Shown here one piece after another: positions 1 to 64,000 of a stretch of DNA of 64,000 bases; within the stretch, counting starts at the first letter, position 1; each line of letters begins with the position of its first letter. The translations under genes were made by a program, and so were the position numbers. The notes beneath the pieces were generated by a model, which was not told where the DNA came from, made no database searches, and saw only the letters and a list, made by a program, of their open reading frames with translations. Source of the stretch: an uncultured Bacillales bacterium (GTDB taxonomy: Bacteria > Bacillota_I > Bacilli_A > RFN20 > CAG-449); NCBI GenBank assembly GCA_946641515.1, contig CAMPBT010000001.1, forward strand, positions 168,512 to 232,511, given 5' to 3'.

Positions 1-1245
1 TTTTTTCATAACGTATTTAATCAAAGATTTATTAATTAATTTTACTTCTTTTGTGCCATTCTTATAAATGACATATTTAATATTCTTATCAACGTGCTGA
101 TTAATTTCGTCTTCTAAATGATTCATGACATAATCAAGTCCATCAACTTCAACATTATTTCTTTTTAATAATTGATATAATTCTGGAGAAACCATCACTA
201 AGACAGGGTATCCTTCATCTACATTTTCTTCAGATATAATATAGATATTGCAAGAATTATACATTTTACGGTATTGAACGATAGTATATAAATGTAATGA
301 TGAATAAGGAATAAGTTCCTTAAATCTAGGCTTTTCATGTTTATTTTCTGGTTCTGTATATACTAAGAAACCTTCATCATTAAAATTTTTTAATTCAAAT
401 TTCTTATAGAATTCTTTTAAAGAATGGTTTTCTAAAAAATCTTTATAATGTTCTACAAATAAAGGAACATCTTTTTTCTTAAATGGTTTATTGATGAAAA
501 ATACATATAAAGTAGATAATGCGATTGATGAAATAACAAATGGTAAAATTGAGATAGCACCTATTTTTTCATCAATATTAATTAATACAACCAATAAACT
601 TAATAAGCCAATTTGTAATAGCATGAATATAACAATTGAAATGAAGATAAATGATCTTGGTAATGGTCTACTTTCTTTTTTAGTAACATTGTTACTCACG
701 TAATTTGTAAGTAAGAATACATCGATTACACTGTAATTTTCAATTTTTGGTTTTCTACGTAATATCATCCAAATAGTATTGTTGATTAAGCCAAGTAGAA
801 TTATTCCTCCTCCTACTCCTACCATAGAATAAGAATCAATTACATAATCATTGTAGACATCGACTAGAACTTCATTATTTTGGGTAATTTTTATAACATT
901 ATTTTTACCATATGCTGAATATTTTAATGAATAACTAAATTCATATGTTTCATTTTTTGCTAGGGTAGTAGAAATTTTTTCATAAGTAACAAAATCGTTT
1001 GGTAAAGTATAAGTTTGGTTATCTGTAGTAATTATTGTATTTGTGTTTTCTTCATCATATTTAATATCACTTATAGTAGAGATAGTTGAAACGATATTTG
1101 ATTCATTTAAATCAGTAACGTATTTAACTCCAAATCCTATTAAAATTAAACCACCTATATAGAAGAATATCGCAAGAAGCATTAGTGTTGCTCTAGCTGA
1201 TTGACGTTTATCGATTTGAACTTTTTTGTTATCTATATTTTCCAT
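1..1245 (-). CDS. Hypothetical polytopic membrane protein (5' end inside the window at 1245, 3' end runs off the window edge)
   Basis: Reverse-complement reading from ATG at 1245 gives MENIDNKKVQIDKRQSARATLMLLAIFFYIGGLILIGF... with no stop before position 1. It has an N-terminal TM helix, a ~200-aa soluble segment, several TM helices and then a cytoplasmic tail. It is absent from the ORF track because it is truncated by the window edge. Confidence 0.5.
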   Translation of the reverse strand, partial: MENIDNKKVQIDKRQSARATLMLLAIFFYIGGLILIGFGVKYVTDLNESNIVSTISTISDIKYDEENTNTIITTDNQTYTLPNDFVTYEKISTTLAKNETYEFSYSLKYSAYGKNNVIKITQNNEVLVDVYNDYVIDSYSMVGVGGGIILLGLINNTIWMILRRKPKIENYSVIDVFLLTNYVSNNVTKKESRPLPRSFIFISIVIFMLLQIGLLSLLVVLINIDEKIGAISILPFVISSIALSTLYVFFINKPFKKKDVPLFVEHYKDFLENHSLKEFYKKFELKNFNDEGFLVYTEPENKHEKPRFKELIPYSSLHLYTIVQYRKMYNSCNIYIISEENVDEGYPVLVMVSPELYQLLKRNNVEVDGLDYVMNHLEDEINQHVDKNIKYVIYKNGTKEVKLINKSLIKYVMKK

Positions 1246-1382
1246 AATTTTTCCTTAGTCATACAAGGAATATTATATAGATTACTCGGAACAAAAAACA
1301 ATATAATGTAAACAATCAAAAAAATCATTTCACTTATATATTTTAACTTATCTTAACTAATGGTAGACTATGATATATAGAT

Positions 1383-2432
1383 ATGAATAACTTAATTGAA
1401 CAAGAAATATTTGAAAATAAAAAAGTCAATTTTAATGCTTTAGAGTCTTATGGATTTATTAAAGAAAATGATTATTACGTATATCGCAAAATATTAAGTA
1501 ATAATCAATTTAAAGCTGTGATTAAAATTGACGAAAAAGGGCGGATAATTGGGGATATTTACGACATTGAATATAATGATTTATATGAAGCTTATAGACG
1601 TACTTTTGGACTTGGAGAATTTGCTTCTTCCATTAAAGAAGAATACGTTTTAGTTCTAGAAGATATTAAGAAGAATTGTTTTGTAGATTCATTATTTTCT
1701 TCTCCTCAAGCAGAAAGAATTAATAATTACATTTTTGAAAAATATAATGATAAACCAGAATTTCCTTTTGAAGATGAAGCTAATAAAGATGCTTGTATAT
1801 ATCGAAATAAAGATACTCAAAAATGGTATTCAATAATTATGCGAGTTTTAAGAAATAAAGTTGATAAATCTTCATCGGCTTTAGAAATGATTTACTGTAT
1901 GAATTTAAGAGTTATAGAAGGCGAAGCTAAAGAACTAATCGGGAGAAAAGGATTTTATGAATGTTACCATATGAATAAAAAATTATGGATTAGCATAATT
2001 CTTGACGATACATTAGAAGATGAAATCATTTTTAAATATATTGATCAGTCTTATAATTTCTTTAAACGTAATGATAAGTGGATAGTTCCTGCTAGAGCAG
2101 ATTATTTTGATTTAACAACATATTTTAATAATCCTAGAAAAGAAAATGTATGGAAGATGTATAAAGGGGCAAAGGTCGGAGATACTATGTATCTATATGC
2201 GTCTAATCCTTATTCTTGCATTATGTATAAGACAGTTGTTACTCAAGTTAATATTCCTTCTAAATATAAGAAAAGTAATGGGGAATATATGGAACTAATT
2301 TTAGTAAAAGTAATTGGAAAATATCCTTATGAAAAATATACTTTAAAGACTATTTCTAAGTATGGAATTAAGACTGTTAGAGGCCCTAGGTCGATGCCAG
2401 AAGAACTTTTATCATTTATGAATGAAAAATAA
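1383..2432 (+). CDS. MmcQ/YjbR-family DNA-binding domain protein with an extra N-terminal domain and a PUA-like (EVE/ASCH-like) C-terminal domain
   Basis: The central region carries the YjbR hallmark (WYSIIMRV...GFYECYHMNKKLWISIIL). The C-terminal ~100 aa (YKGAKVGDTMYLYAS...GIKTVRGPRSMPEEL) looks like a small beta-barrel RNA/DNA-binding fold. Confidence 0.55.
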   Translation: MNNLIEQEIFENKKVNFNALESYGFIKENDYYVYRKILSNNQFKAVIKIDEKGRIIGDIYDIEYNDLYEAYRRTFGLGEFASSIKEEYVLVLEDIKKNCFVDSLFSSPQAERINNYIFEKYNDKPEFPFEDEANKDACIYRNKDTQKWYSIIMRVLRNKVDKSSSALEMIYCMNLRVIEGEAKELIGRKGFYECYHMNKKLWISIILDDTLEDEIIFKYIDQSYNFFKRNDKWIVPARADYFDLTTYFNNPRKENVWKMYKGAKVGDTMYLYASNPYSCIMYKTVVTQVNIPSKYKKSNGEYMELILVKVIGKYPYEKYTLKTISKYGIKTVRGPRSMPEELLSFMNEK

Positions 2433-2441
2433 TAAAATTGT

Positions 2442-2471
2442 CTATTAATTTATAAATTAATAGGCTTTTTT
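2442..2471 (+). terminator. Rho-independent terminator after the YjbR-like gene
   Basis: Perfect palindrome CTATTAATTTATAAATTAATAG followed by GCTTTTTT. Confidence 0.6.
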
Positions 2472-2564
2472 AGCAATTTTTTAATGCAAAAAAATCATTA
2501 AAAACTATATAAATTTTAATCGCGTAGTGCTAGGCTTAAAATTAATAAATCGAGGAGAACTATA

Positions 2565-3140
2565 ATGAAAATACTAGAAGAAAGAATTCTTAAAGATGGG
2601 GTAATCTTAAACAATGAAATATTAAAAGTTGATTCATTCATTAATCATCAAATTGATGTTAAATTACTTCGTGATATCTCAGCTTATATCAGTGCACATT
2701 TTAAAGGTGTTAATAAAATTGTCACTATTGAAACTAGCGGTATTCCTTTTGCTCTTGGAGTTGCTCAACAGTTTGATGATTGCCCAGTAGTTTTTGCGAA
2801 AAAATCAAAGAGCGCCATTGTTGATGAGAATAATATTTATACTGCAGAAGTAAAATCATTTACTAGAAAAACTACTTCAACAATATCAATCGATAAAAGA
2901 TTCTTATCAAAAGGTGATAAAGTTCTTATTGTTGATGATTTCTTAGCAGAAGGTAATGCAGGTCTTGCCTTAGCATCAATTATTAAAGAAGCAGGAGTAG
3001 AATTAGTAGGATTTGCAACAGTTATCGAAAAAGTATTTCAAGGTGGTAGAGAACGTCTTGAAAGACAAGGTATTAAAGTTGTCGCATGTGCATCTATTGA
3101 AGCATTTATAGACAATAAACCAGTATTTGTAGAAAAATAG
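2565..3140 (+). CDS. xpt: Xanthine phosphoribosyltransferase
   Basis: 191 aa with full-length similarity to Xpt (SGIPFALGVA, VLIVDDFLAEGNAG PRPP-binding loop). RBS GAGGAG upstream. Confidence 0.9.
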   Translation: MKILEERILKDGVILNNEILKVDSFINHQIDVKLLRDISAYISAHFKGVNKIVTIETSGIPFALGVAQQFDDCPVVFAKKSKSAIVDENNIYTAEVKSFTRKTTSTISIDKRFLSKGDKVLIVDDFLAEGNAGLALASIIKEAGVELVGFATVIEKVFQGGRERLERQGIKVVACASIEAFIDNKPVFVEK

Positions 3141-3151
3141 ATTTTAAAAAG

Positions 3152-3182
3152 GTTATGAAATCGCTTTCATAACTTTTTTTAT
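3152..3182 (+). terminator. Rho-independent terminator after xpt
   Basis: GTTATGAAA-TCGC-TTTCATAAC hairpin followed by TTTTTTT. Confidence 0.7.
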
Positions 3183-3244
3183 CAAAAAGTGTTTAATTTT
3201 TATCGATAACAAGATAATAATAAAATTGTCGATATGATAAGTCG

Positions 3245-3316
3245 GCATTTTCGTATAATTACCCTAATTGGTGGGAAAGTCTCTACGCTTGACCGTAATC
3301 AAGCACTACGAAATAA
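3245..3316 (+). ncRNA. Purine riboswitch aptamer (guanine-type, C at the specificity position), in the leader of the BMP-family nucleoside ABC transporter operon
   Basis: The sequence is UUCGUA-UAAUU-[ACCC UAAUUGG UGGG]-AAGUCUCUAC-[GCUUGA CCGUAA UCAAGC]-AC-UACGAA. P1 (UUCGUA/UACGAA), P2 and P3 stems are present, with J2-3 AGUCUCUAC (consensus AGUUUCUACC), an L3 CCGUAA loop and J3-1 AC (C = guanine/2'-dG class). It aligns element-by-element with the B. subtilis xpt and add aptamers. Confidence 0.75.
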
Positions 3317-3399
3317 AGAACTTATTCATAATTTTAAGGCTTTATTTATAATGGCTTTCTTTTTCTGATTTTGGTATTCAAAATAAGGGAGAGAAAAAT

Positions 3400-4608
3400 A
3401 TGAAAAAACAACTTTTAGTTCTTGCATCCGCTATTTGTCTTACTGGTGCGGCAGGAGCTTCTTTAGTCAGTTGTAATAATGACTCAAGAGTTCAGGTCGG
3501 ATTAATCGCTTTACACGATGAAAACTCAACTTATGACAAAAACTTCATTGATGCATTCAAGGCAGCAGCTGAAGCAAAAGGTGTCAAAGCAGTTATCAAA
3601 ACTGGTGTTCCAGAAGGCACAGAATGCTATGAAGCAGCAGCAGATTTAGCAGATCAAGGCTGCAAATTTGTTTTTGCTGATTCATTTGGTCATGAAGATT
3701 ACATGATTAAAGCAGCAAAAGAATTCAAAGATGTCCAGTTCTCACATGGTACTGGTACAAAAGCACACACAGAAAATTTATCTAACTACCACAATGCATT
3801 TGCTTCTATCTATGAAGGCAGATACATCGCAGGCGTTGCAGCAGGCTTAAAATTAAAATCTATGATTGAAGCAAATCCAAATACTTCACATAAATTAGGC
3901 TATGTTGGCGCTTATACATACGCTGAAGTTATTTCAGGTTATACAGCATACTACCTTGGTGCAAAATCAATTGTTGATGATGTCACTATGGAAGTTCAAT
4001 TCACAGGTTCATGGTATGATGAAGCTAGTGAAAAAGATGCTGCAAAAAAATTAATTGCTAACGGTTGCTCAGTTATTTCACAGCACGCAGACTCATGGGG
4101 TGCTCCAAATGCTTGTGAAGAAGCAGGTGTTCCAAATATCACATATAATGGATCAACAGAATCAAACTGCCCAAATACATATGTTATTTCTTCAAAGATT
4201 AACTGGCAGCCATATTTTGAAGATTGCTTCGATAAAATCTTAAATGGCGGTACAATTGCTACAGATTATACTGGTTCTTTAGGAGATACTTTATACGTTG
4301 GCTCAGTTGTTAATACTACTCTTGGTGCTAAAGCTGCTGTTTCTGGCACAGAAGCAAAATTAAATGAAGTCCATGCTGCATTAAAGAATGGCACATTAAA
4401 AGTCTTTGATACTTCAAAATTCGCAGTTGATGGTAAGACAGTTACTTCATATTTAGCAGATGTTAACACAGATGCTGAATTCAAAGGTGATACAGAAGTT
4501 ATTAAGACAGTAAATGGTGTTTCATACTTCGCTGAATCAGAATTTAGATCTGCTCCATATTTCGATTTAAAGATTGATGGTATTTCATTATTAAATACAA
4601 AATTCTAG
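3400..4608 (+). CDS. BMP-family (PnrA/Med-like) nucleoside-binding lipoprotein, ABC transporter substrate-binding component
   Basis: Signal peptide with lipobox LVSC. Conserved BMP-family blocks are present (VGLIALHDEN, GCKFVFADSFGHEDY, GRYIAGVAAG). It is 402 aa, about 50 aa longer at the C-terminus than typical BMP proteins. Confidence 0.85.
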   Translation: MKKQLLVLASAICLTGAAGASLVSCNNDSRVQVGLIALHDENSTYDKNFIDAFKAAAEAKGVKAVIKTGVPEGTECYEAAADLADQGCKFVFADSFGHEDYMIKAAKEFKDVQFSHGTGTKAHTENLSNYHNAFASIYEGRYIAGVAAGLKLKSMIEANPNTSHKLGYVGAYTYAEVISGYTAYYLGAKSIVDDVTMEVQFTGSWYDEASEKDAAKKLIANGCSVISQHADSWGAPNACEEAGVPNITYNGSTESNCPNTYVISSKINWQPYFEDCFDKILNGGTIATDYTGSLGDTLYVGSVVNTTLGAKAAVSGTEAKLNEVHAALKNGTLKVFDTSKFAVDGKTVTSYLADVNTDAEFKGDTEVIKTVNGVSYFAESEFRSAPYFDLKIDGISLLNTKF

Positions 4609-4680
4609 TTTTGATTTAATTTATATATACCCAGGAGAGGATTATCCTCTCTTGGGTTTTACCTTTTATATGGAGGCACT

Positions 4681-6318
4681 ATGGTAGCAAAGAATAATAC
4701 AAAAAATATTAATATTACTTTTGAAAATATCTCTAAATCTTTTGGAGTAGTTAAAGCTAACCAAAATGTTAATTTAGATATTTATGAAGGCGAAATTTTA
4801 GCGTTACTTGGAGAAAATGGCTCTGGTAAAACTACTTTGATGAATATGCTTTCAGGCATCTATTATCCTGATGAAGGAAACATATATGTCAAAGGAGAGA
4901 AAGTAAACATTGCTTCACCTAAAGATGCATTCTCTTATCATATTGGAATGATTCATCAACATTTTAAATTAATTGATGTTTTTACTTCTTTAGAGAATAT
5001 TGTTTTAGGCATTGAATCTAATGTTTCTAAGAAACAAAAGTGGTCATATTTCTTTAAGAACTTCTATAAGAAAAAAGAAGATAGAGAAACTAAATATATT
5101 GATAGAGCAAGTGTTAAAGATGCAAGACCTATCGTCCAAGAAATCTGTGATAAATATGGTTTTATCTTAGATTTAGATAAAAAAGTTTATGATATGTCAG
5201 TATCAGAAAAGCAAACTCTAGAAATTGTCAAAACTCTTTATAGAGGCGCGGATATTTTAATTCTTGATGAACCTACTGCAGTTTTAACTCCTATTGAAAT
5301 TGATAAATTATTCAATGTCTTAAGAAATATGAAAAATGATGGTAAATCAATTATCATCATTACTCATAAACTTAATGAAGTAATGGAAATCTCTGACCGT
5401 GTCGCAGTTCTTCGTAAAGGAGAATGCATTGGTTCAGTTGTGACAAAGAATACTAATGAAGCAGAATTAACTGAAATGATGGTAGGTGAAAAGATTGAAC
5501 TTAACATCAAAAGAGATGAACCTGTTAATCCTGTCGATAGATTAATTGTTAAGGATCTTGAATGTAAGAATGAAGATGGTAGAGAAATTCTTCATGATGT
5601 TAGTTTTACTGCTAGAAGTGGTGAAATCCTTGGTATTGCAGGTATTTCTGGCTCTGGACAAAAAGAACTTTTAGAAACTATTGCAGGCTTAATTAAAGGC
5701 TCTTCTGGTGAAATTACTTATATTAACCCAAAGACTGATAAAGAAGTTAATTTAAGATCTAAAAGCCCTGCTCAAATTAGAGATTTAGGTGTTAGATTAT
5801 CTTTCGTTCCTGAAGATCGACTTGGAATGGGACTTGTAGGTAACATGGACTTAGTTGATAATATGATGCTTCGTTCTTATCGTAAGAGCAAATCCCATTT
5901 AGTAGATAGAAAAAAACCAACAGAACTCGCTAATGAAGTCGTTAATGAACTTGGGGTAAGTACACCAAGTATTCATACATCAGTTAGAAAATTATCTGGT
6001 GGTAACGTTCAAAAAGTTTTAGTAGGTAGAGAAATTGCTTCTCATCCTAAAGTTTTAATGGTTGCATATCCTGTTAGAGGACTTGATATTAATTCTTCAT
6101 ATCTAATCTACAATCTATTAAATGAACAAAAGAAAAAAGGTACTGCAATTATCTATGTTGGGGAAGACCTTGATGTTTTAATTGCATTGTCAGATAGAAT
6201 TTTAGTTATTGGGGACGGAGAAGTTAGAGGTTTAGTAGATGCAAGAAAGACTACTAAACGTGAAATTGGTTTATTAATGACTAAGAAGAATGAAGGAGGC
6301 TTAGATGATGACAAATAA
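4681..6318 (+). CDS. ABC transporter ATP-binding protein with duplicated ATPase domains (nucleoside/sugar type)
   Basis: Two Walker A motifs (GENGSGKTT, GISGSGQKE), signature LSGGNVQK and Walker B ILILDEPT. It is 545 aa, as in the two-domain ATPases of BMP-type transporters. Confidence 0.9.
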   Translation: MVAKNNTKNINITFENISKSFGVVKANQNVNLDIYEGEILALLGENGSGKTTLMNMLSGIYYPDEGNIYVKGEKVNIASPKDAFSYHIGMIHQHFKLIDVFTSLENIVLGIESNVSKKQKWSYFFKNFYKKKEDRETKYIDRASVKDARPIVQEICDKYGFILDLDKKVYDMSVSEKQTLEIVKTLYRGADILILDEPTAVLTPIEIDKLFNVLRNMKNDGKSIIIITHKLNEVMEISDRVAVLRKGECIGSVVTKNTNEAELTEMMVGEKIELNIKRDEPVNPVDRLIVKDLECKNEDGREILHDVSFTARSGEILGIAGISGSGQKELLETIAGLIKGSSGEITYINPKTDKEVNLRSKSPAQIRDLGVRLSFVPEDRLGMGLVGNMDLVDNMMLRSYRKSKSHLVDRKKPTELANEVVNELGVSTPSIHTSVRKLSGGNVQKVLVGREIASHPKVLMVAYPVRGLDINSSYLIYNLLNEQKKKGTAIIYVGEDLDVLIALSDRILVIGDGEVRGLVDARKTTKREIGLLMTKKNEGGLDDDK

Positions 6319-7450
6319 ATTATTTAAGAATAAAGAACCTTTATTCCACGTAGTTAAAAGAACTGATATTCCTTCTTGGAAAGCTTGGCTTTTTAGAGGA
6401 GGAGCAATTCTTTTTGGTATCTTAATTATTTGTTTATTATTACTGATTATGAAAGGCGCTAATCCTTTTGTAGTCTTTGGAGAACTCTTTAATGGTTGCT
6501 TTGGTTCTTCAAGAAGAACATGGTTAACATTTAGACAAACAGCTTTACTTCTTACTGTAGGACTTGCGTTAATTCCGGCATTTAAAATGAAATTCTGGAA
6601 CTTAGGCGCTAATGGACAAATCTTAATTGGAGCACTTGTTTCTATTATGTGTATGTTCTATATGGGAAAAGCAGGAGTTAATGATGCAGTCATTATTATA
6701 GTTATGATTCCTTTAAGCATTCTTGCAGGTGCTATTTGGGCAGTAATTCCTGCAATATTTAAAGCATATTTTGATACTAATGAATCTTTATTTACTTTAA
6801 TGATGAATTATATTGCTGAAGGATTAGTTGCAGTATTCTTATCTGCTGCAGTTACTTCAGGCTCAGGTACTTTAGATATTCAACAAGCAGGTAATTTACC
6901 TCGACTTGGTAATGATCATTTATTAACAATTATTGTCTCTATTGTTTTACTTGTAGTTATGTTTATCTATTTAAAATATCATAAACATGGTTATGAACTT
7001 GAAGTTGTCGGTGAATCTCAAAATACTGCAAAATACGTTGGTATTAACGTAAAGAAAGTTGTAATTAGAACATTAATTTTAAGTGGTGCTATATGTGGAC
7101 TAGTTGGTTTACTTTTAGCAGGTGCTATTGATCATACTATTTCAACAACAACTGCAAATAACATGGGCTTTACTGCAATTATGGTAGCATGGCTTGCAAA
7201 ATTTAATCCTTTCTTAATGGTTGGCACATCATTTATTATCACTTTCTTAGGCAGAGGTATGTCTCAAGTTCAAACAAGATTTGACATTACTAATGATTCA
7301 ATTTCTGATATCGCCATTGGTTTAGTTTATTTTGCAATCATTGCTGTAGAATTCTTTGTTTCATATAAAGTTGTCTTTAGAAAGAAAGCTCCTCATATTG
7401 AAGTGAAAGAACAAAATAATTTAGTTACAGAAACAAAGGAGGACAAGTAA
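6305..7450 (+). CDS. ABC transporter permease (BMP-type, first)
   Basis: Polytopic membrane protein that overlaps the ATPase stop by 14 bp, in operon position. Confidence 0.8.
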   Translation: MMTNKLFKNKEPLFHVVKRTDIPSWKAWLFRGGAILFGILIICLLLLIMKGANPFVVFGELFNGCFGSSRRTWLTFRQTALLLTVGLALIPAFKMKFWNLGANGQILIGALVSIMCMFYMGKAGVNDAVIIIVMIPLSILAGAIWAVIPAIFKAYFDTNESLFTLMMNYIAEGLVAVFLSAAVTSGSGTLDIQQAGNLPRLGNDHLLTIIVSIVLLVVMFIYLKYHKHGYELEVVGESQNTAKYVGINVKKVVIRTLILSGAICGLVGLLLAGAIDHTISTTTANNMGFTAIMVAWLAKFNPFLMVGTSFIITFLGRGMSQVQTRFDITNDSISDIAIGLVYFAIIAVEFFVSYKVVFRKKAPHIEVKEQNNLVTETKEDK

Positions 7451-7451
7451 T

Positions 7452-8426
7452 ATGATTTTCTTTAATACAATATTACCTAGTGCAATTTCTATTGCAACAA
7501 TCTTCCTCTTTGGATGTGTTGGTGAAATCATCATGGAAAAGAGCGGACACTTAAATTTAGGTATCCCTGGAGTTATGTGTTTTGGTACTTTAGGAGGATG
7601 CGTTGGTGTATCCATCTTTATGAGTTCGTATTCATCTGATCCATTAAGCGCTCCATGGTTTGGGCTCGTACTAATTTCATTATTATTCAGTGCATTATTT
7701 TCTTTAATTGCTGGTTTAATTTACGCTTTCTTAACTGTCACTTTAAAATGTAATCAAAACGTTACAGGTTTAGCATTGACTACTTTTGGTGGAGGAGTAG
7801 TTGACTTATTTATGTCAACAATTGATAAATCTTATTTCTCATATGCAAGTAAGATTATTCGTTATCATTTACCATTTGCAGATTCTTTAGGTGCATTTGG
7901 AAAAATATTCTTTGGACATGGCATTTTAGTTTATTTAGGTATTGTTATTGCATTAATTACTGCATTTATCTTAAAGAAGACTAGAGTAGGTTTATCTTTA
8001 AGATCAATTGGAGAAAACCCTGCTACAGCAGATGCTCAAGGTATCAATGTCACTAAATACAAATATGGTGCAATCTTAAGCGGTTCAATTATTGCAGGAT
8101 TTGGCGGACTCTTCTACGTTATGGATTATGTTGGAGGCTCTTGGGAAAACTCAGGAACAATTCAAGCCTTTGGTTGGTTAGCTTTAGCGTTAGTTATCTT
8201 TACAGTTTGGAGACCATCTCTTGCTATTATTGGTTCTATTATCTTTGGTCTTTTCTTCATTTTACCTTCATATGTATCCGGTATATCCTTCGTTACCATG
8301 AAAGTATTAAAGATTCTTCCATATGTAATTACTGTAGTAGTCTTAATTATTACTTCAATTGTCGGTAAGAAAGGAGTTCAACCTCCTTCAAGTTTAGGAC
8401 AAAGCTACTTTAGAGAAGAAAGATAA
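7452..8426 (+). CDS. ABC transporter permease (BMP-type, second)
   Basis: Polytopic membrane protein that starts 1 bp after the previous stop. Confidence 0.8.
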   Translation: MIFFNTILPSAISIATIFLFGCVGEIIMEKSGHLNLGIPGVMCFGTLGGCVGVSIFMSSYSSDPLSAPWFGLVLISLLFSALFSLIAGLIYAFLTVTLKCNQNVTGLALTTFGGGVVDLFMSTIDKSYFSYASKIIRYHLPFADSLGAFGKIFFGHGILVYLGIVIALITAFILKKTRVGLSLRSIGENPATADAQGINVTKYKYGAILSGSIIAGFGGLFYVMDYVGGSWENSGTIQAFGWLALALVIFTVWRPSLAIIGSIIFGLFFILPSYVSGISFVTMKVLKILPYVITVVVLIITSIVGKKGVQPPSSLGQSYFREER

Positions 8427-8495
8427 TATTTATTCATTGACTCCTTATTTATTAAGGAGTTTTTTTGTTCTATAATGGACTAAAAGGTGTTAAAT

Positions 8496-9434
8496 ATGGT
8501 TAATTTAATAGATGGCGCGAATGAAATAATTAAAGAATATTTAGGAGAAGAAAATACTAAAGATATTTATTTAGATTTAGTAGAACAGTGTAATAATAAT
8601 CATCCAACAATGTTTGTTAAAACAATGCAAGTTTATATTATTAGAATTGCTCAAGGATTATCTAACGTTATTAATACTCCTAAAATGAGTAATACTCCTA
8701 CATATTTATCTGCCTTAGATTATTTATGTATGAAGATTCTCCATGATAATAAATTATTTAATTCTTTAGCGGGAATGGTTCAACTTGTCGATACATCTTC
8801 AAGTATTGATAATATCTTAATTCAATATAATTTATTTATTAAGAAATTAGTAAACGCGACTGATTTACCATTACTTCGTTCTTGCTTAGTTAATAAAGGT
8901 GAAGTTATAACTGAACAAACTCAAACTAAAATCTATGAACGTGCTAAAGATAATAAAGATGATAAGATAGGGCAAACTACTATTCATCTTGATATTGATA
9001 ATGAATATAAATATGATCCTTACTCTAAAATTTATCAATTTAAATTGAATTTTAGCTTTAATGATTTAGGAGAGAAAGAATATCTATATTTAACAGTTTT
9101 AAATTCATATACTAATAAGAAAATTATCGACAACGTCAAAACTAAATCAATTAAAGAAGGTAGTACCTCTTTTAACCTTGATCTAAGAGATTTAGATATT
9201 AAAGAAGCATATTTATCTTTACATATTACTATCGAAAAACATAAAGAATATGAAATGGAATATAAGGTAGTAGATGGAAGTGAAACTAAAGGCTTTATCT
9301 TTAAAAAGAGAGTAGAAAAATTCCATTATGAAAAAGAAAAAATTGATGACAAATTAGGTGTGTCATCATTTGATATTTCTAAATATATTTCTATTGAAAA
9401 TAATATGTACGGAAAAATAAAAGATGTCAATTAA
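8496..9434 (+). CDS. Hypothetical cytoplasmic protein at the tail of the transporter operon
   Basis: ORF 8487..9434 in the track. The likelier start is ATG 8496 (MVNLIDG) behind AAAAGGTG. No motif recognised. The protein is rich in K, N, D and E. Confidence 0.5.
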   Translation: MVNLIDGANEIIKEYLGEENTKDIYLDLVEQCNNNHPTMFVKTMQVYIIRIAQGLSNVINTPKMSNTPTYLSALDYLCMKILHDNKLFNSLAGMVQLVDTSSSIDNILIQYNLFIKKLVNATDLPLLRSCLVNKGEVITEQTQTKIYERAKDNKDDKIGQTTIHLDIDNEYKYDPYSKIYQFKLNFSFNDLGEKEYLYLTVLNSYTNKKIIDNVKTKSIKEGSTSFNLDLRDLDIKEAYLSLHITIEKHKEYEMEYKVVDGSETKGFIFKKRVEKFHYEKEKIDDKLGVSSFDISKYISIENNMYGKIKDVN

Positions 9435-9595
9435 GGCATCTTTTAATTTGAAATTAAAATTATGATAAAAAAAGCCCTAGGAATACCCCTAGGATTCGTC
9501 CAACATAAGTATAATAAAAATTAACTCAGATGGATCTACAAACTTATTGTACCATAATAATATTATATAACTACAAAAATTTTTGCATAATTTTT

Positions 9596-9624
9596 GCATA
9601 ATAAAAGACTACCCGAAGGTAGTC
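9596..9624 (-). terminator. Terminator hairpin downstream of the minus-strand dehydrogenase gene
   Basis: GACTACC-CGAA-GGTAGTC hairpin, with an A-run on the plus strand that is a U-run on the minus strand. Confidence 0.6.
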
Positions 9625-9636
9625 CATAGAGATTCA

Positions 9637-10647
9637 TTATTTAATTAATGAGTTCTTACATTCGCCTGTTGCTAAGAATTCATCAATGTTCTTTAATGAT
9701 ACTTCAACCATATCAATTAAAGCGCCTTCTGTAGCAGATGCTACATGAGGAGTAATGATTGTTGAAGGGTAGAGTTTAACCATATCGCGAACGATTGGAT
9801 CTGGGATTTCATCAATAGAATTAAATTTGTGATTGAAGACAGCTTTTTCTCCACGTAAAACGTCTGCTGCAAAGCCTTCGACTTTACCTGATTTAACTGC
9901 TTCTACCATTGCTTTAGCATCAACAAGTTCACCACGAGCAACGTTAACAAAGACAACTCCATCTTTCATTTTAGCAATTTCATTTGCGCCAATCATATTG
10001 TCGTTTTGTCCTGCAAAGTATGCTGCGTGACATACGATAACATCAGATTGAGCGAGTAATGTATCTAAATCGACATATTTTAAGATTTCTGAATCTTGGC
10101 CTGGGAATTTATCGTAGCCGATAACTTTTGCACCTAAGCCATGGAATAAACCACATGTAGTTCTTCCGATTCTTCCACATCCGATAACACCGACTGTACA
10201 TTGTCTAATTTCTTTAGAGAACATTTTATCAGAAACAGTGAAGTCTAATAATCTACCAGTTCTTTCTCCATCATATTGAGTATGTCTTAATAATGACATT
10301 GCTAAAGAAACAGCAAGTTCAGAAATAGCATTTGGTGAATAACCAGGAACGAAAGCTGTTTTAATGCCGAGTTCTTTTAAAACTGGAACATTAACATGAT
10401 CATAACCAGCAGTTCTTGTGACGTAATATTTTAAACCTTTTTCTGCTAGTCTCTTGTAGTTTTCTTTTGAGATAGCACAGTTACCTCTAACCATGACACC
10501 TTCAAATCCATCTGCAAGTTCAATGCAAGAATCACTTAAATATTCAGGACGTAAGACTAATTCATAATCATATTGTTTAGCGAGTTTTTCAAATGTAGGG
10601 ACTTCATAATCTCTTACACCGAAACAAACAATTTTCATTTTTGACAT
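9637..10647 (-). CDS. ldhA: D-isomer-specific 2-hydroxyacid dehydrogenase (D-lactate dehydrogenase-like)
   Basis: 336 aa with the NAD-binding motif GVIGCGRIGR and the catalytic R/E/H region (VARGELVD...TPHVASAT), similar across the full length to D-LDH/2-hydroxyacid dehydrogenases. Confidence 0.88.
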   Translation of the reverse strand: MSKMKIVCFGVRDYEVPTFEKLAKQYDYELVLRPEYLSDSCIELADGFEGVMVRGNCAISKENYKRLAEKGLKYYVTRTAGYDHVNVPVLKELGIKTAFVPGYSPNAISELAVSLAMSLLRHTQYDGERTGRLLDFTVSDKMFSKEIRQCTVGVIGCGRIGRTTCGLFHGLGAKVIGYDKFPGQDSEILKYVDLDTLLAQSDVIVCHAAYFAGQNDNMIGANEIAKMKDGVVFVNVARGELVDAKAMVEAVKSGKVEGFAADVLRGEKAVFNHKFNSIDEIPDPIVRDMVKLYPSTIITPHVASATEGALIDMVEVSLKNIDEFLATGECKNSLIK

Positions 10648-10670
10648 ATTAATTTAATTCCTTTCTATTA

Positions 10671-11861
10671 TTATGCTGCGAAGAATCCAGTTGCACCGAT
10701 AATAGTTAAGACGATAACCCAAAGGATTACGCCGACAACTGCACCAAGAGTACCAATTAATGAGATGTGTGATGCCATTTGTTTTTCTTGGTCATAAGCA
10801 ATACAGTAACCAACAGCAACTGTAGCAGGTGAGACCATCCATGTTAATACAGCAGAGTTGACTGTATTCATAGAAATGATTTTTGAAACACCAGCATCGT
10901 TGAGTGCCAAGCCTGCACCGTTAGAGATAGCTTGGATGATGAATAATAATGCTAAGACAATGAGTGGAGCAACGATGACTTTTAAGCCAGTCCAAATCCA
11001 TGCATATTTGTCTGTGATAGCTTCTTTGAAGTTTTGTGAACCTAATGTACAACCAATAGCAACTAAAATAATAGTTGATGATAAACCGCCAAGAGTATTA
11101 GCAGCTTGGTAAATCCAAGGTAATGTTACGTCAAATCTCCAGAAAGCAACATATTTAATTTGTTCTGCAGGGATATCTTTTGGATTTAACCAGTCTGTTC
11201 TAACTGTAGCTGATCCAGGAATTGCTTGGAGTAACCATAAGAATAAACCTGCAAATGTAGCAATAACAATTGGGTTTAAGAAAACTTTCTTTAAGATTGA
11301 TTTTAAATCTGTTTTAGTAGCAGTAGCACCATCTTCTCCAGATGTTTCTTGTAATGAAGCGATTGCGATGTATGCATATGAATATAAGAATACACGGTAA
11401 GCAATGTTCATAACGTTGAAGTTGTTACCTGCTTGTGAACCATAAATTGAAGTAATTAATGGGTATGCAAAGAATGTTGTTGAACCGAAAGCAAATAAGA
11501 CAGAAAGTACTGTTCTTCTTTTTTTATCTTTGACCCAAATGAAGATTAATTTACCAATGAAAATAAATGCGACATAAAGTACAAAGCCTAAGATTAAGTT
11601 AACGACTGTATCGATAGCGCCATCGATAGTGAAGTTTGACATGAATGCACAGAAAGCAAGACATGGTAAACAGATAGCCATAACAAATCTTGTTAAGATT
11701 TTTCCAGTATTTTCTGGAAGCCACTTTTTCTTAGTGAAGATAAAGCCTAAAAGAATGAAGATGATAGTTTTAGCAATGTTAGTCCAAAGTTTTGCATCTG
11801 GAGCAAGACCAAGAGCTAAAGCTTCACCAATATTAGACGATGCTAATAAGTTTATGTTCAT
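10671..11861 (-). CDS. AEC (auxin efflux carrier)-family permease, putative organic-acid (malate/lactate-type) transporter
   Basis: The track ORF extends to 11999. The real start is probably ATG at 11861 (MNINLLASS) behind AAGGAGG. It has about 10 TM helices with AEC-like N- and C-terminal halves. It sits 24 bp from the dehydrogenase gene and is co-oriented with it. Confidence 0.6.
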   Translation of the reverse strand: MNINLLASSNIGEALALGLAPDAKLWTNIAKTIIFILLGFIFTKKKWLPENTGKILTRFVMAICLPCLAFCAFMSNFTIDGAIDTVVNLILGFVLYVAFIFIGKLIFIWVKDKKRRTVLSVLFAFGSTTFFAYPLITSIYGSQAGNNFNVMNIAYRVFLYSYAYIAIASLQETSGEDGATATKTDLKSILKKVFLNPIVIATFAGLFLWLLQAIPGSATVRTDWLNPKDIPAEQIKYVAFWRFDVTLPWIYQAANTLGGLSSTIILVAIGCTLGSQNFKEAITDKYAWIWTGLKVIVAPLIVLALLFIIQAISNGAGLALNDAGVSKIISMNTVNSAVLTWMVSPATVAVGYCIAYDQEKQMASHISLIGTLGAVVGVILWVIVLTIIGATGFFAA

Positions 11862-12107
11862 ATTAATGAACCTCCTTTTCGATACAATTATAAAATATTT
11901 GTTTAATATTTGCTCATAAATAAGTAAAAAAATAGCAATAGTATCATAGATTATGCGAATGTAAACGGTTTTTTGATACGTATTTTCTAAAAGTGTCACA
12001 ATAAACTTTTAAATGAATATTAATGAAGTTTGATTGTTTTTGTTTATTTTACATTTGTTAATATTTATTTTTTTTGATAAAAAAGAAAAAAGTTACCTAT
12101 TTGGTAA

Positions 12108-12782
12108 CTATTCATCTTCTTCAATTTCTTCAACTTCTTCGACTTCCTCAACAACATCTTTAGGAGTAGATGCTTGAGTAATTATAGATGAAGAAGGAAC
12201 AATGGAATAACATTGTAAGATTACGAAAATTGCATATAGCATTAGGACAATTCCAAATATAATGAGTTGAACCTCTTCGTCTAAATAATATAAGGATAAG
12301 AAGCCAAGCGTTAAAGCTATAACTGATACTGCTACTTCACTAATGACTGTATATAGAGCAGGTTTATTTCTTTTAATTCTATATCCATAGACATAATTAA
12401 ATGCTGAATCAAATAATAAGATTAAACCTTCAACGATAACAAAGTAAGGGAGGTAATCAACGAATGATAAAATTAAAGAACCAGCATTCTTGTCTGCAAC
12501 AATAAAGATACCAGCACCTAATGCGGCCCCTGCACCGATTGTAGCCCCTGCAAAACTTTGTTCGTTAGTAGTAATGAATGAGTTTAATAAAGAAGCAAGT
12601 ATAACAAAAGATGAGACTAAAATAATCGGTACTCCTACGAATAATAATAAAGCATTAACTGTATAGATAGTTTCGCTTGTATCAATTACTAATATAATCC
12701 CAGAGAAAAAGCAAATTAATCCTATTAAAAATAATATAGTAGCGGTAATAAATCTTGAGAAATGTTGTCTTATAACTTGCAT
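12108..12782 (-). CDS. Hypothetical membrane protein (6 TM, GxxxG-rich, HdeD/DUF308-like) with an acidic C-terminal EEVEEVEEIEEDE tail
   Basis: Hydrophobicity pattern plus the low-complexity acidic tail. There is no enzymatic motif. Confidence 0.5.
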   Translation of the reverse strand: MQVIRQHFSRFITATILFLIGLICFFSGIILVIDTSETIYTVNALLLFVGVPIILVSSFVILASLLNSFITTNEQSFAGATIGAGAALGAGIFIVADKNAGSLILSFVDYLPYFVIVEGLILLFDSAFNYVYGYRIKRNKPALYTVISEVAVSVIALTLGFLSLYYLDEEVQLIIFGIVLMLYAIFVILQCYSIVPSSSIITQASTPKDVVEEVEEVEEIEEDE

Positions 12783-12928
12783 AATGTTCTTCTTTCTATT
12801 AATTATTATAAAACCTTAAATAAAAAAACCAACCGATTTAGGCAATAATATATAAATAAGGATTATAATAAATACAGTTTACATATTGAAAAGTTGGACA
12901 TTTTACAATAAAATGTTAAGTGTAATAT

Positions 12929-13771
12929 ATGGTTAGTTTAGAAATAATTTTATTAATATTAAGCTTATGTGGGGCGTCAGGTATTACTTACCTTATTTGT
13001 GCCTATACAAAATGGTATTTTTTCTGGATAGGATTATTCTTAATTCCAGCGCTTTATGTAGTTCTTTATATACTAACTTTAATTATCTTAATTATTTGGG
13101 GAAGCATTCTTAAAATTGGGAATAAGAAGGGTATTGATAAACCTCATCCTTTCTATGCATCAATTATTAGAAATGTTTCTTCTACTACTATTCATTTATT
13201 AAATACTAGAGTTAAAGTTAATGGACTAGAGAAATTACCTGAGAGTAGAAAATTTATTTTAATTAATAATCACATTTCTAATTTTGACCAGATGGCACTT
13301 TTAGATATTTTACCTAAAAAATATCGTCCAATTATCTTTATATCTAAACCTCAAAATATGAAATTGCCAATTGCAGGACCTTTCGTTGAAAGGGCAGGAT
13401 ATATTCCAATTAATAGGGAAAACCCTAAAAAAGGATTGGAAGCAATTAATAAAGCGGTTGATTTTATAAATCGATATGATGTACCTATTGGTATTTCTCC
13501 AGAAGGAACTAGAAATAAGACGAAAGAAATTATGCTTCCTTTCCATCCTGGTTCATTCAAAATAGCCTATAAAGCGAATTGCCCAGTAGTTGTTTGTTCT
13601 ATAAAAAATACGAATTTAGTACATAAAAATACACCATTTAAACATACAACAATTTACGTAAATATTCTTGATGTTATTTATCCAAAGCAATTTGAGAATA
13701 TGAATACTGTAGAATTATCTGAAATATGTAGAAATAAAATAATTGAAGATTTAGTAAGAAAGGAGAATTAA
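12929..13771 (+). CDS. plsC: 1-acyl-sn-glycerol-3-phosphate acyltransferase (PlsC family)
   Basis: HX4D motif NHISNFD, FISKPQ and PEGTRNKT blocks, with an N-terminal TM anchor. Confidence 0.85.
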   Translation: MVSLEIILLILSLCGASGITYLICAYTKWYFFWIGLFLIPALYVVLYILTLIILIIWGSILKIGNKKGIDKPHPFYASIIRNVSSTTIHLLNTRVKVNGLEKLPESRKFILINNHISNFDQMALLDILPKKYRPIIFISKPQNMKLPIAGPFVERAGYIPINRENPKKGLEAINKAVDFINRYDVPIGISPEGTRNKTKEIMLPFHPGSFKIAYKANCPVVVCSIKNTNLVHKNTPFKHTTIYVNILDVIYPKQFENMNTVELSEICRNKIIEDLVRKEN

Positions 13772-13773
13772 TT

Positions 13774-14628
13774 ATGAATTATTTACTATATAACCGCCTT
13801 GCAAATGGAGGAAAAGGTGAAGAAGAAGCAAAAATTGCTCTTGAATTCCTCAACACAAAAATTGGAGATATTAAAGAAATTAGTGTAGTTGATGTAGATG
13901 TTATTGATTTTTTAAATAACGCTAGTGAATCTGATTTATTAATCCTCCTTGGTGGTGACGGAACTCTTAATAATTTCGTTAATAGACTTGGTGATTTAAA
14001 ACTTGATATACCAGTATATTTATACCCTGCAGGAACTGGTAATGACTTCTTAAATGATGTTAAGAGCGCTCAAGATCCAAATACTCATTTAGTAAAATTA
14101 AATGATTACATTAATCATTTACCAAAAGTATTTGTAAACGGTAGAACATATCGTTTTGTTAATGGTATTGGTTTTGGTATTGATGGAGATTGTTGTGTTG
14201 TTGCAGAAAACAAAAAAGCTGCTGGAGAAACATCTATTGATTACGGAAAAATTACTGTCGATTTATTATTACATTCATATCTTCCTAGAGTTGCAAAAGT
14301 CAAAGTTGATGGAGTTGAATTTAATATCAAAAAAGCATATTTAGCTTCTGCAATGAATGGAAAATATTATGGAGGCGGTATGATGATTGCTCCTTCTCAA
14401 GATAGAGCAAGTGGTTTACTTACTTTCGTTTCAATTCATGGTAGAGGAAAACTCGGTACATTATTAATGTTCCCAAAATTATTTAAAGGTACTCATGTTA
14501 AAGATAAGAAGCATTGCTTCATTAAACAAGGTAGAGAAATTGAAGTCACATTTGATAGACCATGTGGTTTACAAATTGATGGCGATGTTGTTAATGATGT
14601 AACAACATACAAAGCTTGGATTGCTTAA
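13774..14628 (+). CDS. dagK: Diacylglycerol/lipid kinase, DagK/YegS family
   Basis: DAGK catalytic motif LLGGDGTLNNFVN. It starts 3 bp after the plsC stop (operon). Confidence 0.85.
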   Translation: MNYLLYNRLANGGKGEEEAKIALEFLNTKIGDIKEISVVDVDVIDFLNNASESDLLILLGGDGTLNNFVNRLGDLKLDIPVYLYPAGTGNDFLNDVKSAQDPNTHLVKLNDYINHLPKVFVNGRTYRFVNGIGFGIDGDCCVVAENKKAAGETSIDYGKITVDLLLHSYLPRVAKVKVDGVEFNIKKAYLASAMNGKYYGGGMMIAPSQDRASGLLTFVSIHGRGKLGTLLMFPKLFKGTHVKDKKHCFIKQGREIEVTFDRPCGLQIDGDVVNDVTTYKAWIA

Positions 14629-14656
14629 TAAAAATGTTGTAAGTCAAAATAATGGC

Positions 14657-14938
14657 TTACAGCATTTTTTCAAATATTAATTGGATGATTTTAGCATAAC
14701 TTTTTTCATCTAATGATTTAAGTCTAGTATATAATTCTTTTAATGGATTAAACTTATTTGCGATTAAATAATCTACTGAAACATTAAAATAATTGGCAAT
14801 TTCAATAAGTTTATCAATGTTAGGTTCATTGAATCCATTTTCCCAGTTAGAAATTGTTTGTGCAGTAACTCCTAGTTTATCTGCAAGTTTTTGTAGTGTT
14901 AAATTCCTACTTTTTCTTAAAACGTATAAATTTTTCAT
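14657..14938 (-). CDS. XRE-family HTH transcriptional regulator
   Basis: 93 aa with the HTH_XRE motif LTLQKLADKLGVTAQTISNWENG. It is divergent from nfnAB. Confidence 0.8.
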   Translation of the reverse strand: MKNLYVLRKSRNLTLQKLADKLGVTAQTISNWENGFNEPNIDKLIEIANYFNVSVDYLIANKFNPLKELYTRLKSLDEKSYAKIIQLIFEKML

Positions 14939-15127
14939 AATTTATAGACTTGTTACCTCCGAGCCTAACTATTATCTATTTATTAGGAAATCTTTAAAGA
15001 TAAAAATATGCATCCGTTTTATAATAGCGCTTAACTGATAGAAATTTTGACCATTATAACAAATTATGTATCTTCCAACTGTAGACATTTAGTGTATAAT
15101 GTTAACAGATAGTCATTAATTTTATTA

Positions 15128-16012
15128 ATGAGAAGGGGGATAATATCCATGAATAAATATGAAATTGTTCATAAAAAGGTACTCAATCCTACAGTCACAA
15201 TGATGGATATCTATGATCCGTTAATTGCTAAAAAAGCATTACCAGGTCAATTCATTATTCTTCGTGTTAGTGAAGAAGGAGAGAGAATTCCTTTAACAGT
15301 TGCTGGAACAAATAAAGAAGAAGGCACTGTTAAAATCATTTTCCAAGTTGTTGGTGGAACAACAGAAAAACTCAATCACTTTAATGAAGGTGATTGTTTA
15401 CACGACTTTGTCGGTCCTTTAGGTAAAGCAACAAAGACTGATGGAGTTAAGAAAGTCTGTATTATTGGTGGTGGTGTTGGTTGTGCAATTGCTATGCCAG
15501 TAGCAGAAGAATTCCATAAATTAGGTGCAGAAGTTACATCTATCATCGGTTTTAGAAATAAAGACTTAGTTATTTTAGAAGATGAATTTAAATCATTCTC
15601 AGATCATTTCTATTTAACAACTGATGATGAATCATATGGAGAAAAAGGCCCTGTCACAGTACCTCTAAAGAGATTACTTGAAGCAGGAGAAAAATTTGAT
15701 GAAATCATTACTATTGGTCCATTAATTATGATGAAGTTTGTTGTTGCAACTGCTCGTCCTTATAATATTCCAGTCACAGTATCAATGAACCCAATTATGA
15801 TTGATGGTACAGGTATGTGTGGTGGGTGCCGTTTATCATTAGTAGACAAAGATGGTAAGAGAACTATGAAGTTTGCTTGTGTCGATGGCCCAGATTTCGA
15901 TGGCTATGAAGTTGACTTTGACGAAGCTATGGCAAGAAGTAGACAATACTTTGATTTTGAAAGACATGCACATGAAGAAGCATGTAACTTATTCAAAAAG
16001 GAGGCAAAGTAG
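15128..16012 (+). CDS. nfnA: NADH-dependent reduced ferredoxin:NADP+ oxidoreductase small subunit (NfnA / sulfide dehydrogenase beta / PyrK-like)
   Basis: FAD/NAD-binding PyrK-like fold with a C-terminal 2Fe-2S Cys cluster (GTGMCGGCRLSL...FACVDGPDF). It is paired with a GltD-like partner. Confidence 0.8.
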   Translation: MRRGIISMNKYEIVHKKVLNPTVTMMDIYDPLIAKKALPGQFIILRVSEEGERIPLTVAGTNKEEGTVKIIFQVVGGTTEKLNHFNEGDCLHDFVGPLGKATKTDGVKKVCIIGGGVGCAIAMPVAEEFHKLGAEVTSIIGFRNKDLVILEDEFKSFSDHFYLTTDDESYGEKGPVTVPLKRLLEAGEKFDEIITIGPLIMMKFVVATARPYNIPVTVSMNPIMIDGTGMCGGCRLSLVDKDGKRTMKFACVDGPDFDGYEVDFDEAMARSRQYFDFERHAHEEACNLFKKEAK

Positions 16013-16013
16013 T

Positions 16014-17417
16014 ATGGCAGTTAAATTAAATACTAATCCAAAGAAAAATCCAATGCCTACTCAAGAAGCAGACGTTCGCGCTACTAACTTTAAAGAAGTT
16101 ACATTAGGCTATACATTAGAAATTGCTCAAGATGAAGCATTAAGATGTATGCACTGCGTTAATAAACCATGTGTATCAGGTTGTCCTGTTCATATTAACA
16201 TTCCTGAATTCATTCAGCATGTTAAAGAAGGTACTCCTGAAGGTTTAGAAGAAGCATATAAAGTAATTAGTGAATCTTCATCTTTACCTGCAGTATGTGG
16301 TAGAGTTTGCCCTCAGGAAACTCAGTGTGAATCAAAATGTACATTACTTAGAATGAAGAAAGAACCAGTTGGTATTGGTAGACTTGAAAGATTTGTTGCA
16401 GATTATCATAACGCTAACGTAAAGACTAAAGTTGAAGTTCCTGCTTCAAACGGTCATAAAGTTGCAGTTATTGGTTCAGGACCTTCTGGTCTTACATGTG
16501 CTGGTGATCTTGCTAAAAAAGGATTTAAAGTTTCTATTTTTGAAGCTTTACATACAGCAGGTGGCGTCTTAGTTTATGGTATTCCTGAATTTAGACTTCC
16601 AAAATCAATTGTTCAAAAAGAAATTGATAACTTAAAAGCTCTTGGTGTTGATGTAGAAACTAATATTGTTATTGGTAAGACATTAACTATCGATGAATTA
16701 TTTGAAGATGGTTATGAAGCTATCTACATTGGTTCAGGTGCTGGTTTACCAAGATTTATGAATATTCCTGGTGAAGGATTAAAAGGTGTCTTTAGCGCTA
16801 ACGAATTCTTAACTAGAATTAACTTAATGAAAGCTTATACAGGTAAGACAGATACTCCAATTGAAAAAGGTAAGAAAGCAATTGTCGTTGGCGGCGGTAA
16901 CGTTGCTATGGACGCAGCAAGATGTGCTAGAAGACTTGGAGCAGAAGTTCATATCGTATATAGAAGAACTGAAGCAGAACTTCCTGCTAGAAAAGAAGAA
17001 GTTGAACACGCAATGGAAGAAGGAATCATCTTTGATTTCTTAACAAATCCAACTCAAATCCTTGGAGATGATAAAGGTAATGTTAATGGCATTGAAGTTA
17101 TCTCTATGGAACTTGGAGAAGCTGATGCTTCTGGTAGAAGAAGACCAGTTGAAGTAAAAGGCTCAGAACACGTAATTGATGCTGATGTAGTAATTATGGC
17201 TCTTGGTACTTCACCAAACCCATTAATCAAATCAACTACAGAAGGACTTGAAACAAATCCTCATGGCTGTATTATTGCAGATGAAAATGGTCAAACATCT
17301 TTAAAACACATCTATGCAGGTGGTGACGCAGTCACTGGTGCTGCTACTGTTATTCTTGCTATGGGTGCAGGTAAAAAAGCTGCTGCGGCTATTAGTAAAG
17401 ATTTACTTGGCGAATAA
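16014..17417 (+). CDS. nfnB: NfnB / GltD-like NADPH-dependent oxidoreductase large subunit
   Basis: The real start is ATG 16014 (MAVKLNTNPK) behind GGAGG. The track ORF start at 15873 overlaps nfnA. There are two 4Fe-4S Cys clusters (CMHCVNKPC, CGRVCPQETQCESKC) and two dinucleotide-binding GxGxxG motifs (VIGSGPSGL, VVGGGNVAMD). Confidence 0.85.
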   Translation: MAVKLNTNPKKNPMPTQEADVRATNFKEVTLGYTLEIAQDEALRCMHCVNKPCVSGCPVHINIPEFIQHVKEGTPEGLEEAYKVISESSSLPAVCGRVCPQETQCESKCTLLRMKKEPVGIGRLERFVADYHNANVKTKVEVPASNGHKVAVIGSGPSGLTCAGDLAKKGFKVSIFEALHTAGGVLVYGIPEFRLPKSIVQKEIDNLKALGVDVETNIVIGKTLTIDELFEDGYEAIYIGSGAGLPRFMNIPGEGLKGVFSANEFLTRINLMKAYTGKTDTPIEKGKKAIVVGGGNVAMDAARCARRLGAEVHIVYRRTEAELPARKEEVEHAMEEGIIFDFLTNPTQILGDDKGNVNGIEVISMELGEADASGRRRPVEVKGSEHVIDADVVIMALGTSPNPLIKSTTEGLETNPHGCIIADENGQTSLKHIYAGGDAVTGAATVILAMGAGKKAAAAISKDLLGE

Positions 17418-17487
17418 AATTGAGATAAAATAAGAGGTGATCAAAAGATCATCTCTTTATTTTTATAAAGAAGAAAGGAAAATATAT

Positions 17488-18048
17488 ATGAGAAAAGAAT
17501 TCGGAGTTAAAGCTATTTTATATCCTCAGCCTGTGTTAATCTTGGCAAGTTATGACAATGACGGAAATGTCTGGGCAATGAATGCAGCTTGGGGAGGTAT
17601 TTCTGAAGAAAATGAGATTTCAGTTTGTCTTACTCCTACACATAAAACTATTGTTAGTGCATTAAAACAGGGATGTTTAACTATTTCTCCTGGTACTGCT
17701 AAAGAAGTTGCTGCATGTGACTATGTAGGTATTGCAACAGGAAATAAAGATGCTGATAAAATGAAAAAGTCTGGTTGGCATTTTGAAAAAGCTCCTCACG
17801 TCAATGCTCCTATCATTAAAGAATTACCAATGACTATTGAATGTAAAATCAAAGAATTTAATACTGATACATGCATTATGAAATTAGAAATTGTTAATGT
17901 CTTAGTAGATGACAGTGTCTTAACAGATGGCAAAATTGATCTAGAAAAATTACAACCTATTGCTTTTGACGCAGCTAATAGAGCGTATGTTAAATTAACT
18001 GAAAAAGTAGGAGATGCTTGGAAATCTGGTCTTAAATTAATGAAATAA
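17488..18048 (+). CDS. Flavin reductase-like / FMN-binding split-barrel family protein
   Basis: The real start is ATG 17488 (MRKEFGVKAILYPQPV) behind AGAAAGGAAA. It shows the flavin reductase-like domain pattern. Confidence 0.65.
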   Translation: MRKEFGVKAILYPQPVLILASYDNDGNVWAMNAAWGGISEENEISVCLTPTHKTIVSALKQGCLTISPGTAKEVAACDYVGIATGNKDADKMKKSGWHFEKAPHVNAPIIKELPMTIECKIKEFNTDTCIMKLEIVNVLVDDSVLTDGKIDLEKLQPIAFDAANRAYVKLTEKVGDAWKSGLKLMK

Positions 18049-18072
18049 AATAATCTAACTAAAGGAGATAAA

Positions 18073-18999
18073 ATGAGAATTTTTAATAACATTACAGAAT
18101 TAATTGGAAAAACTCCACTTCTAGAAACTAAATCTATTGAAAAGAAATATAATTTAAAAGCAAAATTAATCGTTAAAATTGAAGGCTTAAATCCTGCTGG
18201 CTCTACAAAAGAAAGAGTCGCTTTACAAATGATTAATGATGCTGAAAATGAAGGCAAATTAGTTAAAGGTTCAACTATTATTGAACCTACTTCTGGAAAT
18301 ACTGGTATTGGTTTAACTATCGTCGGTGTACAAAGAGGTTACCGTGTCATTATTGTTATGCCTGATTCAATGTCTATTGAAAGAAGAAACTTAATTAAAG
18401 CATACGGTGCAGAACTTGTCTTAACAGAAGGCTCTAAAGGTATGAAAGGTGCTATTGAAAAAGCTGAAGAACTTGCTAAAGAAATTAAAAATTCTTTTAT
18501 TCCTGAACAGTTCAGTAATCTTTCAAATCCTAAAGCTCATTTTTTAACAACAGGCCCAGAAATCTGGGAAGATACAGATGGACAAGTTGATATTTTTGTA
18601 TCTAGTGTTGGAACTGGCGGAACTATTTCTGGTACAGGAGAATATTTAAAGAAGAAGAATCCTAATATTAAAGTAGTAGCAGTAGAACCTGCTTCTTCTC
18701 CTGTTTTATCTAAAGGAGTAGCAGGGCCTCATAAAATTCAAGGTATCGGCGCAGGATTTGTTCCTAAAGCTTTAAATACATCAATTTATGATGAAATTAT
18801 TACTATTACTAATGAAGATGCTTTTGCTTATGGTAAAGAATTAAGATTACTTGAAGGTGTTTCTGCAGGTATTTCTTCTGGTGCTGCTCTTAAAGCGGGT
18901 ATTGAAGTTGCTTCTAGAGAAGAAAATAAAGGCAAAACTGTTGTAGTCTTATTACCAGATAACGGGGATAGATATTTATCTACACCACTATTTGACTAA
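18073..18999 (+). CDS. cysK: Cysteine synthase A (O-acetylserine sulfhydrylase)
   Basis: PLP lysine motif NPAGSTKER and the glycine-rich loops TSGNTGIGL and GTGGTISG, with full-length similarity to CysK. Confidence 0.92.
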   Translation: MRIFNNITELIGKTPLLETKSIEKKYNLKAKLIVKIEGLNPAGSTKERVALQMINDAENEGKLVKGSTIIEPTSGNTGIGLTIVGVQRGYRVIIVMPDSMSIERRNLIKAYGAELVLTEGSKGMKGAIEKAEELAKEIKNSFIPEQFSNLSNPKAHFLTTGPEIWEDTDGQVDIFVSSVGTGGTISGTGEYLKKKNPNIKVVAVEPASSPVLSKGVAGPHKIQGIGAGFVPKALNTSIYDEIITITNEDAFAYGKELRLLEGVSAGISSGAALKAGIEVASREENKGKTVVVLLPDNGDRYLSTPLFD

Positions 19000-19008
19000 A
19001 TACATTCA

Positions 19009-19034
19009 AGGAGTTCGTGAAGAACTCTTTTTTT
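19009..19034 (+). terminator. Rho-independent terminator after cysK
   Basis: GAGTTC-GTGAA-GAACTC hairpin followed by TTTTTTT. Confidence 0.7.
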
Positions 19035-19206
19035 GATATTTATTTTAAATTATAGATATCAATTGATACTAAGAACTTTTAAACTTCTATATAACATTTG
19101 GTATAATGAAGTTGAATATAAAAATATATAATAATTAGTTAATGGAGGTGCACTAGATATGCACGTTACACCTTTATTCCAAGATTAATTTTAATGGAGA
19201 ACATAT

Positions 19207-19743
19207 ATGTATTTATGGTTAGCAATAGATGTAGATGATTATTATAAAGATTTGAAAAAGAAAGTGAGTCAGATTGAAAAATCATTATCTTTTCATTATG
19301 GAACTAATGGCCTTCCATATCATATTTCTTTAAAGATTTCTTGTAAGTTACCTGAAGGTCAAGAAGATTTAATCATTAAAGATGTTGAGTCATTTTATAA
19401 AACATTGAAACCATTTTATATAGATGTTAAAGGAATTGAAGTTGACAAAGGAATTCTTTGGATTAGATATTATGAAAATGACTATATTAAATATATAAGT
19501 CAAAGTCTTAATAAATTATTAAATGAGAAATATCATATTTCTTATCATGAATTAGATTTAAATTATAAATTTCATACGACTTTATATATGAATGAGAATG
19601 CTGAAATTTTAAATAAAGGTTATGAAAAACTTAAGGATGAAAAATTAAAAAATAGATTATATTTAAATAAATATTTAATAGGTTATTCTCCTGAAGGTTT
19701 ACCGGAAACTTATAAAGTATTAAAAAAAATTATATTTAAATAA
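19207..19743 (+). CDS. 2H phosphoesterase superfamily protein (LigT/2'-5' RNA ligase-like)
   Basis: Two H-x-T/S-x motifs at the expected spacing (HISL near residue 40, HTTL near residue 125) in a ~180-aa protein. Confidence 0.55.
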   Translation: MYLWLAIDVDDYYKDLKKKVSQIEKSLSFHYGTNGLPYHISLKISCKLPEGQEDLIIKDVESFYKTLKPFYIDVKGIEVDKGILWIRYYENDYIKYISQSLNKLLNEKYHISYHELDLNYKFHTTLYMNENAEILNKGYEKLKDEKLKNRLYLNKYLIGYSPEGLPETYKVLKKIIFK

Positions 19744-19900
19744 GTGATGAAGAAAATGGACCTATTTTTGGTCCATTTTTTGTAGAAAAGTAAGAAACTA
19801 TATTTTATAATATGTAACATAGACATATAGATGCGATTATAATATGCCAAAGAAATTGGATTTATTTTTTAATTACATTTTATATCGGGGAGGAATAATT

Positions 19901-21676
19901 ATGGACCAACAGACATTAATTACTATTATAATAGCTTCTGTTTTTCTTGCAGCGTTAGTTGTATTTTTTGTTATTAATCATTTTAAAAACAAAAAGAATA
20001 AAGTTGAAGAAGTTAAAAATAGTGATAACTTAGTTGAACAAAATAAATACACTAAAAAATTAGCAAGACAAGAAAGAGCAAAGAAAAGAAGAGAACAAGA
20101 ACTTAATAAAATAGAAGAAGTTAAGGAAGTAAAAGAAGAACCAGTAGTGAGATATGATGAAGAAGTTGTTTCTTTAGATTCTATTGTTAATGATGAAATA
20201 AAAAAAGAACCTACACTTGTCGAAGAAGAAAAAGTTGTCGAAGTAGTTGAAGAAGATAAAGATGATGAAGAAGTAGAAGAAAAAGTTGTCATTTATGATG
20301 AAAAGACAAATAAGAAATTTCAAATTAGATATAACAAATCTTTAGAAGCTAAATTGATTCTTGGTGATAGAACATTAAAAGGTTATTATTCAGATGTTAA
20401 AAATTGTTTAATGAGCTTTGATGTTAAAAATAGACTTTCTTGGAAACATGAAACATTTAAGTCAGGAAGAAAGACTTTAGCAATCTTACAGGTAAGAGGT
20501 AAGACATTATGTTTATATCTTGCTCTTGATCCTAAAAAATATGAAGGTACTAAATATTTAGTAGAAGATGTTTCTTCTAAAAAAGAAGATACTCCTTCAT
20601 TATTTAGAATTAAATCAGACCGTAAAGTTGAATACGCAAAAGATTTAATCCGTGACGTAATGAAAGAATATGGTTTAGAAGAAAAAGAAATTACTAATTT
20701 AGATTATGCGAAAGATTTTAAAGTTGATACTTTAGAACATTTAATTGAAAGAGGATTAGTAAAAGAAAATAAAGTAGAAGTTTCTTTAAATACTCCTCTT
20801 TCAGAACATCCAAATATTGATGTAGCACCTTTTGGCTATAGATATAGAAAATCCTTTACTGCAAAAATTATTCAAGCAGAATCTTCTACTAAATCTTACT
20901 ATTCAGAAATTAAGAAAGCTTTACTTAGTTATGAAAAGATTTCTTCAAGAATTTCTTGGGGACATGAATCATTTAAAAGAGGTAGAGTACCACTTGCGTT
21001 ACTTGAAGTAAGAGGTAAAACATTATGCTTATATTTAAATATGGATCCTAAACTCCAAGATTCTAAATATCATGTTGAAGATGTTTCATCTAAGAAAGAA
21101 GATACTCCAACATTAATTAGAATTAAGACAGATAGAAAATTAAAATATTCATTAGAATTAATTAATAAATTAATGACTGAACTTAAAGTTGAAGAAGGTG
21201 AAGTTATTAATCATAACTATGCTTTAGATTATCCTTTTGAAGAAAATGAGCCATTAATTGAAAGAGGCTTAATCAAGGCTTATGAAGTTAAAAATCCTAA
21301 ACCAGTAGAAGAAAAGAAAGTTGTAAGAGAAGAAAAAATTAAAGTAGTTAAGAAAGTTGAAGCTTCTGAAGCTAATAAACTTGTTTCTGATAATACTGCT
21401 GAAAGAAAACTTCGTTATGTAGATGTAAAACAAAATCCTACTAAAAAAGCAATTATTAATATTGATGTACTTGCAAAATATTTTGAAAACGGAGAAGTAG
21501 TTGATTTAAAGGCGATTAAAGAAAGAATTCCAGGCTACAAGAAGGTTACATACATTAAGGTTTTAGGTAGAGGAATGCTTGATAAAAATCTAAAAGTTAT
21601 CGCAGATGATTATTCTCCTCTTGCAGTAAAAATGATTCTTTTATTAGGTGGAGAACCTTATATAACTACAAAATAA
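19901..21676 (+). CDS. Membrane-anchored protein with a K/E-rich linker, an internal tandem duplication of a ~165-aa domain and a ribosomal uL15-like C-terminal domain
   Basis: The real start is ATG 19901 (MDQQTLITIIIASVF, a TM helix) behind GGGGAGG. The repeats at residues ~140-300 and ~310-470 share W(K/G)HE(T/S)FK(S/R)GR...LA(I/L)L(Q/E)VRGKTLCLYL...DPK...Y(L/H)VEDVSSKKEDTP(S/T)L(F/I)RIK(S/T)DRK. The C-terminus (YIKVLGRGMLDKNLKVIADDYSPLAVKMILLLGGEPY) aligns to the uL15 C-terminal block [32 protein letters not shown]. Confidence 0.55.
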   Translation: MDQQTLITIIIASVFLAALVVFFVINHFKNKKNKVEEVKNSDNLVEQNKYTKKLARQERAKKRREQELNKIEEVKEVKEEPVVRYDEEVVSLDSIVNDEIKKEPTLVEEEKVVEVVEEDKDDEEVEEKVVIYDEKTNKKFQIRYNKSLEAKLILGDRTLKGYYSDVKNCLMSFDVKNRLSWKHETFKSGRKTLAILQVRGKTLCLYLALDPKKYEGTKYLVEDVSSKKEDTPSLFRIKSDRKVEYAKDLIRDVMKEYGLEEKEITNLDYAKDFKVDTLEHLIERGLVKENKVEVSLNTPLSEHPNIDVAPFGYRYRKSFTAKIIQAESSTKSYYSEIKKALLSYEKISSRISWGHESFKRGRVPLALLEVRGKTLCLYLNMDPKLQDSKYHVEDVSSKKEDTPTLIRIKTDRKLKYSLELINKLMTELKVEEGEVINHNYALDYPFEENEPLIERGLIKAYEVKNPKPVEEKKVVREEKIKVVKKVEASEANKLVSDNTAERKLRYVDVKQNPTKKAIINIDVLAKYFENGEVVDLKAIKERIPGYKKVTYIKVLGRGMLDKNLKVIADDYSPLAVKMILLLGGEPYITTK

Positions 21677-21764
21677 ACAATTAGTTTAATTTATTTATAA
21701 AAAAGTGAGTTACAAACAATAAGTTTGTGCTATAATTTAAGAAAAAAGAAAGGAGACATTAATA

Positions 21765-21992
21765 ATGGCAAAAAGCAAGGGCGGAGACTACTTTGGTCTT
21801 AACTATCTCGTAAGTGTTATTCTTGCAATCATCCCAGTTACATCATGGATTTTAGGTGTCGCTACAAGATTCTCAGAAGGAAAAATCGTTGCAGCATTAC
21901 TTCGTTTATTCCTTGGATGGAACATCATCTGGATCTTAGACATCATCTTAATGATTTTAAGCAAACACATTTTAAGATTATTAAATATCTAA
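21765..21992 (+). CDS. Small TM2-domain-like membrane protein
   Basis: 75 aa with two TM helices and a GWNIIWILDIIL motif typical of TM2 domains. Confidence 0.45.
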   Translation: MAKSKGGDYFGLNYLVSVILAIIPVTSWILGVATRFSEGKIVAALLRLFLGWNIIWILDIILMILSKHILRLLNI

Positions 21993-22006
21993 TTAGAGAT
22001 AATAAT

Positions 22007-22031
22007 GGCACCATTCGTGGTGCCTTTTTTT
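22007..22031 (+). terminator. Rho-independent terminator
   Basis: GGCACCA-TTCG-TGGTGCC hairpin followed by TTTTTTT. Confidence 0.7.
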
Positions 22032-22076
22032 ATGCAATAAATATAATTCTTTACAATAAATGATATATTTGTCTAG

Positions 22077-22121
22077 TTTACACTTTATTACTTTGATGTT
22101 AAAATAATTACAAAGTGTAAA
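22077..22121 (+). promoter_or_regulatory. Promoter of the dfx gene embedded in a 10-bp perfect inverted repeat (TTTACACTTT-N25-AAAGTGTAAA), a candidate repressor operator
   Basis: The -35 TTTACA lies inside the left arm, the -10 TAAAAT follows a 17-nt spacer, and the right arm covers the predicted TSS, immediately before the GGAG RBS and ATG 22136. Confidence 0.5.
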
Positions 22122-22135
22122 GGAGAAATAACACT

Positions 22136-22513
22136 ATGAATAAATATTTTAAATGTTTAAGCTGCGGCAAGATTGTCGAAGTAATTAAATCCTCCTCTAA
22201 CCCTAATATTGTTTGCTGTAATAAAGATATGGTTGAACTTAAACCAAATACAGCAGAAGCAGCAGTTGAAAAGCATCGACCTGTAATTGTAAGAGACGGC
22301 AACGTTGTTACAGTTAAAGTTGGAGAAGTTGCTCATCCAATGCTAGATAATCATTATATTGAATTCATTATTCTTGATACTAAGAAATCTCATCAACGAG
22401 TAGACCTTAAACCAGGCGATGCTCCAGAAGCAAAATTCTATATTGCCGATGATGATGAAGTTCTTGATGCGTTAGCATATTGTAATCTTCACTCATTATG
22501 GCTCAACAAATGA
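22136..22513 (+). CDS. dfx: Desulfoferrodoxin / superoxide reductase
   Basis: N-terminal desulforedoxin CxxC...CC motif (CLSCGK...VCC), the EKHRPV motif and a C-terminal neelaredoxin-type domain. Length 125 aa. Confidence 0.9.
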   Translation: MNKYFKCLSCGKIVEVIKSSSNPNIVCCNKDMVELKPNTAEAAVEKHRPVIVRDGNVVTVKVGEVAHPMLDNHYIEFIILDTKKSHQRVDLKPGDAPEAKFYIADDDEVLDALAYCNLHSLWLNK

Positions 22514-23238
22514 TGAAGTCAAACAACCAAATATTTTTAAATCTTTATAAAGAATTAGAAAGTTATTTAGCAAGAACCTATCCATATGCTGAATCTCCTA
22601 TTAAAGAGCATTATCATTTTTTGGAGAAAAGTCCTCTTGATGGTGCTAGAGAACGTGCGGATACTCTTGATATTTTAAGAATACTTAGAAACAACCTTGC
22701 TCATAGAAATGTCGATAACTTATTTGAAGTTAGTGAAGATTCAATCGAATTTCTACGTAAAGAGATTGCGATAGTTAAAGATCCTTTACAAGCAAGTGAT
22801 GTTATGATTCCACTTAATGCTTTATATTTTGCTAGATTTGATACCCCATTAGTTGAAGTTATCAAAACAATGTATGAAAAATCATATTCTCATGTACCTA
22901 TTTTAGATGATGAAAATTGTGTCGCGGGAATATTTTCAAATAATGCCTTATTAACTTTAGCGTATAAAAAAGGCGAAATTGAATTAAGGAAAGAAGAAAA
23001 GATTAAGGATTATAAATTCTTAATTGATTTAAATTTCCAAAAAGGTGAAAAATTTATCTTTGAGAGATTAAAAACTCCAATTGATGAAATTACAAATCTT
23101 TTGGCAAATAAAAAATCTAAAGATAAAATTTATATGATATTTGTTACTCAAAGCGGACTAAAGAATGAACCTTTATTAGGTATTATTACTCCTTGGGACA
23201 TTATCAATAAGAAGAGGGAGACAGATAATGATAAATAA
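22498..23238 (+). CDS. CBS-pair domain protein with an N-terminal helical domain carrying a HEPN-like Rx4H motif
   Basis: There are two CBS motifs (residues ~100-155 and ~195-245). The N-terminal ~95 aa contain LDILRILRNNLAHRNVD (R-x4-H). It overlaps dfx by 16 bp. Confidence 0.6.
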   Translation: MAQQMMKSNNQIFLNLYKELESYLARTYPYAESPIKEHYHFLEKSPLDGARERADTLDILRILRNNLAHRNVDNLFEVSEDSIEFLRKEIAIVKDPLQASDVMIPLNALYFARFDTPLVEVIKTMYEKSYSHVPILDDENCVAGIFSNNALLTLAYKKGEIELRKEEKIKDYKFLIDLNFQKGEKFIFERLKTPIDEITNLLANKKSKDKIYMIFVTQSGLKNEPLLGIITPWDIINKKRETDNDK

Positions 23239-23809
23239 TCCATACGAAAAATATGTCGATAAAGAATTAAATTTTACAAAGAGTCAAATTGTTTTTGCTA
23301 ATACTTTATTTGATTTACTTGATGAAGGTGAATCATTCTTAAATATTGGGGTAACTGAACTTTGTGCACGTGCAAATTTATCTAGAACTACATTCTATTC
23401 ATACTACAAGAATGTTTCTGAAGTCTATGAAGATATGCAAACTATTGGCGCGCATAATGCTTTTAATAAACTATATTCTTCTTTAAATGATGAAATAGAT
23501 AATGAGTCATTCGAAAATACAGTAAGAAAATATATTGAATCTACTTTTGAGAATAGAAGATATTTCTATTTCTTTATGGTTAAAGATCTTTCTAATCGTT
23601 TCGCGATTAAATTTGAGCAAAATTTTAAATTTCTTTTATATCATTTATTTAAAGATTTACCTAATTATGATTTAGTTTTAACTGGTATATCTGGTGCATT
23701 TTATACTTTAACAGTTCGTTTCTTAATAGAAGGTACTGTAGATCAAAAAGATAATTACCACGATGCTGTAATTACTATGTGTAAGGCACTTTTAAATAAA
23801 CTTGATTAA
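23228..23809 (+). CDS. TetR/AcrR-family transcriptional regulator
   Basis: N-terminal TetR HTH (IGVTELCARANLSRTTFYSYYKN). It is 193 aa and overlaps the upstream gene by 11 bp. Confidence 0.75.
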   Translation: MINNPYEKYVDKELNFTKSQIVFANTLFDLLDEGESFLNIGVTELCARANLSRTTFYSYYKNVSEVYEDMQTIGAHNAFNKLYSSLNDEIDNESFENTVRKYIESTFENRRYFYFFMVKDLSNRFAIKFEQNFKFLLYHLFKDLPNYDLVLTGISGAFYTLTVRFLIEGTVDQKDNYHDAVITMCKALLNKLD

Positions 23810-23827
23810 TTAAAAAAAACAAATTAT

Positions 23828-23867
23828 AATCCTTATAGTTAGTTATCGCTAACTAGAGGATTTTTTT
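23828..23867 (+). promoter_or_regulatory. Long hairpin plus U-run (terminator and operator copy 1) directly abutting the HMA gene start codon
   Basis: AATCCTTATAGTTAG-TTATCG-CTAACTAGAGGATT followed by TTTTT. It contains the 6-6-6 palindrome AGTTAG-N6-CTAACT (23837..23854), and the HMA RBS GAGGA lies in the 3' arm. Confidence 0.55.
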
Positions 23868-24128
23868 ATGGAAAAGATTATTTTATCAGTAGATGGAATG
23901 AAATGTGGTATGTGTGAAGCTCACGTTAATGACCTTGCAAGAAAGGTTAATGGAGTAAAAAAAGTATCTTCATCTCATTCAAAAAATCAAACAATTATTA
24001 TCTCTGAGGACAATATTAATGTTGATGAATTAATTGAAAGCATCAGTAAAGATGGTTATTGTGCTTCGTTAATTTCTAAAGAGAAATATGAGAAAAAAGG
24101 ATTACTTTCAAAATTGTTCAAAAAGTAG
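23868..24128 (+). CDS. Heavy-metal-associated (HMA) domain metallochaperone (CopZ-like)
   Basis: 86 aa with the GMKCGMCEAHV metal-binding motif (MxCxxC). Confidence 0.8.
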   Translation: MEKIILSVDGMKCGMCEAHVNDLARKVNGVKKVSSSHSKNQTIIISEDNINVDELIESISKDGYCASLISKEKYEKKGLLSKLFKK

Positions 24129-24208
24129 GTTATTTGTCTACTTTTTTTGTTTTTTAAAAAATCGAAGTTAGCAATGAGTAACTTTTTTCTATATTTACAA
24201 TTTTTTTA

Positions 24209-24264
24209 TTGATTTAATACTTATTAAAGAATATATTAATTATGCAAGTTAGCGATAACTAACT
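24209..24264 (+). promoter_or_regulatory. feoAB promoter (-35 TTGATT, 17-nt spacer, -10 TATATT) with the palindromic operator AGTTAG-CGATAA-CTAACT just downstream of the -10 (copy 3)
   Basis: Direct reading. The operator 24247..24264 is the reverse complement of copy 1. A looser copy 2 (AGTTAG-CAATGAG-TAACT) lies at 24166..24183. Confidence 0.5.
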
Positions 24265-24284
24265 TAATTTAGAGGAGTTATTAA

Positions 24285-24524
24285 ATGAAAAAGACATTAA
24301 ATAATTTTAAAGTCGGGGAGACTGGAATCATAACTTCTATTAAAGGTGAAGGACGTATCAGACGTAGAATGCTTGATATGGGCTTAACAACAGGTACTGA
24401 AGTATATTTAAGAAAAGTCGCTCCACTAGGAGATCCAATTGAAGTCACTTTAAGAGGATATGAATTATCTTTAAGAAAAAGTGAAGCCGAAACAATTGAA
24501 CTTGAAATGAAGGAGGGAGACTAA
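24285..24524 (+). CDS. feoA: Ferrous iron transport protein A
   Basis: 79-aa SH3-like FeoA domain (VGETGIITSI...RRRMLDMGL..G). Confidence 0.85.
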   Translation: MKKTLNNFKVGETGIITSIKGEGRIRRRMLDMGLTTGTEVYLRKVAPLGDPIEVTLRGYELSLRKSEAETIELEMKEGD

Positions 24525-26821
24525 TGAAAAGATTTGCATTAGCAGGTAATCCTAACTCAGGTAAGACAACATTGTTCAACGCATTAACAGGTTCTAATGC
24601 TTATGTTGGCAACTGGCCAGGTGTTACTGTTGAACAAAGAAAAGGTGTCTATAAGAAAAAAGGTGTTGAAGAAGTCGAAATTGTCGACTTACCTGGTATT
24701 TATTCTTTATCTCCATATACACCAGAAGAAGTTATTTCAAGAAACTTCATTTTAGATGAAAAACCAGATTGTATCATCAATATCGTTGATGCATCTAACC
24801 TTGAAAGAAACTTATATTTAACTACACAATTACTTGAAATGGATGTACCAGTAATCATCGCTTTAAATATGATGGATATCATTGAAAAAAGAGGTGATAA
24901 AATTGATACAGAAGCTATTGAAAGAAAATTAGGTGTTCAAGTAGTTCCTATCTCAGCGTCTAGAGATAAAGGCTTAGAAGACTTAATGCAATATGCTATT
25001 GCAACTGCTCATGGAGAAAGAAAAGGTAAAACTGTTCTTGAAAATGAATCAGGTGAAATGGTCAAAGGCGCTACTAAGATTTATGAAAAAGCAGGCGTTG
25101 AAAATCCAATGTTCCATGCAGTTAAAGCTCTTGAAAAAGATGAAATTGAATTAAAAATTCATGAAGATTTAGTAAAAGAAGTATTAAATAAATATGAAGA
25201 TCATAAAAAACCATTTGATGAATTATCCGCAGATGGTAGATATAATTTTATTACTAAAGAAGTCTCAATCTATGATTCAGCATCAAGAAGAGCTCAAAAA
25301 GCTAAACTAACAGGATCAGATAAAATTGATAAAATTTTAACTCATAGATGGCTTGGTTTACCATTGTTCTTCTTAGTATTACTTGTAGTATTCGCATTAA
25401 CTTTCTCAGAAGATTTATTCTTCTTAAATAGATGGTTTGGTGTAGAATTCGAACATGCTTCATTTGCAGGCACAATGTTTGAAGGCTTAATTTGGACTGA
25501 AGAAGGTATTAATTCTCCAGGTGTTATCTTAGCAAATTTCGTTAATGCATTTAACGGAGTAGGTGATTTTACAGAAGATGTCGCTTGGGGCGGTATTATG
25601 GTATCAATCAATTCTTGGGTTGAACCTTTAAAAGAGGTACCAGGATGGGATTGGTTCCCTGGATTTGTAAATACAATCTTTGCAGATGGTGTATTTGCAG
25701 TTATTGGTTTCTTACCTCAAATTGCTGTATTATTCTTATTCTTCTCAATTCTTGAAGACTGTGGATATATGGCTCGTGTTGCATTTATCTTTGATAGAAT
25801 CTTTAGAAAAATGGGATTATCTGGTAGAGCATTAATTCCTATGATTATGGGCTTTGGATGTTCAGTTCCTGCTATGATCAATACAAGAACTTTAAACACA
25901 GATAATGAAAGAATTTCTACAATTAGAGTTATTCCATTCTTTACATGTGGTGCTAAAGCAGAAATGTTATCTGCTATTGCTGGTGTTCTTGCTATTAACT
26001 TTGGTTTAAATGCTGTTGCAGTTTCATACGGATTCTATGTAGGTGGTATGTTTGTTGCAGTTCTTGCAGTAATCTTAATGCACTGGACAACACTTAGAGA
26101 AAAAGTTCCACCATTCATTATGGAACTTCCTTCTTACCATTTCCCATCACCAAAGGCTACAGCAATTCACCTTTGGGACAAGATTAAACATTATGTAGAA
26201 AAAGCTGCTACAATTATTGTTATTGCTGCTTTACTCATTTGGTTATTTACACACTTATCATTTACACAAGGCTGGATTAAAGAAGCAGCATTTGAAGAAA
26301 ATGCATTAGAAGCTTACCACAATTCAGTTTTAGGTCAAGTTGGTTATGTTGTTTCATACATCTTTACTCCAGTTGGCTTTGGTGCACAAACTGCAGAAGG
26401 TTGGGCATATACAGTTGCTACATTAACAGGTTTAGTTGCTAAGGAAGTCGTTCCAGGTACAATCTCTGTTCTTGCAAGTGGTGATATTGAAGCATTCGTT
26501 CAAGCTTCAGGTATTACTCTTGGTGGATTCTTCGGATTCATTACATTCTCATTATTTACAATTCCTTGCTTTGCCGCTATTGGTGCTGCTAAGGGTGAAC
26601 TAAAAAAAGGAACACTTTGGAAAACAATTTGTTTCTGGTTAGGCTCAGGCTATGTCATGGGTGCATTAGTTTACGTTACAGTTGACTATGTATGGAGCTT
26701 AGCAATTACTTTACCTCTTATTATTGGTGTTTATGTTCTTGCTTATTTCTATAACAAGAAGAAAACAGCTCAAGAAAGAGAATTAGAAAAAGCTAAAGAA
26801 GAAATTATCGAAAGCTTATAA
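24524..26821 (+). CDS. feoB: Ferrous iron transport protein B
   Basis: N-terminal G-domain (GNPNSGKTTLFNALTG, DLPGIYSL) followed by a polytopic nucleoside-transporter-like membrane domain. It overlaps the feoA stop. Confidence 0.93.
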   Translation: MKRFALAGNPNSGKTTLFNALTGSNAYVGNWPGVTVEQRKGVYKKKGVEEVEIVDLPGIYSLSPYTPEEVISRNFILDEKPDCIINIVDASNLERNLYLTTQLLEMDVPVIIALNMMDIIEKRGDKIDTEAIERKLGVQVVPISASRDKGLEDLMQYAIATAHGERKGKTVLENESGEMVKGATKIYEKAGVENPMFHAVKALEKDEIELKIHEDLVKEVLNKYEDHKKPFDELSADGRYNFITKEVSIYDSASRRAQKAKLTGSDKIDKILTHRWLGLPLFFLVLLVVFALTFSEDLFFLNRWFGVEFEHASFAGTMFEGLIWTEEGINSPGVILANFVNAFNGVGDFTEDVAWGGIMVSINSWVEPLKEVPGWDWFPGFVNTIFADGVFAVIGFLPQIAVLFLFFSILEDCGYMARVAFIFDRIFRKMGLSGRALIPMIMGFGCSVPAMINTRTLNTDNERISTIRVIPFFTCGAKAEMLSAIAGVLAINFGLNAVAVSYGFYVGGMFVAVLAVILMHWTTLREKVPPFIMELPSYHFPSPKATAIHLWDKIKHYVEKAATIIVIAALLIWLFTHLSFTQGWIKEAAFEENALEAYHNSVLGQVGYVVSYIFTPVGFGAQTAEGWAYTVATLTGLVAKEVVPGTISVLASGDIEAFVQASGITLGGFFGFITFSLFTIPCFAAIGAAKGELKKGTLWKTICFWLGSGYVMGALVYVTVDYVWSLAITLPLIIGVYVLAYFYNKKKTAQERELEKAKEEIIESL

Positions 26822-26844
26822 TTTTTATAGAAAGGAGATTAGTT

Positions 26845-27054
26845 ATGGTTATGGCAATTATTATGATAGTAATAACATTTGCGTTATTACTAGGCGTGCT
26901 TGGATATTTTATTTACCATATAGTAACTAAAACTCCTATTGATTTAGAAGGATGTTCTCTCCACATGTCTAAGAAAACTCTCCTAAAAAAATATCATAAA
27001 ATGAAACGTAGAGATGAGAAGAGAAAAGCTAAAGCATCTAAATCAGCTATATAA
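26845..27054 (+). CDS. Small membrane protein downstream of feoB (FeoB-associated-type small protein)
   Basis: 69 aa with one TM helix and a basic C-terminal tail, in the position typical of small feoB-linked ORFs. Confidence 0.4.
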   Translation: MVMAIIMIVITFALLLGVLGYFIYHIVTKTPIDLEGCSLHMSKKTLLKKYHKMKRRDEKRKAKASKSAI

Positions 27055-27059
27055 AACTA

Positions 27060-27086
27060 AGGTGGTATCAAAAACCACCTTTTTTA
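27060..27086 (+). terminator. Rho-independent terminator after the feo operon
   Basis: AGGTGGT-ATCAAAA-ACCACCT hairpin followed by TTTTTT. Confidence 0.75.
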
Positions 27087-27154
27087 TAACAAAATCACTT
27101 TGTTTTACTATAGTAAAAGTGTATAATATTTTCAATATTTGAAAGGAGAAATCT

Positions 27155-28528
27155 ATGTACAATAAAAACGCATGGAAGAAATATACAGACGAAGATAAAA
27201 AAATCGTCATGGACTTCTCAGAAGGCTACAAAGCATTCTTATCTGAAGCTAAAACAGAAAGACTTGCAGTTAGAGAAGCAGTTAAAATTTTAGAAGCAAA
27301 AGGTTTTAAAGCATTAAAAGATGTTAAAACACTTAAGGCAGGCGACAAAGTTTATGTTACAAACAAAAACAAAAACGTAGCAGCATTCATTGTCGGTACT
27401 CGCCCAGTAGTTGATGGTTTAAGAGTTTTAGGCGCTCACATCGATTCACCACGTATTGATGTCAAACAAAATCCATTATACGAATCAACAGAACAAGCAT
27501 ATTTTGATACACACTACTATGGTGGTATTAAGAAATATCAATATGTTACTATCCCACTTGCTTTACATGGTGTAATTATCAAGAAAGATGGTACATCAGT
27601 TGAAGTTCATGTTGGTGAAAATCCATTAGATCCAGTCTTAGGTATTACAGATTTATTAATTCACTTATCTGCAAACCAAATGAGCAAAACAGCTGCTTCT
27701 GTTATTGAAGGCGAAAAATTAGATTTATCACTTGGATCAATTCCAACTGAAAAAGATGGCAAAGATTCAGTTAAAGAAACTATCTTAGCTTTCTTCAAAG
27801 AAACATATGGTGTTGAAGAAGAAGATTTCTTATCTGCAGAACTTGAAATTGTTCCAGCAGGACCTGCTAGAGATTATGGTCTTGATAGATCAATGGTCGC
27901 AGGATATGGCCAAGACGATAGAGTATGTGCATATACTTCATTAATGGCAGTTGTCGATTTAGATAAACAACCAGAATTCACATCATGTGCTATCTTAGTT
28001 GATAAAGAAGAAGTTGGTTCAATTGGCGCAACAGGTGCTCAATCTAATTTCTTTGAAAATGTTGTCGCTGAACTTGTTGAAAAAACAGCAGGTAAGTGCT
28101 CATTCTTAGATGCAAGAAAAGCTATGGAAAATACAAAGATGTTATCATCTGATGTTTCTGCAGGCTTTGATCCTTTATATCCAGAAGTTAACGAAGCAAA
28201 GAACTCTTCATATTTCTCACACGGTATTACATTTAACAAATACACAGGTGCTAGAGGTAAATCAGGTTGCAACGATGCTAACCCAGAATTCTTCGCAGAA
28301 ATTAGAAATGCAATGGATGAAAATAACATTAACTTCCAAACTGCTGAACTTGGTAGAGTTGACCAAGGTGGTGGAGGAACTATCGCTTACATCTTAGGTA
28401 ATTACAACATGAACGTCATTGATGCTGGTGTTCCAGTCTTCTCAATGCATTCACCAATGGAAATTACTTCAAAGGCTGACATCTACGAAGCATATAGAGC
28501 ATATAAAGTCTTCTTAATGTTGAAATAA
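27155..28528 (+). CDS. M18-family aminopeptidase (aspartyl aminopeptidase-like)
   Basis: 457 aa with the HIDSPRIDVK and GQDDRVC blocks and the C-terminal HSPME motif typical of M18/M42 metallo-aminopeptidases. The length fits M18. Confidence 0.8.
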   Translation: MYNKNAWKKYTDEDKKIVMDFSEGYKAFLSEAKTERLAVREAVKILEAKGFKALKDVKTLKAGDKVYVTNKNKNVAAFIVGTRPVVDGLRVLGAHIDSPRIDVKQNPLYESTEQAYFDTHYYGGIKKYQYVTIPLALHGVIIKKDGTSVEVHVGENPLDPVLGITDLLIHLSANQMSKTAASVIEGEKLDLSLGSIPTEKDGKDSVKETILAFFKETYGVEEEDFLSAELEIVPAGPARDYGLDRSMVAGYGQDDRVCAYTSLMAVVDLDKQPEFTSCAILVDKEEVGSIGATGAQSNFFENVVAELVEKTAGKCSFLDARKAMENTKMLSSDVSAGFDPLYPEVNEAKNSSYFSHGITFNKYTGARGKSGCNDANPEFFAEIRNAMDENNINFQTAELGRVDQGGGGTIAYILGNYNMNVIDAGVPVFSMHSPMEITSKADIYEAYRAYKVFLMLK

Positions 28529-28538
28529 AAATTAATGT

Positions 28539-28576
28539 GCTGTTAAGAAAATATAAAATCTTAACAGCCTTTTTTG
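28539..28576 (+). terminator. Rho-independent terminator after the aminopeptidase gene
   Basis: GCTGTTAAG...CTTAACAGC hairpin followed by TTTTTT. Confidence 0.7.
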
Positions 28577-28618
28577 TGATTTTATTGTCAAAAAACTAAT
28601 AAATGTTATAATTACAAT

Positions 28619-28930
28619 ATGAAAAAAGAAAACATTCAAATGAAACCTGTATCTTCTGATAAGAGAGCCTTAATTGAGAAAAGTGTTGTTGCAGTAATTT
28701 TTGCTGTAGTTTTATTTATTGTCTTTTTAGGATTTGCAAAAATCCTAGATTTATGGTCAGAAGGATTTAATTTCTTTTTACCTGCAATATCCTTATTACT
28801 TGCTTTAATTGGTGTTTTATCTTTTATTAGAAAGAAGACAACATTTGCTATTATTTATTGGGTAACAGCAGTATTAATTTTTGGATTCTTTATTGGGGTT
28901 CAAATTTACCGTGTAAATTACTGGAATTAG
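28619..28930 (+). CDS. Small hypothetical membrane protein (3 TM)
   Basis: 103-aa hydrophobic ORF with no recognisable motif. Confidence 0.4.
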   Translation: MKKENIQMKPVSSDKRALIEKSVVAVIFAVVLFIVFLGFAKILDLWSEGFNFFLPAISLLLALIGVLSFIRKKTTFAIIYWVTAVLIFGFFIGVQIYRVNYWN

Positions 28931-28997
28931 TAATTAAAAGTAATCTTATATATTGCTATTTTATTTATATCGTACTAATATAGAAATCGGACAAGGA

Positions 28998-29118
28998 AAC
29001 TTGTTCTTCAGGGTTATGTGAAATTCATTCCCGGAGGTATACCCCTCGAGCTCATAAGAGCATGAACCTGTGCAATTCAGGTGGCGACAGTAAAGGCTGG
29101 ATGAAAGAAGAGCAATAT
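28998..29118 (+). ncRNA. FMN riboswitch (RFN element) aptamer
   Basis: P1 UCUUC/GAAGA, then GGGUUAUGUGAAAUUCAUUCCCGGAGGUAUACCCCUCGAGCUCAUAAGAGCAUGAACCUGUGCAAUUCAGGUGGCGACAGUAAAGGCUGGAUGAAAGAAGAG. This matches the RFN consensus blocks (GUGAAAUUC, CCGGCGGUA, GCGAGC, GCCGACAGUnAAAGUCUGGAUGnnAGAAG). The GC content is locally elevated. Confidence 0.85.
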
Positions 29119-29186
29119 TTTTTATTTATTTAAGATATTTTCATCTTCTCCCTGAATTCATAAAGGAAGGAGTTTTTTTATTATTT
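29119..29186 (+). promoter_or_regulatory. FMN riboswitch expression platform (probable RBS/anti-sequester control)
   Basis: UCUUCUCCCUGAA is complementary to the aptamer 5' segment UUCAGGG, and the RBS AAGGAAGGAG lies 8 nt before ATG 29187. A U-rich tract runs from 29116 to 29135. Confidence 0.5.
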
Positions 29187-29954
29187 ATGAATTCAGCAAA
29201 AAAATTTAGAAGACCGGGAGAAATTATCTCTCGAATGGTCGTATTATCCATGTTAAGTGCAATTGGGTTTGTCCTTATGTCATTTGCCCAGTTCCCTTAT
29301 CCTGGGGCACCATGGCTTAAAATTGAAGTTAGTGAACTTACTACATTAATTGGCTTTGCTTTATATGGTTTACCAGGAGGAATTATTATTGCACTGATTA
29401 AAACTTTATTAGACATTTTAGTACATGGTTTAGTAGGACTTGGTATAGGAAACTTAACTGCAATTTTTGCTTCTTGTATCTTTATTCTTGGCTTATTCTT
29501 AACTAGCAGAATCTTTAGATGGTTTAATAAAGGATTAAAATGGAGAATTGTTAGTTACGTCTTTATTACATTATTACTTGCAATAGTATTAACTTTATTA
29601 AATGCATTATTTATTACACCGTCATATTTAACTGTATATGGTAGCAATCCTCATTTTTCAACTTGTTTTGATGAAGGTGCTATTCAAAGTGTTGTAGGTT
29701 ATATGACTAAATCAGATGCAAGTAAGGTTAATGGTTGGATTTATATTGGAACTATTTCTTCAATCTATTTACCTTTTAATTTAATGAAAGGTGTATTAGT
29801 TTGCTTAGTTTATGAAATTGTCTTTAATAGATTAATTTTCGTCTTTGCTAGACGTTCACCTTTAATGAGAAAATACTTCATTGGTGATTTAATTAAAGTC
29901 GGCGATAATGAAGATGATTTAGATTATTACGAAGACAAAGAAAATAATGATTAA
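29187..29954 (+). CDS. ribU: Putative riboflavin transporter (RibU/ECF S-component-like membrane protein) with an acidic C-terminal tail
   Basis: It lies immediately downstream of the FMN riboswitch. It is a 255-aa polytopic membrane protein whose tail (DNEDDLDYYEDKENND) is longer than canonical RibU (~190-210 aa). Confidence 0.55.
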   Translation: MNSAKKFRRPGEIISRMVVLSMLSAIGFVLMSFAQFPYPGAPWLKIEVSELTTLIGFALYGLPGGIIIALIKTLLDILVHGLVGLGIGNLTAIFASCIFILGLFLTSRIFRWFNKGLKWRIVSYVFITLLLAIVLTLLNALFITPSYLTVYGSNPHFSTCFDEGAIQSVVGYMTKSDASKVNGWIYIGTISSIYLPFNLMKGVLVCLVYEIVFNRLIFVFARRSPLMRKYFIGDLIKVGDNEDDLDYYEDKENND

Positions 29955-30049
29955 TTTTAAAAGCCTAATCTTATGATTAGGTTTTTCTTTTGCGACCTTT
30001 ATTAATGATTAAAAATTGGTATAATTGAATTAATATGGGTGGGCTTAAT

Positions 30050-32425
30050 ATGAAGAAATATGAAGATATAATTAGTAAGATGACACTTGAAGAAAAGTGC
30101 ACATATTATTTAGGTAATCGTTATTGGCAATTTAAAAAGATTAACGATTATCCTTTAATTACTTTAACTGATGGACCTAATGGTATTAGACGTATTTCTC
30201 CTATTACTGAAATTGAAGGTGATACTTTACCTGCGACTTCTTTTCCTAATGCGTGTTTAACTGCATGTTCTTTTGATAGAGATTTATTAAAGCTTGAAGG
30301 AAAGATGATTGCAAAAGAAGCTATTAGAAAGAAAGTTGACATAGTACTTGGCCCAGGTATTAATATTAAGCGTTCACCTTTATGTGGTAGAAATTTTGAA
30401 TATTTTAGTGAAGATCCTTTTTTAGCATCTGAACTTGGTATTTCTTATATTAATGGGGTTCAAGAAGAAGGGGTAGGAACTTCTTTAAAACATTTTGCCG
30501 CGAATTCTCAAGAATCATATCGACTTGTTAATGATTCTATTGTTGATGAAAGAGCATTACACGAAATTTATTTAAAAGGTTTTGAAAGATGTGTTAAGAA
30601 AGCTTCTCCTTCAACAATTATGGTTTCATATAATAAATTAAATGGAATTCATACTTGTGAAAACGAAGAATTAATTACTAATATCTTAAGAAAGAAATGG
30701 GGATTTAAAGGATTAACTATTTCTGACTGGGGAGCTGTCTTTGATCCTGTTGAATCTTTTAAAGCAGGGTTAGATGTAGAAATGCCAGGTACTGCTATCG
30801 GTAATGATGTTCTAGTAAAAGAATATTTATCTTCTCATCCTGAAGAAGTTTATAAATTAGATGAATTCTTAAATAGATATTTAGAAATTCATGAAAAATA
30901 TGCAAAAGAAAAAGTGAATACTTTTGATAAGGAAGAAAGCTTTATTACTTCTAGAAAAATTGCTTCTGAATCAATGGTATTACTTAAAAATGAAGGCTTA
31001 TTACCATTAAAAGAAGATGATAAGATTGCTTTAATTGGAGCTTTTGCGGATAAGCCTCGTTATCAAGGTGGAGGTTCTTCTAATGTCATACCTTCTTACA
31101 ATGATACCTTCTTACAAATCATGAAAGAAAACATTATTGATTTTACTTATGCAGAAGGCTATTCATTATTAAACGAAAAAGAAGATGATTTCTTAGAAGA
31201 AACTGCTATAAAAGCTTTAACTAATAAAGATAAAGTTGTTTTCTTTATGGGACTACCTCCTTATAAAGAATCAGAAGGCTTTGATAGAGATGATATGTTA
31301 ATTCCTCGTAATCAATTATCTTTATTAAATAAAATCTTAGAAATTAATAGAAATGTTATTGTTGTACTTCAAGTTGGTTCTCCTGTTGAACTTCCTTTCG
31401 TTAATAATGTTAAATCTATTTTACTTTCATATTTAACTGGTGAGATGAATGGCTCATCTATTTATGATGTTTTATTTAATAAAGTAAATCCTTCAGGACG
31501 ACTTGCGGAAACTTTCCCTCTTAAACTTGAAGATAATCCTTCTTATCCATATTATTTAAAGAATGATTATTTCAGTGAATACCGTGAATCTATTTTTGTA
31601 GGCTATAGATATTATTCATCTTTTAATCTTCCTGTTAGATATCCATTTGGACATGGTTTATCATATACAAGTTTTGAATATTCTGAACCAAGTATTAAAG
31701 AAGAAAAAGATAAAGTAATTATTTCTTTAAAAGTAAAGAATACTGGACCTTATGAAGGTAAAGAAGTAGTTCAAGTATATGTAAATAAAGATAAATCTAA
31801 TGTTCTTAGACCTAAAAAAGAATTAAAAGGATTTGATAAAGTTCTTCTTCTTCCAAATGAAGAAAAAGAAGTTAAGATTGTTATTGAAAAAGAAGATTTA
31901 AAATATTATTCAGTAACAAAACATGACTTTATTTTAGAAGAAGGAGAATATAATTTCTTTATTGCAAAGAATTGTAATGATGAATCAATGAAATTGTGTT
32001 TAAATATTGAAGGAGAAAAGGTTATTGAACCTTCTTATCCATCAATTTATTCTTCTTTTAATAGACCAGTTTCTAAAGAAGAATTTGAATTAGTTTATGG
32101 TAAAAAGATTAATACAAGTCATAAGATTAAACCATATACTATGGATACTACAATTGGAGAATTAAGAAAATCATTCCTTGGAAGTATCGTTTTTGGAATT
32201 GCTGAAAAAGAAGTTAAAAAACGTGCATCAGAAGAAATGAGAGATATGATTGTTGGATCTTATAACATGACTCCAATTAGATCCTCATCTATGGCAGGCT
32301 TTGAACTTACTAGAGAAAATGTCGAAGGAATTCTAGATATTTTCTCATGGCACGTCTTTAGAGGATTAAAAAAATTATTAAAGAAAGATTCAAAATCAAA
32401 GAAAGAAAAAAAAGAATGCAAATAA
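30050..32425 (+). CDS. Glycoside hydrolase family 3 protein (beta-glucosidase/beta-xylosidase-like) with a C-terminal Fn3-like domain
   Basis: The GH3 N-domain has the nucleophile region GFKGLTISDWGA and the (a/b)6 sandwich domain. The Fn3-like block is VVQVYVNKDKSNVLRPKKELKGFDKV. The start is probably ATG 30050 behind GGGTGGG. Confidence 0.85.
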   Translation: MKKYEDIISKMTLEEKCTYYLGNRYWQFKKINDYPLITLTDGPNGIRRISPITEIEGDTLPATSFPNACLTACSFDRDLLKLEGKMIAKEAIRKKVDIVLGPGINIKRSPLCGRNFEYFSEDPFLASELGISYINGVQEEGVGTSLKHFAANSQESYRLVNDSIVDERALHEIYLKGFERCVKKASPSTIMVSYNKLNGIHTCENEELITNILRKKWGFKGLTISDWGAVFDPVESFKAGLDVEMPGTAIGNDVLVKEYLSSHPEEVYKLDEFLNRYLEIHEKYAKEKVNTFDKEESFITSRKIASESMVLLKNEGLLPLKEDDKIALIGAFADKPRYQGGGSSNVIPSYNDTFLQIMKENIIDFTYAEGYSLLNEKEDDFLEETAIKALTNKDKVVFFMGLPPYKESEGFDRDDMLIPRNQLSLLNKILEINRNVIVVLQVGSPVELPFVNNVKSILLSYLTGEMNGSSIYDVLFNKVNPSGRLAETFPLKLEDNPSYPYYLKNDYFSEYRESIFVGYRYYSSFNLPVRYPFGHGLSYTSFEYSEPSIKEEKDKVIISLKVKNTGPYEGKEVVQVYVNKDKSNVLRPKKELKGFDKVLLLPNEEKEVKIVIEKEDLKYYSVTKHDFILEEGEYNFFIAKNCNDESMKLCLNIEGEKVIEPSYPSIYSSFNRPVSKEEFELVYGKKINTSHKIKPYTMDTTIGELRKSFLGSIVFGIAEKEVKKRASEEMRDMIVGSYNMTPIRSSSMAGFELTRENVEGILDIFSWHVFRGLKKLLKKDSKSKKEKKECK

Positions 32426-33075
32426 AAAATAACCATATTAAACTTATTATTTTTGATTTAGATGGAACATTACTTGATTCTTGTTCTATCTGGAAAAAAA
32501 TCGACGTCAATTTTTTTGGAAAAAGACATATTGATTATCCTTCCACTTATGGGGCAACTATTGCCCATATGGGGCTAGACCAAACTGCTAGATACACAAA
32601 AGCTACATTTAATTTAAAAGAATCTATTGAAGAGATAAAAAAAGAATGGATGGATGAAGCTCGTCATATGTATGAAGACGAAATTTTACTTAAAGATGGA
32701 GTTAGAGAATTCGTAGATAAATGTCATGAAGAAGGTTTACCAATGGTAGTTGCAACTGCCTGTGATGAATCTTGTTATTTACCTTGCTTAAAAAGAAATG
32801 GTATATATGATGATTTTAAGAACATTTTTGATACTCGTAATTATCCTTCTGGTAAACAAGATCCTAGAATCTATTTAGATATTGCAAAAAAATACAATTT
32901 ATCTCCAAATGAGATTGTTGTTTTTGAAGATATTGTTGTTGCCTTAAATACTGCAAAAAAAGCAGGATTTAATACTGTAGCAGTATATGAAGAAACTGCT
33001 TCAAAAGTGGATGACAACATTAAACATGAATTAAGTGATTTATACATTAATTCATTTTATGAATTATTAAATTAG
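32416..33075 (+). CDS. HAD-superfamily hydrolase (subfamily IA, sugar-phosphatase/beta-phosphoglucomutase-like)
   Basis: Motif I IIFDLDGTLLDS, a motif III lysine and the terminal DD. It overlaps the GH3 gene by 10 bp. Confidence 0.8.
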   Translation: MQIKNNHIKLIIFDLDGTLLDSCSIWKKIDVNFFGKRHIDYPSTYGATIAHMGLDQTARYTKATFNLKESIEEIKKEWMDEARHMYEDEILLKDGVREFVDKCHEEGLPMVVATACDESCYLPCLKRNGIYDDFKNIFDTRNYPSGKQDPRIYLDIAKKYNLSPNEIVVFEDIVVALNTAKKAGFNTVAVYEETASKVDDNIKHELSDLYINSFYELLN

Positions 33076-33140
33076 AAAATGTACTATTTTAATATTCTGT
33101 GTGCTAGAATTATTCTGTATGTAAAGGAGACATATTATAT

Positions 33141-34712
33141 ATGAAAAAACCTGTTTTATTAGTCATTATGGACGGTGTTGGTTTCTCTAAAACTGGACTT
33201 GGAGATGCTGTTAGCCTCGCTAATACTCCAACATTAGATGACATGTTAAAAACTTACCCAAACACAAGATTAAAAGCTCATGGACCTGCTGTTGGTTTAC
33301 CATCAGATGATGACATGGGTAACTCTGAAGTTGGTCACAATGCATTAGGCTGTGGTCAAATCTATTCTCAGGGTGCAAAACTTGTTAATGAATCAATTTC
33401 TTCAGGTAAAATGTTTGAATCAGAAGCTTGGAAAGAAGAAATTGAAAATGTAAAAAAACACAATTCAACATTACATTTTTTAGGCTTACTTTCAGATGGT
33501 AATGTCCACTCAAATATTTCTCACTTATTTGCAATGATCAAAGAAGCAAAGAAAGAAGGAGTTAAGAAAGTTAGAGTTCACATTCTTCTTGATGGCCGTG
33601 ATGTTCCAGCAACTTCAGCTTTAATTTATGTTGATGAACTTGAAAACTTAATTAAAGAATTAAATGGTGCAGATTTCGATATCAAGATTGCTTCTGGTGG
33701 TGGACGTATGAAAATTACTATGGACCGTTACCAAGCAAACTGGAAGATGGTTGAAGATGGATGGCACGCACATGTTCTTGGCGATGCTAAACCATATGCA
33801 TCTGCAAAAGAAGCTATTGAAGACTATCGTAAAACTTTAGGTGTTATTGACCAAGATTTACCATCATTTGTTATTGTAGAAAATGGTGAACCAGTAGGTA
33901 AGATTGTTGATAACGATTCAGTTATCTTATTCAACTTCCGTGGCGATAGAGCTATTGAAATTTCTATGGCTTTCGATGAAAAAGACTTCGATAAATTTGA
34001 TAGAGTTGTCTATCCAAATGTTTGCTATGCTGGCTTACTCCAATATGATGGAGACCTCAAATTACCAAAGAGATTCTTAGTTAACCCACCAGAAATCAGA
34101 CATACATTAACAGAACTCATGGTTGAACATGGTGTTAATGAATATGCTATTTCAGAAACTCAAAAATATGGTCACGTAACATATTTCTGGAATGGTAATA
34201 AATCTGGTAAGTTCTCAGAAGAACTCGAAACATATAAAGAAATTCCTTCAGACAACGTTTCATTTGATGAAAGACCTTGGATGAAGTGTGCAGAAATTAC
34301 TGATGAATTATTAATTCAGTTAAAATCTCACAAATTTGATTTCTTAAGAGTTAACTTCCCAAACGGCGATATGGTTGGTCATACAGGTAACTTAGATGCA
34401 ACTATCTGCTCAATGGAAGCTTTAGACTTAGCATTAACTAGACTTAGAAAAGCATGTAAAGAACTTGGCTATACTATGATTGTTACAGCAGATCATGGTA
34501 ACGCTGATGAAATGCTTGAAAAGAATAAGAAGGGTGAAATTCAAGTTAGAACTGCTCACTCATTAAACCCAGTACCATTCATTATTGTTGATGATGATAA
34601 TAAATATGAAATTGCTGAAGGTAACTTTGGTCTTGCTAACGTTGCACCAACAGTTGCAAAAATCTTTGGCTTTGATATCCCTGAATGCTGGGAAAAACCA
34701 ATTATTAAATAA
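33141..34712 (+). CDS. gpmI: 2,3-bisphosphoglycerate-independent phosphoglycerate mutase
   Basis: 523 aa with iPGM blocks (VLLVIMDGVG, MGNSEVGHNALG, TADHGNAD). Confidence 0.93.
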   Translation: MKKPVLLVIMDGVGFSKTGLGDAVSLANTPTLDDMLKTYPNTRLKAHGPAVGLPSDDDMGNSEVGHNALGCGQIYSQGAKLVNESISSGKMFESEAWKEEIENVKKHNSTLHFLGLLSDGNVHSNISHLFAMIKEAKKEGVKKVRVHILLDGRDVPATSALIYVDELENLIKELNGADFDIKIASGGGRMKITMDRYQANWKMVEDGWHAHVLGDAKPYASAKEAIEDYRKTLGVIDQDLPSFVIVENGEPVGKIVDNDSVILFNFRGDRAIEISMAFDEKDFDKFDRVVYPNVCYAGLLQYDGDLKLPKRFLVNPPEIRHTLTELMVEHGVNEYAISETQKYGHVTYFWNGNKSGKFSEELETYKEIPSDNVSFDERPWMKCAEITDELLIQLKSHKFDFLRVNFPNGDMVGHTGNLDATICSMEALDLALTRLRKACKELGYTMIVTADHGNADEMLEKNKKGEIQVRTAHSLNPVPFIIVDDDNKYEIAEGNFGLANVAPTVAKIFGFDIPECWEKPIIK

Positions 34713-34729
34713 TTATTTAATTAATTTTT

Positions 34730-34758
34730 AATCCTACTAGAAATAGTAGGATTTTTTC
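34730..34758 (+). terminator. Rho-independent terminator after gpmI
   Basis: AATCCTACT-AGAAAT-AGTAGGATT hairpin followed by TTTTT. Confidence 0.75.
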
Positions 34759-34812
34759 ATTCTCATATATTAGTATTTATAGTAAAATAGATTTAGATAT
34801 TGGGAGAAAAAA

Positions 34813-35004
34813 ATGGGTATAGAATTAATTATCTTAGGCATAGCATTTATTTTAGCAGGCATTGCTACTATCTTTGTGCTAGGAATTAAAAGAAAGAATT
34901 CTTTAGCGCTTACTAGTAATAACGTACCTAAATGGATTTTATTTTCTATTTTAACAATTATAGGAATAGTGATTTTAGTTTACGGAATTACTCAGCTAGT
35001 ATAA
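34813..35004 (+). CDS. Small hypothetical membrane protein (2 TM)
   Basis: 63-aa hydrophobic ORF with a GAGAAA RBS. Confidence 0.35.
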   Translation: MGIELIILGIAFILAGIATIFVLGIKRKNSLALTSNNVPKWILFSILTIIGIVILVYGITQLV

Positions 35005-35122
35005 AAAAGAATATTCTTATTAATATGATAGCTTAATATGATAAATCATATTAGTAGGAATTTTTTAATTCTTCCTTTCTTTAAGAAAGAAGTATCGATA
35101 TAATGGATACGAGGTAAAAAAT

Positions 35123-36325
35123 ATGCAAAAAGAACTTATTATGGTCCGCTTTGGTGAATTATCAACCAAAGGTAAAAATAAAATGACATTCATCAATAAA
35201 CTTGGTGAAAATATCCGTCACGCATTAAAATCTTTTGAAAACTTAAAAATTGAAGTTAAAAGAGATCACATTTATATTCACTTACATGGTGAAGATTATG
35301 ATGCAGTTGCTTCACGTTTAAAAGATGTTTCTGGCTTATTATCATTTTCATTAGTTTATAAAGTTGAAAATGACATTGAAAAGATGAAAGAGGCTACTTT
35401 AAAACTTTTAGAAGAAGAAGGCAAACATACTTTCAAGATGAAAGCAAAAAGAGCAGATAAAGTCTTCCCAATGGTTTCTGACGATATTAATAGAGCAATC
35501 GCTGGATATGTTTTAAAGAATTCTTCTTATAAAGTTGATGTTCATAATCCAGATGTTACTGTTTCTTTAACAGTTAGAAAAGATGAAACATATATCTACG
35601 TTAACCAAGTAATGGGTGCAGGAGGATATCCTTTAGGCATCGCTGGTAAAGGTATGATGATGATGAGTGGAGGTATTGATTCTCCAGTTGCTTGTTATAT
35701 GATGATGAAAAGAGGCGTTAAAATGGAATGTATCCACTTTGCAGCACCTCCATATACTAACCAAGCAGTTATTACTAAAATCACAGATTTATTAAAAGTC
35801 TTATCAAGATATCAAGGCCAAGTTAGGTTATTTGTTGTTCCATTTACTAAATTACAACTTGAAATCTATAGAGCTGCTCATGAAGAATACGCAATTACTA
35901 TCATGAGAAGAATGATGTATAGAATTGCTTCTAAAGTTGCAGAAAGAGAAAAATGCTTAGTAATCGCTAATGGTGAATCTATTGGCCAAGTTGCTTCTCA
36001 AACATTAAAATCAATGAAGGAAATTGAAAATGTTGCAACTTTACCAGTCATTAGACCACTTGCTTGTGCAGATAAGCTTGATATTATTAAAAAAGCTCAA
36101 GATATTGGTACATATGATATTTCAATTAGACCATTTGAAGACTGCTGTACAATCTTTGATCCAAAGAATCCTACAACTGCTCCTCAAGCAGAAAAGATTC
36201 AAAGAATTGAAGCAAGTTTTGATTGGCAAAGCTTAGTTGACGAATGCTGTGAAAATCTTGAAGTCATTAAAGTTGATGAAGATTATAACGAATTAAAAGA
36301 AGAAGGGGTAGACGAGTTCTTATAA
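35123..36325 (+). CDS. thiI: tRNA 4-thiouridine(8) synthase / thiamine biosynthesis protein ThiI
   Basis: N-terminal THUMP-like region and the PP-loop SGGIDSPVA. Length 400 aa. Confidence 0.9.
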   Translation: MQKELIMVRFGELSTKGKNKMTFINKLGENIRHALKSFENLKIEVKRDHIYIHLHGEDYDAVASRLKDVSGLLSFSLVYKVENDIEKMKEATLKLLEEEGKHTFKMKAKRADKVFPMVSDDINRAIAGYVLKNSSYKVDVHNPDVTVSLTVRKDETYIYVNQVMGAGGYPLGIAGKGMMMMSGGIDSPVACYMMMKRGVKMECIHFAAPPYTNQAVITKITDLLKVLSRYQGQVRLFVVPFTKLQLEIYRAAHEEYAITIMRRMMYRIASKVAEREKCLVIANGESIGQVASQTLKSMKEIENVATLPVIRPLACADKLDIIKKAQDIGTYDISIRPFEDCCTIFDPKNPTTAPQAEKIQRIEASFDWQSLVDECCENLEVIKVDEDYNELKEEGVDEFL

Positions 36326-36327
36326 TT

Positions 36328-36909
36328 ATGGCAAACAAAAAGAATCGAGTAAGAAATTTAAAAGACATTGAAAAATATGAAATTGAAAAGCCTAAAGAAT
36401 ATAAGGTTACAACAAAACATGTAATCATTATGGTTTTAGCCCTTTTAGCGCTTTGTTTAATTATTGCTTGTTCTTTATGCATTGCAAATACAAATAAATA
36501 TTCATCTTGGCAAAAAACTACTGCTAGTATGTTAAAAGATTCAACTTACAATACTAAAACAGGTGAATATGATAATGAATTATATTTCTTTTATGAAACT
36601 AAAGAATATAAAATATCATATTCAACCAATTACTCATATGGTAAAGCAAAAGAAACTAAATGGGTTTATGTAGATCCTCAAATTATTAAAAATACTTCTG
36701 AAAATAAAATTGATTCAGTTTTACTTGAAGGTACAGATCAATATATTGTTTATAATTATCTACGTATTCCTTCTATGGTAGTTCTTGGTGTAGTACTTGG
36801 AGGAGCTTTAGCTTCTGGAGTGTATTACGGATATATAGTTTATCAATCAAAAAGTGCTGCTAAGAAAGTTGAAGAAGAATTAAAGAATAATCAAGATGCT
36901 AAAAAATAG
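36328..36909 (+). CDS. Hypothetical membrane protein (TM / ~110-aa extracytoplasmic domain / TM, DUF3592-like topology)
   Basis: Topology only. It starts 3 bp after the thiI stop. Confidence 0.4.
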   Translation: MANKKNRVRNLKDIEKYEIEKPKEYKVTTKHVIIMVLALLALCLIIACSLCIANTNKYSSWQKTTASMLKDSTYNTKTGEYDNELYFFYETKEYKISYSTNYSYGKAKETKWVYVDPQIIKNTSENKIDSVLLEGTDQYIVYNYLRIPSMVVLGVVLGGALASGVYYGYIVYQSKSAAKKVEEELKNNQDAKK

Positions 36910-36940
36910 CATCTTTTTTTATACGTAAATTCAAAAGTAT

Positions 36941-36969
36941 AAAAAAAGAGATATACCGAAGTATATCTC
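36941..36969 (-). terminator. Terminator of the infC-rpmI-rplT operon (bidirectional hairpin)
   Basis: GAGATATAC-CGAA-GTATATCTC hairpin, with an A-run on the plus side that is a U-run for the minus-strand transcript. Confidence 0.7.
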
Positions 36970-36990
36970 TAATTCATCAAATTATGAAAC

Positions 36991-37347
36991 TTATTTTGCT
37001 AATGCTTTTTTAGCTGTTTCGACTAATTGTGCGAAACCTTTTTCATCAGTAATTGCCATTTCTGATAACATCTTTCTGTTAACGTTGATGCCTGCTAATT
37101 TTAAGCCGTGCATTAATGTTGAATAGTTGATGTCGAATTTTCTAACTGCAGCGTTGATTCTAACAATCCATAATTTTCTGTAGTCAGATTTTCTTGTTCT
37201 TCTTGATACATAAGCATAGTGAAGTGAGTGTAATACCTGTTCATTAGCTGTCTTGTATAAAGCGTGTTTTGAACCAAAGTAACCTTTAGCTTGTTTTAAA
37301 ACTTTCTTTCTTCTTGCGTGTGTAACTGTTCCACCTTTAACTCTCAT
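36991..37347 (-). CDS. rplT: 50S ribosomal protein L20
   Basis: 118 aa ([23 protein letters not shown]...). Confidence 0.95.
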
Positions 37348-37365
37348 GGTACTTTCTCCTTCCTA

Positions 37366-37560
37366 TTACTTTGAAATTAAGAATCTTACTCTCTTGTAAT
37401 CTTGTTTTGAGAGAGTGTTTGGCATTCTTAAGTGTCTCTTTTGTTTTGTTGACTTATTGTGTGATAAGTGTGATACGTGTGAATGGAAAATTTTGACTTT
37501 ACCTGAGCCAGTAACTTTCATTCTTTTCATTAAAGCACGTTTTGATTTCATTTTTGGCAT
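37366..37560 (-). CDS. rpmI: 50S ribosomal protein L35
   Basis: 64 aa (MPKMKSKRALMKRMKVTGSGK...). Confidence 0.95.
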   Translation of the reverse strand: MPKMKSKRALMKRMKVTGSGKVKIFHSHVSHLSHNKSTKQKRHLRMPNTLSKQDYKRVRFLISK

Positions 37561-37573
37561 GATTTTGTTCCTC

Positions 37574-38134
37574 CTATTTCTTAAACTTTGATGCTAAAAC
37601 GGCAGTCAAGAGCTTGCCATCGAGGTTTGGTTTCTTTTCGACAATGCAGTTTTCTGCACAAGCCTCGATGAAGCGATTCATTACTTCATCACCTACTTCA
37701 GTATGTGATAACTGTCTTCCTCTGAATCTTAAGACAACTCTAATTTTGTCACCTGATAATAAATATTTATTAGCAAGTTTTGCTTTTGTTTCTAAGTCGT
37801 GCTGTCCGATTACTGGAGTTAATTGTACTTCCTTAACTTCAATTTCTTTAGCTCTTTGATTTTTCTTCATCTCTTTTTCTTTTTTCTGCTTATCAAACTT
37901 GTATTTACCATAGTTTAAGATTTTGCATACTGGTGGGTTTGCTTCTTTTGTGATGCAAACTAAGTCGAGAGAATAAGTTTGAGCGACCTGGATAGCTTTA
38001 AGTCTAGGCATGACACCGAGCTGTTCACCATCAGGACCAATAACTCTTACTGTCTGAAATGGAATTCTTTCGTTGATCAAATCGTCGTTCTTATTTTTTG
38101 GATTTGGTCTTTGGTTTGGTTGTACGTAGTTAAT
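37574..38134 (-). CDS. infC: Translation initiation factor IF-3, initiating at a non-canonical AUU codon
   Basis: The track starts at TTG 38080 (printed MINERIPF). The frame stays open upstream to an in-frame ATT at 38134 (and another at 38137), 7 nt after GGAGG (38146..38142). The extended N-terminus is IINYVQPNQRPNPKNKNDDLINERIPFQTVRVIG, matching the conserved IF3 N-terminal region and the conserved AUU start. Confidence 0.8.
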   Translation of the reverse strand: MNYVQPNQRPNPKNKNDDLINERIPFQTVRVIGPDGEQLGVMPRLKAIQVAQTYSLDLVCITKEANPPVCKILNYGKYKFDKQKKEKEMKKNQRAKEIEVKEVQLTPVIGQHDLETKAKLANKYLLSGDKIRVVLRFRGRQLSHTEVGDEVMNRFIEACAENCIVEKKPNLDGKLLTAVLASKFKK

Positions 38135-38149
38135 AATGAATCCTCCTGT

Positions 38150-38315
38150 AGAAATAAAAATGGGTTACAGAATCCTGCACCCATTAATTAGTCATATATA
38201 AGGTAAGTGACTGATTACCAACTTGATTAAATCAGGTCTGGTGAGAAACGGGTGTTTCTTCTTTCCACAAATTTATTTGCATAGTTATAATACTAGTTAC
38301 ATTTATGTAAGTCAA
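38150..38315 (-). promoter_or_regulatory. infC operon promoter and leader with an intrinsic terminator (probable L20-mediated attenuator)
   Basis: Read on the minus strand. The -35 TTGACT (38315..38310), a 17-nt spacer and the -10 TATTAT (38292..38287) are present. The leader hairpin GGGUGCAG-GAUU-CUGUAACCC plus AUUUUUAU lies at about 38150..38185, just upstream of the SD. Confidence 0.5.
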
Positions 38316-38488
38316 CTATTTTTCTAAAATAATTAATTTTCTTATATATAAAGATATATAGACGAGTAACTTTATAACTTACTGCATAGATATTTTATAT
38401 AAAATGATGGTAAAAACAAATAAAAAAATTAATATTTCTTAATTAATTATATTAATTAATAACTTGTATCATAGAAATGTATTTAGTA

Positions 38489-38517
38489 TTGTCAAAAAGT
38501 TTACTCAATGATAAAAT
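38489..38517 (+). promoter_or_regulatory. tkt promoter (-35 TTGTCA, 17-nt spacer, -10 TAAAAT)
   Basis: Direct reading. The predicted TSS is near 38524 and leaves a ~180-nt leader. Confidence 0.45.
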
Positions 38518-38523
38518 AGTTGT

Positions 38524-38706
38524 GTCTAGAAGGTCATTATGCGTTTCCTACATTTTGTTTTCGGGAATCGTTTCCATCACTGTGGTGTTGAAGGCCGTCA
38601 CATTAAGTTAGGCGGAATCCTAAAGCAGTGAAATGATGCCCACTTAGTAAGGATAGGAATATCCTTAGGCTTTCTGGACATTTTATTATGTTTAGGAGAA
38701 ATATAC
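38524..38706 (+). ncRNA. Relatively GC-rich, structured 5' leader of tkt (candidate cis-regulatory RNA, class not recognised)
   Basis: The composition (GGCGGAAUCC, GAAGGCCGUCAC) contrasts with the flanking AT-rich DNA. It contains hairpins GGAA-UCGU-UUCC and AAGGAUA-GGAA-UAUCCUU and a possible long-range CACUG/CAGUG pairing. Confidence 0.3.
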
Positions 38707-40677
38707 ATGAAAAACATCGATTCATTATCTATTGCAGCTATTAGATCAACTGCGATTGACACAATCAACAAAGCAAAATCTGGTCACCCAGGTATGGCAC
38801 TTGGAAGTGCTCCAATTTTATATACATTATATACTAGACATTTAGTATCAGATCCTGCTAACCCAAAATGGTTCAACAGAGATAGATTTGTTCTAAGTGC
38901 TGGACATGCATCTGCTTTACTTTACACAATGCTCCACGTAGCAGGATTTAAAGTAGGAATGGATGATTTAAAGCAATTTAGACAATTAAATTCAATTACT
39001 CCAGGTCACCCAGAAGTTGGATTAACTCCAGGTGTTGATGCTTCAGCAGGTCCTTTAGGACAAGGTATTGCTCAGGCTGTAGGTCTAGCAATGGCAGAAG
39101 AATTCTTAAGAGCATCATATCCAGATGGTAATAGACTTGTTAACCACTACACATATGCTTTATGTGGTGATGGATGTTTAGAAGAAGGTATTTCACAAGA
39201 AGCAATTTCTTTTGCAGGTCGTCAAAAATTAGGAAAATTAATTTTATTCTATGATTCAAATAAAGTTACTCTTGATGGTTCATTAGAAATGTCCTTCCAT
39301 GAAGATGTTAAAAAGAGATTTGAAGCTTCAGAATGGAATGTTTACGAAGTAGAAGATGGAAACGATGTTGAAGCAATTGATAAAGCAATTATCAAAGCTA
39401 AAAAATCTTCAGATAAACCAAATTTAATTATTGTTCATACAGTCATTGGTTATGGTTCAATTAACCAAGGTTTAAATAAAGTTCACGGCGCTCCACTTGG
39501 AGGAGAAGATGGCAAACATGCTAAAGAAGTTTATGGATATGACTATCCAGATTTCACAATTCCAGAAGAAGTTTATGATAACTTCAAGAAAACATTTGCA
39601 GCTCGTGGTCACAAAGCATTTGTTGAATGGAATGAAGAAACAAACTTATATTCCGCAAGACACCCAGAAGAATATGCTAAATTCTTATCAGTATTAAATA
39701 ACAATATTTCTTCATATATTTATGATGAAATTCCTCATTTTGAAGCAGGATTTAGTGATGCAACAAGAAATACATCAGGACAAATTTTAAATTTAGTTCA
39801 CAAGAATGTATTTAACTTAATTGGTGGTTCTGCTGATGTTGCAGGTTCAGTTAAGACTGCAATTAAAGGTGGAGTTGATTTTACTCCAACAACAAGAAAT
39901 GGTAGAAACGTTAACTTCGGTATTAGAGAATTTGCAATGGCTGCTATCCAAAATGGTATGTTATTACATGGCGGCGTTAGAACATATGTAGGTTCATTCT
40001 TAGTATTCGTTGATTATTTCAAAGCTGCAGTAAGAATGGCATGCTTAAGTCATTTACCAGCAATATATTTATTATCACATGATTCACTAGCAGTTGGTGA
40101 AGATGGTCCAACACATCAGCCAGTTGAACAACTTGCTATGTTAAGATCAATTCCTGGAATGTATGTATATAGACCATGTGATGCTAACGAAGTTGCTATT
40201 GCTTGGAAACAAGCTTTAGAATCAACTGATCATCCTACAGGTATTGTCTTATCAAGACAAAATCTTCCATTACAAGAAGGCTCAAGAAGCAAAGATGCTT
40301 TAAGAGGTGGTTACATTATTTCTAAAGAAAGAGGTAATGAACCAATGCTTACATTAATTGCTACAGGTTCAGAAGTTGCTTTAGCAGTTAAAGCTCAAGA
40401 ACAATTATTAATGGAAGGCATTGATGTTAGAGTTGTTTCAATCCCTTGCCAAGAATTATTCTTAAAACAAGATGGTGCATACATCAAAGAAGTTTTAGGT
40501 AATGATTACTCACGTCGTATGGTAATTGAAATGCTATCACCATTTGGTTGGTACAGATTTGCTCCTCATGTAATGGGTGTAGAAACATTCGGTAAGAGTG
40601 CTCCTGCTAGCGACGTAATCAAAGACTTTGGCTTTACAGTTGAAGAAGTAGTTAGAAGAGTTAAAGATATTATCTAA
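38707..40677 (+). CDS. tkt: Transketolase
   Basis: 656 aa with TPP-binding motifs (GHPGMALGSAP, CGDGCLEEGISQEA) and full-length similarity. Confidence 0.95.
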   Translation: MKNIDSLSIAAIRSTAIDTINKAKSGHPGMALGSAPILYTLYTRHLVSDPANPKWFNRDRFVLSAGHASALLYTMLHVAGFKVGMDDLKQFRQLNSITPGHPEVGLTPGVDASAGPLGQGIAQAVGLAMAEEFLRASYPDGNRLVNHYTYALCGDGCLEEGISQEAISFAGRQKLGKLILFYDSNKVTLDGSLEMSFHEDVKKRFEASEWNVYEVEDGNDVEAIDKAIIKAKKSSDKPNLIIVHTVIGYGSINQGLNKVHGAPLGGEDGKHAKEVYGYDYPDFTIPEEVYDNFKKTFAARGHKAFVEWNEETNLYSARHPEEYAKFLSVLNNNISSYIYDEIPHFEAGFSDATRNTSGQILNLVHKNVFNLIGGSADVAGSVKTAIKGGVDFTPTTRNGRNVNFGIREFAMAAIQNGMLLHGGVRTYVGSFLVFVDYFKAAVRMACLSHLPAIYLLSHDSLAVGEDGPTHQPVEQLAMLRSIPGMYVYRPCDANEVAIAWKQALESTDHPTGIVLSRQNLPLQEGSRSKDALRGGYIISKERGNEPMLTLIATGSEVALAVKAQEQLLMEGIDVRVVSIPCQELFLKQDGAYIKEVLGNDYSRRMVIEMLSPFGWYRFAPHVMGVETFGKSAPASDVIKDFGFTVEEVVRRVKDII

Positions 40678-40744
40678 TTACCACGAAAAACGATAAAAAA
40701 TAAGTACTTTAGAAAAATCTAAAGTACTTTTTTAAAAGTTAAAA

Positions 40745-41743
40745 TTAATTAAGATTAAGTGGAATATTGTTTTCACGGATTTCGTGAATTAAATATTTAA
40801 TACCATTAATTACTGAATATGTTGGGTCTGCTGCAATTCTTACTGAAACATTTAAGGCTGATTCTAATGAATCTCTCATACCTGCAAGAATGGAGAGGCC
40901 TCCAGTAATAACAATACCACCTTCGATAATATCAGAAGCAATTTCTGGAGGTGTTAATTCTAAACAGTCTGAAATGTCATCTACTAAAGGTTGGAGTAGA
41001 GGAGTAATTACTTGAGTAATTTCTGCTGTAGAAATAATGATTGAATGAGGTAAGGAGGTAACAATATCTTTACCTGTAACTTCAAGTAATCTATTTTCAG
41101 GGAATGCTTCTAAGGATGCAATCTTTAATTTAATATATTCTGCAGTCTTATCGCCGATGATAATGTGATGAGTTTTTCTAATGTGACGAGCGATTGCATC
41201 ATCAATCTTTTTACCAGAGAATGATGAAGTTCTAAATAAGAACTGTGAATCACCTGCTAAAACGGAAATATCTGAGCAACCTCCACCTAATGTAATAACT
41301 AAATTACCTCTAGATGTACCTCCTGATAAAGAAGAAGAAAGTCCTGCTAAGAAAGATTCGCCTCTATATCCTACTCCATCAAAATGAAGGTTAGAAGCAA
41401 TCTTTTTAAGTGCCATAATGTTTACTTCAGATACATCGGAAGGAGTAGAGGCAATTAATATTGATTTCTTTGGATTAATTTTTAATGTCTTAAAAATAGA
41501 TTCAAGTAAATAAGTTAATGCAGTAACTGAAACAATATATCCTTTTTTAACTGGTCTAATTACTTCAGAGTCTTGGTTTTCTTTACCAGTCATCTTTAAT
41601 GCCATATATCCAGTTGCAATTACTTTTTTATCTTTCTTTGATAAACAAATAACGTTTGGCTCGTTATAAACAATTCCTTTACTAGGAACATAAATTATTA
41701 AATTTGAAGAGCCTAAATCAATTCCAATATAATTCTTACTCAT
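40745..41743 (-). CDS. mreB: MreB/Mbl-family actin-like protein (divergent)
   Basis: Phosphate-1 IGIDLGSSN, phosphate-2 ITLGGGCSD and adenosine motif GGIVITGG. Length 332 aa. Confidence 0.75.
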   Translation of the reverse strand: MSKNYIGIDLGSSNLIIYVPSKGIVYNEPNVICLSKKDKKVIATGYMALKMTGKENQDSEVIRPVKKGYIVSVTALTYLLESIFKTLKINPKKSILIASTPSDVSEVNIMALKKIASNLHFDGVGYRGESFLAGLSSSLSGGTSRGNLVITLGGGCSDISVLAGDSQFLFRTSSFSGKKIDDAIARHIRKTHHIIIGDKTAEYIKLKIASLEAFPENRLLEVTGKDIVTSLPHSIIISTAEITQVITPLLQPLVDDISDCLELTPPEIASDIIEGGIVITGGLSILAGMRDSLESALNVSVRIAADPTYSVINGIKYLIHEIRENNIPLNLN

Positions 41744-41894
41744 CTTTATTTCCCTCGTTGAGTCTTATTTTATCAAAATTAGATATAAATATCTATGTAT
41801 TAGACATAGATTTTTACTAATTATTAATAATTAGGTATATATTTAATTTTTTTTGATATATAATTTTTTTGTTTAATAAAGGAGAAAATTTTAA

Positions 41895-44081
41895 ATGTCA
41901 AAGAAAGTATTTTCACTAGACTTTGAAGGAAAGAAATTGAGCGTTGAATTAGGCGAAATTGCTAAACAAGCTGATGGTGCTGTTTTAGTACGTCTAAATG
42001 ATACCGTGGTTCTTTCTACAGTTTGTGCTTCTGACGAACCTAAAGATGGAGACTTTTTCCCATTAACTGTTGGATATGAAGAAAAACAGTATGCAGTTGG
42101 AAAAATCCCAGGTAGTTTCTTAAGAAGAGAAGGTCGTCCAGGCGAACATGCGACCTTAACAGCACGTTTAATTGATAGACCAATTAGACCAATGTTTGCA
42201 GATGGTTTCAGAAATGAAGTCCAAATCGTTAACACAGTTATGTCAGTTGATCCAGATGCAACTCCAGAAATGGCAGCAATGTTTGGTTCATCTTTAGCTT
42301 TAGGTATTTCAGATATTCCATTTGATGGACCTATCGCAGGTGTATATGTTGGTAGAGTTGATGGCAAATTTGTTATTAACCCAACACAAGAAGAAAAAGA
42401 AAAATCAGATTTAAACTTAGCATTAGCAGGTACATCTGAAGCAATCAACATGGTTGAAGCAGGTGCTCAAGAATTATCTGAAGAAGAAATGTTAGATGCT
42501 TTAATGTTTGGTCATGAAGCAATCAAGAAATTATGTGCATTTGAAAAAGAAATTATCTTAGAAGTTGGTAAACCAAAGAGAGAAGTTTCTTTATACACAG
42601 TTTCAGAAGAAATCAGAAATGATGTAACTTCACGCGCTAAAGATAGATTAGTTGCAGCAGTTTCAATCGTTGATAAACTTGAAAGATATGAAGCAATTGA
42701 TAAGATTAACAACGAAATCCGTGCTTCATATGAAGAAAAAGAATACAAGAATGAAAAGATCAAGAATCAGACAATGATGCAGGTCAATGACATTCTTGAA
42801 CAATTAGTCGCTGACGAAGTTAGAAGATTAATTACAGTTGAAAAAATTAGACCTGACGGACGTAAGGTTGATGAAATTAGACCTTTAGATGCTCAGATTG
42901 ACTTATTACCAAGAGTTCACGGTTCTGCTATGTTTACTCGTGGACAAACTCAGGTTATTTCAGTTACAACTCTTGGCCCTCTAGCAGATAAACAAATCAT
43001 TGATAACTTATCAGCAGAAGACGAAAAGAGATTTATGCACCACTACAACTTCCCACCTTATTCAGTTGGTGAAATTGGTAGAATGGGTACACCAGGTAGA
43101 AGAGAAATCGGTCACGGTGCACTTGGTGAAAGAGCATTATCATACGTCATTCCTTCAGAAGAAGAATTCCCATACACAATTAGATGTGTTTCTGAAGTTG
43201 TTGAATCAAACGGTTCATCTTCACAAGCATCAATTTGTGCTTCAACAATGTCATTAATGGCAGCAGGTGTTCCAATCAAAGCTCCAGTAGCAGGTATTGC
43301 AATGGGCTTAATCACATCTGGTCCATTAGATGGTAAACATCCATATACAATTTTAACTGATATCCAAGGTATGGAAGATCACTACGGTGATATGGACTTT
43401 AAGGTTGCAGGTACAGACAATGGTATCACAGCTTTACAAATGGATATTAAGATTAAGGGTGTCACACGTGAAGTCTTAAAAGAAGCATTAGCACAAGCTC
43501 ACAAAGCTAGAGCGGAAATTATGAAAGTAATTAAAGGCGCTATTGCTAAACCAAGAGAAGAAGTAGGCAAATACGCTCCTAAGATGGCAACTTTAACTAT
43601 CCCAGTAGATAGAATTAAAGATGTTATTGGTTCACAAGGTAAAGTTATTAACGATATTATTGCAAAATGTGATAACGTTAAGATTGATATCGATGATAAC
43701 GGTAAAGTAGTTATCTACCATATGGATAGAGAACCAATCAACAAAGCTAAAGAAATGATTGAAAATATCGTTAAAGAAGCTAAAGTTGGTGAAGTTTACG
43801 ACGCAAAAGTTGTAAGAATTGAATCATATGGTGCATTCGTTAACTTATTCGGTAATGTTGATGGTTTATGCCATGTTTCACAACTTGCAAATGATAGAGT
43901 TAACCATCCAAAAGATGTCGTTAAACTTGGTCAAATCTTAAAAGTTAGAGTTACAGAAATCGACGAAAAGGGCAGAATCAATGTTTCTCACAAAGAATTC
44001 GCTCCAAAAGTTGAAAAGAAACCAGTAGAAAAGAAAGAAACTAAAGTAGAAGAAGCTGCTCCAGTTTCAGAAGACAAATAA
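41895..44081 (+). CDS. pnp: Polyribonucleotide nucleotidyltransferase (PNPase)
   Basis: 728 aa with two RNase PH domains plus KH and S1 domains ([23 protein letters not shown]...). Confidence 0.95.
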
Positions 44082-44088
44082 GATTCTT

Positions 44089-44118
44089 AAAGTAGGTACT
44101 TCGGTATCTACTTTTTTT
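44089..44118 (+). terminator. Rho-independent terminator after pnp
   Basis: AGTAGGTAC-TTCG-GTATCTACT hairpin followed by TTTTTT. A second hairpin plus U-run lies at 44207..44245. Confidence 0.7.
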
Positions 44119-44293
44119 AGACAATTTTAAAAATTTCGTTAAACAATATTGAAATGTTTGTATCACACTATTATTATTTAATTAATAAATATTGTAGGAA
44201 ACAATATTGACCAAATAGGTATTTCTTTGGAAATGCCTATTTTTTCATACTTTTACATAAAAAAACTAGGGAAGTTAACCCCTAGTTAGATAA

Positions 44294-45352
44294 TTATTTT
44301 TTATTTTTTACTGCTTCTTTTTCTAATTCTTTTTTAATTTCGTCTTCGTCTTCTGCGATATCTCTTTCTTCATCGTATTCGTCTTCAATTTCGCCTACTA
44401 ATTCTTCTAAGATATCTTCCATTGTTACTAAACCTACAACTTTTTTGCCATTTTTAACAATTGCCATATGTAGGTTTTCACGTTGGAATGTTTTTAATTG
44501 ACGAGAAATTTTAATAATTGGTTTTACATATAAAGCATCTACAACAATTGACTTTAAATCTTTTTCGTCGTTTAAGAGCATTTCATAGAATTCTTTTTGG
44601 TAGACAATACCATAAATTCCATTTACTGTATTATCTTTTGATATTGGTAAGCGAGAATAGTTATATCTTTCAAATGTGTCTTGAATTTGTTCTAATGAAT
44701 CAGATGCTTTAATAAAGATTATCTTCTTAGGCTTAGTCATAATATCAGAGATAATTAAATCTCCATATTCTAAAGTATTAACAATGATATTCTTTTCGAC
44801 GTTAGTAAGAGTTCCTTGCTCATGAATTTCGTCTACTAACATTTCAAATTCTTCATCAGTCATTGCTTCATCATCTTCATTTCTAAATAATTTAGTAATT
44901 CCTTTTTGAGCGATTCTAAAGATATATGAAATAGGAAATAAAATATAGAAAATTAACGCAACTGGATAAGCGTAGAATCTTGCGAAGAATTCAGGTCTAG
45001 CTTTGGCCATGGATTTAGGGAAAATTTCACCAAAAATTAAGACTACAACTGTAACTACAATTGTACTTAAAGCTTCTGGCCATTCCATGTTAGTAACAAA
45101 TAAAACAGTTGCAATAGTTGTACCTGCAATATTGACTAGATTATTACCGATAAGAATGGTTGTTAATAACTGATCATATTCTTTCTTTAAATGTAAGGCA
45201 ATCTTTGCAGCTTTTGATCCTTCTTTAGCAAATCTCTTCATTCTTATTTCATTGAATGCGGTGAATGAAGTTTCTGCTCCTGAGAAGAAAGCGCTGAAAA
45301 GTAATAATACAATTAAAATTGAGTAGTAAATGATATATCGGGTCGGGTCCAT
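44294..45352 (-). CDS. CNNM/DUF21-CBS-CorC (TlyC/hemolysin-family) membrane protein, putative divalent-cation efflux
   Basis: DUF21 TM domain (FFSGAETSF), a CBS pair and a CorC_HlyC C-terminal domain. The track N-terminus (TTG 45424) is probably an over-extension, and ATG 45352 (MDPTRY) is preferred. A terminator hairpin lies at 44262..44291 on the minus strand. Confidence 0.8.
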   Translation of the reverse strand: MDPTRYIIYYSILIVLLLFSAFFSGAETSFTAFNEIRMKRFAKEGSKAAKIALHLKKEYDQLLTTILIGNNLVNIAGTTIATVLFVTNMEWPEALSTIVVTVVVLIFGEIFPKSMAKARPEFFARFYAYPVALIFYILFPISYIFRIAQKGITKLFRNEDDEAMTDEEFEMLVDEIHEQGTLTNVEKNIIVNTLEYGDLIISDIMTKPKKIIFIKASDSLEQIQDTFERYNYSRLPISKDNTVNGIYGIVYQKEFYEMLLNDEKDLKSIVVDALYVKPIIKISRQLKTFQRENLHMAIVKNGKKVVGLVTMEDILEELVGEIEDEYDEERDIAEDEDEIKKELEKEAVKNKK

Positions 45353-45472
45353 ATTAGTTATTAATAATCTCCTTTTAAAATATAAATATGTAATATATAT
45401 TATCACAATTATAAAATTTATCAAGGCTATAAATAGGACTTTAAATTAAAAAAGAGGCATAGCCTCTTTAGC

Positions 45473-46453
45473 TTATAGATTGATATCTAAATATTCTTTA
45501 ATTAATGGAATCTCTACTTTTTTAGCCTTTTCTTGAGCTTCTAGAGCAGTTTCTCCACTTATGCCAATAACTTTGTCACCCCAAAAAGAATCGTTAATTG
45601 TTGTGCTTCCTTCTTCAAAATAATCATTCGCGTATAGTACTGAAGAAATTAATTCGTTATTTTCATATTTGATGATTGAAGGAACGTATCCGTCTTTAAA
45701 GAAATTTATTTTATATTTAGCTTTCCATTCTTTCCAATCTTCTTTAGATAAAGTTGATCTAATACCTGCTACTTCAAATCTATTTAAGATTTTTTTTGCA
45801 GTGATTAAATAATTATCTAAGAAATTATCATTAAATGATTTACAATCAGGACATTTTCTCCAACTATATTCAATGATAGATGAAGAAGAAATTAATGAAT
45901 CTAAATAGGTAGTAGTATTTAAAGATAAAGATTGCATAGTAACTTTATCATTATATTTATAATCTACTAAATCATTTACCACATTGTAATTAGAAGAATT
46001 AATTCTACTATTTAGATTGTTATATAGAGTAGATGAAGATGTGTACATGTTTGTAGAATATTCTATTTCATCAACAATCTTTCCTTCATCAAAAAATAGA
46101 AGAGTTGCAGATGAAACTTTTCCTTTTAATTTATAGTCTTCATCTTCAGATAATAAAGAGACTGTTTTTTGATATTTATCTTGTTCAATCCAGTTAATTA
46201 TATATTTAGTATCCTTAATATAATTTATAAGTGGATCTTTAATAAATTCACATGCAGAACATCCGTCTTCTCCAATGACAAGAACCATATCATCTTGCGC
46301 TAAAATTTTGTCGTATAGTTCATTGCTACTTGTATAAATAAATGATTTAACTTGAGTAGATGAATCAATAGTAATGTTATAGTTAGAAGAAGAGCATGAA
46401 GAAAATAATGATGGAAGTAATAAACTTAAGACAAATAAATTTCTTTTTTTCAT
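45473..46453 (-). CDS. Lipoprotein with two thioredoxin-like CxxC motifs (putative extracytoplasmic thiol-disulfide oxidoreductase)
   Basis: Signal peptide with lipobox LFSSC, plus the motifs GEDGCSACEF and WRKCPDCKSF spaced about 130 aa apart. Confidence 0.55.
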   Translation of the reverse strand: MKKRNLFVLSLLLPSLFSSCSSSNYNITIDSSTQVKSFIYTSSNELYDKILAQDDMVLVIGEDGCSACEFIKDPLINYIKDTKYIINWIEQDKYQKTVSLLSEDEDYKLKGKVSSATLLFFDEGKIVDEIEYSTNMYTSSSTLYNNLNSRINSSNYNVVNDLVDYKYNDKVTMQSLSLNTTTYLDSLISSSSIIEYSWRKCPDCKSFNDNFLDNYLITAKKILNRFEVAGIRSTLSKEDWKEWKAKYKINFFKDGYVPSIIKYENNELISSVLYANDYFEEGSTTINDSFWGDKVIGISGETALEAQEKAKKVEIPLIKEYLDINL

Positions 46454-46686
46454 AATTTTCTCCTTTGTTTCATTATATCATTCGTAAGACTATATAAAAA
46501 TAAAATATTACAAAAATATTCTTTCCTAAAAATGTATTGAATAATCTTAAAAAAATGCCAAAATTGAGACGTTTTCAAATGGTTTTTGAGATTAAATAAA
46601 AACATTCAAAAAACTTTTGAAATAGGCTTTTCTTTTCAAAAAAAATCGTAGAAGATATGGGTATCTTACTATTAAGGGGGAAACTT

Positions 46687-47076
46687 ATGGAAAACACAAC
46701 CAAATACAATAACCGCATTATTAAGCAAATTGTTGAGGACTATCGAAAGGCATATTCTGTAATGTTAAGAAACGGGAACTTATCTATGGCAGAATTTTTC
46801 CTGAACGATTCAAACGGAAAAACAGATATGAGAGAAATTCTTGAACACCTTCAAGATGTAAATATCTGTGAAGAAGAGAAGGTAATTTTACAGATTATTT
46901 TCTGCTTATCAATTATGGATGACACAGGTAGAGAAATTATCTGGAAAGAATTCTTTAATAAGAGTAAAACTACTTCAAAGATTCCTTGGTGGGAAGGAAT
47001 ATATTCTCGTTCTACTTTTTATCGACTAAAAAATCAGTACGTAAAGCAGTTTATTAATTTATGCGCCGCAGCATAA
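46687..47076 (+). CDS. ArpU/sigma-70-region-4-like phage-type transcriptional regulator
   Basis: Start ATG 46687 behind AAGGGGG. The C-terminal HTH-like block is EEEKVILQIIFCLS...STFYRLKNQYVKQFINL. Length about 130 aa. Confidence 0.5.
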   Translation: MENTTKYNNRIIKQIVEDYRKAYSVMLRNGNLSMAEFFLNDSNGKTDMREILEHLQDVNICEEEKVILQIIFCLSIMDDTGREIIWKEFFNKSKTTSKIPWWEGIYSRSTFYRLKNQYVKQFINLCAAA

Positions 47077-47945
47077 TAAGTATTTTACCTTTACTACTAT
47101 CTTTTAACGTACGAAATACTGGTTATGAATTTAGTCTTGATAAAGTAAAAATGTTTTATGAAGATAATACTTTTTACATGTATTTTCTTCCTTGTCGAGA
47201 GAATGGTAGGCTAGAATATTATCGCGTTTTTATTGATAATGACATTATTGTAGATAGAGATACAAACGATAAGTCAATTTATTTAAATTTAAATGATTAT
47301 AACGATAACTCGTCACATAGTATCTTTTACATTGAATATCTAGATGATGGTAGTTTTAACAAGATAACATTTTATTTTACTATTCCTCAAGGTGATATTT
47401 ATTTAGATAATTATTTTTATTCTTTGTCGAGTAATATTGATACTTATGGTCATTCAAACATTTATTTAGATAAAGGTCAGTATATCGCTTTTAATTCATT
47501 AGCATATGAAAATAAAGTTGATGAACATCGCTACCTAGATTTAGATAAATATGGCAATGTTTCATTTAATAATAATTATTCTTTAGGAGAAGTATATTTA
47601 AGTATAAAAAATGATAATATTTTTTCTTATTTTGATGATGAATATCTTAATTTAAATCTAGATATATATAATGACTCTTTAATCATTAATGAAAATCTTT
47701 CTTTAAATAAATATTCTAGAGAAATATATTTAGATGCATATGGTAGTTTAGATAAGATATATTTTCCTAAAGAAATGGATAAAGAAATAGTTGAAACAAT
47801 TTTTAGTATTAAGAACTTTTATGGCACTAATATTAATTTATATTTTCAAGCTTACTTTAATCTAGATAAAAGCTTATTAAATGATTATGAAATAATTATC
47901 GAAGATAAAGATTTTTTTGAATATGATTACGAGTTTCAAATATGA
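47061..47945 (+). CDS. Hypothetical secreted protein, Y/N/D-rich (island ORF 2)
   Basis: N-terminal signal-like segment RRSIISILPLLLSF and repetitive Y-x-D/N-rich sequence. It overlaps the regulator gene by 16 bp. Confidence 0.45.
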   Translation: MRRSIISILPLLLSFNVRNTGYEFSLDKVKMFYEDNTFYMYFLPCRENGRLEYYRVFIDNDIIVDRDTNDKSIYLNLNDYNDNSSHSIFYIEYLDDGSFNKITFYFTIPQGDIYLDNYFYSLSSNIDTYGHSNIYLDKGQYIAFNSLAYENKVDEHRYLDLDKYGNVSFNNNYSLGEVYLSIKNDNIFSYFDDEYLNLNLDIYNDSLIINENLSLNKYSREIYLDAYGSLDKIYFPKEMDKEIVETIFSIKNFYGTNINLYFQAYFNLDKSLLNDYEIIIEDKDFFEYDYEFQI

Positions 47946-48253
47946 TGTTTTTAATTATATTTATCCTATTTTCTTATTCTTATAATTTATCTTCAGAGTC
48001 ATTTAAGCTTTATTTATCTTCTACTATTCCAGAAATCTATGTTTTAAGCCTCGACAACGAAGAAAAGAGTATCGATGAGGATTTGTTCGTTAATACTTCA
48101 AATGAGATTATACGTTCTTATAATTCTAAAGAAATAACTAATATAAAAACTTATTATTCATTTAATGGGTTAGTAGTAAATTTTAAAATTACCTATAATA
48201 TCGTTTTTTATTCTTACCAATATAATAAGGAGATAAAAATAAATGAAAAGTAA
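47942..48253 (+). CDS. Hypothetical small protein with an N-terminal TM/signal segment (island ORF 3)
   Basis: 103 aa with a 4-bp ATGA-type overlap with ORF 2. Confidence 0.4.
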   Translation: MMFLIIFILFSYSYNLSSESFKLYLSSTIPEIYVLSLDNEEKSIDEDLFVNTSNEIIRSYNSKEITNIKTYYSFNGLVVNFKITYNIVFYSYQYNKEIKINEK

Positions 48254-49112
48254 ATTAACAAGTTTGTTCATCTTACTTTCTTCAAGTATTGTCTTTTGTT
48301 CTTATAAGAAATGGATCTGCTTATTAATATCTTTAATTATCATCGTCTTAATTATTTGTTCTATTCCAAATAATAAATTTTTGGATTTAAAGAATAATTA
48401 TTTATTACGAATTGATAGTTTAGAAAATAAAGAAGATTTGATTCGTTTTACGTTAGGATATGATGAAAGTAAAAGTTATGAAGAAAATACTTTAATATTT
48501 CAAAGCAAGTACAAAAATAAAATTGAAAAAGATTTCTTTCTTTATTTAAATAAATGCAAGAACCTAAATGATATTAAAACAGTCTTATTTGTTTATAAGA
48601 ATTATGGAGAATTGAATATTAATAAATTTATATGTTATGGCCTATTTTTAGGAACATATTTAATCTTAATTAGATTCTTTCCTTTCTATTTAAATTTATT
48701 AGATTTCTATTTTAAGATTAATGCAGTTTATTTAATGTTATTACTTATTCTAACTTATAAAGATTTATATTATTTACCTGGAAAATTTAAATTGTTTAAT
48801 GATTTTTATTATTCATCGTTATTATCTTTAATTGCAGAAAATAAAAAGGAATCTTTTAAAGAGAATGTAAAAAGATTTTGTAAGTATAATAAGATTTATA
48901 AAAAAGTTGAAGAAGATTTTGAAAACGGAAATATAGGGAATTATAAATTAAGTAAAATTAAGATGAGTAAGATATCCTCATTATTTGATCTTTATACTAA
49001 TGATAATTTTATTGAACCTGTTGAAGATAAATATTCTTGGTACGTTATTCTAAATGAATATTCTTTATACGTCTTTGCTTTAATTGTTGTTATTAAAGGA
49101 ATATTATTATGA
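48243..49112 (+). CDS. Hypothetical polytopic membrane protein (island ORF 4)
   Basis: 289 aa with several TM helices and an 11-bp overlap with ORF 3. Confidence 0.45.
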   Translation: MKSKLTSLFILLSSSIVFCSYKKWICLLISLIIIVLIICSIPNNKFLDLKNNYLLRIDSLENKEDLIRFTLGYDESKSYEENTLIFQSKYKNKIEKDFFLYLNKCKNLNDIKTVLFVYKNYGELNINKFICYGLFLGTYLILIRFFPFYLNLLDFYFKINAVYLMLLLILTYKDLYYLPGKFKLFNDFYYSSLLSLIAENKKESFKENVKRFCKYNKIYKKVEEDFENGNIGNYKLSKIKMSKISSLFDLYTNDNFIEPVEDKYSWYVILNEYSLYVFALIVVIKGILL

Positions 49113-49420
49113 AATTAAAAATCATATTAATGATAGAAATGATTTTAGTAATGACAACTAATTTAAAAATCAAAACTATTAATAATTATGAGAAAACTAA
49201 AAGTGAACTGGAATATGCTTCTAGTCAAATCTATATTTCATTTTTAAAATATTCGAAAAATAATTCTTATGTAATTACTTATTTAAAATCCCAAGAAATT
49301 GATATTTTTAACGAAGAGATTACTTCTTCATCTTATCGTTATACATTACAAAAAAAATACTTCTCTTATGAAAAGAATAAAGAATTACTCCTAACTTTAG
49401 AAAAGTATTTTACATATTAA
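49109..49420 (+). CDS. Hypothetical small membrane-anchored protein (island ORF 5)
   Basis: 103 aa with an N-terminal TM helix. It has a 4-bp overlap with ORF 4 and ends where the convergent fpg::coaE gene ends. Confidence 0.4.
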   Translation: MKLKIILMIEMILVMTTNLKIKTINNYEKTKSELEYASSQIYISFLKYSKNNSYVITYLKSQEIDIFNEEITSSSYRYTLQKKYFSYEKNKELLLTLEKYFTY

Positions 49421-50820
49421 GAATTTAGAATTAATAAATATAATTTATCAACATTCATGCGTAAATCAAGAAGTGAATAGTTGTTATCAATTAAATATGT
49501 ACACTTTTTAGCGTTCTTATCAAATTGAGAAGATTCATTGAGTTTTAAATCTTTTGCAACATTGAGTGATTTACGAGCGTTTAAATGATTAATCTGAGTT
49601 AATGAAGAAGCTTGTACTCCAATAATGACATCAAAGAGATTTTCAAAACCTGCTTCAAATAATAAAGGAACTTCTACTACAACCATTTTTTCATTCATGT
49701 GAGAAGAAATAAATGATTCAATTTTAGCGCGGACTAGAGGATGAACTAACTCTTCTAGTTCTTTCTTTTTATTTGGATTTAAATTGATGACGTTTTTAAT
49801 ATATCCTTTGGAGATTGATAAATCATCATTCAAGACTTCAGGAGAGAACATCTCAATTAATTTCTTTTTGAATGCTAATTCTTTATAGAGGTTAGTTACA
49901 ATTTCATCAGAAGAGATTGTAGGGCAACCTTTTTCTTTAAATAATTTAGTAACCGTTGATTTGCCAGAAGCAATTTTACCAGTAATACCGATAACTAGCG
50001 CGACATTTTGGCAATGAGGACAATAAGTTGTGCCTCTTCCTTTAATTATTGCTTTACGCATTGTTGAAGAACAAACTGGACATTTTTTTCCTTCTTTACC
50101 ATAAGCAAGAAGTTTAGTTTGGAACATTCCATCTACTCCTTTAGCAGGATGGTAAGTAGCAATAGTTGATCCACCTGATTTAATAGCATCATTTAATGTT
50201 TCTACTGATGCTTTTAAAATATCTTCACATTCTTTTAATGTTAAAGTATTGGCTTTTTTGAAGGGATTAATTTTTGTTTTAAAACAAACTTCATCAGCAT
50301 AGATATTACCAAGTCCTGTCATAATAGTTTGATCTAAAAGTGCGGCTTTAATTTCAACTTTTTTATTTTTAAATGCTTTATGTAAATAAGAAGCATCTTT
50401 AATTTCAAAAGGCTCCGGCCCAAGTTTAGCGATTTCTTCAAATTCATTTACTTTTGTAGTTGGAGTTAAATACATAATGCCGAATTTTCTTACATCTTCA
50501 TAACATAATTTAGAACCATTTTCTAAAGTGAAAATTACGCGAGTGTATTTAGATAATTCTTCATTAATTTCACGAAGAAAATATTTACCTTCCATTCTTA
50601 AATGGGAAATAATAGTATAACCATTATCTAAATTAATTAATAAATATTTGCCTCTTCTTCCAAAGGAAGAAATAGTAGATGAAGTTACTTTATTAATGAA
50701 TTCATCTAAAGGCGATTTAATCATTCTTTCATAAAGAACTTCTACTTTGACAATCTTCTTATTAACGTAGTTTGCTTCTAAGGTTCTTCTAACAGTTTCT
50801 ACTTCAGGTAATTCAGGCAT
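49417..50820 (-). CDS. Bifunctional formamidopyrimidine-DNA glycosylase / dephospho-CoA kinase (Fpg-CoaE fusion)
   Basis: The N-terminus MPELPEVETVRR is the catalytic Pro2/Glu3 of Fpg, with the H2TH domain and zinc finger CPVC...CPHC. The same frame then runs on into the CoaE P-loop VIGITGKIASGKST and the rest of a ~195-aa dephospho-CoA kinase. Total length 467 aa. Confidence 0.8.
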   Translation of the reverse strand: MPELPEVETVRRTLEANYVNKKIVKVEVLYERMIKSPLDEFINKVTSSTISSFGRRGKYLLINLDNGYTIISHLRMEGKYFLREINEELSKYTRVIFTLENGSKLCYEDVRKFGIMYLTPTTKVNEFEEIAKLGPEPFEIKDASYLHKAFKNKKVEIKAALLDQTIMTGLGNIYADEVCFKTKINPFKKANTLTLKECEDILKASVETLNDAIKSGGSTIATYHPAKGVDGMFQTKLLAYGKEGKKCPVCSSTMRKAIIKGRGTTYCPHCQNVALVIGITGKIASGKSTVTKLFKEKGCPTISSDEIVTNLYKELAFKKKLIEMFSPEVLNDDLSISKGYIKNVINLNPNKKKELEELVHPLVRAKIESFISSHMNEKMVVVEVPLLFEAGFENLFDVIIGVQASSLTQINHLNARKSLNVAKDLKLNESSQFDKNAKKCTYLIDNNYSLLDLRMNVDKLYLLILNS

Positions 50821-50829
50821 AAGACCTCC

Positions 50830-53433
50830 TTATTTGCAGTCGTACCAAGTTTTAGCAAGACTTCCTTCAACTTTTAATTTAACTTTTAATTCAACACAAT
50901 TTTCCATTACTTCTTTTAGTAAAGGAACAATGAAATCTTTTTCTTCTTTAGGAACTTTAAAGATAAGTTCGTCGTGAATTTGAAGAACTACTTTAGTTTT
51001 ATAATTGTTTTCTTTTAAGAATTTGTCGACTTTGATCATACAAATTTTCATGATGTCTGCAGCAGTACCTTGTATTGGTGCATTCATACAGACACGTTTA
51101 CCAAATTCGCGAGTCATATAATTATCAGAAGAGAGTTCTGGAACATATCTTCTTCTTCCATATAAAGTTTTGCAGTAACCTTTTTCTCTAGCGTCATCGA
51201 TTGTCTTAACAAAATATTCTTTAATTTCAGGATATTTGTTATAGAAAGTTTCAATAATTGTTTTAGCTTCTTTTGGACTCATATCGATTCGATCGGAAAG
51301 TCCCCAGTCAGAAATACCGTAGATGATACCAAAGTTAATGGCTTTGGCTTTTCTTCTAATATCAGAAGTTACTTCTTCTTTTGTTAAGTTAAAGACTTTC
51401 ATTGCAGTCGCGGTATGAATATCTTCTCCTTTATTAAAGACTTCAATTAAATCTTGAGAAGATGCAACTGCTGATAATACTCTAAGTTCAACTTGAGAAT
51501 AATCTAAAGAGAGCATATAAGTATCTTCATCATCATAGAAGAAAGCTTTTCTTACTGCTTTACCTTCTTCAGAACGAGTAGAAATGTTTTGTAAGTTTGG
51601 ATCAGAAGAAGAAAGTCTTCCAGTCTGAGTTAATGCTTGGTTATAGGTAGTATGAATCTTGTTATCTTCATGTAGATAAGATAGTAATCCAGTTGTATAA
51701 GTAGAAATTAATTTAGAATATTTACGATATTCAATAATTAAAGGTACTACTGGATGAGATGAAGCAAGTTCGTTTAAAACTTCTACAGAAGTTGATTCTT
51801 TTTTGCCGTGAGGTAAAGCAAGTTTAGTATATAGTAATTCTGCAACTTGCTTAGGAGAAGAAATATTAAATTCATATCCTGCTAAATCATAAATCTGTTT
51901 TGTTAATTCATCTAATTTAAGTTGATATTCTTGGTTAATAGATGATAAGACATCTTTATTTAATGGGAAACCTTCTATTTCCATACGTGCAAGAATATCA
52001 CATAAAGGGAGTTCAATATCGTTATATAAAGATAAGAGTTCTCCTTCTTTTAATTCTTTTAAAGAAGCTTCTTCTACTTGAGGAAGATAATACGCCATAA
52101 GTTTAAATTCTCCATTATCTTCAAATAGAGAAATTTCTTCATTCTTTAAAAGTAAATTAATTCCATAATATCCGTAAATTGATACTTGGTCATTATTTAA
52201 AGCAGGGTTAATTAGGTAAGAGGCTAAAGTTAGGTCGTATTTTAGGCCGTTAACTTCAATACCTAAATAAGATAAAGCAACTTTAAGTGCTTTAAAATCA
52301 TATGTCTTTTTAGGTATAGATTCATCTTTCATATAAGCGATAAAATCTTTATCGTTAAATTTATTTCTAGGTAAATAATAGACTTCATTATCGACATTAA
52401 AATATAATCCATTAACTTGAGAAAGGTGATAATTACCTTTTTCTATATCTAAGATAAGATATTCTGGATTTTTGATTTCTTTAAAATTCTTTAATTCTTT
52501 TACTTCTATCTCGATAATTTCTTGCTTAATTTCTTCTTTCTTTTCATTAGTAGAGGAGATGTGACAAGGTTTAAGTTTTTTTGCTAAAGAGAAGAATTCA
52601 TATTTAGAATAAAATGATGATAATTCGTTGTAACTATAACCTTGATAAACTAAATCATTTAATGTGAATGGTAAAGGTACGTCAGTAACGATAGTTGCCA
52701 TAAATTTGCATTTTTTACCATCTTCTTGATTGAGAAGAATCTTTTCTGCCATCTTGGATTTTTGGCCTTTCATACCTTCAATGATAGCTTCTAAAGATCC
52801 GTATTCATTTAATAATTTAACTGCAGTTTTTTCTCCAACCCCAGGAATACCTTTTAAGTTATCTGATGGGTCACCCATTAAACCTTTAAAATCTTTGATT
52901 TGTTCAGGAGTTAAGCCCATTGTTTCTTTTAATAATGGTGCAGTCATATCAACTACATCAGTAAGACCTTTTTTTAGCATTCTTACAGTAATATGGTCAT
53001 CAATTAACTGCAAATAGTCTTTATCAGAAGTAAAACAAATTGTTTCAATACCTTCTTTTGAACCAAGTTTTGCCACAGTACCTGCAATATCGTCTGCTTC
53101 ATATCCATCAACTTCATAATATTTGATGTTCATAGCATCAAGCATTTCACGTGCTACTGGAAGTTGTGCGACTAAATCTAGGTCAGTTTCTTTACGTTGA
53201 GCTTTATATTCAGGCATTGCTTGATGTCTAAAGGTTTTACTACCTTTATCAAAGGCAACGACAATTTCGTCTCCCTGTTCTAAAGAAGAAACGATTTTAG
53301 TAATCATATTGGAGAAACCAAAAATTGCGTTAGTAGGGAAACCATCTTTTCTTCTCATAATGTTTCCTGTGAAGGAAGTTGCAAAGTACGCTCTAAAGAG
53401 AAGTGAGTTTCCGTCAATTACATATAATTTCAT
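50830..53433 (-). CDS. polA: DNA polymerase I
   Basis: 867 aa with a 5'-3' exonuclease N-domain (LFRAYFA, HhH) and polymerase motifs A/B/C (DYSQVELR, RRKAKAINFGIIYG, QIHDEL). Confidence 0.95.
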   Translation of the reverse strand: MKLYVIDGNSLLFRAYFATSFTGNIMRRKDGFPTNAIFGFSNMITKIVSSLEQGDEIVVAFDKGSKTFRHQAMPEYKAQRKETDLDLVAQLPVAREMLDAMNIKYYEVDGYEADDIAGTVAKLGSKEGIETICFTSDKDYLQLIDDHITVRMLKKGLTDVVDMTAPLLKETMGLTPEQIKDFKGLMGDPSDNLKGIPGVGEKTAVKLLNEYGSLEAIIEGMKGQKSKMAEKILLNQEDGKKCKFMATIVTDVPLPFTLNDLVYQGYSYNELSSFYSKYEFFSLAKKLKPCHISSTNEKKEEIKQEIIEIEVKELKNFKEIKNPEYLILDIEKGNYHLSQVNGLYFNVDNEVYYLPRNKFNDKDFIAYMKDESIPKKTYDFKALKVALSYLGIEVNGLKYDLTLASYLINPALNNDQVSIYGYYGINLLLKNEEISLFEDNGEFKLMAYYLPQVEEASLKELKEGELLSLYNDIELPLCDILARMEIEGFPLNKDVLSSINQEYQLKLDELTKQIYDLAGYEFNISSPKQVAELLYTKLALPHGKKESTSVEVLNELASSHPVVPLIIEYRKYSKLISTYTTGLLSYLHEDNKIHTTYNQALTQTGRLSSSDPNLQNISTRSEEGKAVRKAFFYDDEDTYMLSLDYSQVELRVLSAVASSQDLIEVFNKGEDIHTATAMKVFNLTKEEVTSDIRRKAKAINFGIIYGISDWGLSDRIDMSPKEAKTIIETFYNKYPEIKEYFVKTIDDAREKGYCKTLYGRRRYVPELSSDNYMTREFGKRVCMNAPIQGTAADIMKICMIKVDKFLKENNYKTKVVLQIHDELIFKVPKEEKDFIVPLLKEVMENCVELKVKLKVEGSLAKTWYDCK

Positions 53434-53434
53434 T

Positions 53435-56400
53435 TTATGCCTCCATTTTAATTACTTCGTTTGCAATAAATGATATTCCATAATTTTCATCGTTTCTAAA
53501 ATATCCTTTAAATGCAAAACATTCATTTTCATAAACAACTTTTTTATATTGTTCGTAAGTTTTTGTAAATAATGTAACTTCAATATCCATAGAAGAATCA
53601 AAGCCGTGAATAATACCCATTTTTTCTTTTTTCTTAGTATTAATTTCTTTAATTTCGTTGACAAAAATAGTAATCATTGTGTCACCTTTTTTATTTATTT
53701 GAGAAGCGACACTTTTAACTTTGTGCTCACGAATAAATTTTTCATATTTTTTAAGTGGTGAAGAAGATAACATGATTCCTAAAACTTCATATTCACGTTG
53801 AAGTTTCATGTCTTCATCTTCATCTCTTTCATTGACTTTTGGTCTAAAAACTTCGCTTGAGTTATCAAATAAAGAGATATTATATGCAATATCAGCATAC
53901 TGCATAAAGGCTTTAATTGATTGGTGGAGAGATAGACGTGAATGATTAAATTCATCAAAACATCCTCCATCAATCATCTTGGAAAGATTATCTTCTGATA
54001 AATTATATTCACGCATTCTCGCGACAAATGTGTCGACATCATTAAAAAGACCATTTTTCTTTCTTTCATAAGCAATAGCCTCACCTAAAGTAGAAGGCAA
54101 CCCTTTAATAGCAGTGAAAGGAATAATTAAAGTATTACCTTTAATTTCGTAAGTTGAAGAAGATAAATTAATTGAAGGTAATCCTAAAGTTAAATTGAAA
54201 TATTTTAATTCTTTTAAGAGCTTTACATATTGAGGAGAACCTAGTGTTACTCCGTTAAAGATTGTCGCATAGAATTCTTTTGAATAATTTGCTTTTAAAT
54301 ACGCCATACGATAAGTAATTAATGCGTATGCTACTGAGTGAGATTTGTTAAAACCGTAATTAGCAAATTTATCGATTAATTCAAAAATTTTTAAAGCAAC
54401 ATCATCGTTAATTTTATTTGCTTTTGCACCTAATAAGAATTTTTCTTTTAATTCACTTAATTTTGAGGCATCTTTTTTAGAGATAGCACGTCTAAATAAA
54501 TCAGCTTCTCCAAGATTAAAACCTGCAATATCTTGGACGATTTGCATGATTTGTTCTTGGTAAACGATAACTCCATAAGTAGATTTAAGTGTCTTTTCTA
54601 GCAATGGGTGTAAATATTTAATCTTTTCTTTATGATTCTTGCCTTCAATAAATAAAGGAATGTTATCCATTGGACCTGGTCTATATAAAGCAAGGAGCGC
54701 AACTAAATCATCAAAAGAATTGATCTTAACTTTTTCTAATGACTTAGTAATACCTTCACTTTCAAGCTGGAATAAATAAGAAGTGAATCCTAAATTGAGA
54801 ATTTCAAAAGTCTTTTTATCGTTTAATGGGATATCTTTTAAGTTAAAGTTAGAATTAATTTTATTAATTTGCTTTTCAATGTTATTAATTAAAGTTAGAT
54901 TTCTTAAACCTAAAATATCCATCTTTAAGAAACCTAAATCTTCAATATAATCTTTTTCAATTTCACAGATTAATCCTTGTTCAGTTCTAAATGTAGGTAA
55001 GACTTCAGTTAAATCTTGTTCATTTAAAATAATACCAGCAGGGTGAATAGAAGTTTGTCTAGGTAGACCATAAATTTTTGATGCTAAATCAATGATCCTT
55101 TTAAAATATGAATCTGATGATAATTTAATTAATGTTTTAGAGTTTTTAAGCGCGTCATTTAAAGTATCAAATCCTCTAGTAGCATTTGATAAATTATTAA
55201 TATCCATCTGGTTGATAGAGAAGACTTTACCTAAATCTTGGAATACTTGTTTTGGACCAATTTCTTGGAAAGTAACAATGTATGACATTTGATTTTTTGA
55301 ATAACGATTTTCAATGTAATTATAGATATCTTGTCTATTAATATCTGCAATATCAATATCGATATCAGGAAGAGTAACTCTAGAAGGATTTAAGAATCTT
55401 TCAAACATTAAATCGTATTTTAAAGGATCTACTTCAGTAATACCAAGTAGATAAGAAATTAATGCACCTGCGGCAGAGCCTCTACCAGGACCGACAGGAA
55501 TATTTTCTTTTTTCGCGTAATTAACATAATCACTGACAATTAAAAAATAATCTAGATATCCCATTTTTTCGATGATGTCTAATTCGTATTTTAATCTCTT
55601 GATGTAATCTTCGTTTAAAAATAGATTTCTTTCTTTACTTCTTTGTAAACATAGAGAATAAATATAATCTTTTTTGTCTTTTTTATTTTCTACAGGATAA
55701 GAAAGGAGTTTACCTCTTTTCTTAAAGAAATCAAAATTAATTAATTCTTTAATAACATGGGTATTTTTAATTTCTTCTTCTGTGTAAATAGCATTGACTG
55801 CTTTTTCACTTAAGAAATAGTAAGGACCTACTGATTCATCATTTAATTTAAGATTATCTTTATTTTTAATAGCTTCAACGATTTTTAAAATAAAATCATC
55901 TTCCTTCTTTAAATATAAATGACGAGGGAAGGCTACTAAATTATAAGAATGTTTCAAAGCAAAACTTCTAATATATTCGACTTTATTTTTATCTTCTTTA
56001 GAGTAATATTCTATACCAATAAAAGAATGCTCAAATCCTTTTAAGAGAGAGAAAATGTTTTTAGCAATTTCTTCTTCTTTAGCACTTTCAATAGAGGAAA
56101 GAGGAAGAATACCAATTAATCCTTCTAAATATGGTTCAATATCTTTTTTAGTTTTATTTTCTAAAGCAAGAATCTTACATAAATTTAAATATCCTTGTTC
56201 ATTTTGAATGTAGACTACAAGTTTTGTATTATCTAAATTTAATGTACAACCAAGTAATGGTTTAATATTATTTTTTCTTAAAACTTTATCAAAAGTAGGA
56301 AAGCCAAAACAATTATTATTATCACAAAGACCGCATGCTTCATGATTAAATTCTTTGCATCCTAAAACAATATCTTCATTTCTTAATGTTGAAGATAATA

Positions 56401-56440
56401 AGGAATAACCGCTTTGTAAGTTTAATGGGATATAGTTCAT
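53435..56440 (-). CDS. dnaE: DNA polymerase III alpha subunit (DnaE-type)
   Basis: 1001 aa with an N-terminal PHP domain, the polymerase core (GPGRGSAAGALISYLLGIT) and an OB fold. Its stop is 1 nt from the polA start. Confidence 0.95.
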   Translation of the reverse strand: MNYIPLNLQSGYSLLSSTLRNEDIVLGCKEFNHEACGLCDNNNCFGFPTFDKVLRKNNIKPLLGCTLNLDNTKLVVYIQNEQGYLNLCKILALENKTKKDIEPYLEGLIGILPLSSIESAKEEEIAKNIFSLLKGFEHSFIGIEYYSKEDKNKVEYIRSFALKHSYNLVAFPRHLYLKKEDDFILKIVEAIKNKDNLKLNDESVGPYYFLSEKAVNAIYTEEEIKNTHVIKELINFDFFKKRGKLLSYPVENKKDKKDYIYSLCLQRSKERNLFLNEDYIKRLKYELDIIEKMGYLDYFLIVSDYVNYAKKENIPVGPGRGSAAGALISYLLGITEVDPLKYDLMFERFLNPSRVTLPDIDIDIADINRQDIYNYIENRYSKNQMSYIVTFQEIGPKQVFQDLGKVFSINQMDINNLSNATRGFDTLNDALKNSKTLIKLSSDSYFKRIIDLASKIYGLPRQTSIHPAGIILNEQDLTEVLPTFRTEQGLICEIEKDYIEDLGFLKMDILGLRNLTLINNIEKQINKINSNFNLKDIPLNDKKTFEILNLGFTSYLFQLESEGITKSLEKVKINSFDDLVALLALYRPGPMDNIPLFIEGKNHKEKIKYLHPLLEKTLKSTYGVIVYQEQIMQIVQDIAGFNLGEADLFRRAISKKDASKLSELKEKFLLGAKANKINDDVALKIFELIDKFANYGFNKSHSVAYALITYRMAYLKANYSKEFYATIFNGVTLGSPQYVKLLKELKYFNLTLGLPSINLSSSTYEIKGNTLIIPFTAIKGLPSTLGEAIAYERKKNGLFNDVDTFVARMREYNLSEDNLSKMIDGGCFDEFNHSRLSLHQSIKAFMQYADIAYNISLFDNSSEVFRPKVNERDEDEDMKLQREYEVLGIMLSSSPLKKYEKFIREHKVKSVASQINKKGDTMITIFVNEIKEINTKKKEKMGIIHGFDSSMDIEVTLFTKTYEQYKKVVYENECFAFKGYFRNDENYGISFIANEVIKMEA

Positions 56441-56636
56441 ATTTATAATTCTTCTTTTTAATTATATTAAAAACATCAGATAATTTGTATAAGAAAATTG
56501 ATTTTTGATTCTTTATTATAAGAATTAAAATTAATACAAATTTAATTATTTGTTTTCTTTATCTTTTATTTTAAAAATAAAAAAGTTTAATATAAAGAAG
56601 TTGTGTTTATTAATTAAACAATTTTAAGGAGAAAAA

Positions 56637-57977
56637 ATGAAAAAACTTAGATTAATCACTGCGTGTGCGTTGACGTTCCTAAGCATGCCATCACTTGTTT
56701 CATGTGATAATACATTAACATTAACTGTATACAATGCTGCAGATTATATTGATGAAGGCACAGATGGAGATGGAAATACTATTGAAGGAAGAAAAGGCTC
56801 TATCGCAGCTTTTGAAGAATGGTATGAAAAAGAAACTGGTACACCTATTAAAGTCAATTACCAGAACTATTCTACTATTGAAGAAATGTACACAAAAATT
56901 GAACTTGGACAAATTAAACCTGACTTAGTATGCTCAACAGACTACGTTATCTTAAAGATGAGAGATAACAATATGCTTGAACCATATGGCTTTGATGAAA
57001 ATACAAATTTATATGGAAGTGAATTACAAAATGTTAATGATAATTTATCTCCATATTTAAAAAAGGTCTTTAAGAAAAATGGCTTCTCAAATTGGGCAGT
57101 GCCATATTTCTGGGGAACAATTGGTATTACATATAATCCAGAAGTAGTTGATGAAGAATCAGTTAAATCTTGGAATTTCCAATGGAATCCATTAGATAAA
57201 GAAGGAAATCTTATCACCGGTAGAAAGATTTCTATTAAAGATTCAATTCGTGCGACATATTTTACTGGAGTAATGCGTGTCTATCACGATGAATTAATGT
57301 CTTATTCCAAACAATATAAGAATGGTACTTTAGATGCAGATACTTATAACTCAAAAGTAAGTGAAGTATTTAATAAATCTGATGCAGAAACTGTAAACAA
57401 AGTAAAAAAAGAATTAGAAAAACTTGATGGTTTAGTTCAGCTTGAAGTTGATGATGGTAAAAACGAAATGATTAAGGGAAATCTAGTTGCAAACCTTGCT
57501 TGGTCGGGAGACGCAGTTTACGCAATGGATGGAGGAGAACCTGAACTTAATTTAAAATATTATGTTCCTGAAGAAGGCTCTGATATGTGGCTTGATGCTT
57601 GGTCAATGTGCAAAGGCGCTAATATTGAAGCCTCTAAAGCATTTGTTAATTTCTTCTCAAGCCCAGAAATCGCTGCAAATAATATGGCAGCAACAGGATA
57701 TACTTCACCTTTATCATGTGATTCAATATGGAACTTAGTTAAAGATATGTATGATGCAGGAGAAGATTCTGAAAATAACGACGTAGTAGATTTATCTTAT
57801 TTCTTTGGTGAAAATCATTTCATCAATATTCCAAAATCTGAAAGAGGAAGACAATTTGATACTCAGTATCCAGATGAAGATACTTTAGCTCGCTGCGTCA
57901 TCCAAAGAGATTTCGGTGAAGAAGGAAAAAGATTAGTAGACAACATGTGGACTGAATTTAAAGCATCTTTACTTTAA
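56637..57977 (+). CDS. potD: PotD-family spermidine/putrescine-binding lipoprotein (paralog 1)
   Basis: Lipobox LVSC, plus PotD-family blocks (VPYFWGTIGITYNPE, NLAWSGDAVYAM). It is 446 aa, with insertions relative to E. coli PotD. Confidence 0.75.
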   Translation: MKKLRLITACALTFLSMPSLVSCDNTLTLTVYNAADYIDEGTDGDGNTIEGRKGSIAAFEEWYEKETGTPIKVNYQNYSTIEEMYTKIELGQIKPDLVCSTDYVILKMRDNNMLEPYGFDENTNLYGSELQNVNDNLSPYLKKVFKKNGFSNWAVPYFWGTIGITYNPEVVDEESVKSWNFQWNPLDKEGNLITGRKISIKDSIRATYFTGVMRVYHDELMSYSKQYKNGTLDADTYNSKVSEVFNKSDAETVNKVKKELEKLDGLVQLEVDDGKNEMIKGNLVANLAWSGDAVYAMDGGEPELNLKYYVPEEGSDMWLDAWSMCKGANIEASKAFVNFFSSPEIAANNMAATGYTSPLSCDSIWNLVKDMYDAGEDSENNDVVDLSYFFGENHFINIPKSERGRQFDTQYPDEDTLARCVIQRDFGEEGKRLVDNMWTEFKASLL

Positions 57978-58018
57978 CTACCATAAAATACAAAATGTTC
58001 AATTTTTGAAAATTTTAA

Positions 58019-58047
58019 TTGATTTTAGGTATTGCCTTTAATATAAT
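58019..58047 (+). promoter_or_regulatory. rpsU promoter (-35 TTGATT, 17-nt spacer, -10 TATAAT)
   Basis: Direct reading. Confidence 0.45.
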
Positions 58048-58091
58048 CTTTAATGGTCAAAGCAAACTGCTTGTGAAATGGGGTGAATTTT

Positions 58092-58265
58092 ATGCCAAAA
58101 ACAATCGTTAGAGAAAACGAAACAATCGATGATGCATTACGCAGATTCAAGAGACAGGTTAACAAAGCTGGTACCCTAACAGAAGCTAAGAAGAGAGAAT
58201 TCTACTTAAAACCAGGTCTTAAGAGAAAAATGAAGTCAGAAATGGCTCGTAGAAAATCATACTAG
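58092..58265 (+). CDS. rpsU: 30S ribosomal protein S21
   Basis: [22 protein letters not shown].... The start is ATG 58092 behind GGGGTG. The track start at 58083 is an over-extension. Confidence 0.93.
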
Positions 58266-58288
58266 TTTTTAGTAAATCTACAAATTCA

Positions 58289-58316
58289 AACCACGGAATT
58301 AACCGTGGTTTTTTTA
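58289..58316 (+). terminator. Rho-independent terminator after rpsU
   Basis: AACCACGG-AATTA-CCGTGGTT hairpin followed by TTTTTT. Confidence 0.75.
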
Positions 58317-58619
58317 TACTCTTTAAAAGTGTTATAATACGTTAAAATTGTATCTTTAAAACTAATTGAAAAAAGATGACAAATTGTCAATAGTTAATAT
58401 TTATTAAAATTGAATGATTTTGACCCAATTTTTGGCCTTTTTTAGAGTGAAAAAATTGATATAGAATTTTATGAAATTTACATGTAAAAAATAAATAATT
58501 TATTTTTAAAAAAAGGTATTGATTTATATATATAAACTAATTAATATTATTTCGTTAAGTTTACAACTACTAAACTTTTTAATTAAGAATTTCAAACTTT
58601 TTAGAAAGGAGAATAGTCG

Positions 58620-59156
58620 ATGCAAATTGGAAAAAAGATTAAAGAATTAAGAACCTTACATAATCTTACCCAACAAGAACTTGCTAATAGAGTTGAATTA
58701 ACCAAAGGTTATATTTCACAGTTAGAAAATGATTTAACTGAACCTAGTGTTTCAACTTTAGAAGATATTGTTCTTGCGCTTGGAACAACATTATCTGATT
58801 TTTTTGAAGATGAAAGTAATAAAGAACAAGTTGTTTTCAAAAAAGATGATTATTTTGTTAAAGAATATCCAGGATATACAATAGACTGGCTAGTCACTAA
58901 TTCTCAAAAGAATGAGATGGAACCAATTTTAGTAGAAATTAATCCTAATGCAGAAACTGAAATTGATTATCCTCATGAAGGCCAAGAATTTGGTTATGTT
59001 CTTGAAGGAGAAATTCTCTTACAAATTGATAAGAAAGCTTATCGAGTAAAGAAAGGCGAAACTTTCTATTTCGATAGTACTAAAGATCATTATTTAAAGA
59101 ATGTTAAAGATAAAGTAGCAAAAGTCATTTGGGTCAGTAGCCCACCAAACTTTTAA
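58620..59156 (+). CDS. XRE-HTH plus cupin transcriptional regulator (PuuR-like)
   Basis: N-terminal HTH_XRE (LTQQELANRVELTKGYISQLE) and a C-terminal cupin beta-barrel. It lies immediately upstream of potABC. Confidence 0.75.
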   Translation: MQIGKKIKELRTLHNLTQQELANRVELTKGYISQLENDLTEPSVSTLEDIVLALGTTLSDFFEDESNKEQVVFKKDDYFVKEYPGYTIDWLVTNSQKNEMEPILVEINPNAETEIDYPHEGQEFGYVLEGEILLQIDKKAYRVKKGETFYFDSTKDHYLKNVKDKVAKVIWVSSPPNF

Positions 59157-59173
59157 TTATATGGAGATTAGAT

Positions 59174-60748
59174 ATGGGAAACGAATTAAATAATAACGAA
59201 TACATTATTGAATTAAATGATGTTAAAAAAAGATATGATGATTCAGAAGTCTATGCTGTAGAAAGCTTTAATTTAAAAATTAAAAAAGGTGAATTCGTAA
59301 CTTTCCTTGGCCCTTCTGGATGTGGTAAAACTACTACTCTTAGAATGATTGCAGGTTTTGAAATGCCTACAGAAGGTCAGATCTTATTAGATGGACAAGA
59401 TATTTCTTTACTGCCACCTTATAAAAGACCTATTAATACAGTCTTCCAAAGATATGCTTTATTCACACATTTAAACATTTATAAAAATATCGCATTTGGT
59501 CTTCAATACAAAAGACTTCCTGATTTAAATAAACCTATCTTAAATAAAGATGGTTCACCTGTTCTTGATGAAGAAGGTAATCCAACTTATAAGATGAGAA
59601 AATTAACTAGAGCAGAAATTGACGCTAAAGTTAAAAGAGCACTTAAGTTAGTTGACCTTGAAGGCTTTGAAAAAAGAGCAGTTTCCACTTTATCAGGCGG
59701 TCAACAACAACGTATTGCAATTGCTCGAGCAATAGTTAACGAACCAACAATCTTACTTCTTGATGAACCTTTAGGTGCTCTTGACTTAAAGATGAGAAAA
59801 GAAATGCAGCTCGAATTAAAAGAAATGCATAAGAAATTAGGTATTACATTTATCTATGTTACTCACGATCAAGAAGAAGCTTTAACAATGTCAGATACTA
59901 TCGTTGTTATGAGTGATGGTGAAATTCAACAAGTTGGTACTCCAAAAGAAATTTATGATGAACCAGTTAATGCATTCGTTGCAGACTTTATTGGTGAATC
60001 ATCAATTTATACAGGTACAGTCTTAAAAGACAATAAGATTAAATTCTTAGGTGCAACTTGGGCATCTGATCCTGCAGATGAAGGTAAGTTTAATAAAAAC
60101 GAAAAAGTTGACGTTGTCATTAGACCAGAAGACGTTGAAATTACAAATAACGATGATGCAGTAGTTAAAGCAACTATTGTTTCAAAGATTTTCAAAGGTA
60201 TCCATTACGAATACATTATGATGGTTGGTAAAAATGAATTAATTTGCCAATCAACAAAAGAATATCATGAAGGTGATGTCGTTGGAATTTATGTTGAACC
60301 AACAAATATCCAAATCATGAAAAAACCATTTACATCTAACTATTTCGATGGACATATTACAAAGCATTACAACGTATCCTTTGCAGGTATCCATCATAAA
60401 TTTGATTTCTTAAAACTTTTCCCAGGATGCAAGCTTAATGAAGATGGCATCTTAGTAGATGAAAGAGGAGAAGTAAAAGATATTGAAGATGTACAGGTAA
60501 CTGTTGAAATTGGTTTTGATGATATGGAATTATCAGATAACCTTGATGCTTCACCAATCAATGGTGAAATCATTAATATGATTTATTTAGGTGACCACTA
60601 CGAAGTTACAGTTTGGGATGATGAAAGTGAAGAAGAGTTCATCGTTAATACACCAGACTTATGGAACTTAAATGACCATGTTGCTTTAGTTATTAAAGAA
60701 GATGGTCTTGATGTCACATTAAAAGGTGGAGATAAGAAACATGCCTAG
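59174..60748 (+). CDS. potA: Spermidine/putrescine ABC transporter ATP-binding protein with a ~150-aa C-terminal extension
   Basis: Walker A GPSGCGKTT, signature LSGGQQQRIAIARA and Walker B LLLDEPLGALD. It is 524 aa, against about 370 aa for typical PotA. Confidence 0.88.
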   Translation: MGNELNNNEYIIELNDVKKRYDDSEVYAVESFNLKIKKGEFVTFLGPSGCGKTTTLRMIAGFEMPTEGQILLDGQDISLLPPYKRPINTVFQRYALFTHLNIYKNIAFGLQYKRLPDLNKPILNKDGSPVLDEEGNPTYKMRKLTRAEIDAKVKRALKLVDLEGFEKRAVSTLSGGQQQRIAIARAIVNEPTILLLDEPLGALDLKMRKEMQLELKEMHKKLGITFIYVTHDQEEALTMSDTIVVMSDGEIQQVGTPKEIYDEPVNAFVADFIGESSIYTGTVLKDNKIKFLGATWASDPADEGKFNKNEKVDVVIRPEDVEITNNDDAVVKATIVSKIFKGIHYEYIMMVGKNELICQSTKEYHEGDVVGIYVEPTNIQIMKKPFTSNYFDGHITKHYNVSFAGIHHKFDFLKLFPGCKLNEDGILVDERGEVKDIEDVQVTVEIGFDDMELSDNLDASPINGEIINMIYLGDHYEVTVWDDESEEEFIVNTPDLWNLNDHVALVIKEDGLDVTLKGGDKKHA

Positions 60749-61571
60749 TTCACAAGGTCAGGCAGTTAAGAAGACTAAGAATCACGTAAGTGAACCAAGA
60801 AAAGCATTAACTATTCCTTATGCTGCATTCTTAGTACTCTTTGTTATTTTTCCTATCTTACTTATCTTCTTCTATGCTTTTACTGATAAACAGGGCAATT
60901 TTACTCTACAAAACTTCCAAGATGTTTTTGCAGGAGATGCCTCTAATGCTACATTCAAAGTCATTGGTACTTCTTTAGGTGTAGCAGCATTAACTACAGT
61001 AATTTGTATTATCCTTGCTTATCCTATTGCATATATTCTTGCAAATTCTAAATATAACAAAAATAAGATTGTAGTTTACTTATTCTTATTACCTATGTGG
61101 ATCAACTTTGTTATTAGAACTACTGCAACTAGAGATATGCTTCTATTAATTGGTATTGATTATCGTACAATGCCTTGGGTAACTTCAATTATTGGTATGG
61201 TTTATAACTATTTACCATTTGCAATCTTACCTTTATATAACACAATGTTAAAACTTGACAAGAGTCAAATTGAAGCTGCAGCAGATTTAGGCGCAAATCC
61301 ATTTGATGTCTTTGTTAAAACTATTATTCCTATGACAATTCCAGGAATTGTATCTGCAATTACTATGACTTTCATGCCAACAATGTCATCATACGTCATT
61401 ACAGATGCATTATCAGGAAGAACAATCACATTAATTGGTGGTTTAATTGAAAACAAATTCTTATTATCTCAGTTAAATGTTGGTTCAGTATATGCAATCT
61501 TAATGCTTATCTTAATCGGTGCATCAGTTGTATTTGAAAGACATTTCACAGAACAAGGAGGTAAACGTTAA
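60726..61571 (+). CDS. potB: Spermidine/putrescine ABC transporter permease
   Basis: 6-TM ABC permease with an EAA-like loop. It overlaps potA by 23 bp. Confidence 0.85.
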   Translation: MEIRNMPSSQGQAVKKTKNHVSEPRKALTIPYAAFLVLFVIFPILLIFFYAFTDKQGNFTLQNFQDVFAGDASNATFKVIGTSLGVAALTTVICIILAYPIAYILANSKYNKNKIVVYLFLLPMWINFVIRTTATRDMLLLIGIDYRTMPWVTSIIGMVYNYLPFAILPLYNTMLKLDKSQIEAAADLGANPFDVFVKTIIPMTIPGIVSAITMTFMPTMSSYVITDALSGRTITLIGGLIENKFLLSQLNVGSVYAILMLILIGASVVFERHFTEQGGKR

Positions 61572-62494
61572 TGAATAAACAAAATTTAAACGTTAATGAA
61601 AATAACGATTTACTTCTTAAAAAGAATAAAGTAGTTAACTATACTGCTGATGAAACTAATGCTTTATTAGTAAAGAAAGAAAATAGAGCAAAACGTAAAA
61701 AATTCGGTGCTTTATTCTTTGTATGGTTTATGTTAATCCTTCTTTATTTACCAATTGTATATTTAGTAGTCTATTCATTTACAGACGCTAAAGTCGTTGG
61801 CCAATGGACTGGATTTGGTGTTAAATCATACACATTATTATTTAATCCAAAAAATAAAGACTCATTAAAATTATGGGAAGCAACTTGGAATACTATTTGG
61901 GTTGCAGCGTTATCTTCTGTTTTATCAACAATACTTGGCACATTAGGTGCAGTTGGTATGCATTTCTTAGGTAAGAAACTTAAGACTGCTATGAATGTTG
62001 CAACACAAATTCCTATCGTTAATGCTGAAATTGTTATGGCGTTATCACTTGTAATTTTATTTGTCTTCTTAGGATTACCTACAAGTGCATTTTCTCTTAT
62101 TATTGGACACATGGTCTTAACTATTCCATTTGTCGTTATCAATGTTCAACCTAAGCTTGAACAAATGGATCCATCTTTATATGAAGCTGCTCTTGATTTA
62201 GGAGCAACAAGAAAAGATGCATTCTTCAAAGTTATGATTCCAGATATCTTACCAGGTATCTTATCTGGCTTTATGATTTCTTTAACATTATCACTTGATG
62301 ATTATGTTATTACAGAATTTACTAAGCCAACATCATCAAACTTTAATACTATTTCTACTTATGTCCAAAGTACTTTAGCAAAGGGAAATATTCCAATTCA
62401 ACTAAAGGCATTCTCAACAATCTTATTCTTATTCATTGTTGCAGCAATGATTGGATATTCAGTTTACAACTACAAACAATCTAAAAAAATCTAA
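61571..62494 (+). CDS. potC: Spermidine/putrescine ABC transporter permease
   Basis: 6-TM permease with the EAA loop (YEAALDLGATRKDAFFKV). Its start overlaps the potB stop. Confidence 0.85.
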   Translation: MNKQNLNVNENNDLLLKKNKVVNYTADETNALLVKKENRAKRKKFGALFFVWFMLILLYLPIVYLVVYSFTDAKVVGQWTGFGVKSYTLLFNPKNKDSLKLWEATWNTIWVAALSSVLSTILGTLGAVGMHFLGKKLKTAMNVATQIPIVNAEIVMALSLVILFVFLGLPTSAFSLIIGHMVLTIPFVVINVQPKLEQMDPSLYEAALDLGATRKDAFFKVMIPDILPGILSGFMISLTLSLDDYVITEFTKPTSSNFNTISTYVQSTLAKGNIPIQLKAFSTILFLFIVAAMIGYSVYNYKQSKKI

Positions 62495-62521
62495 TTAATT
62501 TTCTTATTTACGGAGGGACAA

Positions 62522-63865
62522 ATGAAAAAAATTAATTTATTAATTGCAGCAGGTGCTGCTTTAGCTTCAATGGGAAGTTTAGTTTCATGTGGATCAAGCG
62601 CTGATGTAACTATTACAGTTTACAATGCTGAAGACTACATTTATGAAGCAACAGACGATGACGGAAATCAAATTGATGGAGAAAAATCAACTATTGAAGG
62701 CTTCCAAGATTGGTACTATGAACAAACAGGTAAAACTATCGAAGTAAATTACCAAACATTCTCAACTATCGAAGAAATGTATTCTAAAATTAAAGCAGGA
62801 TCAATTAAGGCTGACTTAGTTTGTCCTTCAGACTACATGATTCAAAAGATGCAAAGAGAAGGTATGCTTGAATCATTTGGCTATGACTCAACAACAGATA
62901 AATATGGAGAGGATTTACAAAACGTAAATGACAATTTATCTCCATACATCAAAGATTTATTCAAGAAGAATTCTTTCTCAGATTATGCTGTTCCATATTT
63001 CTGGGGAACAATGGGTTATACATATAATCCAGAAAAAGTCGATACAGACAAAATTAATTCTTGGGAATTCCAGTGGAATCCAGTAGCACAAGATGGTACA
63101 TCACTTGCAAATATGATTTCAGTCAAAGATTCAGTTAGAGATACATATTTTACAGCAGTAATGCACGTTTATCATAACGAATTAATGACATTAAAAAATA
63201 AATTTGATGCAGGAACATTATCTGCAACAGAATACAATGATAGTTTAAGTGAAATCTTTAATAGAGTTGATTCAGAAACATTAACTAAAGCAAAAGCAGC
63301 TTTACTTGATTTAAAGAAAAAAGCAATTCTTGAAGTTGATGAAGGTAAATCTGATATCGTTAAAGGTATCTTAGTATCTAACTTAGCTTGGTCAGGTGAC
63401 GCAGTCTATGCTATGGATACAGCAGAAGAATCAGAAGTTTATTTAAATTACACAATTCCTCAAGAAGGTTCAAACGTTTGGTTTGATGGTTGGTGTATGC
63501 CAAAAGGTTCTAACGTTGAAGCATCTAAAGCTTTCGTTAACTACTTATCTCTTCCAGAAGTTGCTGCTAAGAACATGGAAGCAACAGGTTATACTTCTCC
63601 TCTTGCATGTGATGCAATCTGGGATTTAGTCAATGATTTATATGCAGCAGAAGAAGGTGCAACAGAAGTTGATGAAGTTGACTTATCATACTTCTTTGGT
63701 GAAGACCATAAGATTAATGTCTTAACTGAAGAAAGAGGAAGACAATTTGATGCTCAATATCCAGATGAAAATACAATTGCAAGATGCGCAGTCATGAAAG
63801 ACTTTGGCGATGAAGCAACTGAAGCTTTACATAGTATGTGGGGCGAATTCAAAGCTGGTAACTAG
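62522..63865 (+). CDS. potD: PotD-family spermidine/putrescine-binding lipoprotein (paralog 2)
   Basis: Lipobox LVSC. It is collinear and clearly homologous to the 56637..57977 product (ITVYNAEDYIYEATDDDGN, AVPYFWGTMGYTYNPEK, NLAWSGDAVYAM). Confidence 0.75.
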   Translation: MKKINLLIAAGAALASMGSLVSCGSSADVTITVYNAEDYIYEATDDDGNQIDGEKSTIEGFQDWYYEQTGKTIEVNYQTFSTIEEMYSKIKAGSIKADLVCPSDYMIQKMQREGMLESFGYDSTTDKYGEDLQNVNDNLSPYIKDLFKKNSFSDYAVPYFWGTMGYTYNPEKVDTDKINSWEFQWNPVAQDGTSLANMISVKDSVRDTYFTAVMHVYHNELMTLKNKFDAGTLSATEYNDSLSEIFNRVDSETLTKAKAALLDLKKKAILEVDEGKSDIVKGILVSNLAWSGDAVYAMDTAEESEVYLNYTIPQEGSNVWFDGWCMPKGSNVEASKAFVNYLSLPEVAAKNMEATGYTSPLACDAIWDLVNDLYAAEEGATEVDEVDLSYFFGEDHKINVLTEERGRQFDAQYPDENTIARCAVMKDFGDEATEALHSMWGEFKAGN

Positions 63866-63883
63866 TTTAAAATTACACTTATT

Positions 63884-63913
63884 AGAGGCTCAAAAATGAG
63901 TCTCTTTTCTTTT
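63884..63913 (+). terminator. Rho-independent terminator after the pot operon
   Basis: AGAGGCTCA-AAAAA-TGAGTCTCT hairpin followed by TTTTCTTTT. Confidence 0.6.
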
Positions 63914-64000
63914 ATTAAATCTAGACTTTATAATATTTTAAATATTATATAAAAAACAATTGCGTTTTTTTAAAATTAATTCTATTCTTCTTTATGGTAA

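Follow-up and report, generated by a model that had tools for sequence, protein, structure and literature searches.

A predicted membrane-anchored protein family of gut Firmicutes with duplicated basic domains and a uL15-like C-terminal domain

What does a segment related to a ribosomal protein do at the end of a protein that appears to be anchored in the membrane and that carries, in between, two copies of a domain with no Pfam family? This question is raised by a gene in a 64,000-nucleotide stretch of the genome of an uncultured Bacillales bacterium (hereafter the window, meaning the whole stretch of DNA that was analyzed). The open reading frame (19901..21676, forward strand) encodes 591 amino acids, with an ATG at 19901 and a TAA at 21674-21676, and its translation comprises a membrane tether, a domain present in two copies and, at the C-terminus, a uL15-like domain. 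A Shine-Dalgarno sequence, GGAGG (19889..19893, forward strand), read from the sequence and conserved in the syntenic, 93% identical relative L081, lies 7 nt 5' of this ATG. We also considered a longer frame from 19844, a start that is unlikely to be in use because its ATG lies just past a TATAAT box (19838-19843) and reads ACG in L081, whereas the GGAGG stands before 19901. That box belongs to a promoter-like site on the same strand (19814..19843; GTAACA, an 18-nt spacer and TATAAT), which is a consensus match only (10 of 12 positions in a consensus scan) in a region conserved in L081, and which may serve the gene's own transcription unit. We regard a 104-aa antisense frame (19978-20292) not as a gene but as a consequence of the coding strand being rich in K/E codons.

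The gene is real and constrained. Compared with L081, it has evolved under purifying selection (dN/dS 0.17 for the whole gene), and the constraint is distributed unevenly: dN/dS is 0.06 and 0.18 for the two repeats, 0.09 for the uL15-like domain and 0.45 for the transmembrane segment plus the charged linker, the least constrained stretch. The window protein, from either start, has no exact database record; a 93% identical homologue (P0001), which was the reference for the synteny comparison, is present on 12 independent contigs. The neighboring genes, syntenic in a close relative, are metabolic or concerned with metal homeostasis: they comprise cysK, a LigT-like ORF, a 75-aa membrane ORF, a superoxide reductase gene and feoAB.

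The first-pass annotation of this DNA had proposed an N-terminal transmembrane helix followed by a linker rich in lysine and glutamate, and our analysis bears out both. Hydropathy and flanking charge place the helix at residues 6-25 (19916..19975, forward strand) with a predicted N-out/C-in orientation: no K/R residue precedes it, whereas five occur in the 15 residues that follow. The same arrangement, with K/R after but not before the helix, is seen in 61/61 homologues with a single N-terminal transmembrane helix. In the giant relatives described below, basic clusters likewise follow the transmembrane segments, which indicates that their module also lies inside the cell. The charged K/E-rich spacer spans residues 27-138 (112 aa; 19979..20314, forward strand) and contains 34 D/E and 25 K/R residues, with a pI of 4.9. 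The predicted topology is thus one of a very short N-terminus outside the cell, with all the remaining parts of the protein in the cytoplasm.

The C-terminal domain (residues ~485-591; 21353..21673, forward strand) is, as judged by sequence comparison, truly homologous to uL15, namely to its globular C-terminal half, over the last ~75 residues of the window protein. With 30.9 bits over residues 518-585 (E 3.7e-7), it exceeds the gathering score of the Pfam family PF00828 (Ribosomal_L27A), which is 21.5. Single-sequence phmmer searches recover uL15 sequences from the PDB at E values from 3.5e-6 to 8e-5, covering uL15 residues 70-142 of 146, and a profile of the family matches uL15 at E 3.4e-13. 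The domain is predicted to share the uL15 fold, as its model has a pLDDT mostly above 90 and its top Foldseek matches are all uL15 chains. The likeness of the last ~60 residues to the C-terminal block of uL15, which the first-pass annotation had pointed out, is therefore upheld as homology but not in its extent, the fold spanning residues ~485-591. The domain retains the uL15 signature VN.D.L ... KVL..G.L.K.L.V.A..FS..A...I...GG with family-specific substitutions (KVLARG and ADDFS), of which the K, R and G of KVLARG and the DD of ADDFS do not vary within the family; ADDFS replaces the A(K/H)KFS of uL15 and is acidic where uL15 is basic or neutral, hinting at a changed specificity. What is absent is the ~70-residue N-terminal extension of uL15: all alignments begin at uL15 residue ~69-71, and upstream of the match lie repeat 2 and a linker instead. 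In the ribosome this extension, which is basic and glycine-rich, enters the 23S rRNA core and accounts for much of uL15's contact with rRNA.

All three folded domains of the protein are basic, the median pI being 9.5 both for the uL15-like domains (n=78) and for 189 repeats of the family. Repeat 1 (residues 139-293; 20315..20779, forward strand; pI 9.2), delimited by HMM domain boundaries, and repeat 2 (residues 310-464; 20828..21292, forward strand) are copies of one predicted alpha/beta-sandwich domain without a Pfam family, and are 53% identical over 154 aa (E 7e-56). The internal duplication noted earlier is hence genuine, although the unit measures ~155 aa at a period of 171 aa rather than ~165 aa. 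Across the family, repeats of the same protein are more similar (median identity 68%) than those of different proteins (41%), which indicates recurrent duplication inside proteins.

Searching the repeat unit against Pfam found no known domain: none of 39 repeats scanned has a Pfam model, and Cas9_PI, Tex_YqgF, dsRBD2 and the other matches are scattered, single-member chance matches that we treat as noise. The matches of the whole protein (DUF7692, Tex_YqgF, DUF5775, FeoB_associated and SID-1) are all sub-threshold, and the precomputed FRB_dom and Syndecan matches on homologues are spurious, falling on coiled or charged linkers and transmembrane segments. A repeat profile likewise found no match among PDB sequences. 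In an AlphaFold2 model of repeat 2 (pLDDT 91.6, pTM 0.86), an additional strand at the N-terminus and an extension of ~35 residues at the C-terminus clasp each other. With Foldseek, the PDB structure that this model matches best is that of E. coli YjbR (2fki; E 0.022, prob 0.98, TM 0.39/0.50), a weak match, followed by the similarly weak 9t2w (E 0.054) and 2oc6 (E 0.065), these three entries representing YjbR and YdhG/DUF1801 proteins; in the BFVD, a phage DUF5655 protein matches at E 2.6e-3 (TM 0.51). These top matches are mutually consistent but weak (TM ~0.4-0.5), and none of the 39 repeats belongs significantly to PF04237, PF08818 or PF18899, with one touching DUF5655 (PF18899) at E 0.056.

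The family to which the protein belongs is large and widespread in gut Firmicutes (gut Clostridia and Bacilli) and was previously unstudied. A word index returned 436 matches, a scan with the family alignment found at least 340 loci in species-representative genomes, and the repeat forms 3,593 clusters at 50% identity. The architecture, which had been flagged as unrecognized, is indeed undescribed, in that the repeat has neither a Pfam model nor a sequence relative in the PDB and the literature searched contained no paper on it, but it is not peculiar to the window. Among 260 sampled family proteins, the uL15-like domain always ends within 10 residues of the C-terminus. Of its 122 carriers, 87 have a transmembrane segment, 33 an N-terminal hydrophobic-polybasic peptide and two a variant of that peptide, whereas it occurs in 0/56 of the forms without a transmembrane segment that are fused to DUF2357 or begin with the repeat. 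The number of repeats varies from one to three, and the same module terminates giant surface proteins of 1.3-4.7 kaa with extracellular Flg_new, beta-helix or Ig parts. Together, the repeats and the uL15-like domain form a module that membrane proteins of gut Clostridia and Bacilli reuse as a cytoplasmic tail. Several proteins lacking a transmembrane segment instead display DUF2357, the McrC N-terminal domain (for its role see PMC11090510), followed by two to four repeats. The McrC-N/repeat fusion adjoins a PDC-M26A-like protein, PDC denoting phage-defence candidates so far untested as systems (bioRxiv 10.1101/2024.01.29.577857). Our search of 2.9 million viral contigs with the family alignment found no relatives, which indicates that the family is not phage-borne. 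In 80 loci we found no conserved neighborhood beyond clade-level synteny (e.g., spoIVA upstream in 8/80) and no conserved translation-related, RNA-related or defence neighbors.

The explanation that we favor, tentatively, is that these proteins constitute a membrane-held module for binding nucleic acid, probably RNA or a ribosomal particle. The charged spacer would hold the three basic folded domains off the membrane in the cytoplasm, and the module would bind nucleic acid on the membrane's cytoplasmic side. The most probable ligand, engaged via the uL15-like domain, would be RNA or a particle of the large ribosomal subunit, with the repeats adding affinity or avidity, and the ligand would thereby be tethered to or recruited at the membrane. 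We infer that nucleic acid is bound, what the ligand is and that it is tethered from the predicted cytoplasmic topology, the basic character of the domains (pI 9.5), the retained uL15 signature, the strict pairing of the uL15-like domain with membrane anchoring and the constraint on the folds, and also from the nearest folds of the repeat, its fusion to the McrC N-terminal domain and the PADLOC matches of 30/39 family repeats to PDC-S18, a setting in which added domains typically recognize nucleic acids. The topology, the basic domains and the pairing with anchoring are compatible with the ribosome- or rRNA-tethering factor that the first-pass annotation had suggested. The uL15 site on the mature 50S subunit is already occupied; together with the missing N-terminal extension, this makes simple docking at the same site on mature ribosomes unlikely. 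Further points against the favored explanation are the acidic substitutions, the lack of conserved translation-related or RNA-related neighbors, the failure of the window's own repeats to match PDC-S18 and the weakness of the fold matches, made to families that are themselves little characterized and that include YdhG, whose annotation is that of a frataxin-like protein and not of one that binds nucleic acid. A more specific version, to which we give rather less credence, is that the uL15 globular domain was recruited extraribosomally as the obligate C-terminal end of cytoplasmic tails, from 350-aa anchors to 4.7-kaa surface proteins, and that it captures large-subunit particles (e.g., precursors still free of uL15) or specific RNAs at the membrane.

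Several other explanations have to be weighed against this one. Source names given to members, in NCBI and IMG, imply a genuine or variant ribosomal protein ('uL15 family ribosomal protein', 'ribosomal protein L15', 'ribosomal protein L18E'), and the PF00828 match is above threshold. This reading is effectively refuted: coverage of uL15 is confined to residues ~70-143, the equivalog model TIGR01071 is matched only at positions 69-141 of its 144 and gives 23.8 bits where its cut-off is 77.95, the protein is 591 aa long and includes two unrelated domains as well as a transmembrane helix, its relatives have extracellular parts and lengths of up to 4,721 aa, and the gene lies outside any ribosomal-protein operon. 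Since pipelines label the family as ribosomal, this amounts to a systematic annotation error across hundreds of species represented by gut MAGs. We know of no extraribosomal use of the fold of uL15, a universal ribosomal protein, and the literature that we searched contained neither such a use nor a paper on the family, nor anything relevant on PDC-S18. The gene directly upstream on the same strand (19207..19743) offers a different lead, toward an RNA repair or processing pathway shared with a LigT-like 2H phosphoesterase. This adjacent ORF, which the first-pass annotation had described as LigT-like and which is not part of the feature under study, has two HxS/T motifs and resembles the 2H family weakly, its 20.8 bits on PF13563 falling short of the gathering score of 27. 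The supposed co-occurrence of the two genes is nonetheless not borne out: the 6 kb around the gene contain no LigT-like ORF in any of 80 relatives, and in L081 the 5' two-thirds of the LigT-like gene are deleted while its neighbor is intact. Moreover, the two genes are separated by the promoter-like site and by an intrinsic-terminator-like hairpin that closes the LigT-like gene (19754..19782, forward strand; a 9-bp stem, a 7-nt loop and a T-run, conserved in L081), for which RNA folding gives -15.7 kcal/mol and a z of -4.76, with 0/200 shuffles folding as well. A functional link is contradicted by the terminator, the relatives and the L081 deletion, is not supported, and seems to us highly improbable.

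Two further explanations deserve more weight, though we consider each of them unlikely. In one, the repeats would recognize DNA at the membrane, either chromosomal or incoming from a phage or plasmid, with the uL15-like domain as an accessory, and the protein would tie the nucleoid to the membrane or act near the envelope as a sensor or an exclusion factor. The YjbR family that provides the best PDB fold match is annotated as a DNA-binding 'double-wing' protein, and the phage DUF5655 protein matches the same fold. The McrC-N/repeat fusion, with its PDC-M26A-like neighbor, points in the same direction, and with PADLOC 30/39 family repeats match PDC-S18 models (best E 3.7e-12). The window protein itself has no PADLOC match, however, neither as a whole at E <= 0.01 nor, for repeat 2 against PDC-S18, at E <= 1. 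Given this difference between its repeats and those of the family, it is not a PDC-S18 member even though the domain is shared. The genes around it are metabolic ones (cysK, superoxide reductase and feoAB), syntenic in a relative, and do not form a defence island; also counting against this explanation are the absence of relatives from the viral contigs, the spread of the family over at least 340 loci, and the fact that the domain strictly accompanying membrane anchoring is RNA-binding by ancestry. In the other explanation, the module would serve as a scaffold for protein-protein contacts or near the membrane: membrane and surface proteins would be anchored, clustered or regulated through this structural tail on their cytoplasmic side, perhaps by its binding anionic lipids or a partner protein, the uL15 fold having been exapted without nucleic acid. 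The presence of the module at the end of giant surface proteins, the variable copy number with recurrent duplication and the acidic substitutions in the uL15-like domain would all be compatible with such a scaffold, and basic domains near the membrane could bind acidic phospholipids. Yet the uL15 signature is almost intact under strong constraint, and the spacer, more than 100 residues long, separates the domains from the bilayer. In addition, the repeat works in McrC-N fusions that are entirely cytosolic, which argues against a purely membrane or lipid role.

If the module does bind RNA or ribosomes, it would provide a simple, testable case of translation or RNA being localized at a bacterial membrane. 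Tethering of this kind would represent a new coupling of the cell surface to translation or RNA localization, and in gut Firmicutes, which have been little studied, it could join surface proteins to the cytoplasm. The repeat connects small anchors with the tails of giant surface proteins and with McrC-type or candidate-defence proteins, three very different contexts, and a definition of this domain would give an annotation to thousands of proteins now called 'hypothetical'.

These proteins can be set beside several known systems. With uL15 they share the C-terminal globular domain with its signature and predicted fold, the basic charge and the C-terminal location. However, uL15 is a small soluble protein whose gene, rplO, lies in the ribosomal spc operon in the rplO-secY neighborhood, whereas the window protein combines a transmembrane helix, a spacer and two repeats, and its gene has other neighbors. 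The predicted core of the repeat (a helix, five strands and a helix) superposes weakly on YjbR/MmcQ, YdhG/DUF1801 and DUF5655; these are stand-alone proteins of ~120 aa with no significant sequence or profile relationship to the repeat, while here the domain is repeated in tandem within membrane proteins of large size. The PDC-S18/DUF2357-fusion proteins do have the repeat in common with the window protein, but the latter lacks DUF2357 and lies outside a defence island; conversely, the cytosolic fusion forms never carry the transmembrane anchor or the uL15-like domain that the window protein has. Finally, E. coli YqjD, ElaB and YgaM are small, single-pass, C-terminally anchored membrane proteins that bind ribosomes. 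Despite the lack of any sequence or domain similarity or DUF883-type Pfam match, and despite the opposite polarity, the anchor being N-terminal here, the window protein would share with them, by analogy, the concept of a cytoplasmic part that holds ribosomes at the membrane.

The target gene is the plus-strand open reading frame at 19901-21676 of the window, which the ORF list and translation give as 591 aa. Its ATG lies 7 nt downstream of a GGAGG box (19889-19893), with both box and start codon conserved in the closest relative; a longer form starting at the ATG at 19844 is improbable, as that codon directly follows a TATAAT box (19838-19843) and is ACG in the same relative. The protein opens with a hydrophobic helix (residues 6-25) and a 112-residue spacer (27-138) containing 34 D/E and 25 K/R, which bears out the membrane anchor and charged linker of the first-pass annotation. 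These are followed by two repeats of ~155 aa (139-293 and 310-464), a basic linker of 41 residues and a uL15-like C-terminal domain (Pfam match at 518-585). The repeats share 53% identity across 154 aa (E 7e-56): the tandem duplication proposed earlier stands, with its unit corrected from ~165 to ~155 aa. P0001, a homologue 93% identical to the window protein, occurs on 12 independent metagenomic contigs with its gene neighbourhood preserved. Comparison with the 93%-identical relative gives a dN/dS of 0.17 overall, with values of 0.06 and 0.18 for the repeats, 0.09 for the C-terminal domain and 0.45 for the TM segment and spacer. The gene is functional and its duplication is no assembly artefact. 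A 104-aa Ser/Thr-rich antisense ORF (minus strand, 19978-20292) facing the K/E-rich linker is most likely a compositional by-product rather than a gene.

The C-terminal domain is genuinely homologous to the globular domain of uL15. PF00828 (Ribosomal_L27A) matches residues 518-585 with 30.9 bits (gathering score 21.5), the window sequence alone recovers solved uL15 chains with E-values of 3.5e-6 to 8e-5, and a 65-member family profile reaches chloroplast uL15c at 3.4e-13 and the uL15 of Enterococcus, Staphylococcus and Listeria at ~1e-9. The top PDB matches of an AlphaFold2 model of residues 305-591 (pLDDT 91.6) are essentially all uL15 chains, and the earlier reading of the C-terminus is thus upheld by both profile and structure searches. 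The uL15 signature is kept (VN.D.L ... KVL..G.L.K.L.V.A..FS..A...I...GG), together with family-specific changes such as KVLARG, and ADDFS in place of the A(K/H)KFS of uL15. The N-terminal ~70 residues of uL15 form an extension entering the rRNA core; they have no counterpart in the window protein in any of the uL15 alignments, every one of which covers uL15 residues ~70-143 only.

The repeat is an undescribed domain: no Pfam family was recovered with 39 diverse repeats, and no sequence relative was found among PDB chains. Its AlphaFold2 model (pLDDT 91.6, pTM 0.86) displays a helix, five strands and a helix in a sandwich, with an extra N-terminal strand clasping a C-terminal extension. Foldseek searches with this model yielded weak but mutually consistent neighbours, including E. 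coli YjbR (2fki; E 0.02, probability 0.98, TM 0.39/0.50), the YdhG/DUF1801 proteins 9t2w and 2oc6, and, among viral models, D9ZNF6 (E 5e-4) and a DUF5655 protein (E 2.6e-3). The repeats have a family median pI of 9.5, and the uL15-like domain is equally basic. Median identity between repeats is 68% within one protein versus 41% at the same position across proteins, indicating that the duplication is recurrent or concerted.

A word-indexed search with the full protein recovered 436 significant relatives, and a scan across species, each represented by one genome and searched with an alignment, gave at least 340 confirmed loci among 600 pattern matches. Among the loci listed, the hosts are nearly all gut MAGs from two groups, the Clostridia (Christensenellaceae-like, Gallimonas, Coproplasma and Borkfalkiaceae) and the Bacilli (Erysipelotrichaceae, Anaeroplasmataceae and 'Mollicutes'). 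One Borkfalkiaceae MAG, CAQTYU01, has two family genes on different contigs (L028 and L033), which are thus paralogues within one genome. The repeat alone extends to 3,593 clusters at 50% identity in an exhaustive profile search (E <= 1e-3), with 1,809 at E <= 1e-30.

The 260 family proteins that we inspected fall into four architectural classes. Class (a), which includes the window protein, combines an N-terminal TM segment or TM pair, a spacer and 1-3 repeats; the uL15-like domain is present in some members and absent from others. Class (b) comprises TM-less proteins with one repeat and the uL15-like domain behind N-terminal peptides such as MCLAWLFRRRKKK or MSLFDFFRRKK, which we infer to be peripheral membrane-binding motifs. 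Class (c) consists of giants of 1.3-4.7 kaa in which a signal peptide precedes an extensive extracellular part built of Flg_new, beta-helix or Ig domains. A TM segment and a hydrophobic hairpin with the conserved motif 'SHYLDxP' come next, and the cytoplasmic module of 2-3 repeats plus the uL15-like domain closes the protein, as in P0128, P0183, P0184 and P0191 (up to 4,721 aa). Class (d) is TM-less, with the repeat at the start, or with DUF2357 followed by 2-4 repeats (P0065, P0115, P0123 and P0124; loci L087:4393-8768, L088 and L089). DUF2357 is the N-terminal domain of McrC and makes contact with the McrB GTPase (PMC11090510). In three such loci the gene is flanked on one side by a gene for a 513-aa N-terminally hydrophobic protein, which matches the PADLOC candidate defence system PDC-M26A (E 3.9e-35) and weakly AAA_5, and on the other by an S24/S26-peptidase-like gene and then GGDEF/EAL genes; these loci may be a McrBC-derived cassette.

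All 61 homologues with a single N-terminal TM segment have K/R after the helix and none before it, and the giants show basic clusters after the first TM segment and after the hairpin. By the positive-inside rule, this places the repeats and the uL15-like domain in the cytoplasm. Across the 260 proteins the uL15-like domain lies no more than 10 residues from the C-terminus in all 122 cases; 87 of its carriers have a TM segment, 33 an N-terminal hydrophobic-polybasic peptide and two a variant thereof, with no others, and it occurs in none of the 56 TM-less proteins of class (d). Given this strict pairing, its function seems linked to a position at the membrane.

We take as established that this is a constrained membrane protein of predicted N-out/C-in topology, in which three basic folded domains reach into the cytoplasm on a long charged spacer; one of the three is descended from an rRNA-binding ribosomal protein domain with its signature retained. 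The module would bind nucleic acid on the cytoplasmic side of the membrane, a mechanism that we favor tentatively. For the repeat, this reading draws on its basic character, its weak YjbR/DUF5655-like fold, and its fusion to McrC-N taken with the PDC-S18 homology of family repeats. RNA or a ribosomal large-subunit particle is the most likely ligand, given what the terminal domain descends from and how strictly it is paired with membrane anchoring; the tandem repeats would add affinity. Against this stand the missing uL15 extension and the fact that mature 50S subunits already have their uL15 site filled; hence, docking at the same site would be possible only on uL15-free precursors. The acidic substitutions of the ADDFS motif suggest altered specificity.

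Two further readings appear unlikely to a similar degree. The protein could be a DNA or defence-type sensor or tether: PDC-S18, a candidate defence system (bioRxiv 10.1101/2024.01.29.577857), matches 30 of the 39 repeats in our alignment of homologous repeats (best E 3.7e-12). However, the window's own repeats show no such match, repeat 2 not even at E <= 1, nor does PADLOC match the window protein; no relatives were found in viral contigs. It could also be a scaffold that engages no nucleic acid. A true ribosomal protein, as the names given to members imply ('uL15 family ribosomal protein' at NCBI; 'ribosomal protein L15' or 'L18E' at IMG), is scarcely credible. These names are misleading, since only uL15 ~70-143 is matched, the score on the rplO equivalog TIGR01071 is 23.8 where the cut-off is 77.95, and the domain has its own family-specific changes.

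Partnership with the LigT-like protein encoded upstream (19207-19743), to which the first-pass annotation had tied the gene, is very improbable. This ORF has two HxS/T motifs but resembles the 2H family only weakly (20.8 bits; gathering score 27). A strong hairpin of the terminator type (19754-19782; -15.7 kcal/mol, z -4.8) lies behind it, and promoter-like sites stand ahead of the target gene. No LigT-like ORF occurs within 6 kb in any of 80 related loci, the best of at least 340. In the 93%-identical syntenic relative (L081:5475-6001) the ORF has lost its 5' two-thirds, and a ~190-bp 3' remnant and the terminator persist beside an intact target gene. Nor did these 80 loci reveal any family-wide conserved neighbor. 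In the window, the surrounding genes serve metabolism or metal homeostasis (gltD-like, flavin reductase, cysK, superoxide reductase, CBS, HMA and feoAB). In eight of the 80 loci the next gene upstream, on the same strand, is spoIVA with its three SpoIVA Pfam domains (e.g., L002:3921-5387), which is probably clade-level synteny and possibly a hint of a sporulation link.

Directly downstream of the target gene, a 75-aa ORF with two hydrophobic helices (21765-21992) is preceded by a promoter-like site of its own (21709-21736) and followed by a strong terminator (22007-22024); it belongs to no family in Pfam or NCBIfam, and the close relative carries an ORF of equal length. The glutamate-synthase-small-subunit-like ORF at 15873-17417 (514 aa, TTG start) overlaps the preceding ORF, and its true start is probably further downstream because the relative's gene call is 467 aa. 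The window also carries an FMN riboswitch (29000-29116), a purine riboswitch (3231-3328) and 6S RNA (38520-38684), all above Rfam gathering scores.

Taken together, the ribosomal-protein domain and the fold class of the repeat are both known, and the membrane-tethered architecture that unites them is widespread and undescribed. The literature searched yielded no paper on the family. A uL15 domain outside the ribosome, tethered to the membrane in hundreds of species and placed also at the ends of giant surface proteins, would surprise specialists of the ribosome or the envelope. The window protein shares domain homology with uL15 but is not uL15, departing from it in three of the four testable marks of membership. 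Its repeat is predicted to resemble YjbR, DUF1801 and DUF5655 at the level of the fold only. The same repeat is common to PDC-S18 and the McrC-N fusion proteins, whereas the window protein is a member of neither group.

Follow-up and report, generated by a model that had tools for sequence, protein, structure and literature searches.

A five-gene envelope operon headed by an MG284/MPN403-family regulator in a Bacillales genome: a possible relic of a Tad-like type IV filament operon

Gene layout and surroundings

The window, by which we mean the whole stretch of 64,000 nucleotides analyzed here, contains five tightly coupled genes on the same strand (46687–49420), which we call g1 to g5. A first-pass annotation had described these open reading frames, and our analysis found them at the same places; the overlaps at g1/g2, g2/g3, g3/g4 and g4/g5 were 16, 4, 11 and 4 nt, respectively. 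The features of the locus are as follows.

46564..46592, + strand: promoter-like or operator-like block TTGAGAC-N15-TTGAGAT, a candidate based on intergenic conservation with the related locus L011
46687–47076, + strand: g1, 129 aa
47061–47945, + strand: g2, 294 aa
47942–48253, + strand: g3, 103 aa
48243–49112, + strand: g4, 289 aa
49109–49420, + strand: g5, 103 aa

The start of g1 was placed at the ATG at 46687, which has a strong ribosome-binding site (AAGGGGG) and agrees with the starts of homologues; an alternative start is possible at 46657. No terminator-like site was found inside the g1–g5 unit, and the stop of g5 overlaps by 4 nt the stop of the convergent fpg-coaE gene. The unit sits among core genes, as the annotation had it: those for a PedC-like lipoprotein and a CNNM transporter precede it, and fpg-coaE, polA and dnaE lie beyond g5. 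All five genes and their overlapping layout were kept in L011, at 36–61% identity (related loci are numbered L011, L016 and so on throughout).

The lipoprotein that adjoins the unit is PedC/BrcD-like (bacteriocin-maturation type), with weak matches only. In L017, L019, L021 and L025 the PedC-like gene was not linked to the unit. The idea of a bacteriocin-immunity unit tied to the lipoprotein was weighed and dropped.

The upstream block lies ~95–120 nt from g1 and was the sole well-conserved stretch in the intergenic alignment of the window with L011, where it reads TTGATAC-N15-TTGAAAT with identical spacing. The word TTGAGAY occurred 9 times on both strands of the 64 kb versus 29.5 expected, and two of these copies fell in the block, 22 nt apart. 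The block may be read as a putative promoter or operator; an alternative parse gives a −35 element TTGAGA, a 17-nt spacer and a −10 element TGAGAT.

The products of g2–g5 had been described as exported or membrane proteins of no known family, and they indeed found no match in Pfam, NCBIfam, PHROG, PADLOC or PDB. Protein g2 begins with a signal-peptide-like N-terminus and shares 36% identity with its L011 orthologue. The annotation called it Y/N/D-rich and repetitive; the composition (Y 12%, N 11%, D 11%) bore this out, whereas the repeats proved to be merely trivial AT-rich micro-repeats. Protein g3 has a short signal-peptide-like or hydrophobic N-terminus, and is orthologous to L011_3 (42% identity) and L017_3 (blastp 9e-4), which also match each other (blastp 2.6e-5). 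Protein g4 is polytopic, with about five hydrophobic segments, and is 43% identical to P0005/L011_4; its AlphaFold2 model, built from three sequences, was all-helical at low confidence (pLDDT 47), which made it unfit for structure searches. Protein g4 did not match T2SSF, nor any other Pfam family. Protein g5 contains a single N-terminal transmembrane or hydrophobic segment and is 47% identical to L011_5. Despite their hydrophobic N-termini, g2, g3 and g5 lacked a prepilin/class III signal motif.

The g1 regulator and its family

We assigned g1 to the family modeled by NF045770, whose name comes from MG_284 of Mycoplasma genitalium and MPN403 of M. pneumoniae. The score of g1 (62.7 bits, E 2.3e-17) exceeded the cutoff of 37.3, and all 53 g1 relatives recovered in an exhaustive search matched the same model. 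The family is small, with 92 representatives among 1.84 billion proteins, and its members are themselves small (about 110–170 aa), ending in WW...YSRSTYYRLK...F. Protein g1 fits this description: it carries WWEGIYSRSTFYRLKNQYVKQF near its C-terminus, 7 residues short of the end, corresponding to the family motif WW-x3-YSRSTYYRLK. Residues W101, W102, S109, Y112 and R113 of g1 were invariant or nearly so in the family alignments. Its members are chromosomal and restricted to the Mollicutes and Erysipelotrichia-type Bacilli (e.g. Beduini massiliensis WP_041138937), and MG284/MPN403 is retained even in near-minimal mycoplasma genomes. What distinguishes the window is that g1 heads a five-gene envelope operon, whereas the g1 of many relatives stands alone beside an acyl-carrier-protein gene. 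Because homologues also occur without the module, as in Beduini-type loci, g1 is not strictly dedicated to it. In mollicute-like Bacilli as a group, the MG284/MPN403 gene was typically seen at the head of a conserved envelope operon.

The C-terminal helix-turn-helix of g1 has the sigma-70 region 4 fold and is ArpU-related, and to this extent the first-pass description of a sigma-70-region-4/ArpU-like regulator stood. Membership in ArpU itself did not: the match to TIGR01637 reached 23 bits (E 7e-5), under the cutoff of 43.1, and similarly weak ArpU matches were seen in 20 of the 53 relatives. Weak matches to RinA (score under its cutoff) and phrog_248 were also found, whereas neither Sigma70_r2 nor any other sigma Pfam model matched the 129-aa protein. 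A Foldseek search of the g1 model against PDB gave nothing significant, and its top BFVD matches, phage entries labeled ‘transcriptional regulator’ and ‘Sigma70 r4’, were not significant. Nor did the family appear in phages: tblastn with g1 found no match in 50,697 phage records, and in IMG/VR no sequence of the family that has the conserved motif turned up. Protein searches by word index, with g1 and g4 as queries, returned matches limited to the same species and one relative, a scan of a genome collection found one locus, and a first metagenome scan found no match.

The ArpU, RinA and Ltr proteins, which activate the late operons of phages, form one superfamily (Quiles-Puchalt et al. 2013, PMC3753634; Ferrer et al. 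2011, PMC3152322). Like them, g1 is small, has a sigma-region-4-like helix-turn-helix and is the first gene before an operon that it presumably activates. It differs in falling below the ArpU and RinA cutoffs, in being chromosomal without relatives in phage or viral-contig collections, and in having no terminase, morphogenesis or lysis genes downstream. By analogy with these activators, g1 is most likely an activator of its own operon. We found no literature on MG284/MPN403 itself and no paper describing the five-gene operon; the annotation’s remark that the system had not been described is thus true of the operon, but not of the regulator family, which has a curated name.

Composition, selection and descent of the unit

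The annotation also noted that the unit is markedly A+T-rich, and we measured a GC content of 22.6% compared with 30.5% for the rest of the window. It took this as a sign of horizontal origin or of a lineage-specific accessory function; our data did not support the former. The deficit lay in codon positions 1 and 2, where the unit’s GC of 0.236 was below that of every other gene in the window (0.378 ± 0.044). At position 3 the unit (0.162) resembled its surroundings (0.173 ± 0.035), and its synonymous-codon fit was low-normal (fourth lowest of 43, z ~ −1.6). Since GC3 and synonymous codon use match those of the neighbors, the deficit is confined to codon positions 1 and 2. In addition, the reduced unit was 4.5–9 GC points under its flanks in every lineage that has one, regardless of host GC (for example 15% versus 24%, and 39% versus 44%). 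This recurrent deficit fits fast-evolving proteins under AT-biased mutation, rather than foreign DNA. A caution for genome scans follows, namely that low GC limited to codon positions 1 and 2 marks fast-evolving proteins in AT-rich genomes and not imported DNA.

The five genes are under purifying selection among strain variants, with pN/pS values of 0.03–0.14 that were similar to those of housekeeping neighbors. Synteny gave the same picture of descent. The unit occupied the same site, convergent on fpg-coaE/polA/dnaE, in L011 and L017/L018, whose g1 proteins are 61% and about 32–33% identical to that of the window. No tRNAs (tRNA scan) and no flanking repeats (dispersed-repeat scan) were present at the unit, and Rfam, tandem-repeat and dispersed-repeat scans found nothing within it. 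Searches of phage, plasmid and viral-contig collections and of PADLOC defence models were all without match. In keeping with the first-pass statement, the unit held no integrase, toxin-antitoxin or phage structural genes. We concluded that the unit is no recent import but an operon of long standing in wall-less-type gut and rumen Bacilli, passed on by vertical inheritance.

Longer forms of the operon and a proposed origin

Variant units were located beside tyrS in L025, L019 and L021, and in another context in L016. A longer, full form, which adds a pilin-like protein and a secretion ATPase, was kept in three distant relatives, L024, L097 and L044. Here the g1 homologue is followed by proteins of ~340 aa and 131 aa, and then by a T2SSE ATPase (Pfam, 1e-20), closest among PDB entries to archaeal GspE, VirB11, FlaI and CpaF. 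In NCBIfam this ATPase matched VirB11 and TadA-family models at ~1e-31, under every curated cutoff, and conjugative VirB11/TrbB models scored equal to pilus ATPase models; the full system could therefore be another secretion machine. Two polytopic proteins come after the ATPase, followed by a 113–123 aa protein with a faint TadF match. One of the polytopic proteins (L024_6) gave a faint T2SSF match over the full domain length (E 0.33). Neither the T2SSF nor the TadF match of L024 was reproduced when L097 and other homologues were searched with Pfam and NCBIfam, and PDB-sequence profile searches with the platform-like, g2-like and g5-like families found no match. The last gene of the full form encodes a small protein that begins with MSE[IL]KG|Q[IL]LG and continues with a hydrophobic run; this candidate pilin was seen only in L024 and L097, and is without EY.

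Between the two extremes, L019 and L021 have the full gene order minus ATPase and pilin, with both platform-like genes kept. Gene counts across lineages were graded, from eight genes to six, to five, to the regulator alone. Most sampled lineages were without the ATPase: no T2SSE ATPase was found in the unit or elsewhere in the 64-kb window, and none lay closer than about 7 kb to any reduced module. Among the window proteins scanned, no A24-family prepilin peptidase was seen.

Several comparisons connected the reduced and full forms. In the g5 position, L017_5 matched L024_7 over its full length (blastp 1.6e-8), and a profile of L024_7, L097_7 and L017_5 matched L025_5 with 87.7% probability. 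In the g2 position, the rare motif [YF][FL]P[KR] occurred at 78–83% of protein length in the window, L011, L017, L025, L024 and L097, and was absent from all other module proteins. Same-position pairs outscored different-position pairs in hhalign comparisons (Mann-Whitney p 9e-9), and of the 20 pairs with the best E-values, 13 were same-position pairs. Thus the g5-position match between relatives, the g2 motif and the gene order tie the two forms together. Window g3, g4 and g5 gave no significant match when compared directly with full-operon proteins (best hhalign E-values 0.013–0.024), and the chain of evidence from the window to the full operon runs via L017/L025 and synteny.

These data suggest a counterpart for each of the four downstream genes. 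In the longer operons that include an ATPase, the second gene appears to encode the counterpart of g2. A protein of g3-like size and layout was present in all related operons, and by size and position g3 would correspond to a minor-pilin-like gene. The N-terminal half of g4 aligned with gene 4a of L019/L021 (hhalign 36.6% probability, E 3.7e-4), and its C-terminal half aligned weakly with gene 4b of L024/L097 (E 0.013); g4 may correspond, in fused or reduced form, to the two platform-like membrane proteins encoded after the ATPase in full operons. Lastly, window g5 itself aligned in register at an E-value (0.024) that was not significant, and we regard it as a putative counterpart of the minor-pilin-like protein that follows those two membrane proteins.

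The reading to which we incline, at somewhat better than even, is that the unit is what remains of a Tad-like type IV filament operon without its ATPase and pilin. The operon would be vertically inherited, fast-evolving and typical of mollicute-like rumen and gut Bacilli, with the g1 helix-turn-helix activating the operon’s own promoter on the model of the phage ArpU/RinA late-gene activators. Its Sec-exported g2, the ~100-aa g3 and g5 with their N-terminal hydrophobic segments, and the polytopic g4 would form an envelope complex, and would be the counterparts of the non-ATPase parts of the longer operon. The layout of that longer operon (a VirB11/TadA/FlaI-class ATPase, two platform-like proteins and a tiny pilin-like protein) would be that of a Tad-like type IV filament machine. 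In the window version the ATPase and pilin would have been lost, leaving a single membrane protein in place of the two of the full form. Such a unit probably builds no filament on its own any more; what persists may, speculatively, be a surface complex anchored in the membrane that serves contact, adhesion or DNA exchange. That a filament machine should lack a motor is functionally puzzling. The proposal turns a set of hypothetical proteins into a testable idea, that of a type IV filament machine in decay or put to another use.

The comparison with Tad (Flp, type IVc) and archaeal-type filaments rests on the long form in L024, L097 and L044. That form has the compact ATPase, two separate polytopic proteins after it (compare TadB and TadC), two or three small proteins that each carry a hydrophobic segment at the N-terminus (compare TadE and TadF), and, as its pilin-like member, a protein of ~45–77 aa whose short leader has Gly as its last residue. 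In contrast, the window operon has no ATPase, small pilin, TadZ or prepilin peptidase, and only one membrane protein; in searches against T2SSF, TadE/F or Flp models no protein of the operon reached significance, and the candidate pilin of the long form is without the Flp G/XXXXEY motif. We also examined a ComG competence pseudopilus and rejected it, as ComGA, ComGB and a KGFTLxE-type prepilin were all missing.

Four other explanations were weighed against the filament remnant. The unit could be a lineage-specific envelope module unrelated to pilus machines, in which case the ATPase, platform and pilin genes of L024, L097 and L044 would be a separate inserted or fused cassette. The lack of any family for g2–g5 in the five databases searched, the lack of significant matches between window g3–g5 and full-operon proteins, and the absence of the ATPase from most lineages sampled all speak for this view. 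We nonetheless consider it unlikely, though deserving of serious attention, because L019 and L021 retain both platform-like genes in full-operon order without ATPase or pilin, a gene order that loss explains more easily than insertion. Moreover, proteins in the g2 and g5 positions are common to both forms, so that the two sets at least work together where both are present. We give much less credence to a sigma/anti-sigma envelope-stress unit, in which g1 would be a minimal sigma-like factor held inactive by a membrane protein until an envelope signal arrives. In the Bacillota, a small sigma-type protein and membrane proteins commonly share an operon (SigM, SigW, SigY), and the g1 fold is sigma-region-4-like. 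However, g1 lacks sigma region 2, g2–g5 matched no anti-sigma domain, g2, g3 and g5 have almost no cytoplasmic part with which to bind g1, and solitary g1 homologues lie beside the acyl-carrier-protein gene.

The two explanations that invoke mobile DNA fared worse still. A horizontally acquired accessory island between core genes (for surface, exclusion, secretion or bacteriocin immunity) would account for the low total GC, the housekeeping flanks and the weakly matching PedC/BrcD-like neighbor. It is very improbable in view of the host-like GC3 and codon use, a GC deficit that tracks host GC in each lineage, the same site and order in relatives down to ~33% g1 identity, the unlinked PedC-like gene in four loci, and the lack of tRNAs, repeats, an integrase or relatives in phages, plasmids and viral contigs. 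Least credible of all was a decayed prophage late region, with an ArpU-type late activator followed by holin-like or other small membrane proteins. The weak ArpU, RinA and phrog_248 matches of g1 and the small membrane proteins downstream agree with it, but g2–g5 had no PHROG match, the phage and IMG/VR searches with g1 were negative, and the locus shows deep chromosomal synteny and purifying selection.

A further lead comes from the mycoplasmas. MG_285 and MG_286 (MPN404/405) adjoin MG_284 and are induced by sigma-20, whose regulon serves recombination and gene transfer and includes several genes with predicted transmembrane domains, which ones being unnamed (Torres-Puig et al. 2018, PMC6105099). 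Like g2–g5, the two genes lie immediately downstream of an MG284-family gene, here the founding member; they differ in that the promoter driving them, just before MG_285, is a sigma-20 promoter, and control by MG_284 need not be involved. By this analogy, MG_285/MG_286 are candidates for the same system. The window unit might then be the general and better-preserved form of what survives as MG_285/MG_286, a motor-less Tad-like relic that Mollicutes-type Bacilli have retained as a minimal apparatus for cell contact or DNA exchange, tied to an MG284-family regulator. We hold this to be a long shot; if true, it would provide the first structural and evolutionary handle on the DNase-resistant, sigma-20-dependent gene transfer of mycoplasmas.

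The five-gene unit and its regulator

The unit comprised five overlapping plus-strand genes at 46687–49420, as the first-pass annotation had described:

46687–47076 (+): g1, ORF of 129 aa, regulator
47061–47945 (+): g2, ORF of 294 aa
47942–48253 (+): g3, ORF of 103 aa
48243–49112 (+): g4, ORF of 289 aa
49109–49420 (+): g5, ORF of 103 aa

Successive genes overlapped by 16, 4, 11 and 4 nt, and the g5 stop overlapped that of the convergent fpg-coaE gene. There were no terminator-like sites within the unit. Ribosome-binding sites were strong at g1 (AAGGGGG) and moderate at g4 and g5; g2 and g3 had none, which fits translational coupling. The N-termini of g2 and g3 were short signal-peptide-like hydrophobic stretches, g4 had ~5 hydrophobic segments and g5 had one, bearing out the description of the products as signal-peptide or membrane proteins. 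Tandem- and dispersed-repeat scans did not bear out the claim that g2 is repetitive.

A relative, locus L011, carried all five genes in the identical overlapping layout (g1 to g5 identities of 61, 36, 42, 43 and 47%). Strain variants found in other rumen metagenomes (L001–L010) gave pN/pS values of 0.11 for g2, 0.14 for g4 and 0.03 for g5, comparable with those of pnp, polA and fpg-coaE (0.07–0.38). We concluded from the L011 conservation and the strain-variant pN/pS that the five genes are real. Synonymous strain polymorphism was several-fold denser in g4 and g5 (48243–49420; pS 0.12–0.13) than in adjoining genes (0.01–0.05), while pN/pS stayed low.

The assignment of g1 as a sigma-region-4/ArpU-like regulator held, with two corrections: g1 belongs to a named chromosomal family, and phage activators (ArpU/RinA type; Quiles-Puchalt et al., PMC3753634) are only its remote relatives. 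It scored 62.7 bits against NCBIfam NF045770, ‘MG284/MPN403 family protein’ (curated cutoff 37.3), and a weak 23 bits against ArpU (TIGR01637, cutoff 43.1). Only 92 relatives (E ≤ 1e-3) emerged when 1.84 billion representative proteins were searched exhaustively by HMM. All 53 of the 53 aligned relatives matched NF045770, with weak ArpU matches in 20 and RinA matches in two. One cluster was annotated in Beduini massiliensis (Erysipelotrichaceae). Our literature search found no paper on MG284/MPN403 itself. Another locus, L030, contained tandem paralogues of the family (2359–2709 and 2809–3168; 116 and 119 aa, 38% identical), followed by an acyl-carrier-protein (ACP) gene and then ptsI.

The sole block upstream of g1 that was conserved with L011 was TTGAGAC-N15-TTGAGAT (46564–46592), which can also be parsed as a −35 TTGAGA, a 17-nt spacer and a −10 TGAGAT. 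The whole window had only nine copies of TTGAGAY, and two of them fell inside this putative promoter and/or operator. Divergent from g1 was a lipoprotein gene (45473–46453, −) whose product had two thioredoxin-like CxxC motifs and weakly matched PedC/BrcD (bacteriocin-maturation disulfide isomerase). This gene adjoined g1 in both the window and L011. In L102 a PedC-like gene lay <5 kb from g1, and in the remaining lineages the lipoprotein gene was unlinked to the unit.

Base composition and genomic site

The unit was markedly A+T-rich (22.6% GC vs 30.5% in the rest of the window), and the first-pass annotation had read this as a sign of horizontal origin or of a lineage-specific accessory function. 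Our results rejected a horizontal origin. GC at codon positions 1 and 2 (0.236) was below that of every other window gene (0.378 ± 0.044), whereas GC3 was near the window value (0.162 vs 0.173 ± 0.035) and synonymous codon choice fitted window usage in the low-normal range (z ~ −1.6). The deficit was confined entirely to codon positions 1 and 2. The site was also conserved. In L011 (g1 61% identical) the unit again converged on fpg-coaE/polA/dnaE, and in L017/L018 it occupied the identical site, with g1 ~32–33% identical. Homologous units in L016, L017, L019, L021 and L025, whose genomes ranged from 24% to 44% in flank GC, always lay 4.5–9 GC points below their own flanks. A deficit that tracks host GC is expected of weakly constrained proteins under AT-biased mutation, not of foreign DNA. 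No tRNA genes were present in the 64-kb window, no repeats flanked the unit, no g1 relatives occurred in 50,697 phage records, no g1-family members were found in IMG/VR, and there were no PADLOC matches. GC3, synteny, the host-tracking deficit and the lack of tRNA genes, repeats and phage relatives all spoke against an island. We concluded that g1–g5 form an operon that is conserved, fast-evolving and present lineage-wide.

Next to the unit, fpg and coaE were fused in a single ORF (49417–50820, −). The same fused ORF (465–467 aa) was found in L011 (12706–14109) and L017 (9783–11180). Its fpg half is MutM (Fapy_DNA_glyco, H2TH, zf-FPG) and its coaE half dephospho-CoA kinase, and the fusion was kept even in relatives with g1 ~33% identical.

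Short and long forms of the module

As previously suggested, g2–g5 had no known family, with zero matches in Pfam, NCBIfam, PHROGs or PADLOC. The g2 profile matched nothing in the PDB, and word-index protein searches gave matches limited to the same species and L011. Relatives’ modules were traced via the contigs of g1 homologues.

Table. Modules in relatives (sizes in aa, in gene order)
L017/L018, short: g1 + 254 + 101 + 337 + 108; fpg-coaE site
L025, short: g1 + 283 + 117 + 357 + 108; before tyrS
L019, L021, short: g1 + ~255 + ~122 + ~218 + 189–237 + ~95; before tyrS; the ~218 and 189–237 aa products are two membrane proteins
L016, short: g1 + 301 + 99 + 114 + 97
L024, L097, L044, long: g1 + ~340 + ~131 + ATPase of 319–365; the L044 contig ends inside the ATPase gene

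Neither the 64-kb window nor the surroundings of any short-form locus contained an ATPase. The long-form ATPase matched Pfam T2SSE (1e-20), and its nearest PDB relatives were archaeal GspE (2oap), VirB11, FlaI and CpaF. Among NCBIfam models, VirB11 and TadA-family models came first (~1e-31), then FlaI and ComGA, all under cutoff; the ATPase was as near to conjugative VirB11/TrbB as to pilus ATPases. Two polytopic proteins (~230 and ~222 aa) followed 3′ of it, one with a faint T2SSF match over the full domain length (E 0.33), and the next gene encoded a 113–123 aa protein that matched TadF faintly (E 0.05). Neither faint match was reproduced in L097. The long form ended in a very small pilin-like protein, starting MSE[IL]KG-Q[IL]LG before a hydrophobic run, and then an ACP gene:

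L024 11387–11620: tiny pilin-like protein
L097 ~4853–4990: tiny pilin-like protein

Flp pilins carry a G/XXXXEY motif, whereas this leader was closer to archaeal-type class III signal peptides. The long form has the full set of components of a Tad-like type IV filament machine, namely a compact ATPase, two TadB/TadC-like platforms, minor-pilin-like proteins and an Flp-sized pilin, and is likely to be a type IV filament-like machine.

Several comparisons linked the two forms. L017_5 matched L024_7 over its full length (blastp, E 1.6e-8), and a profile of L024_7, L097_7 and L017_5 matched L025_5 at 87.7% hhalign probability. In the window, L011, L017, L025, L024 and L097, the protein at the g2 position carried the rare motif [YF][FL]P[KR] (background 1.9e-4 per residue) at 78–83% of its length; all other module proteins lacked it. 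Gene order in L019 and L021 was exactly that of the long form minus the ATPase and pilin. The N-terminal half of g4 matched the first membrane protein of L019/L021 (36.6% probability, E 3.7e-4), and its C-terminal half weakly matched the second of L024/L097 (E 0.013). Across 351 group comparisons, same-position pairs outscored different-position pairs (Mann–Whitney p 9e-9) and accounted for 13 of the 20 pairs with the best E-values (21% expected). Window g3, g4 and g5 matched long-form proteins below significance, profiles of the platform-like, g5-like and g2-like families found nothing in the PDB, and the AlphaFold2 model of g4 was unusable (pLDDT 47). The short form and the non-ATPase parts of the long form are quite likely to be homologous. 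Combining this with the filament-like assignment, we lean only slightly towards g1–g5 being a reduced Tad-like operon. It most likely descends from a Tad-like filament operon that lost its motor and pilin.

Mycoplasma neighbourhood and proposed working

In Mycoplasma genitalium, MG_285 and MG_286 adjoin MG_284 by locus numbering; we take the order to be proS (MG_283) upstream, MG_284, MG_285, MG_286 and then the ACP gene MG_287 (acpP). The loci studied here echoed this order, with proS upstream of the MG284-family gene in L023 and L103 and ACP genes as follows:

L023 7426–7650: directly after the g1 homologue
L028 3532–3753: directly after
L090 1415–1648: directly after
L034 1687–1902: directly after
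L043 372–593: directly after
L033 1169–1402: after a gap
L030 3169–3432: after the second paralogue
L024 11707–11964: after the entire long operon
L097 5163–5321: after the entire long operon

This neighbourhood likeness offers no more than a lead that MG_285/286 may be homologues of g2–g5. Sigma-20 overexpression in M. genitalium raised MG_285 and MG_286 16- to 18-fold, alongside recA and ruvAB, and also permitted DNase-resistant cell-to-cell gene transfer; the authors point to the predicted transmembrane products of several regulon genes as possible mediators of cell contact (PMC6105099). A mycoplasma link or DNA-exchange role, if true, would make the operon of much greater interest. Published loci from Erysipelotrichales include ordinary Tad and ComG systems (PMC12786226) but not the g1–g5 operon.

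We propose that g1 would bind near its own promoter via its sigma-4-like helix-turn-helix and activate a single g1–g5 transcript. Translational coupling may then yield a complex in the envelope, where polytopic g4 would anchor the N-terminally anchored g3 and g5 plus Sec-exported g2. Having neither motor nor pilin, the window version has probably lost the ability to polymerise a filament unaided; a present role in surface contact, adhesion or DNA exchange is only a guess.

Elsewhere, the window contained a 610-aa ORF of low GC (0.27), hydrophobic in one segment near its N-terminus and matching ribosomal protein L15/L27A in its C-terminal domain (Pfam E 3.8e-7), and three RNA features above the Rfam gathering threshold:

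19844–21676 (+): 610-aa ORF
3231–3328 (+): purine riboswitch, preceding an ABC-transporter lipoprotein operon
29000–29116 (+): FMN riboswitch, preceding an ECF-transporter S component
38520–38684 (+): 6S RNA gene

The genome, probably that of an uncultured mollicute-like member of the Bacilli, carried mreB, was ~30% GC and used the standard code (of 54 called genes, 3 ended in TGA). The window's DNA was also present in sheep and cattle rumen metagenomes.
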